Assembly: GCA_965372695.1 (NCBI GenBank) | Contig: CBDVDJ010000049.1 | Coordinates: forward strand, 1-10,212 | DNA length: 10,212 nucleotides | Source of the DNA: an uncultured bacterium | GTDB lineage: Bacteria > Krumholzibacteriota > Krumholzibacteriia > WVZY01 > JAKEHA01 | Reading direction: 5' to 3' | In this document: positions 1 to 10,212 of the stretch, in pieces | Layout of the letters: the number at the start of each line of letters is the position of its first letter | How positions within the stretch are numbered: position 1 is the first letter of the stretch | The notes under the pieces: generated by a model | Databases searched by the model: none | What the model saw: the letters and a program-made list of their open reading frames with translations, nothing else | Told to the model about the DNA's origin: nothing | Made by a program: the position numbers and the translations under genes

Positions 1-1
1 G

Positions 2-175
2 TTCCTGAGCGGTACGGCGCTTCGCAAGATGCTATCAGAAGGCGGCGACATTCCCGCGGAATTCAGCCGTCCCGAAGTACTGTCTATTCTCCGTGAGTAC
101 TACTCCGGCTTGACGGAGAAAGTGGACGTTAAGCTTCACGGTCACGCGACCGGTGATGCTGAAGCCAGGAAATAG
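2..175 (+). CDS. sat: Sulfate adenylyltransferase (ATP sulfurylase), C-terminal fragment; the 5' part lies outside the window
   Basis: Frame 2 is open from the window edge to TAG at 173-175. It translates to [37 protein letters not shown]..., which resembles the conserved C-terminal SGTxxRxML..G..P.EFSRPEV block of ATP sulfurylases. It lies directly upstream of aprBA, a common arrangement. Confidence 0.7.
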
Positions 176-256
176 CGGAGTGATACGTATCAACTAACGT
201 TAAGTTCAAGTGTTGGAGGAGCCAAAGGTAAATCCTAATGTACAAAGGAGGGTTTA

Positions 257-655
257 ATGCCTAGCTTCGTAATCACAGAGAAATGCGACGGGTGCAAGGC
301 GCTCGATAAGACGGCTTGCCAATACATCTGCCCGAATGACCTCATGGTCCTGGACAAGGACACGATGAAGGCTTTCAACCAGGATGTAGATATGTGCTGG
401 GAGTGCTATAGCTGCGTCAAGATTTGTCCGGTCCAGGCGATCGAGGTCCGTGGCTATGCTGATTTTGTGCCGATGGGCGCGAGCGTGACTCCGCTGCGGG
501 CAACCGACTCGATCATGTGGACCCTCAAGTTCCGAAACGGCATGCTGAAACGGTTCAAGTTCCCGATTCGCACTACCGAAGAGGGACAGGCGCAGCCATT
601 CGATCACTACCCGACGGGCGACGATGATCTCAAGAGCCAGACGCTCATGTGCTAG
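257..655 (+). CDS. aprB: Adenylylsulfate (APS) reductase beta subunit, 2x[4Fe-4S] ferredoxin-like
   Basis: The 132-aa ORF begins MPSFVITEKCDGCKALDKTACQYICPNDLMVLDKDTMKAFNQDVDMCWECYSCVKICPVQAIEVRGY, the characteristic AprB N-terminus with its Cys motifs. It continues with the MWTLKFRNG..RFKFPIRTT segment. A GGAGG Shine-Dalgarno at 247-251 lies 5 nt upstream of the ATG at 257. Confidence 0.95.
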   Translation: MPSFVITEKCDGCKALDKTACQYICPNDLMVLDKDTMKAFNQDVDMCWECYSCVKICPVQAIEVRGYADFVPMGASVTPLRATDSIMWTLKFRNGMLKRFKFPIRTTEEGQAQPFDHYPTGDDDLKSQTLMC

Positions 656-777
656 CCGGCTGGACTGAATACCGAAGTCGGCCCGGTCAAGATCGACAAG
701 ATCCTCACGCTCTAGTCGAGCGCAGGTTGTCTGACAACGAACCGATTCTTCGTCAACGAACCAAGGAGAAAGACGAA

Positions 778-2670
778 ATGGCGGAATTTGAAACTATAAC
801 GGTCGAAACAGACGTGCTGATTTGCGGCGGCGGCATGGCCGCCTGCGGCGCAGCGGTGGAAGCGTCTTATTGGGCCAAAAAGCAAGGATTGAAGGTCACA
901 TTGGTTGACAAGGCGGCAATGGACCGCTCGGGCGCCGTCGCGATGGGACTGTCGGCCATCAACCAGTATGTGGATCTGAACAGCGGTAACAACACTCTGA
1001 ACGACTACGCCGACTACGTCCGCAACGACCTCATGGGTATTACCCGCGAGGACCTGGTGGTCAGCATCGCGCGCCACGTAGACTCGTCGGTCCACTTGTT
1101 CGAGAAGTGGGGTCTGCCCATCTGGAAGGATCAGGAGGGCAAATACGTACACGAGGGTCGCTGGCAGCTGATGATCAACGGCGAGTCGTACAAGGTGATC
1201 GTGGCAGAAGCTGCCAAAACCGCGTTGGCAGAGGCAAATGGCGAATACTTCGAACGCGTATTCATCACTCATCCGCTGATGGACGGCGACACGTGTGTGG
1301 GCGCGATCGGCTTCAGCACGAGGGAGAACAAGATATACGTGTTCAAGGCCAAAGCCACGCTGGTTTCCATGGGTGGCGCGGTGCACGTGTTCAAGCCGCG
1401 GTCGACCGGTGAGGGCTTCGGCCGCTCCTGGTACCCGCCGTTCAACTCGGGCGCGAGCGCGTTCTTCACCATCTACGGCGGCGCCGAGATGACCTGCCAG
1501 GAAGTCCGGTTCATTCCTGTCCGCTTCAAGGACGCGTACGGACCCGTGGGCGCCTGGTTCCTGCTGTTCAAGTCGATCGCGACCAACGCGCAGGGCGGCA
1601 ACTACATGCAGGATAATGCCGCGGAGCTCGAAAAGTGGCTGCCTTACGGCAAGGTGAAGCCGCGTCCGGCCAACATTCGTAACTGGCTGATGATGCTGGA
1701 CGTGATGGAAGGCAAGAGCCCGATCTACATGCAGACGGCCGAAGCCATCCAGAGGATCTCCGACGCGGTGCCCGACGAGAAAGAGCGCAAGAAGAAGCTC
1801 AAGGAACTCGAGTCGGAGGCCTGGGAGGACTTTCTGGACATGACCATTTCGCAGGCCATCTTGTGGGCCGCGTCGAACGTCGAGCCCGAGAAACAGCCCT
1901 CCGAGATCATGGCGTGTGATCCTTACTTCATCGGTTCGCATTCCGGCGCGTCCGGCGCCTGGGTTTCGGGACCGGAGGATCTCCAGACATCCAATACCAA
2001 GGATGAATACTTCTGGGGCTACACGAACATGTGCACGGTCAAGGGCATGTTCGCCGCGGGCGACGCCTCGGGAGCCTCGAGCCACAAGTTCTCTTCCGGC
2101 TCGCACGCCGAGGGACGCATCGCTGCCAAGGCCATGGTCGCCTACGCCGTGGACAACAGCTCGCCGCCGAACGTGGACCAGGCCCAGATCGACGCGTTGA
2201 CCGCGGAGATCCTCAAGCCGCTCGAGACTTTCGAGAAGCACAAGGATGCGACGACCGACCCGAACATCAACCCGGAGTACATCCGACCCAAGCAGTTCAT
2301 GTACCGGCTGCAGAAGATCATGGATGAGTACGCCGGAGGTGTTTCGAGTCAGTTCAAGACGAGCGACAAACTCATCGAGAAGGGAATGGAGTTGTTGGCC
2401 TTCCTCAAGGAAGACTCGGCCAAAATCGGTGCGGAGAACCTGCACGAGCTCATGCGGGGCTGGGAGAACGTCCACCGCATGTACCAGGCGGATTCTCACA
2501 TGCGTTCCATCCTCTTCCGCGAGGAGACACGTTGGCCGGGCTACTACTTCCGGTCCGACAAACCGAGCATGGACAACGAGAACTGGCTCGCCTTCTGTAA
2601 CTGTACCTACGACAGGAACACTGGCGAGTGGGAGATGATCAAAAGGCCCGTTAAATACCTTACGCAGTAA
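778..2670 (+). CDS. aprA: Adenylylsulfate (APS) reductase alpha subunit, FAD flavoprotein
   Basis: The 630-aa product starts at ATG 778, in frame with track ORF 649..2670. AAGGAGA at 763-769 is a good RBS. The N-terminal FAD fold DVLICGGGMAACGAAVEAS is present, along with fumarate-reductase-family flavoprotein blocks (MGLSAINQYV, FAAGDASGASSHKFSSGSHAEGRIAAKA, RWPGYYFR). It immediately follows aprB. Confidence 0.95.
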   Translation: MAEFETITVETDVLICGGGMAACGAAVEASYWAKKQGLKVTLVDKAAMDRSGAVAMGLSAINQYVDLNSGNNTLNDYADYVRNDLMGITREDLVVSIARHVDSSVHLFEKWGLPIWKDQEGKYVHEGRWQLMINGESYKVIVAEAAKTALAEANGEYFERVFITHPLMDGDTCVGAIGFSTRENKIYVFKAKATLVSMGGAVHVFKPRSTGEGFGRSWYPPFNSGASAFFTIYGGAEMTCQEVRFIPVRFKDAYGPVGAWFLLFKSIATNAQGGNYMQDNAAELEKWLPYGKVKPRPANIRNWLMMLDVMEGKSPIYMQTAEAIQRISDAVPDEKERKKKLKELESEAWEDFLDMTISQAILWAASNVEPEKQPSEIMACDPYFIGSHSGASGAWVSGPEDLQTSNTKDEYFWGYTNMCTVKGMFAAGDASGASSHKFSSGSHAEGRIAAKAMVAYAVDNSSPPNVDQAQIDALTAEILKPLETFEKHKDATTDPNINPEYIRPKQFMYRLQKIMDEYAGGVSSQFKTSDKLIEKGMELLAFLKEDSAKIGAENLHELMRGWENVHRMYQADSHMRSILFREETRWPGYYFRSDKPSMDNENWLAFCNCTYDRNTGEWEMIKRPVKYLTQ

Positions 2671-2684
2671 GGGCCTGTGGGTTT

Positions 2685-2728
2685 GCGGGATCTTTGGGCG
2701 TCGCGTCGCGGCGTCCAGAGATCCCCGC
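2685..2728 (+). terminator. Imperfect GC-rich stem-loop 15 nt after the aprA stop; possible attenuating terminator or mRNA-stabilising hairpin
   Basis: The left arm GCGGGATCTTTGG (2685-2697) pairs with the right arm CCAGAGATCCCCGC (2715-2728), with one bulge and one mismatch, around a GC-rich loop. No clear U-tract follows, so it is not a textbook intrinsic terminator. Confidence 0.3.
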
Positions 2729-2852
2729 TCCCGACGCTTTGCAGTTATTCCCGTTCGAACGTCCGGATGTGTTACAGTACTGCGCGGCTGCGGCCGGGTG
2801 GTAACCGCTGTCAGGCCGGCACCTTGGGATTATTGATCTAGTGAGGAAACCG

Positions 2853-3137
2853 ATGGCAAAACACCCTGGAACCTGCACCCATTGTGGATCCCGTCTCGAG
2901 AAGTGGCGTGTTCCCGACGACGCTACCTGGGACGAGGAGTTTTTTTACGTCTGCTTCAACGATGATTGTTCCTACTACAAATCGGGGTGGGCCTGGATGA
3001 AGGAACGTTACAACCAGCGCGCTTCGTACCGGTATGCGGTCAACCCCGGTGCCGCCGTCTCACTGATGATACCGGTCTGGTCGGACTCCGCAACGCGGGA
3101 GATGATCGAGGAGCACACCGAAGGAGGCGAGGAATGA
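2853..3137 (+). CDS. Small four-Cys zinc-ribbon-like protein, aromatic-rich, function unknown
   Basis: Track ORF 2841..3137. I prefer ATG 2853 as the start because GAGGA at 2843-2847 lies 5 nt upstream. The 94-aa product has C8-x2-C11-x22-C34-x4-C39 (CTHC...CFNDDC), followed by a W/Y-rich segment (SYYKSGWAWMKERYNQRASYRY) and an acidic tail. Its TGA stop overlaps the next gene's ATG (ATGA at 3134-3137). Confidence 0.65.
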   Translation: MAKHPGTCTHCGSRLEKWRVPDDATWDEEFFYVCFNDDCSYYKSGWAWMKERYNQRASYRYAVNPGAAVSLMIPVWSDSATREMIEEHTEGGEE

Positions 3138-4021
3138 GCGACGACAAGGATCCCGCCCAGTCCAATGACCAGCTCGATAAGCTGAAGGAGAAGATAGTCA
3201 CGGATTATCCCCGGCTGGGCCCTGACGACAACTTCCAGTTCGGGTGTCATCCCGGCGTTTCGTGTTTCAACCAGTGCTGCGGCGACGTAAACATTTTCCT
3301 GTCTCCGTACGACGTGTTGCGCATGAAGAAACGTCTCGATATGACCTCGAGCGAGTTCCTCGAGAAGTATACATTTCTCCCTGTGCAAAAGGACATGAAG
3401 ACGCCCGTGGTTGTGTTGCGCTTGAACGACGACGAGGCCAAGACCTGTCAGTTCCTTACCGAGGGGGGGTGCGGCATCTATTCGGATCGGCCGTGGCCCT
3501 GCCGCATGTATCCCCTGGGACTGGCGGCTCAGAAGGACACGCCGGACGGCTGGCGCGGCGACCGGTTTTACTTCCTCATGGAAGAGGAGGGGTGCAAGGG
3601 GTTCAGCGAGCCCAGGGAGTGGACGGTCCGACAGTGGCTCGAAGATCAGGGGCTCGAGGAGTACGACGAGTGGGGAGAGGCATTCAAGGAATTGACGCTT
3701 CACAAATTCTTCGAGGACGGTGGCACCCTCTCACCGGAGAGGATGCACATGATGTACACCGCGTGCTACGATCTGGACAAGTTTCGGGAGTTCGTGTTCG
3801 AAAGCACGCTCCTGCAGAAATTCGTGGTGGATGAGGACTTCGTGGAAGAGATGCGCTATGACGACGAAGTATTGCTTCGTTTCGCGTTTCTGTGGCTGCG
3901 GTTCAGTCTTTTCGGCGAGAAGACTGTGCAAGTGAAAGCGGACGTCGTCGAGTCGTTCAAGGGAAAACGCGACAAGAAGGGATCGTTCGATCAGAAGTCG
4001 GCGGGGAATACTCCTGAATAA
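3134..4021 (+). CDS. Extended YkgJ/UPF0153-family (CxxCxxCC-type) cysteine-cluster protein, paralog 1
   Basis: The start is taken at ATG 3134, with AAGGAGG at 3121-3127 upstream. The longer track ORF from 2966 would overlap the zinc-ribbon gene. The 295-aa product has the N-terminal cluster CHPGVSCFNQCC, then KTCQFL..GGCGIYSDRPWPCRMYPLG, the typical family core, plus CKG. It has a roughly 150-aa C-terminal extension ending in the LWLRFSLFGEKT motif. Confidence 0.8.
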   Translation: MSDDKDPAQSNDQLDKLKEKIVTDYPRLGPDDNFQFGCHPGVSCFNQCCGDVNIFLSPYDVLRMKKRLDMTSSEFLEKYTFLPVQKDMKTPVVVLRLNDDEAKTCQFLTEGGCGIYSDRPWPCRMYPLGLAAQKDTPDGWRGDRFYFLMEEEGCKGFSEPREWTVRQWLEDQGLEEYDEWGEAFKELTLHKFFEDGGTLSPERMHMMYTACYDLDKFREFVFESTLLQKFVVDEDFVEEMRYDDEVLLRFAFLWLRFSLFGEKTVQVKADVVESFKGKRDKKGSFDQKSAGNTPE

Positions 4022-4091
4022 AATAGATGATGAGTGGACACGGGTCGACGGAACAAGATCAAGACAAGGGTGATCGGCGGCGCGATCAGGT

Positions 4092-4931
4092 ATGAGGGAA
4101 ATCGAACGGCTGAAGAAGGAGATCCTCGAGCACTACCCCAAGCTCAAAAAGGACGATTCGTATTCGTTCTCCTGCCATCCGGGCGTACCTTGCTTCAACG
4201 CATGTTGCGCGGACGTCAATATTTTCCTGACTCCATACGATATTCTCAGGTTGAAGAACAATCTCGGGATGAGTTCGGACGAATTTCTTTCCAGACATAC
4301 AGTATCCCCGTTCGACAAAAATTTGAAGTACCCGGCAGTTCAGCTGGCGATGAACGACGACGACGAGAAAACGTGTCCGTTCGTCGGCGAACGCGGCTGC
4401 GGGGTCTACGAGGACCGGCCCTGGGCGTGCCGGATGTATCCGCTGGGTATGGGGTCGCAGAAGGACTCCGGCACCGGCGCCGAAAGTGACTTCTATTTTC
4501 TGCTCGAGGAGGACGTGTGCAAGGGGCACGACGAAGACCACAAGCAGACGGTGGCACAGTGGCTGGAGACTCAGGGGATCGCCGAGTACGACAAGATGGG
4601 ATACTACTTCAAGGAACTGACTCTTCACGAGTATTTCCAGACCGGCGAGAATCTCACCGGCCAGAAGATCGAGATGTTCTTCACGGCGAGTTATGACCTG
4701 GACAAGTTCAGGAGCTTTTTGTTCGACACCACGTTTTTCGACAAGTTTGAAGTCGATGAAGAGACGCAGAAGAAAATCAAGTCCGACGACGTCGAACTGC
4801 TCAAATTCGGGTATTTCTGGTTGAGATTCTCTCTTTTCGGAGAGCGAACGTTGAAGGTCAAGGGAGACGTGCTCGAAGCGCGGCAGAAAAGGCTGGAAGG
4901 CAAGAAGAAGCTGGAACAGAAACAGAACTAG
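4092..4931 (+). CDS. Extended YkgJ/UPF0153-family (CxxCxxCC-type) cysteine-cluster protein, paralog 2
   Basis: This 279-aa ORF is collinear with paralog 1 along its whole length: CHPGVPCFNACC, KTCPFV..RGCGVYEDRPWACRMYPLG, CKG, and FWLRFSLFGERT. ATG 4092 is the first start after an in-frame TGA at 4071. The Shine-Dalgarno is weak. Confidence 0.8.
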   Translation: MREIERLKKEILEHYPKLKKDDSYSFSCHPGVPCFNACCADVNIFLTPYDILRLKNNLGMSSDEFLSRHTVSPFDKNLKYPAVQLAMNDDDEKTCPFVGERGCGVYEDRPWACRMYPLGMGSQKDSGTGAESDFYFLLEEDVCKGHDEDHKQTVAQWLETQGIAEYDKMGYYFKELTLHEYFQTGENLTGQKIEMFFTASYDLDKFRSFLFDTTFFDKFEVDEETQKKIKSDDVELLKFGYFWLRFSLFGERTLKVKGDVLEARQKRLEGKKKLEQKQN

Positions 4932-4957
4932 ACCGGGGCGATCGGTTGCCGCCGGTC
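4931..4957 (+). other. Intercistronic GC-rich stem-loop between paralog 2 and the membrane cytochrome b gene
   Basis: GACCGGGGC (4931-4939) pairs with GCCGCCGGTC (4948-4957), with one bulge, around the loop GATCGGTT. It starts at the last base of the TAG stop. No U-tract follows. Confidence 0.25.
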
Positions 4958-4988
4958 CGAATCACCACAACGCGATGCGAGGTTCCCT

Positions 4989-5918
4989 ATGAGTGGACTG
5001 CAGCTGCTGATGTACGGTGCCTATGCCGTTTTTTTCATAGGTACGGCGTACAGGGCCTACCGGATGGCGACGATGCCCATGCATCTCCGTTGGGATCTGT
5101 ATCCGATACCGCACGAAAAGGGCAAAGCGGATTACGGCGGTTCATACTACGAAGAAATCGACTGGTGGACAAAACCCGCGAAGGTGTCTGTTTCCAACGA
5201 GTTGAAGGAAATGGCCAGGGAAATCATCTTTATCCAGTCGATGTACCACAATAACCGGTCCCTCTGGATGTTTTCGTTCCCATTTCATTTTGGACTCTAT
5301 TTATCAATCGTATTCGTTCTGCTGGTTTTTCTGGGGGGACTGCTCACGCTGCTCGGAGTACCGGTGTCCGCCGAATCGGCCAATATCTTCGGGAAAGCCC
5401 TGCACTACATTACGATGCCGTTCGGAATCGTGGGCGCCGTTATGGGTGCGTTCGGCGCTCTGGGATTGTTTGTCAGCCGATTCGCCAGGGGCGAACTGCG
5501 AAGGACGTCGGTCTGGACCGATTACTTCAACCTGATTCTGCTCTTCGCCATCTTCGCCAGCGGTCTCGCCGTCTGGGCGACGGAAGACATTTCGTACTCC
5601 GCCTTGAGGGTGTTCATCACGGATTTGATCTCCTTCAAAGGCACGCCCGCTGTGTCTACGGGTTTTGCCGTCCACATGGCGCTGGCGGCTGCGTTCCTGA
5701 TCTACCTTCCCTTTACGCACATGACCCACTTTGTGGGCAAGTACTTCACCTACCACAAGGTGCGATGGGAAGACCAGCCCAACATCAGGGGCAGCAAACT
5801 CGAAAAGCGGATCAACGAGGCGCTTGGTTACCATATCGACTGGTCGGCTCCCCACATTAAAGAGGGAACGTGGGCCGAAGCGGCAACTGCAACCGAGGAG
5901 AAGACCGAAAGTGAGTAA
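4989..5918 (+). CDS. NarI/DsrM/HmeC-like integral membrane di-haem cytochrome b (nitrate reductase gamma-subunit family)
   Basis: The 309-aa product has about 5 hydrophobic helices: LLMYGAYAVFFIGTAY, LWMFSFPFHFGLYLSIVFVLLVFLGG, ITMPFGIVGAVMGAFGALGLFV, YFNLILLFAIFASGLAVWA and FAVHMALAAAFLIYLPF. The N-terminal YRxxRMxxMPMHLRWDLYPIPHE block and the C-terminal LPFTHMTHFVGKYF block are typical of DsrM/HmeC/NarI-like proteins. Candidate haem-ligand His residues sit in helices 2 and 5. GAGG at 4979-4982 is a plausible RBS. Confidence 0.8.
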   Translation: MSGLQLLMYGAYAVFFIGTAYRAYRMATMPMHLRWDLYPIPHEKGKADYGGSYYEEIDWWTKPAKVSVSNELKEMAREIIFIQSMYHNNRSLWMFSFPFHFGLYLSIVFVLLVFLGGLLTLLGVPVSAESANIFGKALHYITMPFGIVGAVMGAFGALGLFVSRFARGELRRTSVWTDYFNLILLFAIFASGLAVWATEDISYSALRVFITDLISFKGTPAVSTGFAVHMALAAAFLIYLPFTHMTHFVGKYFTYHKVRWEDQPNIRGSKLEKRINEALGYHIDWSAPHIKEGTWAEAATATEEKTESE

Positions 5919-7536
5919 TGACGACAACAACAAGAAAACGACGATAAAGGAGTTCTGCCGCCGGAAAGGGCAGATCGTCAAGCTCGACGTCTCCGAGTTT
6001 CCGCCTTTGCCGCCGCCGTACGACAAACTCGACCTCGAGCCCGGAATCAAGGAGCTCTCGGACGAGTTGAAGGAGAAGTACGAAACGGATCTGGACGGCG
6101 TTTCGGCGCTCAAACTCCCCCGTCCCGAGACGGAGGAAGAAAAGCGCGAGCTGGTCCAGAGTTTCCTGACGGGACTCAAAAAGACTTTCGAGCGGGAAAA
6201 CAACTGGGGATTCCTGCAGCCGTTGTTTCTGACGATCGAGTACTGCGCGAAGTGCCAGACGTGTTCCAGGGCATGCCCTATTTATAACGAATCGGGTCAC
6301 GAGGAGATTTATCGGCCGACGTTTCGCGCCGATATACTCCGGCGCCTGTACAAAAAGTACGTACGACCGGGGGGCAAGATCCTCTCGAAGATCTCGGGGG
6401 AGGACATCGACGCCAGCTGGACGATGATTGCCCGGCTGATGGAGCTGAGTTATCGCTGCACCGTTTGCCGCCGCTGCGCGCAGACGTGCCCGATCGGCGT
6501 TGACAACGGGCTGGTGACGCGTGAACTCCGCAAGATCTTCAGCCAGGAGATGGGAATCCAGGTCGAGCAGCTGCACAAGAAGGGTTCCGTCCAGCAGCTG
6601 AAGTCGGGGTCCAGTACGGGCATGACGCCGGTCGCGTTTCTCGACAACATCGAGTTCCTCGAGGAGGAAGTCGAGGAGCGGACGGGGATGGAGTTCAAGT
6701 GGCCGATGGACAAGTCGGGCGCCGACATTCTGCTCATCCACAACGCGGGCGAGTACCTGGCGTGGCCGGAAAACCCCGAGGCGTTTGCCATCATTCTCGA
6801 GGCGGCCGGTATCGACTATACCCTGTCCAGTGACCTGCTCGGATACGACAGCGTCAATTACGGGGTGTGGTATGACGACGTGCAGTTCGCAAAGGTGGCG
6901 CTCAAACACGTCGAGATCGCCAAGAAGCTCGGTGTCAGAAAGATCGTCCTCGGCGAATGCGGTCACGCGCACAAGGCTCTCACCGTGATCGCCGACCGCG
7001 TGTTCTCCGGAGATTATAATATTCCCCGGGAGAGCTCGCTGACACTTCTGCGCGATATCATAAAGGAAAAAAGGATCAAGGTCGATCCGGCTCGCAACGA
7101 CGACATCATCACGACGCTTCATGATCCGTGCAACCTCACGCGGCTGATGGGGATCGTGGAGCCGCAGCGCGAAGTGATCAAGGCGGTATGCAATAACTTC
7201 CGGGAGATGACGCCCCACGGCGTCCACAACTACTGCTGCGGAGGCGGAAGCGGGTTTGCGATAACCGCCAACACCAACTTCCCCGACTGGCGTACGAGCG
7301 TAGCCGCCCGCGTCAAGCTGCGCCAGATCCTGGACGTGTTCCAGGATGTCATCAAACCGGATCAGAAGAAGTACGTTTGTGCACCCTGCTCGAACTGCAA
7401 GGGAGCCATTCGCGACACACTGGCGGCCTACGGCGTGTACGAGAGATGTAACATCCTGTATGGCGGCCTGGTAGAACTCATCGTCAACGCGATGGTCGAC
7501 GTTCCCGAGGGATTTCTCGAGTGGGAATGGCACTAA
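5911..7536 (+). CDS. DsrK/HmeD/HdrD-like iron-sulfur protein (two ferredoxin-type [4Fe-4S] motifs plus a CCG cysteine-rich domain)
   Basis: Two CxxCxxCxxxCP motifs are present (CAKCQTCSRACP and CTVCRRCAQTCP). The C-terminal CCG domain reads HDPCNLTR...NYCCGGGSG...CAPCSNC. GECGHAHK is a degenerate N-terminal CCG-like segment, as in DsrK-type proteins. The start is assigned to GTG 5911, with GAGGAG at 5895-5900 upstream, giving 541 aa and an 8-nt overlap (GTGAGTAA) with the upstream gene. The track start at 5731 would overlap that gene by 188 nt. The exact start is uncertain. Confidence 0.85.
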   Translation: MSNDDNNKKTTIKEFCRRKGQIVKLDVSEFPPLPPPYDKLDLEPGIKELSDELKEKYETDLDGVSALKLPRPETEEEKRELVQSFLTGLKKTFERENNWGFLQPLFLTIEYCAKCQTCSRACPIYNESGHEEIYRPTFRADILRRLYKKYVRPGGKILSKISGEDIDASWTMIARLMELSYRCTVCRRCAQTCPIGVDNGLVTRELRKIFSQEMGIQVEQLHKKGSVQQLKSGSSTGMTPVAFLDNIEFLEEEVEERTGMEFKWPMDKSGADILLIHNAGEYLAWPENPEAFAIILEAAGIDYTLSSDLLGYDSVNYGVWYDDVQFAKVALKHVEIAKKLGVRKIVLGECGHAHKALTVIADRVFSGDYNIPRESSLTLLRDIIKEKRIKVDPARNDDIITTLHDPCNLTRLMGIVEPQREVIKAVCNNFREMTPHGVHNYCCGGGSGFAITANTNFPDWRTSVAARVKLRQILDVFQDVIKPDQKKYVCAPCSNCKGAIRDTLAAYGVYERCNILYGGLVELIVNAMVDVPEGFLEWEWH

Positions 7537-7555
7537 CCGCGCGGAGGGACCTATT

Positions 7556-7930
7556 GTGGCCAAGAAAATCCTGATTGTAGACGACGAAGCCGACGTCAGA
7601 ACTTATCTGGAAGTACTGTTCCAGGAAAACGGGTACGAAACCGCGGTAGCCGCCGACGGCGACGAGGCGATGCCGAAAGTTCATGAGTTCAAACCGGACC
7701 TGATCTCTCTCGACATCATCATGCCGCGCGAGAGCGGCCAGAAATTTTACCGCACGCTGGTAAAAGACGCGGAGTTCGGCAAAACACCCGTCATTATCTG
7801 CAGTGGTGTAACGCGCTACAAAGAGCTGTTCTCGCGCGACCACAAGACGATGCCCAAACCGTTTGCCTTCATCGAGAAACCGATCGACAAAGGCGAACTC
7901 CTGGGCAAAATCAAGGAAGCCATCGGGTAG
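7556..7930 (+). CDS. Single-domain CheY-like response regulator receiver (no output domain)
   Basis: This 124-aa product has a GTG start with GGAGGG at 7543-7548 upstream. All canonical receiver residues are present: DD (9-10) in KILIVDDE, the phospho-acceptor D53 in LISLDIIMP, S83 in IICSG, and K108 in FIEKP. It starts 19 nt after the DsrK-like stop. Confidence 0.9.
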   Translation: MAKKILIVDDEADVRTYLEVLFQENGYETAVAADGDEAMPKVHEFKPDLISLDIIMPRESGQKFYRTLVKDAEFGKTPVIICSGVTRYKELFSRDHKTMPKPFAFIEKPIDKGELLGKIKEAIG

Positions 7931-7939
7931 CGCCGTGAT

Positions 7940-7961
7940 GGCCCGGGGCGCCACCCCGGCC
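7940..7961. terminator. GC-rich hairpin between convergent genes (possible bidirectional terminator)
   Basis: GGCC(C)GGGG (7940-7948) pairs with CCCCGGCC (7954-7961) around the loop CGCCA, giving an 8-bp G/C stem with one bulge. It sits in the 34-nt gap between the receiver gene stop (7930) and the SPFH gene stop (7965). There are no flanking U/A tracts. Confidence 0.4.
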
Positions 7962-7964
7962 TCG

Positions 7965-9113
7965 TCACGCTGCTTCCGGACCTTCGGCGGCGGCGGTTCC
8001 GGCGGCGGAGCCGGCGTCTGTCCCGGTATCCCCGGGCAGGTCGGCCGTCTTTGCGAGCGCCGTCAGGCCGCCCAGAACACCCAACCCCATCGATTCGACC
8101 GCTGATGACGGTACGATGATCATCGACCCCTTCTGCCGCAACCCCTCGTAGACCATGTTCATCGCGCGCAGGTGCAAAGCGACCGGATTGTCCTGGTAGT
8201 GGTAGGCGGCGGCGGCGAATTTTTCGGCGATCTCGGTCTCGGCGGTGCCGAGGATGATCCGGCTCTGGCGTTCGCGTTCCGCCTGCGCCTGTCGTGACAT
8301 CGCGTCTTCGAGGCCTTTGGGTATCACGATGTCGCGGATCTCGACGTCCTGGGTGGTGACACCCCACGCGTTGGTTTTTTTGTCGAGGAGCTTCTGGATC
8401 TCGGAGCCGAGACGGTCCCGTTCCGACAGCAGGGTGGCGAGGTCGTTTTTTCCGATCGCGTTACGCAGCGCCGTCTGCGCCGACAGGATGACGGCGTCCT
8501 CGAAATGCTCGACTTCGAGTACGGACTTCTGCGCGTCCCACACCATCCAGAACGCGATCGCGTCGACGCTGACCGGCACCGTGTCCGCCGTCAGCGTTGT
8601 CTCGGCGCTGAAGTCGGTGACGCGGATTCGCTGGTCTACGAACTGGGCGACTTTGTCGATGACGGGAATGACGGCGAAGAGCCCCGACGACCGTATCGCC
8701 TTGAATTTGCCAAATCGCAGCACGACGGCGCGTTCCCATTGATAAGCGATCTGCACAGACGTCGACACCAGTACTGCGACGGTGATGGTGACGAGTAACA
8801 CGTCGTCCAGCGGCCGCATGACGAGGTACGCGATGAAACAGTCCGCCGTGGCGAGCACGACGACGGCTTCCCATATCTGTGTGAGCCGTATCAAGCCCGC
8901 CAGGATAAGCGCCGATCCGAGAAACAACGCAACGGCGTCCGCGCTGAAGCCATGGAGGCGGAGGTGGACGATCAGGCCGGCGACGAACAGTGCCACCAGC
9001 AGCAGAACGTTCAGGGGTGCAAACCTGAAATCGGCCCTCATGGTGGCGGCAAAGCGTTCCAGTGAAATACCGGGTACCGATCGGCCTTCAGCCGTTTTTA
9101 CGGATCCAGTCAT
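7965..9113 (-). CDS. SPFH/band-7 (stomatin/prohibitin-like) protein with a polytopic N-terminal membrane region
   Basis: This 382-aa product has about four N-terminal hydrophobic helices. A canonical SPFH core follows: ERAVVLRFGKFKAIRSSGLFAVIPVIDKV..., DAIAFWMVWDAQKSV, ALRNAIGKNDLATLLSERD, VEIRDIVIPKGLEDAMSRQAQAERERQSRIILG, and a C-terminal Ala/Gly-rich tail. AAGGAG on the minus strand (9127-9122) lies 8 nt upstream of the ATG. Confidence 0.9.
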   Translation of the reverse strand: MTGSVKTAEGRSVPGISLERFAATMRADFRFAPLNVLLLVALFVAGLIVHLRLHGFSADAVALFLGSALILAGLIRLTQIWEAVVVLATADCFIAYLVMRPLDDVLLVTITVAVLVSTSVQIAYQWERAVVLRFGKFKAIRSSGLFAVIPVIDKVAQFVDQRIRVTDFSAETTLTADTVPVSVDAIAFWMVWDAQKSVLEVEHFEDAVILSAQTALRNAIGKNDLATLLSERDRLGSEIQKLLDKKTNAWGVTTQDVEIRDIVIPKGLEDAMSRQAQAERERQSRIILGTAETEIAEKFAAAAYHYQDNPVALHLRAMNMVYEGLRQKGSMIIVPSSAVESMGLGVLGGLTALAKTADLPGDTGTDAGSAAGTAAAEGPEAA

Positions 9114-9487
9114 GACGACGACTCCTTTCGTTGCCGCAGTCCTTCCAGCACATCGTCGAGCATGAGCCCGTAGCTGGAAGCGCGAGCCATTAGTTCGGTC
9201 AAAATCTGATCGAGCATTCTCTGTTTTTCCAGCCGGTCGATCTCCGGCTTGCGGCTGCCGATAAAAGTCCCCGAGCCCTGTTGTGTGTCGAGCGTTCCTT
9301 CGATTTCGAGTTCGCGGTACGCGCGCACCACTGTGTTCGGGTTGATCGCGAGTTCGACGGCGAGCTGGCGAACCGTCGGCAGGCGGTCTCCGGGGCCAAG
9401 CTCGCCGCTGGCAATGCCGAACTTGATCTGTTCGATAATCTGCCGGTAGAACGGCACGCCGCTCTTGTTATCCAGAATAAATCCCAT
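9110..9487 (-). CDS. GntR-family transcriptional regulator, YtrA-like subfamily (short effector/dimerisation domain)
   Basis: This 125-aa product has a winged-HTH block PFYRQIIEQIKFGIASGELGPGDRLPTVRQLAVELAINPNTVVRAYRELEIEGTLDTQQGSGTFI, followed by only about 50 aa, as in the YtrA subfamily. GGAG (9499-9496) lies 8 nt upstream of the ATG. Its stop overlaps the SPFH gene start (ATGA at 9113-9110). Confidence 0.9.
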   Translation of the reverse strand: MGFILDNKSGVPFYRQIIEQIKFGIASGELGPGDRLPTVRQLAVELAINPNTVVRAYRELEIEGTLDTQQGSGTFIGSRKPEIDRLEKQRMLDQILTELMARASSYGLMLDDVLEGLRQRKESSS

Positions 9488-9506
9488 AGGCTCATCTCCG
9501 TTTATC

Positions 9507-9540
9507 GTACTATAAGACTAGTGTACTAGCATTATAGTAC
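9507..9540. promoter_or_regulatory. 34-nt near-perfect palindrome; candidate operator for the adjacent GntR/YtrA-like repressor
   Basis: The sequence is GTACTATAAGACTAGTGTACTAGCATTATAGTAC. The outer 9-nt arms GTACTATAA and TTATAGTAC are perfectly complementary, and 28 of 34 positions are symmetric. GTACTA/TAGTAC hexamers occur at 9507, 9523 and 9535. The element overlaps the -10 hexamer and the predicted transcription start. Confidence 0.6.
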
Positions 9541-9558
9541 AATATGAGAGTGTGTCAA
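9531..9558 (-). promoter_or_regulatory. Consensus sigma70-type promoter for the gntR-SPFH operon
   Basis: On the minus strand, TTGACA (9558-9553) is followed by a 16-nt spacer and TATAAT (9536-9531). Both hexamers match consensus exactly. The predicted start is about 35-40 nt upstream of the gntR ATG at 9487. Confidence 0.65.
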
Positions 9559-9636
9559 CCCCCGGGCGGAAATATAATCATAACCTATGTTATTATAAGC
9601 GGTTATCAGGCATGGCTGTTCGACGTGCCCGCGGGA

Positions 9637-10212
9637 TCAGTGTTTCGTCAGGATGTGTTTGACGTCTTTTATATAAATGACGTATCGGCCCTGGTAGGGG
9701 TCGAATTCGCCATAGGCGAGGTAGTTCCCGTCCGGCGACCACGCGGGATACTGGGCAAACTGGGTGTCGAAGGTCAGCTGGACCTCGTCGGTCCCGTCGG
9801 GGTTGCGCATGTACACCTTGCCGCCCCGGCAGAACGCGATCGTATCATAGGGCCGGTTCCAGTCGGGATGGACGCAGGCCTCTCCGTAAGGCGTGATGGC
9901 GACTTCGTTGCCGCCGTATCTCGGCATGACGATGATCTGCGCGCCGTTTAGCCCGGGATGCGTGCGCTGAAACGCGATACGGTGTCCAAGGATCCCCCAC
10001 GTGGGGTGGAAATCGCCGTTGCCGCTGGACACCTTGATGAGTCCCGAAGATTCGAGTAGATATATGTAGTAAACGACGCCGCCATGGGCGAGCGTGTCGG
10101 CCTTGGAGAAGGCGAGTTTCCCCGTAGCGCCCGGAGGAGCCACGGCCACCTCGAAATCCTTCTGTTCAGTGTTGGTTACCGGCGCCTCCCAGCTGATCGC
10201 ACCCGTATAAAT
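9637..10212 (-). CDS. PD40/TolB-like beta-propeller repeat protein, C-terminal part; the 5' part lies outside the window
   Basis: The minus-strand frame stays open from the TGA stop at 9639-9637 to the window edge. The track's 'M' at 10149 is an internal GTG, and the codons upstream read IYTGAISWEAPVTNTEQKDFEV with no stop. It contains the canonical PD40 motif YPAWSPDGNYLAY and degenerate repeats (HPTWGILGHRIAF, HPDWNRPYDTIAF). Confidence 0.6.
   Translation of the reverse strand: MYTGAISWEAPVTNTEQKDFEVAVAPPGATGKLAFSKADTLAHGGVVYYIYLLESSGLIKVSSGNGDFHPTWGILGHRIAFQRTHPGLNGAQIIVMPRYGGNEVAITPYGEACVHPDWNRPYDTIAFCRGGKVYMRNPDGTDEVQLTFDTQFAQYPAWSPDGNYLAYGEFDPYQGRYVIYIKDVKHILTKH

Follow-up and report, generated by a model that had tools for sequence, protein, structure and literature searches.

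The window analysed, a stretch of 10,212 nt, began within sat, the gene for ATP sulfurylase, whose 3' end (2-175, + strand) was cut by the window edge and was recognised by its frame-2 translation and its collinearity with the full-length sat of contig L005 (496 bits to NF003166 in the profile search). The genes for APS reductase followed on the same strand: aprB, encoding the beta subunit (257-655; TIGR02060, 206.6 bits, cutoff 135.65; PF12139), and aprA, encoding the alpha subunit of 630 aa (778-2670, with the ATG at 778; TIGR02061, 866.6 bits, cutoff 641.75). A GC-rich hairpin of 18-20 bp, identified by folding and conservation, was located directly 3' of the aprA stop (2685-2728, + strand). 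The five genes originally predicted 3' of aprA were all confirmed on the + strand, in the same direction as aprBA: ZnR, a small Zn-finger protein of 94 aa (2853-3137; PF04606 Ogr/Delta, 29.9 bits, cutoff 26.3); YkgJ-1 and YkgJ-2, two extended YkgJ Cys-cluster proteins of 295 and 279 aa (3134-4021 and 4092-4931; PF03692, 36.5 and 38.4 bits respectively); DsrM2, a NarI-family membrane cytochrome b of 309 aa and DsrMK-only paralogue (4989-5918; PF02665, 51.2 bits); and DsrK2, an HdrD/DsrK-like Fe-S/CCG protein of 541 aa (5911-7536; Fer4_8 and CCG; NCBIfam DsrK, 335.6 bits, cutoff 400). The families first proposed were borne out by the profile searches (PF03692, PF02665, Fer4_8/CCG, DsrK), and the start/stop overlaps ATGA at 3134-3137 and GTGAGTAA at 5911-5918 were both verified in the sequence; the remaining intergenic gaps in the block were 70, 57 and 19 nt. 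The number of co-directional genes was corrected to six by a single-domain (CheY/DivK-like) response regulator (7556-7930, + strand; PF00072, 72.8 bits), which belongs with the DsrMK-like pair. The block probably combines two modules with separate functions next to aprBA, in an organism which still has Qmo.

The ATG of ZnR at 2853 was preceded by GAGGA 7 nt upstream, an in-frame GTG at 2841 being the alternative start. Its four Cys showed the spacing CX2CX22CX4C, retained in 59 of 60 ZnR orthologues, together with a conserved C-terminal SYR..NP..GPLPVWS segment. Twenty-nine of 30 orthologues matched PF04606; Ogr/Delta is a family of phage transcription activators, and a regulatory role for ZnR would fit too. 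The 182-nt spacer between aprA and ZnR contained the hairpin (fold of 2665-2845, -80.9 kcal/mol, z = -2.65), which was kept in L001, L004 and L005 and in the "P-type" loci L063, L067, L070 and L072, with two compensatory pairs and, in the P-type loci, a T-run; a similar hairpin was present 3' of aprA in L172. It is likely to work as a partial terminator or as a transcript-stabilising 3' stem and, because the spacer holds so strong and conserved a structure, co-transcription of the block with aprBA is not assured.

The first module comprised the Zn finger and YkgJ (2853-4931). At least 551 relatives were found in species genomes, and neighbourhoods were counted for the best 80 of them. In 72 of 76 loci YkgJ was directly preceded by ZnR, whose stop overlapped the start of YkgJ-1 in the window (ATGA). 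The proposed link of these soluble Cys-rich proteins to APS reductase was upheld: among species genomes with enough flank, aprA was at most 10 kb away in 65 of 68, and the pair was directly downstream of it (aprA end within 700 nt) in 56 of 68, in several phyla. An anticorrelation with qmo had been envisaged, but qmoC and/or qmoAB were within 10 kb in 61 of 79 YkgJ loci, the HdrA-like pairs of 420 and 750 aa (the latter with VhuD) being QmoA/B. The pair was situated between aprA and qmoA in several clades, the order often being aprBA-ZnR-YkgJ-qmoABC-sat, and relatives with 44-48% YkgJ identity still showed aprA-(ZnR)-YkgJ-qmoABC, their YkgJ stop codon overlapping the start codon of qmoA. Most genomes carried ZnR-YkgJ with Qmo and without DsrM2K2. 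In some clusters (L172-175) YkgJ was present without ZnR, distant YkgJ relatives also occurred in non-apr contexts (CstA, dsrC), and insertions separated aprA from ZnR in Ignavibacteria (hppA) and in L029 (T9SS genes).

The Zn finger and YkgJ constitute a conserved, widespread and unstudied accessory pair associated with aprBA/qmo. No function was assigned to it in the literature found, where it featured solely as "two conserved hypothetical genes"; the order sat-aprBA-hyp-hyp-qmoC has been described (Thiel 2019). A search for structural neighbours found none. What remains new in the block is that YkgJ, either alone or together with the Zn finger, may be a so far unrecognised accessory of Apr-Qmo: probably bound to the Zn-finger protein, with which it is translationally coupled, it would act as a metal/Fe-S accessory where Apr and Qmo meet, in docking or as an electron relay. 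Model sulfate reducers (Desulfovibrio, aprBA-qmoABC) are not known to rely on the ZnR-YkgJ pair, which counts against such an accessory role.

The two YkgJ copies were 53% identical. AprA of the window was 82-89% identical to AprA of "P-type" clusters vs. 72-76% to that of "Z-type" clusters, and YkgJ-1, the P-type orthologue, was 68-77% identical to YkgJ of Planctomycetes/Gemmatimonadota/UBA2156-type clusters vs. 50-55% to the Zixibacteria-type. YkgJ-2 was the resident Z-type orthologue; the sister lineage L006 kept a Z-type aprA, with a YkgJ2 78% identical. These identities indicate that YkgJ-1 and YkgJ-2 come from different lineages and that the locus is a mosaic. A foreign P-type aprA-ZnR-YkgJ1 segment (donor-type order aprBA-ZnR-YkgJ-qmoABC-sat) likely took the place of the aprA-ZnR originally present in a Zixibacteria-type cluster (resident order <qmoC >sat-aprBA-ZnR-YkgJ), with the resident YkgJ2 being left in place.

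The second module, DsrM2-DsrK2-response regulator (4989-7930), was a self-contained DsrMK-only paralogue cassette, rarely near apr and a second copy of DsrMK, a complex whose usual role is in sulfite reduction. DsrM2 scored only 40 bits against NCBIfam DsrM (cutoff 300); six His were invariant among its orthologues, and 47 of 70 called metagenome loci had it just 5' of DsrK2. DsrK2 contained two CX2CX2CX3CP motifs and one full CCG motif (C407...C442C443G...C490xxC493), and its DsrK score was close to that of the dsrC-adjacent L105 orthologue (334 bits) but far from that of the canonical DsrK of L065 (700 bits); HmcF and TmcB gave 188 and 183. The response regulator (119 bits to the NCBIfam "DVU0259 family", cutoff 160) also followed DsrK2 in L004/L005, L019, L026, L030, a 50-kb contig and several metagenome loci. 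At least 490 relatives were found. The DsrMK-like pair had been put forward as the electron donor to Apr, but its orthologues (58-80% identity) were almost never near apr: apr was close in none of the 17 loci whose upstream flank reached 5 kb or more and in 1 of 80 overall, while dsrC was directly upstream in 8 loci, dsrAB was present in 6 and others stood alone. DsrM2K2 matches the "dsrM-2/dsrK-2" of Thiel 2019, reported there as dsrC-dsrM-2-dsrK-2. It likewise matches the DsrMK-only copies in Neukirchen 2023, where organisms with both DsrMK and DsrMKJOP were also described. By analogy with DsrMK, it would oxidise menaquinol and apply its CCG site to DsrC trisulfide/disulfide, and would not donate to AprB.

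As originally stated, no QmoA/B, QmoC or AprM gene was present within the window; they are missing because of where the window is cut. The block had been taken to stand in place of qmoABC, but the conspecific contig L005 (96.1% nt identical, collinear with 1-8988 of the window) carried qmoC (406 bits, cutoff 300) about 0.6 kb upstream of sat, beyond the left edge of the window, and qmoC of L003 and L004 scored 405 and 415 bits. In a close relative with the synteny of the window, one part of a 50,253-bp JGI contig showed qmoC-sat-aprBA-ZnR-YkgJ-NarI-DsrK-RR-Band7-GntR, and the same contig, both parts being assigned to it by shared internal label, sample and length, appears to carry also qmoA-qmoB-dsrA-dsrB-..dsrN-dsrL-dsrC-dsrT-dsrM-dsrK (in another form, dsrABDNLC-dsrTMK), the dsr part being of the canonical kind. 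QmoB shared a chromosome or contig with the cluster in other Zixibacteria. A full pathway set has been reported for Zixibacteria (Diao 2023, PMC10591310). The QmoB matches listed, down to about 71% identity, did not include L003 (CP070824.1) or L026 (OY760907.1), two complete genomes in which DsrM2K2 likewise comes right after YkgJ. Electrons would reach AprBA through a split QmoABC, with qmoC upstream of sat and qmoAB beside dsrAB.

The original prediction led electrons from the quinol pool through DsrM2K2 to the Zn finger and both YkgJ proteins, these three serving as Fe-S or thiol/disulfide adaptors, and on to AprB, replacing or paralleling Qmo. In its favour, the window lineage, L003 and the 50-kb contig all have the genes in one direction and closely spaced, DsrM2K2 has moved to a place after the apr accessory genes in several genomes of Zixibacteria, Ignavibacteria and Elusimicrobiota (L003, L019, L026, L030, L085), QmoB of L003 and L026 was not among the matches listed, and Qmo-to-Apr electron transfer has never been reconstituted (Ramos 2012). 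This route is nevertheless improbable, given that qmoC was kept next to sat in all these lineages with flank available, that the closest relative represented by a long contig apparently had qmoAB on it as well, that DsrM2K2 orthologues were overwhelmingly apr-independent and dsrC/dsrAB-linked, and that most genomes combined ZnR-YkgJ with Qmo alone. A MerR-like gene between YkgJ and DsrM2 in L019, L026, L030 and L085 moreover implies a separate transcription unit; no such gene occurs in the window lineage, where DsrM2 starts 57 nt after YkgJ2 and may therefore be co-expressed with the apr accessory genes. By its own refuting conditions the prediction therefore failed for its DsrMK half and for the absence of Qmo, but not for its Zn-finger/YkgJ half.

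Leaving the DsrM2K2 part unchanged, the Zn finger and YkgJ could lie outside the electron path, either as an Ogr/Delta-like activator and a redox- or metal-sensing Cys-cluster protein tuning apr/qmo expression, or as a chaperone that helps to assemble the Fe-S/FAD centres of AprBA or of Qmo. We regard this as rather unlikely, although the Ogr/Delta matches with exact Cys spacing, the position behind a conserved hairpin (expression probably below the aprBA level), YkgJ without ZnR and the non-apr contexts of distant relatives favour it: location within the operon between aprA and qmoA, overlapping the qmoA start, is typical of subunits and not of regulators, no DNA-binding domain was detected in YkgJ, and the C-terminal half of ZnR is unrelated to Ogr. 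That the five genes are neighbours merely through lateral shuffling of sulfur-metabolism islands, their placement meaning nothing for the function of any of them, would agree with the mosaic locus, the variable position of DsrM2K2 and the insertions of hppA and T9SS genes, but is very improbable: aprA-ZnR-YkgJ adjacency persisted across several phyla, down to 44% YkgJ identity, and the genes were translationally coupled, a conservation far above that expected from hitch-hiking.

The window opens with the 3' end of sat (2-175, identified from the ORF listing and translation), followed on the same (+) strand by aprB (257-655; TIGR02060, 207 bits) and aprA (778-2670; TIGR02061, 867 bits). The five genes described downstream of aprA in the original prediction were borne out by the ORF listing and the profile searches, all of them on the + strand: a 94-aa Zn-finger protein with four cysteines (ZnR, 2853-3137, with an ATG start preceded by a GAGGA ribosome-binding site and an alternative in-frame GTG at 2841); two extended YkgJ proteins sharing 53% identity (YkgJ-1, 3134-4021, and YkgJ-2, 4092-4931; PF03692, 36.5 and 38.4 bits respectively, cutoff 23); a NarI-family cytochrome b (DsrM2, 4989-5918; PF02665, 51.2 bits, cutoff 22.9), which was the only membrane protein of the block in the profile searches; and a DsrK/HdrD-like Fe-S/CCG protein (DsrK2, 5911-7536; PF13183, 43.4 bits, and PF02754, 30.5 bits). 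The start/stop overlaps ATGA (3134-3137) and GTGAGTAA (5911-5918, where the stop of DsrM2 overlaps the start of DsrK2) were also confirmed. A single-domain CheY-like/DivK-like response regulator gene (RR, 7556-7930, +) begins 19 nt after DsrK2. The consensus terminator/promoter scan gave no canonical terminator within the block, no Rfam family matched anywhere in the window, and the repeat scan of the block gave weak matches only, among them short ones between YkgJ-1 and YkgJ-2. Three long ORFs on the - strand, 712-2499 (595 aa), 5857-7563 (568 aa) and 5304-6203 (299 aa), facing aprA, DsrK2 and DsrM2 respectively, were rejected as genes: they are stop-poor frames resulting from the high GC3 (0.70-0.82) of the genes opposite.

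Neither a qmo nor an aprM gene was seen inside the window (aprM being judged without an AprM model), as had been stated; the proposal that the block stands in place of QmoABC as the electron donor of APS reductase is not supported by the comparison with relatives, which stood in for the window's own contig after an exact look-up of a window protein matched no record. The contig CBDUWU010000015.1 (L005), from a GTDB species-representative MAG, is collinear with positions 1-8988 of the window at 96.1% nucleotide identity, and encodes qmoC divergently, some 0.6 kb ahead of sat (406 bits; NCBIfam NF038018 equivalog, cutoff 300); judged from this contig, qmoC of the window lineage lies off the edge of the window, which ends just short of it. 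The relative L004 (415 bits) and L003, a complete Zixibacteria chromosome (CP070824.1; 405 bits), likewise had a divergent qmoC, as did most related loci. The synteny of the window was also seen in a 50,253-bp JGI contig with a single YkgJ gene, 79% identical to YkgJ-2 (<qmoC >sat-aprB-aprA-ZnR-YkgJ-NarI-DsrK-RR <Band7 <GntR). The genes qmoA-qmoB-dsrA-dsrB-(dsrD)-dsrN-dsrL-dsrC-dsrT-dsrM-dsrK are apparently on this same contig (sample, length and internal label match, the identity being deduced without the DNA), with a QmoA of 428 aa and a QmoB of 752 aa ending in an FlpD domain. An intact Qmo elsewhere in the genome, which had been named as evidence against the replacement of Qmo, was in this way found for the nearest relatives, as qmoC in L005, L003 and L004 and as apparent qmoAB in the 50-kb contig.

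Several further Zixibacteria carry QmoB on the chromosome or contig that bears their apr cluster, and Zixibacteria are listed with the full pathway set (Diao et al. 2023, PMC10591310). QmoB of L003, of the chromosome OY760907.1 (L026) and of the 299,850-bp contig of L004 was not among the matches listed (down to about 71% identity), which is silent on absence. An anticorrelation suspected between an adjacent DsrM2-DsrK2 pair and QmoAB was dropped, both being apparently encoded on the one 50,253-bp contig. Qmo can seem absent where it is split, with qmoC beside sat and qmoAB beside dsrAB, and AprBA of the window lineage would be served by such a split QmoABC; a Qmo-independent route to APS reductase is not supported, and the window reveals no Qmo-free route. 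Annotators should be aware that a split Qmo can pass for an absent one.

The distribution of the ZnR and YkgJ genes pointed in the same direction. Scanning the YkgJ alignment against one genome per species gave at least 551 relatives, of which the 80 best were analysed by mapping the window proteins onto each locus; ORFs were called by a simple longest-ORF heuristic, which was confounded by long antisense ORFs in some loci, and taxonomy follows the MAG labels (Zixibacteria, Ignavibacteria, Kryptoniota, Bacteroidetes, Elusimicrobiota, Gemmatimonadota, Planctomycetes and Pseudomonadota, plus one Desulfobacteraceae MAG). Among these best 80, ZnR directly preceded YkgJ in 72 of 76 loci, and aprA, on the same strand, ended no more than 700 nt ahead in 56 of the 68 loci with enough flank. 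In five further loci a pyrophosphatase gene stood between aprA and the pair, and aprA was missing within 10 kb in only three loci. The original prediction had asked whether the block anticorrelates with qmo; ZnR-YkgJ instead accompanies it, with qmoC and/or HdrA-like pairs of QmoA (420 aa) and QmoB (750 aa, VhuD-like at its end) present in 61 of 79 loci. Three arrangements recurred: <qmoC >sat-aprBA-ZnR-YkgJ, hereafter Z-type (Zixibacteria-type); qmoAB-sat-aprBA-(hppA)-ZnR-YkgJ-qmoC; and aprBA-ZnR-YkgJ-qmoA-qmoB-qmoC-sat, hereafter P-type (Planctomycetes/Gemmatimonadota-type). The optional hppA, a membrane pyrophosphatase (1087 bits) encoded between aprA and ZnR in Ignavibacteria loci (L060, L061, L073, L075, L077, L084), is a sensible partner of sulfate activation, since it removes PPi.

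The linkage was retained in YkgJ relatives with 44-48% identity, which still showed the order aprA-(ZnR)-YkgJ-qmoABC; one clade of aprA-YkgJ-qmoABC clusters was devoid of the Zn finger. In two of these loci the YkgJ stop and the qmoA start overlap by 4 nt (L168, 2921-2924; L172, 8831-8834), an overlap suggesting that YkgJ is translationally coupled with QmoA in such clusters. Full-length relatives at about 42% identity were found in other contexts, next to a dsrC/tusE-family gene (L167, 7295-8963) or cstA and accompanied by a different small Cys-rich protein (L165, L166, L176); the extended YkgJ family, 268 clusters at E <= 1e-30, is thus wider than its apr-linked subfamily. The 87- and 84-aa proteins beside the distant relatives in L165 and L176 were rejected as ZnR homologues, as their Cys pattern differs. 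A 227-aa protein of the "DVU0298 family" (NCBIfam NF045662, 139 bits), missing from the window, was encoded convergently just 3' of YkgJ in 20 loci of Zixibacteria/Ignavibacteria-type clusters (L010, L015, L020, L024, L025, L027 and L032 among them) and is another uncharacterised associate of these apr clusters; nothing useful was found in the literature on DVU0259/DVU0298.

Eight cysteines are invariant in YkgJ (C28, C34, C38, C39 and four others), a number sufficient for two predicted metal or Fe-S sites. ZnR matched the Ogr/Delta family (PF04606, 29.9 bits, cutoff 26.3), as did 29 of 30 orthologues; the CX2CX22CX4C spacing was retained in 59 of 60 orthologues, and nothing in the Pfam model corresponds to the 45 C-terminal residues. 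Among PDB sequences no significant relative was found with the YkgJ profile, and the best match to the ZnR profile had an E value of 0.63; structural neighbours were not found either, the single-sequence structure model of ZnR having a pLDDT of 53, too low for a search. The literature searches gave no paper connecting YkgJ, PF03692 or UPF0153 with apr or with sulfate reduction.

Clusters of the type sat-aprBA-hyp-hyp-qmoC, together with dsrAB-D-N-hyp-L-C-dsrM-2-dsrK-2, were described in 'Ca. Thermonerobacter thiotrophicus' and Ignavibacteria GWB2, the two hypotheticals being given neither family nor role (Thiel et al. 2019, PMC6338057). In the Ignavibacteria/Kryptoniota loci of the present survey the two genes after aprA are ZnR and YkgJ, followed by qmoC. 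The window lineage resembles those clusters in having two conserved hypothetical genes right after aprA, qmoAB apparently located apart from them (judged from the 50-kb contig), a further dsrMK copy in addition to dsrTMKJOP and a sulfur gene set of the same "environmental supercluster" type. The components of the cluster type are there (ZnR and YkgJ after aprA; qmoC within the cluster, on the other side of sat), but gene order differs: qmoC is divergent upstream of sat instead of behind the hypotheticals, YkgJ is present in two copies that differ in ancestry, and dsrM-2/dsrK-2 are located behind YkgJ, not dsrC, with a response regulator attached.

The protein CAJ31182, annotated only as "conserved hypothetical protein, UPF0153", is a YkgJ orthologue 60% identical to YkgJ-2; it comes from a Wadden Sea fosmid, reportedly that of an uncultured sulfate reducer studied by Mussmann and colleagues in 2005, and the likeness to the window is known from proteins and not from gene order. 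QmoB (CAJ31161) is the accession directly before DsrA and DsrB (CAJ31162/CAJ31163), which Thiel et al. (2019, PMC6338057) placed on the Wadden Sea fosmid 39f7. The impression that the combination had not been described is right for the arrangement, with its double YkgJ of mixed ancestry and DsrM2-DsrK2-RR behind, and wrong for the components (the hypotheticals of Thiel et al. 2019, CAJ31182 and dsrM-2/dsrK-2). Neither the assignment of these proteins to families nor how widely and closely aprA-(ZnR)-YkgJ-qmo are linked appears to have been reported so far.

In Desulfovibrio, aprBA-qmoABC (DVU0846-0850) form one continuous run, which is not known to be interrupted by a Zn-finger or YkgJ gene; the window lineage has an apparently split qmo (qmoC and qmoAB) and an extra pair inserted after aprA. 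Both systems have an AprBA without a membrane anchor, and genes for QmoC (HdrC/HdrE-like) and QmoA/B (HdrA-like) were found in the window lineage or its close relatives, as in the Desulfovibrio QmoABC-AprBA system (Ramos et al. 2012, PMC3333476). The QmoAB-HdrBC, QmoAB-HdrD and AprM systems of Gram-positive reducers and sulfur oxidisers are likewise variant wirings of AprBA to membrane or cytoplasmic donors; unlike the QmoAB-HdrBC and QmoAB-HdrD systems, there is no HdrB/C-like gene behind qmoAB and QmoC is present, and unlike the AprM systems, the window showed nothing resembling AprM, as judged without an AprM model.

The bioenergetics of sulfate respiration has long lacked an account of the electron path to APS reductase. 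AprBA is bound by QmoABC, and a third partner has been put forward because electron transfer from Qmo to Apr has never been reconstituted (Ramos et al. 2012, PMC3333476); this makes ZnR-YkgJ a reasonable candidate. In dozens of sampled species genomes from several phyla, an uncharacterised eight-cysteine protein, usually with a small Zn-finger partner, is encoded in the space separating aprA from the qmo genes, and the translational coupling and linkage of aprA-ZnR-YkgJ-qmo make it a specific candidate, open to testing, for an accessory of Apr/Qmo. YkgJ and its ZnR partner would probably act as an accessory at the Apr-Qmo interface. A stronger proposal is that the extended YkgJ, usually with the coupled Ogr-like ZnR, belongs to the machinery of electron transfer between APS reductase and Qmo and has gone unnoticed there in a large set of non-model lineages that metabolise sulfate or sulfite (Zixibacteria, Ignavibacteria, Kryptoniota, Elusimicrobiota, Gemmatimonadota, Planctomycetes and some Desulfobacterota). 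This is in our judgement unlikely; if so, YkgJ could be a docking or electron-entry subunit, the postulated third partner. A regulatory role of the pair is plausible and draws on the Ogr-like finger of ZnR, which, by analogy at the family level only, might make ZnR a transcription activator contacting RNA polymerase.

The two YkgJ genes do not derive from a tandem duplication, which was rejected because the identity pattern splits YkgJ-1 (P-type) from YkgJ-2 (Z-type). AprA, ZnR and YkgJ-1 of the window were closer to P-type clusters (82-89%, 57-74% and 68-77% identity respectively) than to Z-type clusters (72-76%, 41-51% and 50-55%), whereas YkgJ-2, DsrM2, DsrK2 and RR, as well as sat and qmoC of L004 and L005, were Z-type. 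The mosaic thus comprises a P-type half (778-4021; compare L063-L072) and a Z-type half (4092-7930). The sister lineage L006 has kept a Z-type aprA-ZnR ahead of its YkgJ-2 orthologue (78% identical). On the simplest reading, a P-type aprA-ZnR-YkgJ1 segment would have taken the place of the resident aprA-ZnR, and its position beside Z-type YkgJ2-DsrM2-DsrK2-RR suggests that the genes for APS reductase were replaced xenologously within an existing cluster.

DsrK2 retains two CX2CX2CX3CP motifs (C112-C122 and C183-C193) and the CCG motif (C407/C442C443G/C490xxC493), invariant in 6 orthologues. Its score is under the NCBIfam DsrK equivalog cutoff (335.6 vs. 400 bits, NF045796); as the canonical DsrK of locus L065 scored 700.5 bits and the dsrC-adjacent orthologue of locus L105 scored 333.9, DsrK2 belongs to a distinct paralogous subfamily. 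DsrM2, which has six His invariant among orthologues, is also under the corresponding cutoff (40.4 vs. 300 bits, NF038037; 466.8 for the canonical DsrM of L065) and is a candidate NarI-type dihaem cytochrome b encoded directly upstream of DsrK. A MerR/HspR-like regulator gene was observed immediately 5' of DsrM2 in L018, L019, L026, L030, L085, L086, L103 and L106; it is lacking at this place in the window lineage, where DsrM2 starts 57 nt after YkgJ-2.

A metagenome scan gave at least 490 relatives of DsrM2-DsrK2, the best 80 of which (58-80% identity) were analysed from crude ORF calls. The two genes stayed paired in these best 80, with apr or YkgJ nearby at a single locus (L085) and apr in none of the 17 loci whose upstream flank spans at least 5 kb. 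Among some 70 metagenome loci, dsrC was directly upstream in 8 and dsrAB was present in 6, both associations being absent from the window; many others were free-standing, and the pair was often flanked by a response regulator or MerR-like gene. Among the 80 genome loci, the cassette followed YkgJ in few (L005, L008, L019, L026 and L030), usually behind a MerR-like gene. The DsrMK-like pair had been proposed as the Apr donor, and this apr-independent, in part dsrC/dsrAB-linked distribution argues against it. DsrMK copies coexist with DsrMKJOP, and DsrMK-only complexes occur in Gram-positive and archaeal sulfite/sulfate reducers, with second copies in Deltaproteobacteria (Neukirchen et al. 2023, PMC10504309). 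Like the DsrMK-only complexes, DsrM2-DsrK2 combine a NarI-like cytochrome b with an HdrD-like protein (two [4Fe-4S] motifs and a CCG domain) and no JOP genes, and they are found alongside a DsrMKJOP-type set, with orthologues next to dsrC and dsrAB; the differences are the scores under the equivalog cutoffs, the location after the apr accessory genes and the DivK-like RR behind. Given these copies, and the match to the dsrM-2/dsrK-2 pair after dsrC (Thiel et al. 2019), the substrate of DsrM2-DsrK2 is most likely DsrC and not AprB. The pair would probably function as a menaquinol:DsrC-trisulfide reductase with a CheY-like regulator, and DsrMK-like pairs beside apr genes should probably be annotated as spare DsrMK modules, not as Apr donors.

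Two non-coding elements were also detected. A strong GC-rich hairpin of about 20 bp (2685-2728, +) is located directly 3' of the aprA stop, before ZnR. Its sequence and pairing are kept in the loci L001, L004 and L005 and in the distant P-type loci L063, L067, L070 and L072, where it is followed by a T-run, and an analogous hairpin is located 3' of aprA in L172. The conserved hairpin probably serves as an attenuating terminator or stabilises the 3' end of the mRNA, separating the expression of aprBA from that of the genes downstream. At the other end of the window, a gntR-family gene (9110-9487, -) heads toward the sulfur genes together with band7 (SPFH). Upstream of it there is a perfect sigma-70 promoter (TTGACA-16 nt-TATAAT, 12/12; 9503-9558, -), overlapped by a 20+20 nt palindrome (9503-9522 / 9525-9544); these elements are likely the autoregulatory operator of the gntR-band7 operon.

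Follow-up and report, generated by a model that had tools for sequence, protein, structure and literature searches.

Two adjacent genes for eight-cysteine proteins of the YkgJ family, here named Y1 and Y2, lie in the window, the whole stretch of 10,212 nucleotides that was analysed, and we consider, with a probability of about 0.85, that they came together by replacement of a gene cassette and not by duplication in situ. The resident locus would have been of the Zixibacteria type, with the order sat-aprBA-Zn-Y-NarI-HdrD-like-RR, where Zn denotes a small zinc-ribbon protein and RR a response regulator. An incoming block, aprB-aprA-Zn-Y1 of the Gemmatimonadota/Planctomycetota type, would then have displaced the resident aprBA-Zn genes and ended before the resident Y gene, the present Y2, and it is because of this replacement that Y1 and Y2 would now adjoin. 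The broader account, which we hold with less assurance but still favour as the best explanation overall, combines this exchange with the assignment of both proteins to the alpha group of an apr/Hdr-linked family and with an accessory role for them. The order in the window is aprBA-Zn-Y1-Y2-NarI-HdrD-like and the features are listed in Table 1.

Table 1. Features of the apr locus in the window, with positions counted from its first nucleotide.
Feature	Position	Strand	Support
aprB, APS reductase beta subunit, proposed left end of the cassette	257..655	+	PF12139 111.9 bits, Fer4 domains
aprA, APS reductase alpha subunit, clade-A type	778..2670	+	TIGR02061 866.6 bits
Ogr/Delta-like zinc-ribbon protein (Zn-ribbon), CX2CX22CX4C	2841..3137	+	PF04606 29.7 bits, cutoff 26.3
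Y1, 295 aa, two-domain YkgJ-family protein, alpha orthogroup, clade A	3134..4021	+	PF03692 36.5 bits
Y1/Y2 intergenic spacer, proposed right-hand cassette boundary	4022..4091	.	nucleotide-identity drop relative to L081
Y2, 279 aa, two-domain YkgJ-family protein, alpha orthogroup, clade B	4092..4931	+	PF03692 38.4 bits
NarI/DsrM-like membrane cytochrome b, backbone gene	4989..5918	+	PF02665 51.2 bits
DsrK/HdrD-like Fe-S protein with CCG domain, backbone gene	5911..7536	+	PF13183, PF02754; NF045796 335.6 bits (below the cutoff of 400)
Receiver-only response regulator (RR), last gene of the backbone operon	7556..7930	+	PF00072 72.8 bits

Neighbour-joining trees of YkgJ and of AprA revealed the same two clades, A (Gemmatimonadota/Planctomycetota) and B (Zixibacteria/Ignavibacteria). 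The Y1, AprA and Zn-ribbon proteins of the window nest in clade A while Y2, the NarI-like and DsrK-like proteins and the regulator nest in clade B. Y1 and Y2 were sisters in none of 200 bootstraps, the nearest neighbours of Y1 belonged exclusively to clade A in all 200 and those of Y2 exclusively to clade B in 198, and on the strength of trees and bootstraps we reject a duplication in situ. Pairwise identities follow the same division. The window AprA is 81–87% identical to those of Gemmatimonadota/Planctomycetota loci versus 69–76% for Zixibacteria/Ignavibacteria loci, and the Zn-ribbon has a median identity of 63% with clade A as against 47% with clade B. Y2, on the other side of the boundary, is 60–66% identical to its counterparts in the Zixibacteria/Ignavibacteria loci L055, L066 and L045, and the DsrK-like protein is 74–79% identical to those of the same three loci. 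The best locus matches of the NarI-like protein are to Zixibacteria loci L066 (60%) and L055 (53%), for which its ortholog in the related contig L081 gives 60% and 56%, and the response regulator, which occupies the same position in L066 and L045, shows 70% and 65% identity to them, respectively.

The 300-kb relative L081 carries the same mosaic. Its cysG-like, TauE, QmoC-like and Sat (85%) proteins have their best matches in clade B, followed by AprA (88%), Zn-ribbon (79%) and Y1 (78%) with best matches in clade A, and then Y2, NarI, the DsrK-like protein and the response regulator which again match clade B best. Nucleotide identity between the window and L081 is 0.91–0.95 over positions of about 300–4050 and 0.67–0.85 from 4051 onwards, and this step falls exactly at the 70-bp spacer between Y1 and Y2, in which a search for promoters and terminators yielded nothing above shuffle expectation. 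Synonymous divergence from L081 is correspondingly low within the cassette (dS of 0.24 for aprB, 0.30 for aprA, 0.53 for the Zn-ribbon gene and 0.29 for Y1) and amounts to 0.9–1.4 for the backbone, with values of 0.94–1.39 for the NarI, DsrK-like and response regulator genes relative to L081 and 0.91 for sat between L081 and a further relative, L172. Codon bias of highly expressed genes could account in part for the low dS within the cassette, an explanation that is weakened because sat, which is likewise highly expressed, has the high value given above and because the GC3 values of Y1 and Y2 are nearly equal. The Y1-Y2 architecture also occurs in L081 and L172, and the pair is limited to the lineage of the window, that is, to the window, L081, L172 and, apparently, one contig of 9881 bp. 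The window provides a clear case of the exchange of a cassette of aprBA plus accessory genes between phylum-level lineages, and exchange of this kind has to be borne in mind where aprA serves as a marker gene for phylogeny and function.

Much of what an earlier note on this DNA had described for the two proteins was borne out. There are two complete open reading frames in tandem, and they are collinear from end to end, with BLASTP aligning 145 identical residues of 276 (53%) with a single one-residue gap and an E value of 1e-113. The estimate of about 60% N-terminal identity, falling towards the C-terminus, was roughly right, given identities of 57% over Y1 residues 13–130, 50% over 131–165 and 53% over 166–275. 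Both proteins also retain the eight cysteines that had been recognised, in the pattern C-x5-C-x3-CC ... C-x7-C-x9-C ... C-x-G (C38, C44, C48, C49, C105, C113, C123 and C154 of Y1), together with the motifs DRPWxCRMYPLG, YDLDKFRxFxF and (L/F)WLRFSLFGE(K/R)T, and these cysteines are invariant across 97 homologues; over 117 representatives of the family at large they are 96–100% conserved. The supposed difference in synonymous composition, with Y2 the more AT-rich, was not found, as the two genes have GC3 values of 0.770 (Y1) and 0.750 (Y2), and the difference in overall GC content (0.562 versus 0.526) sits in codon positions 1 and 2. Both genes are under purifying selection, with dN/dS values below 1 (0.11–0.13 for Y1, the lower value relative to L081, and 0.05–0.29 for Y2).

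Both proteins score above the gathering cutoff of 23 bits for PF03692, over profile positions 4–72 of 85. The domain reaches only residues 43–129 of Y1 and 33–119 of Y2, so that about 150 residues are without a Pfam family, in agreement with the extra C-terminal half that had been noticed earlier. In an AF2 model of Y1 (pLDDT 79.5) helices are predicted within residues 165–285 and, the model being metal-free, the loops that bear the cysteines have lower pLDDT; a search for a PDB match to the C-terminal helical domain of Y1 and Y2 yielded none. At E ≤ 0.01, Fer4 or CCG Pfam domains were detected in the adjacent AprB and DsrK-like proteins but in neither Y1 nor Y2 and, lacking Fer4 (CX2CX2CX3CP) and CCG (PF02754), Y1 and Y2 were ruled out as ferredoxin-type or HdrB-type carriers.

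Y1 and Y2 are members of a widespread two-domain family of YkgJ type, with an N-terminal eight-cysteine PF03692 domain, a helical C-terminal domain and lengths of about 230–300 aa. The family profile matches 2704 clusters at 50% identity and, for most of the best 150 of these 2704 clusters, the match extends from end to end (profile positions of about 10–260). The metagenome scan used a narrower alignment, a 43-sequence alignment of distant members being too diverse. The family comprises two old orthogroups, alpha and beta, that commonly occur in tandem in apr/qmo loci. The exact alpha/beta bipartition was recovered in only 24 of 50 bootstraps, and the main basis of the assignment is the position of the genes, 55 of 56 upstream copies falling in alpha and 54 of 56 downstream copies in beta. 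Y1 and Y2 both belong to orthogroup alpha, from clades A and B, respectively, and are not an alpha-beta pair.

The family is genetically tied to AprBA, the dissimilatory APS reductase of sulfate respiration, and to Hdr-like electron-input modules, namely QmoABC, QmoAB-HdrCB/HdrD or paired NarI-like and HdrD-like proteins. AprA is encoded in 60 of the 61 genome loci with enough upstream sequence, the gene immediately before the YkgJ gene encodes a Zn-ribbon homologue in 78 of 79, and the Y gene always adjoins qmoA, qmoC or the NarI/HdrD-like pair. The groups whose apr and qmo/hdr genes have the Zn-ribbon/Y set beside or between them include Desulfobacterota, Nitrospirota, Zixibacteria, Ignavibacteria, Gemmatimonadota and Planctomycetota, and conservation of the Y sequence across phyla is 73–80%. 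In the window, the stop codon of the Zn-ribbon gene overlaps the start of Y1 by 4 bp (ATGA), with GGAGG upstream, and the two genes are translationally coupled; a similar overlap recurs in other loci. Apr/qmo/hdr genes were present in 29 of the 42 beta-anchored loci of at least 8 kb, the other 13 carrying no apr/qmo gene within their flanks, and a search for further informative genes that recur beside alpha-beta pairs yielded only NDK, DUF5663, HSDR_N_2, a protein with a SEC-C motif and housekeeping genes. The family gene contexts examined were either apr/qmo/hdr or housekeeping, and no flagellar genes were found among them.

Several known systems resemble the Y proteins in part. E. coli YkgJ is a short, single-domain protein. 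The YkgJ/CxxCxxCC family (PF03692, "putative zinc- or iron-chelating domain"; COG "Fe-S-cluster containing protein") shares with Y1 and Y2 a Pfam match above the gathering score and an N-terminal cysteine cluster followed by further cysteines in a C...C...RP..CR.YP context, and close homologues of Y1 and Y2 carry the NCBI name "YkgJ family cysteine cluster protein". They differ from it in their C-x5-C-x3-CC spacing, which departs from the name-giving CxxCxxCC, in a conserved helical extension of about 130–150 aa beyond the Pfam domain, and in the apr/qmo linkage and alpha/beta split of the family. In Thermonerobacter thiotrophicus and Ignavibacteria GWB2 (Thiel et al. 2019, PMC6338057), the locus with two "hyp-hyp" genes matches in its architecture the order qmoAB-sat-aprBA-Zn-Y-qmoC that we find in Ignavibacteria, Kryptoniota and Bacteroidota loci. 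These two genes, reported there without family, function or distribution, are almost certainly the Zn-ribbon gene and a clade-B Y gene, and that remark was all that a search of the literature for functional studies of apr-linked YkgJ proteins brought to light. The window differs from these loci in carrying two Y genes and, downstream, a NarI/HdrD-like pair in place of qmoC. Desulfobacterota-type alpha-beta pairs, exemplified by Desulfatiglans TRIP_1 (LR026961), in which aprBA-qmoAB-hdrCB-Zn is convergent with an alpha-beta pair overlapping by 4 bp, share with the window the two-domain eight-cysteine build, the PF04606 neighbour and the linkage to aprBA/qmoAB. They consist, however, of one alpha and one beta gene, often overlapping or close, whereas the window pair consists of two alpha genes, probably joined by recombination.

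From their sequences and gene neighbourhoods, the Y proteins are probably Fe-S accessory proteins linked to AprBA and Qmo, and a specific function as electron-transfer adaptor is a more tentative proposal to which we give somewhat less than even odds. Each Y protein would bind one or more Fe-S clusters through its eight cysteines. Jointly with the small Zn-ribbon protein it would dock on AprBA and there connect this enzyme, as an accessory or adaptor, with the Hdr-like electron-input module. A third partner has been proposed for the transfer of electrons from Qmo to AprBA by confurcation (Ramos et al. 2012, PMC3333476). The set of an eight-cysteine two-domain protein (alpha, beta) with a C-terminal fold lacking a PDB counterpart, and an Ogr-like Zn-ribbon protein, is a concrete candidate for a part in the electron route to APS reductase and its energy conservation. 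Metal content and partners of the Y subfamily are predictions, and that of Zn or Fe-S binding draws solely on FliB, the one superfamily member that has been studied biochemically. Gene linkage and congruent trees could also reflect co-transfer alone and not physical interaction, and in FliB the cluster serves catalysis and not electron relay. Further points against such a role are the lack of Fer4 and CCG domains, the beta-anchored loci free of apr/qmo genes and the apr-qmo operon of Desulfovibrio, which carries no Y genes.

That relative suggests a different function, in which the apr-linked YkgJ proteins are [4Fe-4S]/SAM-dependent lysine methyltransferases for AprA/AprB that recognise their substrate through the helical C-terminal domain, a reading that we consider unlikely. 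FliB of Salmonella has eight conserved cysteines and one [4Fe-4S] cluster, bound by an N-terminal CX4CX3CC motif that is homologous to that of the Y proteins, and in the presence of a reductant it uses SAM to methylate lysines of flagellin (PMC8598068). It also resembles them in its long, mostly helical remainder, and its residues 17–113 align weakly to PF03692, but it has 401 aa and a flagellar context, and its C-terminal region shows no detectable relation to that of the Y proteins, homology being confined to the N-terminal cysteine domain. Y1 and Y2 gave no match to the FliB model NF038110 at E ≤ 0.1 (equivalog cutoff 85 bits; a control FliB sequence scores 268 bits), and hhalign of the 97-sequence profile against FliB aligned 33 N-terminal columns with a probability of 1.5% and E 0.033. 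These two results rule out that Y1 and Y2 belong to FliB itself, and a weak relation at the level of PF03692 stays. In favour of this reading, D. vulgaris ApsA and ApsB are mono-, di- and tri-methylated at the marked lysines of GPVGAWFLLFK*AK and SADSIMWTVK*FR, respectively, by a methylase that was not named (PMC3125180). Both positions are lysines in the window, in AprB within DSIMWTLKFR, and among Y-linked sequences matching the motif search the AprA lysine is present in 88 of 88 and the AprB lysine in 39 of 40, a conservation that may, however, have other causes. Moreover, a radical-SAM::YkgJ fusion exists (P0373), but no SAM-cycle genes were found among the recurrent neighbours, and a set of three proteins (Zn-ribbon, alpha and beta) would be unusual for a modifying enzyme. 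The well-studied apr-qmo operon of Desulfovibrio, moreover, lacks Y genes (PMC3125180), and a motif search for a Y homologue in the first 400 kb or so (about one third) of the D. vulgaris proteome file gave no match. DVU0851, with which the qmo operon of Desulfovibrio ends, was considered as an equivalent of the Zn-ribbon gene and dropped because it is reported to lack homologues outside Desulfovibrio. The Zn-ribbon/YkgJ set is a testable candidate for the methylase acting on the Desulfovibrio AprA/AprB lysines. More speculatively, and with doubts as strong, the set might be a missing component of APS reduction, either a FliB-like AprA/AprB methyltransferase or the third partner of Ramos et al., with Y1 and Y2 kept for different partners.

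It is also rather improbable that the Y proteins are dedicated maturation or assembly factors of AprBA, acting in cofactor insertion or complex assembly. Such factors can be operon-borne, as narJ is within narGHJI, and the position of the Zn-Y genes between the structural genes aprA and qmoA/qmoC, their co-inheritance with AprA and the translational coupling of Zn-ribbon and Y genes are all consistent with it. The cross-phylum conservation of an eight-cysteine protein is, in contrast, atypical of private chaperones, and no likeness to known chaperone folds was found, although no specific evidence against this reading emerged.

The preferred reading, an accessory role following a cassette swap, also has to account for the persistence of both copies, and one possible reason is that each is co-adapted to a different partner, Y1 to the AprBA that was imported with it and Y2 to the NarI/HdrD-like module of the resident locus. 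That Y2 is instead a redundant leftover of the swap, drifting to loss while Y1 alone functions, seems to us an improbable alternative. Y2 lacks a Zn-ribbon partner from its own clade and is the fastest-evolving gene of the operon, with 73% amino acid identity and dN of 0.19 relative to L081, where its backbone neighbours show 87–92% and 0.05–0.08, and with a dN/dS relative to L172 of 0.29 as compared with 0.13 for Y1 and 0.08 for aprA. Nevertheless, these ratios are well below 1, the reading frame is intact, the eight cysteines and conserved motifs are kept, and Y2 is present in each of the three relatives that have been sequenced, although dS between the lineages is saturated.

Least probable of all, in our estimate, is the proposal of the earlier note that an old tandem duplication has been kept since Y1 and Y2 form an obligate heterodimer: retention of all cysteines and motifs by both copies, purifying selection on both and persistence of the pair in at least three related contigs (window, L081 and L172) are compatible with it, but the two were never bootstrap sisters and each nests among single-copy orthologues of other phyla. 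The 80 closest genome loci, from many phyla, have the order aprB-aprA-Zn-YkgJ with one Y gene each and none carries a second copy, even though 74 of them extend at least 1 kb downstream; the prevalence of single copies, which the earlier note named as grounds for abandoning its idea, is what the closest homologues show, and the Y1/Y2 pair occurs only in its own lineage. Conserved pairing therefore fails for the nearest relatives and holds in the wider family, where tandem pairs occur in 52 of 83 further loci and make heteromers plausible family-wide, but these join alpha with beta while the window carries alpha twice. The spacing differs too, Y1 and Y2 lying 70 bp apart whereas the Zn-Y1 and Desulfatiglans alpha-beta genes each overlap by 4 bp.

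The products of Y1 and Y2, the two adjacent genes for two-domain YkgJ-family proteins (members of this family are termed Y below), align collinearly over 276 residues with 53% identity (E 1e-113), corresponding to 57% in the N-terminal and 53% in the C-terminal domain, and in both the PF03692 match covers residues about 35–130 only. The eight cysteines and the motifs quoted in the earlier note occur in both proteins and do not vary among the homologues aligned (sets of 14 and 97); its description of a collinear paralog pair was sound. It had also claimed that Y2 is more AT-rich at synonymous sites; with GC3 values of 0.770 for Y1 and 0.750 for Y2, this is not noticeably so, and the overall GC difference arises at codon positions 1 and 2. 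Both genes are under purifying selection (dN/dS 0.11–0.13 for Y1 and 0.05–0.29 for Y2), and Y2 is the fastest-evolving gene in the operon.

Genes of the window with their positions and profile matches
Feature	Position	Strand	Profile evidence
aprB	257-655	+	
aprA	about 778-2670	+	TIGR02061, 866.6 bits
Ogr/Delta-like Zn-ribbon protein, 98 aa	2841-3137	+	PF04606 threshold passed
Y1, 295 aa	3134-4021	+	PF03692 match
Y2, 279 aa	4092-4931	+	PF03692 match
NarI/DsrM-like cytochrome b	4989-5918	+	
DsrK/HdrD-like CCG protein	5911-7536	+	NF045796, 335.6 bits (below cutoff of 400)
Receiver-only response regulator	7556-7930	+	
SPFH/Band-7 gene and GntR-family regulator gene	7965-9487	-	

The relatives of Y1 found in protein searches fall into 2270 clusters at 90% identity and those of Y2 into 5897, the best matches being about 297 aa for the Y1 type and about 276 aa for the Y2 type. 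Scanning a single genome for each species revealed 80 Y loci in Gemmatimonadota, Planctomycetota, a Desulfobacteraceae MAG, Zixibacteria, Ignavibacteria, Kryptoniota, Elusimicrobiota, Dehalococcoidia and others, where the order aprB-aprA-Zn-ribbon-Y is the rule. Of the 61 loci whose upstream sequence exceeds 3 kb, 60 encode AprA, and the Zn-ribbon gene lies immediately 5' of Y in 78/79. Individual exceptions are a Krumholzibacteriia MAG (L037, 9647-10795), where Zn-ribbon and Y genes precede an SDR gene and aprBA is absent within 10 kb, and a Dehalococcoidia MAG (L075, 8002-10789) carrying aprBA-Y without a Zn-ribbon gene. A second Y copy was found in none of the 80 loci, 74 of which extend at least 1 kb downstream; the closest homologues are thus solitary, which counts against the obligate heterodimer proposed earlier for Y1 and Y2.

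The genes accompanying this cassette, above all those 3' of Y, vary with lineage. In clade A (Gemmatimonadota, Planctomycetota and Desulfobacteraceae UBA2156) Y is followed by qmoA-qmoB-qmoC-sat-dsrC...dsrMK; Ignavibacteria and Kryptoniota show the order qmoAB-sat-aprBA-Zn-Y-qmoC, and Zixibacteria carry a qmoC-like gene on the opposite strand and then sat-aprBA-Zn-Y-NarI-HdrD-like, sometimes with the response regulator. In the window, the NarI-like, DsrK/HdrD-like and regulator genes (4989-7930) stand 3' of aprBA in place of qmoABC. The same trio follows Y in the Zixibacteria/Ignavibacteria loci L066 and L045, and its first two genes do so in L055, which suggests that electrons may enter APS reductase by an alternative, HdrED-like route.

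Y and AprA split into the same two clades, A and B, when analysed by neighbour joining, clade B comprising Zixibacteria, Ignavibacteria and others. The window AprA is 81–87% identical to clade A and 69–76% to clade B, the Zn-ribbon protein has median identities of 63% and 47%, respectively, and Y1 groups with them in clade A. Clade B affinity is seen for Y2, the NarI-like and DsrK-like proteins (74–79% to L045, L055 and L066) and the regulator (65–70%). With a reduced sequence set, Y1 had only clade A neighbours in 200/200 bootstraps and Y2 only clade B neighbours in 198/200; the two were never sisters (0/200), and a duplication in place was rejected on these trees.

The Y1-Y2 architecture recurs in two related loci, L081 (300 kb) and L172 (26.7 kb), and a 9881-bp contig, judged by the length common to the contigs of both matches, also appears to carry both copies. 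In L081 the genes 5' of aprB, for siroheme synthesis, TauE, a QmoC-like protein and Sat (85%), all have their best matches in Zixibacteria-type loci. Divergence between the lineages is discontinuous along the locus: between the window and L081, dS is 0.24 for aprB, 0.30 for aprA, 0.53 for the Zn-ribbon gene and 0.29 for Y1, and values for the NarI-like, DsrK-like and regulator genes are 0.94–1.39, with Y2 saturated; sat gives 0.91 between L081 and L172. Scored by 150-nt bin, the fraction of nucleotides identical in L081 is 0.72–0.84 before position 300, mostly 0.83–0.95 from about 300 to 4050 (0.91–0.95 in the last part of Y1), and falls to 0.67–0.85 from 4051 on.

On these sequence comparisons, the simplest reading of the pair is a cassette replacement, in which a clade-A-type aprB-aprA-Zn-Y1 block would have taken the place of the aprBA-Zn native to a Zixibacteria-type locus, with the right-hand crossover probably 5' of the Y gene already resident there. 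AprB resembles both clades to about the same degree and is, therefore, a plausible left-hand homology anchor. Such a replacement would explain the pair in place of the heterodimer, which is not supported. Y2 is 73% identical in amino acids to its L081 counterpart (10959-11819; dN 0.19), and the flanking backbone genes show 87–92% and dN 0.05–0.08; the excess divergence of Y2 may reflect either constraint relaxed after the arrival of Y1 or further exchange.

When 1.84 billion representatives were searched with a profile, these proteins fell into a wider family of 2704 clusters, of which 1291 match at E ≤ 1e-10 and many are full-length matches of 240–270 aa, and the eight cysteines are 96–100% conserved among 117 representatives. 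Distant members occur in the contexts qmoA-qmoB-hdrD-small-Y-Y, qmoC-Y, aprAB divergent from Y-SDR-Y (as in L088) and a Y-Y tandem. A metagenome scan added 80 loci; tandem Y pairs are present in 52 of the 83 non-duplicate loci analysed, and of the 42 that span 8 kb or more, 29 carry apr, qmo or hdr genes. A tree built from 160 sequences places 55/56 upstream copies in one of two old orthogroups, alpha, and 54/56 downstream copies in the other, beta, the exact bipartition being recovered in 24/50 bootstraps. The single-copy genes of clades A and B all belong to alpha, as do Y1 and Y2; named beta matches are from Desulfatiglans, Desulfobacteraceae, Desulfobacterales, Thermodesulfobacteriota, Aminicenantes and Nitrospira. 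The alpha-beta tandems across loci establish that the family does have a conserved pairing, and the window pair is a different thing. At the Desulfatiglans TRIP_1 locus, aprB-aprA-qmoA-qmoB-hdrC-hdrB-Zn(PF04606)-SEC-C is convergent with the genes for alpha (252 aa) and beta (269 aa), which overlap by 4 bp.

Recurrent alpha-beta flankers in Desulfobacterota-like loci (L085-L169; for example L114 994-1416, L110 1922-2686, L170 8609-9022 and 10890-11654) are genes for nucleoside diphosphate kinase, in 17 loci, and for a SEC-C-motif protein about 255 aa long, in 16; a SEC-C/TPR protein adjoins the pair in six more, and DUF5663 and HSDR_N_2 proteins recur. Almost every apr locus with a Y gene also has a Zn-ribbon homologue, which precedes Y in both clades and is the final apr-qmo operon gene in Desulfobacterota-type loci; in the metagenome loci they are frequent (40–50% identical), mostly just past the pair or ending that operon. 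The finger spacing of the window protein, CX2CX22CX4C, is exactly that of Ogr/Delta, and its stop codon overlaps the Y1 start; the protein may be an Ogr-like transcription factor or, alternatively, a structural partner.

Y genes are constantly linked to AprBA and to some Hdr-like electron-input module, whatever its type; they are translationally coupled to the Zn-ribbon gene and co-inherited with AprA, and their products are very strongly conserved, with eight invariant cysteines. We infer that the proteins bind Fe-S and act on or with AprBA. We favour, at a probability of roughly 0.35–0.4, an accessory or adaptor role between AprBA and Qmo/HdrD-like modules, which fits both the gene position and the hypothetical third partner that has been proposed for Qmo-AprBA electron transfer (PMC3333476). 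Such a role would explain why the chimeric locus kept both genes, Y1 suiting the AprBA that was imported and Y2 the NarI/HdrD-like pair that was already there.

The only relative studied biochemically is Salmonella FliB, which has eight conserved cysteines, binds one [4Fe-4S] cluster through a CX4CX3CC motif and methylates flagellin lysines SAM-dependently under reducing conditions (PMC8598068). A FliB query, validated by its score of 268 bits against NF038110, matched PF03692 weakly (14 bits, residues 17-113) and aligned with the Y profile over 33 N-terminal columns (probability 1.5%). Neither Y1 nor Y2 matches NF038110 and, given so short an alignment, they fall outside the FliB family, sharing with it at most the cluster-binding domain. 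That Y proteins are nevertheless FliB-like lysine methylases is unlikely, although D. vulgaris ApsA (GPVGAWFLLFK*) and ApsB (SIMWTVK*FR), counterparts of AprA and AprB, carry mono-, di- and tri-methyl-lysine, the methylase not being named (PMC3125180), and both lysines are present in the window and in 88/88 AprA and 39/40 AprB of the Y-linked sequences examined. A radical-SAM::Y fusion also exists, but the FliB homology is remote, SAM-cycle genes do not recur near Y, and the Desulfovibrio apr-qmo operon lacks a Y gene; none was found in the part of the D. vulgaris proteome searched. The fusion (P0373, 690 aa, JGI metagenome) is a natural one and combines an entire YkgJ-type protein, with both its domains, and a radical-SAM domain (PF04055), a hint of SAM/Fe-S chemistry in one or more branches of the family. 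Less probable still is an assembly factor embedded in the operon.

The Y proteins are members of a known Pfam family without functional characterisation. In the literature that could be searched, the apr/qmo-linked two-domain subfamily, with its alpha/beta structure and Zn-ribbon partner, is undescribed apart from a passing mention of 'two conserved hypothetical genes' (PMC6338057), and it is this family, more than the present pair, that is of interest.

The SPFH/Band-7 protein has an N-terminal membrane region, and its gene and the GntR gene, whose stop and start overlap at 9110-9113, bear as far as seen no relation to the apr genes. Both are kept at the same place in L081. Between the response regulator and SPFH genes (window about 7950-8100) the two sequences differ by an indel of about 286 nt, and L081 has an additional ORF of 69 aa at this point.

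Follow-up and report, generated by a model that had tools for sequence, protein, structure and literature searches.

In the window analysed here (the whole stretch of 10,212 nucleotides), the APS reductase genes are followed by a gene for a small acidic protein, Zn94, which is a real gene under constraint and which moves as one unit with the YkgJ-like gene next to it. Judging from sequence and gene order, Zn94 most likely forms a complex with this downstream YkgJ-type, presumably Fe-S, protein. The best explanation, put forward tentatively and just short of what could be called probable, is that Zn94 serves as a metal-ribbon adaptor co-produced with the 8-Cys Fe-S protein, and that the pair would constitute an accessory module on the path from quinol to APS reductase. 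The genes and signals concerned are as follows:

257..655, + strand: aprB, APS reductase beta, 132 aa with a short C-terminal tail (NCBIfam TIGR02060, 206.6 bits, cut-off 135.65)
775..2670, + strand: aprA, APS reductase alpha, 631 aa (NCBIfam TIGR02061, 866.6 bits, cut-off 641.75)
2683..2728, + strand: conserved RNA stem-loop of 20 bp, 13 nt past the aprA stop (fold of 2668-2856)
2843..2847, + strand: Shine-Dalgarno GAGGA of Zn94, 5 nt 5' of the ATG, read from the sequence
2853..3137, + strand: Zn94, 94-aa acidic Cys4 metal-ribbon protein (ORF list, Pfam PF04606 at residues 7-50, homologs, AlphaFold2)
3120..3127, + strand: Shine-Dalgarno GAAGGAGG of the YkgJ-like gene, within the Zn94 tail codons (E-G-G)
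3134..3137, + strand: ATGA overlap of Zn94 and YkgJ-like paralog 1 (TGA 3135-3137 over ATG 3134-3136)
3134..4021, + strand: YkgJ-type Cys-cluster paralog 1, 295 aa (Pfam PF03692 CxxCxxCC, 36.5 bits, cut-off 23)
4092..4931, + strand: YkgJ-type paralog 2, 279 aa, 52% identical to paralog 1 (PF03692, 38.4 bits, cut-off 23)
4989..5918, + strand: DsrM/NarI-type membrane cytochrome b, dsrM2-like (Pfam Nitrate_red_gam, 51.2 bits)
5914..7536, + strand: DsrK/HdrD-type Fe-S/CCG protein, dsrK2-like (NCBIfam DsrK, 335.6 bits, below the cut-off of 400)

The open reading frame of Zn94 is listed as 2841..3137 (+), with 98 aa from a GTG, and the ATG at 2853 is its codon 5, giving 94 aa. The aligned Met is the first residue in all 94-aa homologs and the alternative GTG falls within the ribosome-binding site; the start at 2853 is favoured over that at 2841. 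The four Cys residues, C8, C11, C34 and C39 (codons at nt 2874-2876, 2883-2885, 2952-2954 and 2967-2969), are arranged as C-x2-C-x22-C-x4-C, and the aromatic residues comprise 5 W, 6 Y and 3 F (15%). This Cys pattern, the W/Y-rich composition, the good ribosome-binding site and the overlap of the stop with the start of the next gene had all been described in an earlier, sequence-only reading and were borne out. The acidic C-terminus noted there has likewise been found (tail EEHTEGGEE; pI 4.98, net charge -6), and the pI across the Zn94 clade is 4.2-5.6, i.e. acidic throughout. However, the conservation of the tail is due in part to the Shine-Dalgarno sequence of the next gene, which is encoded there; an SD-like motif is present at the equivalent tail position in 39 of the 47 loci having the 4-nt overlap.

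The searches for relatives gave 277 homologs at E<=1e-3, with 64-95% identity to the query among the 120 listed, 550 homologs in a second search, and 233 clusters in a profile search clustered at 50% identity. All four Cys are kept across several hundred homologs. In an alignment of 20 sequences the invariant positions are the four Cys and about 27 further ones, and many of the aromatics are invariant too. The dN/dS values against five orthologs (0.11-0.30) point to purifying selection. Conservation of the open reading frame and its Cys ligands in related loci was a check named beforehand: all four Cys are invariant and the synteny is kept, and because of this the sequence-only reading stands on that score.

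Some 60 loci from eight or more phyla have the gene order aprB-aprA-[conserved hairpin]-Zn94-YkgJ-like, and in 52 of them qmoA-qmoB-qmoC(-sat) comes next downstream. The set aprB-aprA-Zn94-YkgJ was identified in 53 genome loci, which come from Gemmatimonadota, Planctomycetota, Latescibacterota, Desulfobacterota and Chitinivibrionia, and the same synteny accompanies Zn94 proteins that are only 34-48% identical (a Thermoanaerobaculaceae MAG, an Ignavibacteriaceae MAG, a Gammaproteobacteria-labelled MAG and metagenome contigs). The homologs are thus not scattered relative to sulfur genes. Apart from the sister contig L001, the closest relative, with a Zn94 94% identical, the identities in the other genome loci are 59-77% for Zn94, 64-79% for the YkgJ-like protein and 74-90% for AprB. 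It had been asked whether Zn94 tracks with aprBA or with the YkgJ-like genes, and the answer is both: evidence of aprA lies immediately 5' of Zn94 in 51 of the 53 genome loci and likewise in each of the other apr-type loci retrieved, and a YkgJ-like gene adjoins Zn94 in every apr-type locus with enough sequence.

The translational coupling proposed earlier from this one contig extends to the related loci. Zn94 and the YkgJ-like gene overlap by 4 nt (ATGA or GTGA) in 47 of 59 loci, with other overlaps (-8, -1) in 6 further ones, and the YkgJ-like gene overlaps qmoA, again by 4 nt, in 39 of 52. In the window itself the pair is combined with aprBA and dsrM2K2, as it is in L001 and L065, and a second YkgJ copy occurs in this lineage only (the same three contigs). 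Elsewhere the pair is found with aprBA and qmoC only (L019, L057 and L066), L057, the Ignavibacteriaceae MAG, having the order sat-aprB-aprA-Zn-YkgJ-qmoC, or with qmoABC-sat but without aprBA (L027).

That Zn94 is the first gene past a stem-loop behind aprA, as had been read from the window, also proved general. Of 46 loci, 45 have a stem of >=10 pairs, which usually lies 10-20 nt past the stop of aprA. The RNAalifold consensus of 25 loci has 15 pairs, and compensatory changes occur at 11 of these. The hairpin has no Rfam match; no T-run follows it at 2683-2728, and the terminator scan reports nothing there. A conserved, covarying hairpin between aprA and Zn94 places the latter in the qmo-side expression unit. 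Since Zn94 heads the coupled chain Zn94-YkgJ-qmoA and is separated from aprBA by the hairpin, its link to the Qmo side is no weaker than that to AprB. The hairpin is a further testable element and may set the Apr-to-Qmo expression ratio. The operon position would fit an assembly or maturation factor equally well. The three roles offered in the sequence-only reading, a rubredoxin-like carrier, a Zn-stabilised adaptor on AprB and an assembly factor, are all compatible with the evidence.

The neighbouring products in the window have been characterized by domain and structure searches. AprB has a Pfam APS-reductase_C match and can be aligned with A. fulgidus AprB (150 aa) over residues 1-131 of the latter, and the best solved relative of AprA is A. 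fulgidus AprA (1jnr_A, 762 bits). The dsrM2-like product reaches 40.4 bits with NCBIfam DsrM, far under the equivalog cut-off of 300, and the dsrK2-like product has Pfam Fer4_8 and CCG matches; dsrM2K2 paralogs adjoining aprBA have been described (PMC6018796). In YkgJ-type paralog 1 eight Cys are invariant, C38, C44, C48, C49, C105, C113, C123 and C154, and over divergent orthologs the YkgJ-like motif C-x5-C-x3-CC is kept together with the last four of them. The search of solved structures by sequence with the YkgJ profile gave nothing meaningful. The AlphaFold2 model of paralog 1 is poor (pLDDT 56, below 50 over the Cys region), and for this reason the cofactor content of the YkgJ partner is read from Cys conservation alone. 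A relation of the YkgJ-like protein to the HdrB/DsrK CCG proteins was considered and rejected (hhalign probability of the YkgJ alignment against the DsrK-like protein of this contig 0.2%; no Pfam CCG match).

In most lineages the translationally coupled chain, set off from aprBA by the hairpin, runs from Zn94 to the YkgJ-like protein and QmoA (and on to QmoB and QmoC), whereas in the present lineage Zn94 and the first YkgJ-like gene are followed by another YkgJ paralog and by a quinol-oxidising pair of the DsrM2K2 type. The proposed accessory module of APS reductase would work in the following way. The Cys4 site of Zn94 would be structural, probably with Zn, and would hold a small fold of ribbon, helix and beta-hairpin. 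The invariant aromatic surface and the C-terminal PVWSxxATREMI helix may clamp the Fe-S partner to AprB or QmoA, and electrons would pass by way of the YkgJ clusters between AprB and the quinol oxidoreductase in the membrane. Zn94 is most likely cytoplasmic and translated with the YkgJ-like protein; complex formation, the docking partner, the metal and a role in electron transfer are what we infer. A role in the same electron path as QmoABC and AprM is plausible, since the pair lies in the Qmo operon and is co-translated with QmoA. At the same time none of the domains of QmoA, QmoB, QmoC or AprM is present in Zn94 or in the YkgJ-like protein: both are soluble, without flavin or haem domains (Pfam gives no FAD, Fer4, FlpD or NarI-type domains), and QmoA, QmoB and QmoC are separate downstream genes in the related loci.

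How dissimilatory APS reductase receives its electrons has long been a gap in the picture of both sulfate respiration and sulfur oxidation. In well-studied sulfate reducers aprBA is directly followed by qmoABC. The same direct arrangement is present in green sulfur bacteria (PMC6338057). The pair is consequently not a general requirement for Qmo-to-Apr electron transfer, because these operons are without it. Purified QmoABC and AprAB bind each other without electron transfer, and a third partner has been proposed (PMC3333476). Zn94 and the YkgJ-type protein may, in a bolder form of the reading that is possible if doubtful, be two unrecognised redox/adaptor subunits that complete the path from QmoABC or DsrM2K2 to APS reductase in many uncultured sulfur-cycling phyla; if true, this would make the pair a concrete candidate for the missing third partner of the purified proteins, and the four Cys of Zn94 might even hold a redox-active Fe(Cys)4 centre. 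In any case, many lineages known only from metagenomes (Gemmatimonadota, Planctomycetota, Acidobacteriota, Ignavibacteriota, Latescibacterota, Zixibacteria and some Desulfobacterota) carry two additional genes of strong conservation precisely where apr meets qmo, and these are co-translated with QmoA. The products are defined small soluble proteins that are testable with AprBA and Qmo.

The pair has very probably been met before in genome descriptions. In Ca. Thermonerobacter thiotrophicus "two conserved hypothetical genes" lie between aprA and qmoC (PMC6338057), and in peatland Acidobacteria "syntenic genes of unknown function" are drawn in grey, the locus tags leaving 2-3 genes between aprA and qmoA (PMC6018796). 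These genes occupy the same position as the Zn94-YkgJ pair (compare the Ignavibacteriaceae locus L057) and, matched by position and taxonomy, are very probably identical with it. The literature looked at for a name or function of the pair refers to it in these two papers only, in passing and as conserved hypotheticals, with no sequence analysis, name or function given.

According to another explanation, which is rather unlikely, Zn94 and the YkgJ-like protein act transiently in assembly or maturation, for example by inserting Fe-S clusters or FAD or by chaperoning AprB or QmoA, and stay outside the electron-transfer complex at work. The position behind the hairpin implies, by inference, expression below that of AprBA; moreover, some of the well-studied aprBA-qmoABC operons lack the pair (PMC6338057), as for a lineage-specific helper, and the pair stays with whichever partner genes are there. 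Against this, the serial 4-nt overlaps Zn94-YkgJ-QmoA suggest stoichiometric co-production, more typical of subunits, the conservation of both proteins is about as strong as that of the enzyme partners (the identities given above), and neither matches a known maturation family in Pfam or NCBIfam.

As a rubredoxin-like one-electron Fe(II)/Fe(III) relay between the YkgJ or Qmo clusters and AprB, Zn94 would fit the setting of its gene among redox genes, and its site, in which the four invariant Cys make up two knuckles and the first of these reads C-P/T-H-C-G, resembles the small Cys4 two-knuckle site of rubredoxins and small zinc-ribbon proteins, in which the first knuckle is C-x-x-C-G. Rubredoxin-type potentials lie near those of the APS/sulfite and menaquinone couples, which counts for this explanation. 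The potentials of the two couples are quoted in PMC3333476. A relay of this kind is improbable. The first knuckle of Zn94, C-T-H-C-G here and mostly C-P-H-C-G in relatives, fits the rubredoxin pattern, in contrast to the second, C-F-N-D-D-C (C-x4-C); the Pfam search gave no rubredoxin match at E<=0.1, and the NCBIfam rubrerythrin-like domain reaches only 12.4 bits against a cut-off of 32. In the AlphaFold2 model of Zn94 (pLDDT 82), strands 14-19 and 30-34 form the ribbon, residues 40-53 are helical, residues 58-75 make a beta-hairpin, and a second, short helix spans 78-82. This model has no solved or viral fold match (BFVD none better than E 0.65), and sequence searches of solved structures with Zn94 alone and with its profile gave nothing meaningful.

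The family of Zn94 was not recognised at the outset. That judgement has to be revised in one respect, as Pfam PF04606 (Ogr/Delta-like zinc finger) matches just above its cut-off (29.9 bits against 26.3; residues 7-50, profile positions 1-44 of 47), although the label is probably misleading, implying as it does a phage regulator. PF04606 is matched by 9 of 11 diverse members, P2 Ogr itself counted, at E<=0.01, many relatives are without a precomputed match, and NCBI names relatives "ogr/Delta-like zinc finger", an automatic annotation corrected here. It is worth noting, as a caveat to the electron-input reading, that the only curated family match of Zn94 is to a transcription-factor zinc finger.

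Taken literally, the label would make Zn94 an activator of the apr-qmo genes of the Ogr/Delta type (the late-gene activators of phages P2 and P4), acting through DNA, RNA polymerase or both. The resemblance to P2 Ogr consists of the above-cut-off Pfam match and an identical spacing, C-x2-C-x22-C-x4-C, with Zn94 C8/C11/C34/C39 in register with Ogr C4/C7/C30/C35; Zn94 also shares the second knuckle C-x-N-x-x-C-S with P2 Ogr and P4 Delta. The Ogr/Delta consensus is C-x2-C-x3-A-x2-R ... C-x4-C-x3-F. At its conserved places Ogr has A11, R14 and F39, whereas Zn94 has an invariant L15, an invariant W18 and a variable K43. Furthermore, Ogr is basic (pI 8.84) in contrast to the acidic Zn94, and the 45 residues past the ribbon are unrelated in Zn94. 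Whole-protein hhalign of two Zn94 alignments against P2 Ogr gave probabilities of 1.4% (A1) and 8.8% (A2), and phrog_603, which Ogr matches at 1.3e-28, is not matched by Zn94 at E<=0.1. Relatives of Zn94 are absent from 2.9 million viral contigs (searched with close-clade patterns) and from 50,697 phage records, and unlike the P2/P4 genes, Zn94 lies in a sulfur-respiration operon (the roughly 60 loci above), not in a prophage. Ogr-type activators act at promoters carrying a TGT-N12-ACA dyad. Two matches to it were found on the contig, both within coding sequence, with 1.4 expected by chance; there is none in the aprA-Zn94 spacer or 5' of aprB, where 256 nt of upstream sequence are present. The charge, the consensus residues, hhalign, PHROG and the lack of phage or viral relatives are all contrary to an activator, the translational coupling to a Cys-cluster protein and QmoA would be unusual for a regulator, and this explanation is very unlikely.

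A precedent, by analogy only, for a small protein of a dissimilatory sulfur operon with a DNA-binding-suggestive fold is DsrD, a small winged-helix accessory of dissimilatory sulfite reductase. Its fold suggested DNA binding, and a direct action on the reductase was reportedly found later. Zn94, a zinc ribbon, and DsrD are unrelated in both sequence and fold.

PF03692 also includes the flagellin lysine methylase FliB. The least credible explanation, far down the scale, is that the YkgJ-type protein modifies AprBA or Qmo with Zn94 as substrate-recognition module: divergent Zn94-domain relatives are indeed fused to SAM-dependent methyltransferases, yet the apr-linked pair is without a methyltransferase domain (Pfam), the only NCBIfam match of the YkgJ-like proteins is to a DNA-invertase family, far under the cut-off (12.6 bits against 222), and eight invariant Cys suit cluster binding better.

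The distant relatives were also searched for a Rosetta-stone link, and no YkgJ or apr domain was present among their fusion partners. Divergent Zn94-domain relatives occur as well without any YkgJ or apr gene, and because of this and of the methyltransferase fusions the domain is better regarded as a generic module than as an intrinsic part of a redox chain. The fusion to SAM-dependent methyltransferases, N- or C-terminal, was found in at least 7 representative clusters; further fusion partners are HEAT with a zinc ribbon, a lipocalin-like domain and HisKA.

The window (10.2 kb) is a dissimilatory sulfur-metabolism locus with the features listed below. Within it, Zn94, the 94-aa Cys4 ORF, lies directly before the first of two YkgJ-like genes. 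The finding is real and points to a widely distributed, so far uncharacterised accessory gene pair (Zn94 and its YkgJ-like neighbour) in dissimilatory APS reductase operons.

Features of the window (coordinates, strand, description)
257-655, +, aprB
775-2670, +, aprA
2671-2852, aprA-Zn94 spacer, 182 nt
2853-3137, +, Zn94, 94-aa ORF
3134-4021 and 4092-4931, +, two YkgJ/CxxCxxCC-family paralogs
4989-5918, +, DsrM/NarI-type membrane cytochrome b
about 5914-7536, +, DsrK/HdrD-type Fe-S/CCG protein
7556-7930, +, CheY-type receiver
7965-9113, -, Band-7 gene
9110-9487, -, GntR gene

For aprA, family alignment supports the ATG at 775 (631 aa); a mechanical ORF list starts the gene further upstream, at GTG 649 (649-2670, 673 aa), where it would run into the 3' end of aprB. 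At 132 aa the encoded AprB is short: compared with A. fulgidus AprB it lacks about 19 C-terminal residues, and compared with the D. gigas protein (166-residue chain) about 38. C-terminal truncation of AprB has been discussed as a marker of sulfur disproportionation, which is now doubted (PMC12998232).

Zn94 is a real gene under constraint. Its cysteines (residues 8, 11, 34 and 39) form the pattern C-x2-C-x22-C-x4-C; the protein contains five Trp, six Tyr and three Phe, has a pI of 4.98 and a net charge of -6, and GAGGA stands 5 nt 5' of its ATG. The Cys4 pattern, aromatic richness, ribosome-binding site and ATGA overlap described in the sequence-only reading were each re-read and are correct. 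Between the two starts it had considered, the ATG at 2853 is better than the GTG at 2841, because the aligned Met is the first residue of all 94-aa homologs, while the GTG falls inside the ribosome-binding site. A word-indexed search returned 277 proteins at E<=1e-3; among the 120 matches listed, homologs are 64-95% identical to the query and nearly all about 94 aa long. The exhaustive profile search gave 233 clusters (50% identity), of which 127 reached E<=1e-10, and a search started from divergent members added 550 proteins. Both the ORF and its Cys ligands, whose conservation had been left to be checked, are conserved: in a 20-sequence alignment all four Cys are invariant, together with W18, W26, F31, F35, Y41, W46, W48 and the C-terminal P-V-W-S-x-x-A-T-R-E-M-I. 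Members only 34-48% identical keep the Cys, W26, N36, D37, G45, W46 and S58-Y59-R60, and dN/dS against five orthologs is 0.11-0.30.

The main result on Zn94 is its genomic context. Scanning one genome per species gave 53 loci, MAGs throughout, from Gemmatimonadota, Planctomycetota, Latescibacterota, Desulfobacterota (“delta proteobacterium”) and Chitinivibrionia. With the window's proteins as tblastn queries, the order aprB-aprA-Zn94-YkgJ was found in every locus with enough sequence. Directly upstream of Zn94 lies aprA or its 3' end in 51 of the 53, so the question whether Zn94 tracks aprBA is answered positively; one locus is too short to judge. The sole true exception is a Gemmatimonadota chromosome (L027, CP070812.1, 2231-17336), where Zn94-YkgJ-qmoABC-sat is preceded by four TPR-repeat genes, without aprBA at the locus. 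The same arrangement accompanies divergent Zn94 members in a Thermoanaerobaculaceae MAG (L056) and an Ignavibacteriaceae MAG (L057), in two further contigs (L058, L059), in a MAG labelled Gammaproteobacteria (L064) and in a contig with dsrAB after it (L066/67). The YkgJ-like gene is followed by qmoA-qmoB-qmoC(-sat) in 52 loci, directly by qmoC in four, and by a second YkgJ paralog and then a DsrM2K2-like pair in three (the window, its sister contig L001 and L065). Since L065 carries a qmoC-like gene upstream of sat on the opposite strand, the window's lineage cannot be called Qmo-less. Zn94 and the YkgJ-type protein remain together whichever neighbour gene is lost; the invariants are their adjacency and coupling, and the position at the apr/qmo junction.

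The overlap with the first Cys-cluster paralog is likewise not confined to the window, where the Zn94 stop TGA (3135-3137) overlaps the next ATG (3134-3136). A 4-nt overlap (ATGA or GTGA) occurs in 47 of 59 loci, and an overlap of 1 or 8 nt in six more. The YkgJ stop and qmoA start also overlap by 4 nt (39/52 loci), giving a chain of overlapping genes, Zn94 to YkgJ to QmoA, in related loci L002-L064 (e.g. L054, 10282-12440). Of the 47 loci overlapping by 4 nt, 39 carry the YkgJ Shine-Dalgarno (GAAGGAG) within the E-G codons near the end of Zn94; in the window it is GAAGGAGG (3120-3127), encoded by E-G-G. The near-invariant “EG” may thus reflect a nucleotide-level constraint. The acidic C-terminus noted in the sequence-only reading is present (EEHTEGGEE), but its conservation would therefore be partly dual-coding and not necessarily a protein feature.

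The stem-loop noticed between aprA and Zn94 was also seen: a 20-bp hairpin at 2683-2728, 3' of the aprA stop and without a T-run after it. Stems of at least 10 pairs occur in 45 of 46 aprA-Zn94 spacers (loci L001-L064), usually starting 10-20 nt past the stop, and the RNAalifold consensus of 25 loci has 15 pairs, 11 with compensatory changes. Its sequence core is CTTCGGGCGYCGC...GCGGCGCCCGAAG; no Rfam family was found, and a T-run follows in few loci only (L008, L050, L052). The hairpin is probably an attenuator (partial terminator) or mRNA-stability element setting the Apr:Qmo ratio, which would keep Zn94-YkgJ-qmoABC expression below that of aprBA and would put Zn94 into the qmo-side unit.

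The 295-aa partner, YkgJ paralog 1, has a match to PF03692. Its eight Cys (C-x5-C-x3-CC, C105, C113, C123, C154) are invariant in orthologs down to 40% identity, a pattern that fits Fe-S binding without proving it. The structure model is poor (pLDDT 56), no solved relative was found, and no relation to CCG domains was detectable. The tandem paralogs (52% identical) are restricted to the window, L001 and L065, with a single copy in all other loci; paralog 2 keeps all eight Cys, and Ser replaces one non-ligand Cys.

QmoABC binds AprAB with undetectable electron transfer, and a third partner has been proposed (Ramos et al. 2012, PMC3333476). In the most economical reading, its function drawn from context only, Zn94 would tentatively be an adaptor, stabilised by a metal and produced in stoichiometric amounts with an Fe-S protein; together the two would serve the quinol-to-APS-reductase electron path as an accessory module. 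The pair is missing from at least some well-studied aprBA-qmoABC operons, those of green sulfur bacteria (Thiel et al. 2019, PMC6338057), and is therefore a lineage-specific addition and not a universal requirement. Thiel et al. also mention two conserved hypothetical genes that separate aprA from qmoC in Ca. Thermonerobacter thiotrophicus. In Hausmann et al. 2018 (PMC6018796), aprA and qmoA are separated by 2-3 locus tags, and [quoted passage not shown] are drawn; literature searches turned up neither a name nor a function for the pair. That the pair is a maturation factor is unlikely, and a rubredoxin-like Fe carrier in Zn94 is somewhat less likely again.

An Ogr-type regulator is improbable, although the sequence-only reading, which did not recognise the family, can be supplemented by a Pfam match to PF04606 (residues 7-50, 29.9 bits, cut-off 26.3), and NCBI names relatives after the Ogr/Delta-like zinc finger. 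The real P2 Ogr (AF063097) has the same Cys spacing, and its four Cys fall in register with those of Zn94; what the two share is a zinc ribbon. However, hhalign probabilities are 1.4% and 8.8%; in place of Ogr A11, R14 and F39, Zn94 has invariant L15, invariant W18 and variable K43; Ogr is basic (pI 8.84), whereas proteins of the Zn94 clade are acidic (pI 4.2-5.6); and phrog_603 matches Ogr at 1.3e-28 and not Zn94. No relatives were found in viral contigs, scanned with close-clade patterns, or in phage genomes, and no viral fold match was found. The non-coding DNA of the window, with 256 nt upstream of aprB, has no TGT-N12-ACA dyad. Beyond the ribbon and Cys register, the tested sequence, charge and phage-relatedness features fail, and Zn94 is not classed as a functional Ogr/Delta protein; the pair, carried by MAG-only lineages, is probably mislabelled at present as a phage-type zinc finger. 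A targeting subunit of a modifying enzyme is the most improbable role for Zn94.

Distant relatives of the Zn94 domain have no tie to sulfur genes: stand-alone divergent members sit in non-sulfur contexts (L062, L068), one lying between a LarC-type and a glutamine amidotransferase gene, another beside a transglutaminase-like gene. The domain also occurs in fusions, with a SAM methyltransferase at either end, with HEAT repeats plus zinc ribbon, and with lipocalin-like or HisKA domains (P0156, P0174, P0201, P0207, P0234, P0240, also P0159; P0173, P0189, P0210; P0212; P0165). It looks like a portable binding module, with the apr-linked clade as a single large specialisation.

The DsrM-like/DsrK-like pair of the window (4989-7536) falls well short of the NCBIfam equivalog cut-offs set for true DsrM and DsrK and is similar to the “dsrM2K2” paralogs of Acidobacteria, reported beside aprBA (Hausmann et al. 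2018, PMC6018796). Close to aprBA in other loci there are DsrK-like genes with 58-60% identity (L011, L031) and DsrM-like genes with 42-43% identity (L011, L037). The single-domain CheY-type response regulator directly 3' of the DsrK-like gene (7556-7930) is 97% conserved in L001 and also found in L065, and several other loci have weaker receiver-domain genes upstream of aprB.

Follow-up and report, generated by a model that had tools for sequence, protein, structure and literature searches.

The window analysed here, one entire contig of 10,212 bp, carries aprBA, three genes for Cys-rich proteins (a Zn-ribbon protein and two YkgJ copies), a gene pair for a cytochrome b and an Fe-S/CCG protein (hereafter, M2 and K2; together, M2K2), and a response regulator gene (Table 1). 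This order (aprBA-ZnF-Ykg-Ykg-M2-K2-RR) runs along one strand, with gaps of 57–170 bp or overlaps between genes. GTG 5911, with GAGGAG ahead of it, is best taken as the K2 start, so that the M2 stop and the K2 start overlap by 8 nt (5911–5918); the identical overlap was set by gene callers in the orthologous loci L001–L004.

Table 1 Genes of the window, with positions on the contig and the matches that identify them
Feature	Position	Strand	Details
aprB (APS reductase beta)	257..655	+	TIGR02060, 206.6 bits (cut-off 135.65)
aprA (APS reductase alpha)	778..2670	+	ATG 778 as start; TIGR02061, 866.6 bits (cut-off 641.75)
Small Zn-ribbon protein (Ogr/Delta-like), first of the apr-linked accessory pair	2841..3137	+	PF04606, E 6e-7
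YkgJ/CxxCxxCC protein, copy 1	3134..4021	+	PF03692
YkgJ/CxxCxxCC protein, copy 2	4092..4931	+	PF03692
DsrM2-type NarI-family cytochrome b (M2)	4989..5918	+	309 aa; 5 predicted TM helices, N-out/C-in
DsrK2-type cytoplasmic Fe-S/CCG subunit (K2)	5911..7536	+	541 aa; GTG start
Single-domain response regulator (receiver only)	7556..7930	+	124 aa; Pfam Response_reg, E 3e-20

YkgJ copy 1 is nearest to the type from aprBA-ZnF-Ykg-qmoC-sat-dsrC loci and only 54% identical to the copy in locus L003; copy 2, which is 77% identical to the L003 protein, is nearest to the single copy of the closest Zixibacteria-type relatives. The response regulator starts 19 bp 3' of K2 and scored 119 bits against the NCBIfam DVU0259 family (cut-off 160). 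Across 86 loci with orthologues of the pair (55–100% identical), 69 of them informative for the upstream neighbour, such a gene lies directly 3' of K2 in 25 of the 86 and directly 5' of M2 in 9 of the 69; this frequent companion was not found reported in the literature searched. A promoter and terminator scan between apr and M2K2 gave no informative signal, and exact-sequence look-ups with AprB and GntR of the window returned no match.

Architecture of the two subunits

An earlier, sequence-only reading had described the pair as a NarI-like cytochrome b and a protein with two CxxCxxCxxxCP motifs and a complete CCG signature, encoded by genes overlapping by 8 nt, all of which was confirmed by the Pfam matches, the motifs, and the GTG start. 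M2 matches Pfam Nitrate_red_gam (PF02665, E 1.6e-13), and a five-helix, N-out/C-in fold of the NarI type is indicated by this match, hhalign (99.6% probability against canonical DsrM), hydropathy, and positive-inside counts. The NCBIfam DsrM model (NF038037) gave 40.4 bits, below its cut-off of 300; for comparison, the canonical DsrM of the complete Zixibacteria genome OY760907.1 (L168) reached 519.3 bits.

The proximal haem pair (H100/H247) is retained in window M2 and H229 is present, and in the TM2/TM5 alignments the second TM2 His of the distal pair is lacking, leaving an incomplete set of the four His ligands that hold a pair of b haems (TM2 and TM5 supply two each). Conservation among M2 orthologues is 100% for H100 and 99% for H247, and the distal pair is complete in 6 and lost in 69 of 75 sequences; all four haem His are invariant in canonical DsrM (14 of 14 sequences). 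Judged from these alignments, most members of the M2 family, and window M2 in part, have lost the periplasm-side (distal) haem ligands, a loss not found reported in the literature searched. We infer the haem number of M2 from this ligand loss, which also makes it probable that quinol turnover is cytoplasm-side and non-electrogenic; such turnover, if true, would set M2K2 functionally apart from canonical two-haem DsrM(KJOP).

K2 matches Pfam Fer4_8 and CCG, and its sequence revealed no hydrophobic segment or signal, in keeping with the cytoplasmic Fe-S subunit proposed before. Its two ferredoxin motifs, C112xxCxxCxxxCP (C112–C122) and C183xxCxxCxxxCP (C183–C193), correspond to two [4Fe-4S] clusters, and they are followed by a single, complete CCG domain (C407-x34-C442C443G, then C490xxC493xxC496). 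Because C493 and C496 are the Cys pair conserved family-wide, the spacer, counted from G444 to C493, measures 48 residues, compared with 36 in canonical DsrK. The long spacer had been put forward as the possible mark of a distinct subfamily, and that idea stood: in a neighbour-joining tree, the sequences with this 12-residue insertion in the CCG domain form a clade with a bootstrap of 92/100, and canonical DsrK forms another with 100/100. The original count of 46 had run from C443 to C490, an extra, clade-specific Cys found in 96% of 85 K2 orthologues, and is corrected here. Neither the insertion nor the extra conserved Cys was found reported in the literature searched. Every ferredoxin and CCG Cys (including C407, C442, C443, C493, and C496) is 100% conserved in the 85 orthologues, so the variable CCG Cys that the sequence-only reading had named as a point against itself do not occur among them.

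DsrK (NF045796) was the best NCBIfam model for K2 (335.6 bits, E 3.9e-100; below the cut-off of 400), with about twice the scores of HmcF (187.9 bits, cut-off 750) and TmcB (183.4 bits, cut-off 735), which both stayed under their thresholds. Together with the hhalign result for M2, this bears out the assignment to a DsrMK/HmeCD-type two-subunit module. The QmoC model (NF038018) gave 19.6 bits (cut-off 300), and K2 is not a fused polypeptide of the QmoC kind. Identity of K2 to canonical DsrK is 26–28%. A PDB search by sequence returned EtfD alone, as a weak match, and the closest structures to the AF2 model of K2 (pLDDT 78) were EtfD (9ojn; Foldseek E 2e-9) and HdrB (8rvu_B; probability 1.0); no DsrK match was obtained in the PDB copy by sequence or by fold. 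EtfD is an ETF:menaquinone oxidoreductase and not a disulfide reductase, and CCG domains thus also occur in enzymes without a disulfide substrate. Both this structural match and the insertion with its extra Cys by the CxxC, unlike canonical DsrK, would fit an HdrD/EtfD-like quinone-linked oxidoreductase for another substrate (a low-molecular-weight di- or polysulfide, or a DsrC/TusE-like or soluble redox protein) that is merely co-regulated with sulfur metabolism; the clear lead of DsrK among the curated models speaks against it.

A paralogue of DsrMK in many genomes

By its sequence, the window pair is a member of DsrM2K2, a widespread family paralogous to the DsrMK core of DsrMKJOP, and not canonical DsrMK. 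M2K2 relatives are encoded in at least 587 species genomes, with carriers in Zixibacteria, Acidobacteriota, Ignavibacteria, Gemmatimonadota, Chloroflexota, and some archaea, and the window pair is 55–66% identical to second-copy pairs that adjoin dsrC. Coexistence with canonical DsrMK(JOP) is seen in the genomes of relatives rather than in the window's own. OY760907.1 carries the same arrangement as the window at L008 (K2 79% identical to window K2) and, about 14 kb away, qmoAB-dsrABDNLC-dsrTMKJOP (L168), where DsrM (519 bits), DsrK (727.4 bits), DsrJ, DsrO, and DsrP are encoded beside dsrC; its apr-linked K2 reached 336.8 bits on the model that gave 727.4 for its canonical DsrK. A second, bona fide dsrMK by dsrAB/dsrC, which the sequence-only reading had proposed to look for, is therefore present in a complete genome with the same apr-linked pair, and the outcome that this reading had set against itself, a pair that is the only canonical DsrMK of its organism, did not arise. 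For Zixibacteria SURF_9, the published table lists dsrMKJOP, and its M2K2 is located on a different contig (L059); the two modules share one contig in L005, L028, and L071.

These genomes bear on the idea that the pair is the organism's only DsrMK, merely divergent, with the other dsr genes just beyond the contig end. The window spans its 10.2-kb contig from end to end, with the rest of its own genome out of view, which leaves room for this idea; however, the near-identical contigs L166 and L167 are free of dsr genes for about 10 kb on either side, and OY760907.1 and SURF_9 encode both modules, so we consider it very improbable. The absence of dsrAB, dsrC, and dsrJOP from view, as first stated for the window, thus extends, in L166 and L167, to a distance of about 10 kb, and dsr genes just off the contig were rejected on these longer sequences.

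The sulfur-gene classifier DiSCo did not list M2K2 as DsrM or DsrK in the genomes that could be checked against the table of Neukirchen et al. 2023, namely Ignavibacteria RIFOXYC2_FULL_35_21, the Thermonerobacter MAGs, and Ca. Methanodesulfokora MDKW. The last of these has its DiSCo DsrMK beside dsrAB and its M2K2 on a separate contig. Because of this omission, we do not claim identity with the 'basal DsrMK-only clade' (Neukirchen et al. 2023).

Gene neighbourhoods and the position beside apr

Among the 86 loci, dsrC or dsrAB lies within 10 kb of M2K2 in 32, and in 17 of the 69 informative loci dsrC lies immediately 5' of the pair, making it the commonest identified neighbour (34 of the 69 upstream neighbours fall outside the reference protein set). 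The CysB-x10-CysA arm with both catalytic Cys is present in 16 of 18 adjacent dsrC-family genes, which marks them as bona fide two-Cys DsrC. In L005, dsrA-B-D-N-L-C is followed by the M2K2 pair, a response regulator, and canonical dsrMK, and L055 has the order YkgJ-qmoC-dsrABDNLC-M2K2, as in the published Ca. Thermonerobacter layout (PMC6338057). These dsrC-adjacent relatives suggest that the apr adjacency is a lineage-specific rearrangement and not the sign of a new substrate.

The Zn-ribbon/YkgJ pair follows a different pattern, being placed directly 3' of aprA in 39 of 44 informative loci, mostly without M2K2; in 62 of 63 loci, the YkgJ gene immediately follows the Zn-ribbon gene. YkgJ genes near the orthologous pairs were confined to the window's subclade and L055. 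By this linkage, the three upstream Cys-rich genes are aprBA accessory genes and not partners of M2K2. The sequence-only reading had looked for the substrate or partner of the pair among these proteins and AprB itself, which did not hold: they track aprA with or without M2K2, whose orthologues lie most often directly after bona fide dsrC and are present even in Ca. Methanodesulfokora, a genome with neither Apr nor Sat listed in the published table. The window's lineage also has a true qmoC next to sat. Overall, that interpretation is partly supported.

The same observations weigh on a role of M2K2 as an electron-transfer module for APS reductase, acting directly on AprB or via the Zn-ribbon/YkgJ proteins, either as an auxiliary or alternative to QmoABC or as an Apr–Dsr link. 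The tight, same-strand arrangement of the window recurs in L002, L003, L008, L166, and L167, and ZnF-Ykg-M2-K2-RR stays intact and together in L001 despite a truncated aprA. Three further independent juxtapositions would also suit this role: divergent from sat-aprBA (L014, L031), directly 5' of aprBA (L156, L159), and convergent (L091). Nevertheless, the usual absence of M2K2 from Zn-ribbon/YkgJ loci, the prominence of dsrC as its neighbour, and the genome without listed Apr make such a role quite unlikely; moreover, the lineage has its own QmoC (and qmoAB in L168), and AprB is not known for any disulfide chemistry. Replacement of Qmo by M2K2 as the membrane anchor of Apr was rejected, a bona fide QmoC being encoded divergently upstream of sat in L003 (409.7 bits, cut-off 300), L166, and L167, and qmoAB by dsrAB in OY760907.1. 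The position beside apr, as judged from gene order, is no evidence of functional coupling to APS reductase. Counting against this view, no fewer than four arrangements bring the pair next to apr genes (with that of the window included), more than a single accident would yield.

For an HdrD/EtfD-like enzyme with another substrate, the neighbourhoods offer pairs beside DsrC-like proteins without a C-terminal Cys (L026, L084, L068, L091). In addition, DsrMKJOP for DsrC is already complete in the same genomes and the pair in the window's own subclade never adjoins dsrC, so that its role could differ. Against this stand the 16 of 18 adjacent genes with both Cys and the lack of any recurrently linked alternative substrate gene in the loci examined, and we regard another substrate as unlikely.

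We therefore favour, as probable, a reading of M2K2 as a paralogous quinol:DsrC(-trisulfide) oxidoreductase that came to lie beside apr through a rearranged supercluster. M2 would exchange electrons with the menaquinone pool, and these would travel via a single b haem and the two [4Fe-4S] clusters to the cluster of the K2 CCG domain, which would reduce the trisulfide or disulfide of a DsrC encoded elsewhere in the genome or, in reverse, oxidise DsrC. Both DsrC as the substrate and the direction and energetics of electron flow are deduced from homology and gene order. The position beside apr probably derives from a sulfate-reduction supercluster with the order sat-aprBA-ZnF-YkgJ-qmoC-dsrABDNLC-dsrM2K2-RR elsewhere. 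It is possible, though doubtful, that DsrM2K2 is instead a distinct single-haem, non-electrogenic quinone:thiol oxidoreductase with a cytoplasm-facing quinone site, controlled by the receiver protein, and that the apr juxtaposition is meaningful. Carriers of DsrMKJOP, DsrL, and DsrD could then switch the direction or energy coupling of DsrC cycling or, alternatively, the redox state of DsrC could be coupled to the Apr/Qmo branch.

Significance and comparison with known systems

For sulfate reducers, the electron route to DsrC and the conservation of energy at this step remain a matter of debate (PMC3949148). This second DsrMK-type module is present in many of the sulfur-cycling phyla discovered in recent years, and if M2K2 is one-haem and non-electrogenic, energy-yield models and marker-gene annotation of its carriers would need adjusting. 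The apr adjacency in the window should not be taken to indicate a new APS-reductase partner; among the uncharacterised genes, it is the Zn-ribbon/YkgJ pair that shows true linkage to apr.

The family had already been noticed as dsrM2/dsrK2 (dsrM-2/dsrK-2) (bioRxiv 10.1101/197269; PMC6338057), with the name alone given, without properties or function, for peatland Acidobacteria, Ca. Desulfosporosinus infrequens, and Ca. Thermonerobacter thiotrophicus (bioRxiv 10.1101/197269; PMC6372793; PMC6338057). These genes likewise form a two-gene unit of a NarI-like cytochrome b and an Fe-S/CCG protein. Orthologues with 55–66% identity in Acidobacteriota, Ignavibacteria/Kapabacteria, and Bacillota lie right after dsrC or 5' of dsrAB, as published, and share the 12-residue CCG insertion with window K2, whereas the window pair lies 3' of aprBA-ZnF-YkgJ. 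Matching taxa and gene order, rather than the published sequences, suggest that they are the same family.

DsrMK of DsrMKJOP (HmeCD of Archaeoglobus) has homologous subunits, with two ferredoxin clusters and one catalytic CCG domain, a NarI-type membrane anchor for a K subunit that is cytoplasmic, and dsrC linkage in many genomes. The window pair differs in scoring below both curated cut-offs (335.6 vs 400; 40.4 vs 300), in having no adjacent dsrJOP or dsrT, in a conserved insertion of ~20 residues in the TM1–TM2 loop of M2, in the predominant loss of distal haem ligands, and in the CCG insertion and extra Cys of K2. QmoC of QmoABC, the known membrane partner of AprBA, likewise unites the functions of a NarI-like cytochrome b and an HdrC/HdrE-like Fe-S protein, and its gene lies close to aprBA, but it is a single fused protein without a CCG domain, whereas the window pair consists of two polypeptides. 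HdrDE, TmcBC, HmcEF, and mycobacterial EtfD share the NarI-plus-CCG architecture and fold; the window pair has no associated multihaem cytochrome c genes and, unlike the single fused polypeptide of EtfD, it is encoded as two proteins.

The pair and its family

The window spans a whole contig (10,212 bp), and every gene from 257 to 7930 lies on the + strand (see table). The sequence-only reading had described a NarI-like cytochrome b (M2) and an Fe-S protein with two CxxCxxCxxxCP motifs and a complete CCG signature (K2), encoded with an 8-nt overlap; all of this was confirmed, and the same overlap was recovered in independent gene calls of orthologous loci. A perfect 12/12 sigma-70 consensus (TTGACA, 16-nt spacer, TATAAT) was also noted at 9531–9558 on the − strand, just 5′ of the GntR–SPFH gene pair.

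Genes identified in the window and their domain matches
Feature	Coordinates	Strand	Match
aprB	257–655	+	TIGR02060, 207 bits
aprA	778–2670	+	TIGR02061, 867 bits
Small Zn-ribbon protein	2841–3137	+	PF04606
YkgJ/CxxCxxCC protein copy 1	3134–4021	+	PF03692
YkgJ/CxxCxxCC protein copy 2	4092–4931	+	PF03692
NarI-family cytochrome b (M2)	4989–5918	+	PF02665
Fe-S/CCG protein (K2)	5911–7536	+	Fer4_8, CCG
Single-domain response regulator	7556–7930	+	PF00072
SPFH protein	7965–9113	−	
GntR regulator	9110–9487	−	

K2 comprises 541 aa from a GTG codon at 5911, preceded by GAGGAG, and carries C112xxCxxCxxxCP, C183xxCxxCxxxCP, C407-x34-CCG (442–444), and C490xxC493xxC496. Each of its cluster-binding cysteines is invariant in 85 orthologues, so the CCG signature held up to the conservation check proposed for it. 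Given that C493/C496 is the invariant pair across K2 relatives (C490 is an additional Cys kept in 96% of orthologues), the CCG-to-CxxC spacer measures 48 residues, compared to 36 in a canonical DsrK. The earlier count of 46 runs from C443 to C490. The idea that a long spacer marks a distinct subfamily stands: in a neighbor-joining tree, K2 falls inside a clade sharing a 12-residue CCG-spacer insertion (bootstrap 92/100), which together with the extra Cys distinguishes the protein, and canonical DsrK forms a separate clade (100/100). The best NCBIfam match of K2 is DsrK (335.6 bits, below the 400-bit cut-off), with HmcF, TmcB, and QmoC at 188, 183, and 20 bits, and the cytochrome b scores 40 bits on DsrM (cut-off 300). 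An AlphaFold2 model of K2 (pLDDT 78, pTM 0.81) has M. smegmatis EtfD (9ojn, E 2e-9) and HdrB (8rvu_B) as its nearest structures; neither sequence nor fold search of the PDB copy used returned a DsrK structure.

Close homologues (63–88% identical) occur in metagenome genomes of Zixibacteria, Latescibacterota, and others of the FCB group. Scanning species-representative genomes turned up a relative in at least 587; the 80 best (55–82% identical) cover Zixibacteria, Gemmatimonadota, Ignavibacteria/Kapabacteria, Acidobacteriota, Syntrophaceae/Smithellaceae/Desulfomonile, Chloroflexota, Bacillota, Archaeoglobaceae, and Ca. Methanodesulfokora.

Five hydrophobic helices were recognised in M2, and its basic residues cluster in the C-terminal tail and in loops 1 and 3, indicating the NarI topology (N-out, C-in); as no hydrophobic segment was found in K2, the Fe-S subunit is predicted to be cytoplasmic, as expected earlier. 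Canonical DsrM has four invariant histidines (14/14 sequences) corresponding to the two haem-ligand pairs of NarI; in the E. coli structure, we take these to be a proximal pair, His56/His205, and a distal pair, His66/His187. The cytoplasm-side pair is the sole pair conserved among 75 M2 orthologues (window H100, 100%; H247, 99%). Of the periplasm-side pair, six orthologues have both members, 25, including the window (H229), have the TM5 member alone, and 44 have neither, leaving window M2 with three of the four ligands. A conserved insertion of ~20 residues in the cytoplasmic TM1–TM2 loop and conserved cytoplasmic histidines (H32, H42, H256, and H289) were also found.

A second copy in addition to canonical DsrMKJOP

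A DsrA search led to the complete Zixibacteria genome OY760907.1 (3,840,352 bp), in which one locus (L008) encodes TauE and, on the opposite strand, qmoC, followed by sat-aprBA-ZnF-YkgJ-(MerR-like ORF)-M2-K2-RR (ZnF, Zn-ribbon gene; RR, response regulator), with a K2 79% identical to that of the window. The same genome contains, at 440–462 kb, qmoA-qmoB-dsrA-dsrB-dsrD-dsrN-dsrL-dsrC-dsrT-dsrM-dsrK-dsrJ-dsrO-dsrP, ending ~14 kb before the start of L008, with DsrM (519 bits), DsrK (727), DsrJ (164), and DsrO (305) all above their cut-offs. A bona fide dsrMK beside dsrC, which the earlier reading had suggested looking for, is thus present in a related genome; the pair represents an additional copy rather than the canonical DsrMK, and it is highly improbable that it is the organism's sole DsrMK. 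For Zixibacteria SURF_9, Neukirchen et al. (PMC10504309 supplement) tabulate the full dsr/qmo set, and its M2K2 genes are located on a different contig (L059). The MerR-like ORF of L008 (8010–9066) stands between the YkgJ gene and M2K2, so that M2K2 may be regulated separately in this genome.

The Zn-ribbon/YkgJ genes and the link to apr

The three upstream Cys-rich proteins, or AprB itself, had been proposed as the nearest partners of the pair. Metagenome contigs were scanned for YkgJ relatives (≥50% identical); in the resulting 80 loci (L086–L165), the Zn-ribbon gene lies directly upstream of YkgJ in 62/63 cases and aprA directly upstream of both in 39/44 informative loci from many lineages, often with qmoC next; M2K2 comes next solely in the subclade of the window (L086, L088, and L092). 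These results argue against that proposal: the three proteins belong with apr, and the Zn-ribbon and YkgJ proteins, the latter with eight invariant Cys, appear to be accessory to dissimilatory APS reductase and are uncharacterised. The sole literature mention found is of 'two conserved hypothetical genes' in Ca. Thermonerobacter thiotrophicus, where the upstream operon is given as sat-aprBA-hyp-hyp-qmoC (PMC6338057). Based on the synteny with aprA and qmoC and the order YkgJ-qmoC-dsrABDNLC-M2K2 in L055, 'hyp-hyp' is most likely the Zn-ribbon/YkgJ pair, and the simplest explanation of the window order is relocation of qmoC-dsrABDNLC out of a supercluster. Two loci with the window's gene order (L167, 92–100% identical over all shared genes; L166, 74–96%) extend upstream into sirohaem biosynthesis genes, a divergent qmoC (75–82% identical to the QmoC of L003, the window's nearest relative, itself 409.7 bits), and sat, with no dsr genes within ~10 kb on either side.

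That M2K2 serves as an Apr-linked electron module appears improbable. Members of the M2K2 family are also present in Ca. Methanodesulfokora MDKW, a genome with neither Apr nor Sat in the published table. As a caveat in favor of an Apr link, the pair adjoins apr genes in several arrangements: divergent from sat-aprBA (L014, L031), directly upstream of aprBA (L156, L159), and convergent with apr genes (L091). In a complete Latescibacterota genome (L001, CP070631.1), the ORF at 7306–7736, which precedes ZnF-YkgJ-M2-K2-RR, corresponds only to the last 130 residues of AprA (61% identical), with unrelated genes and a RuvX fragment upstream; aprBA is therefore truncated there and the downstream genes are intact.

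The window has two tandem YkgJ genes, compared to one in relatives, and its proteins are mosaic (778–4931 against L003, L127, L124, L131, and L154). AprA, the Zn-ribbon protein, and YkgJ copy 1 are 88%, 69%, and 74% identical to an aprBA-ZnF-Ykg-qmoC-sat-dsrC locus type (e.g., L127) and 75%, 45%, and 54% to L003, whereas YkgJ copy 2, M2, K2, and RR are 77–88% identical to L003. This pattern suggests that recombination or transfer introduced a substitute aprA-ZnF-YkgJ block and that the resident YkgJ copy stayed in place.

DsrC as the probable substrate

All fetched loci were annotated by BLASTP against reference proteins from the window, L003, and L005. The dsrC or dsrAB genes lie ≤10 kb from the pair in 32/86 loci. 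Among the 69 with ≥2 kb of upstream sequence, the immediate upstream neighbor of M2 is dsrC in 17, RR in nine, YkgJ in five (each belonging to the subclade of the window), and sat, transcribed divergently, in two. The CysB-x10-CysA arm of functional DsrC is present in 16/18 directly adjacent DsrC-family genes. The best-supported reading is that M2K2 would be a paralogous quinol:DsrC(-trisulfide) oxidoreductase, and we consider DsrC its probable substrate; action on another substrate is unlikely. M2K2 probably has one haem and would therefore probably not be electrogenic, a point held with less confidence than the substrate. In L091, a protein with two tandem DsrC/TusE-like domains and no C-terminal CysA is encoded (4194–4484, − strand) ~640 bp 3′ of a K2 gene (product 72% identical), and similarly truncated DsrC-like genes adjoin the pair in L026, L068, and L084.

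A receiver-only RR of the DVU0259/DivK-like family lies directly 3′ of K2 in 25/86 loci of many phyla; by eye, the window RR apparently retains the usual acidic pocket along with the phospho-acceptor Asp and the conserved Lys. The namesake of the family, DVU0259, is located near the Desulfovibrio tmc operon, itself coding for another NarI-plus-CCG module.

Compared to canonical DsrK, window K2 is 26–28% identical. The names dsrM2/dsrK2 were given by Hausmann et al., who described such genes as not uncommon in sulfate reducers (bioRxiv 10.1101/197269; PMC6372793). The family, already named in the literature, is uncharacterised, and the window provides a further member in a lineage-specific position. 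The typical locus L005 reads dsrA-dsrB-dsrD-dsrN-dsrL-dsrC, the pair (63% and 46% identical), an RR of the same kind as in the window (11640–12050), and canonical dsrM-dsrK (DsrK, 516 bits); what comes next after this dsrMK (14572–16936) is not dsrJOP but a 123-aa protein, then a Rieske protein and a split cytochrome b, which form a bc-type module. The L005 order matches that reported from Ca. Thermonerobacter thiotrophicus, in which the genes are named dsrM-2/dsrK-2 (PMC6338057).
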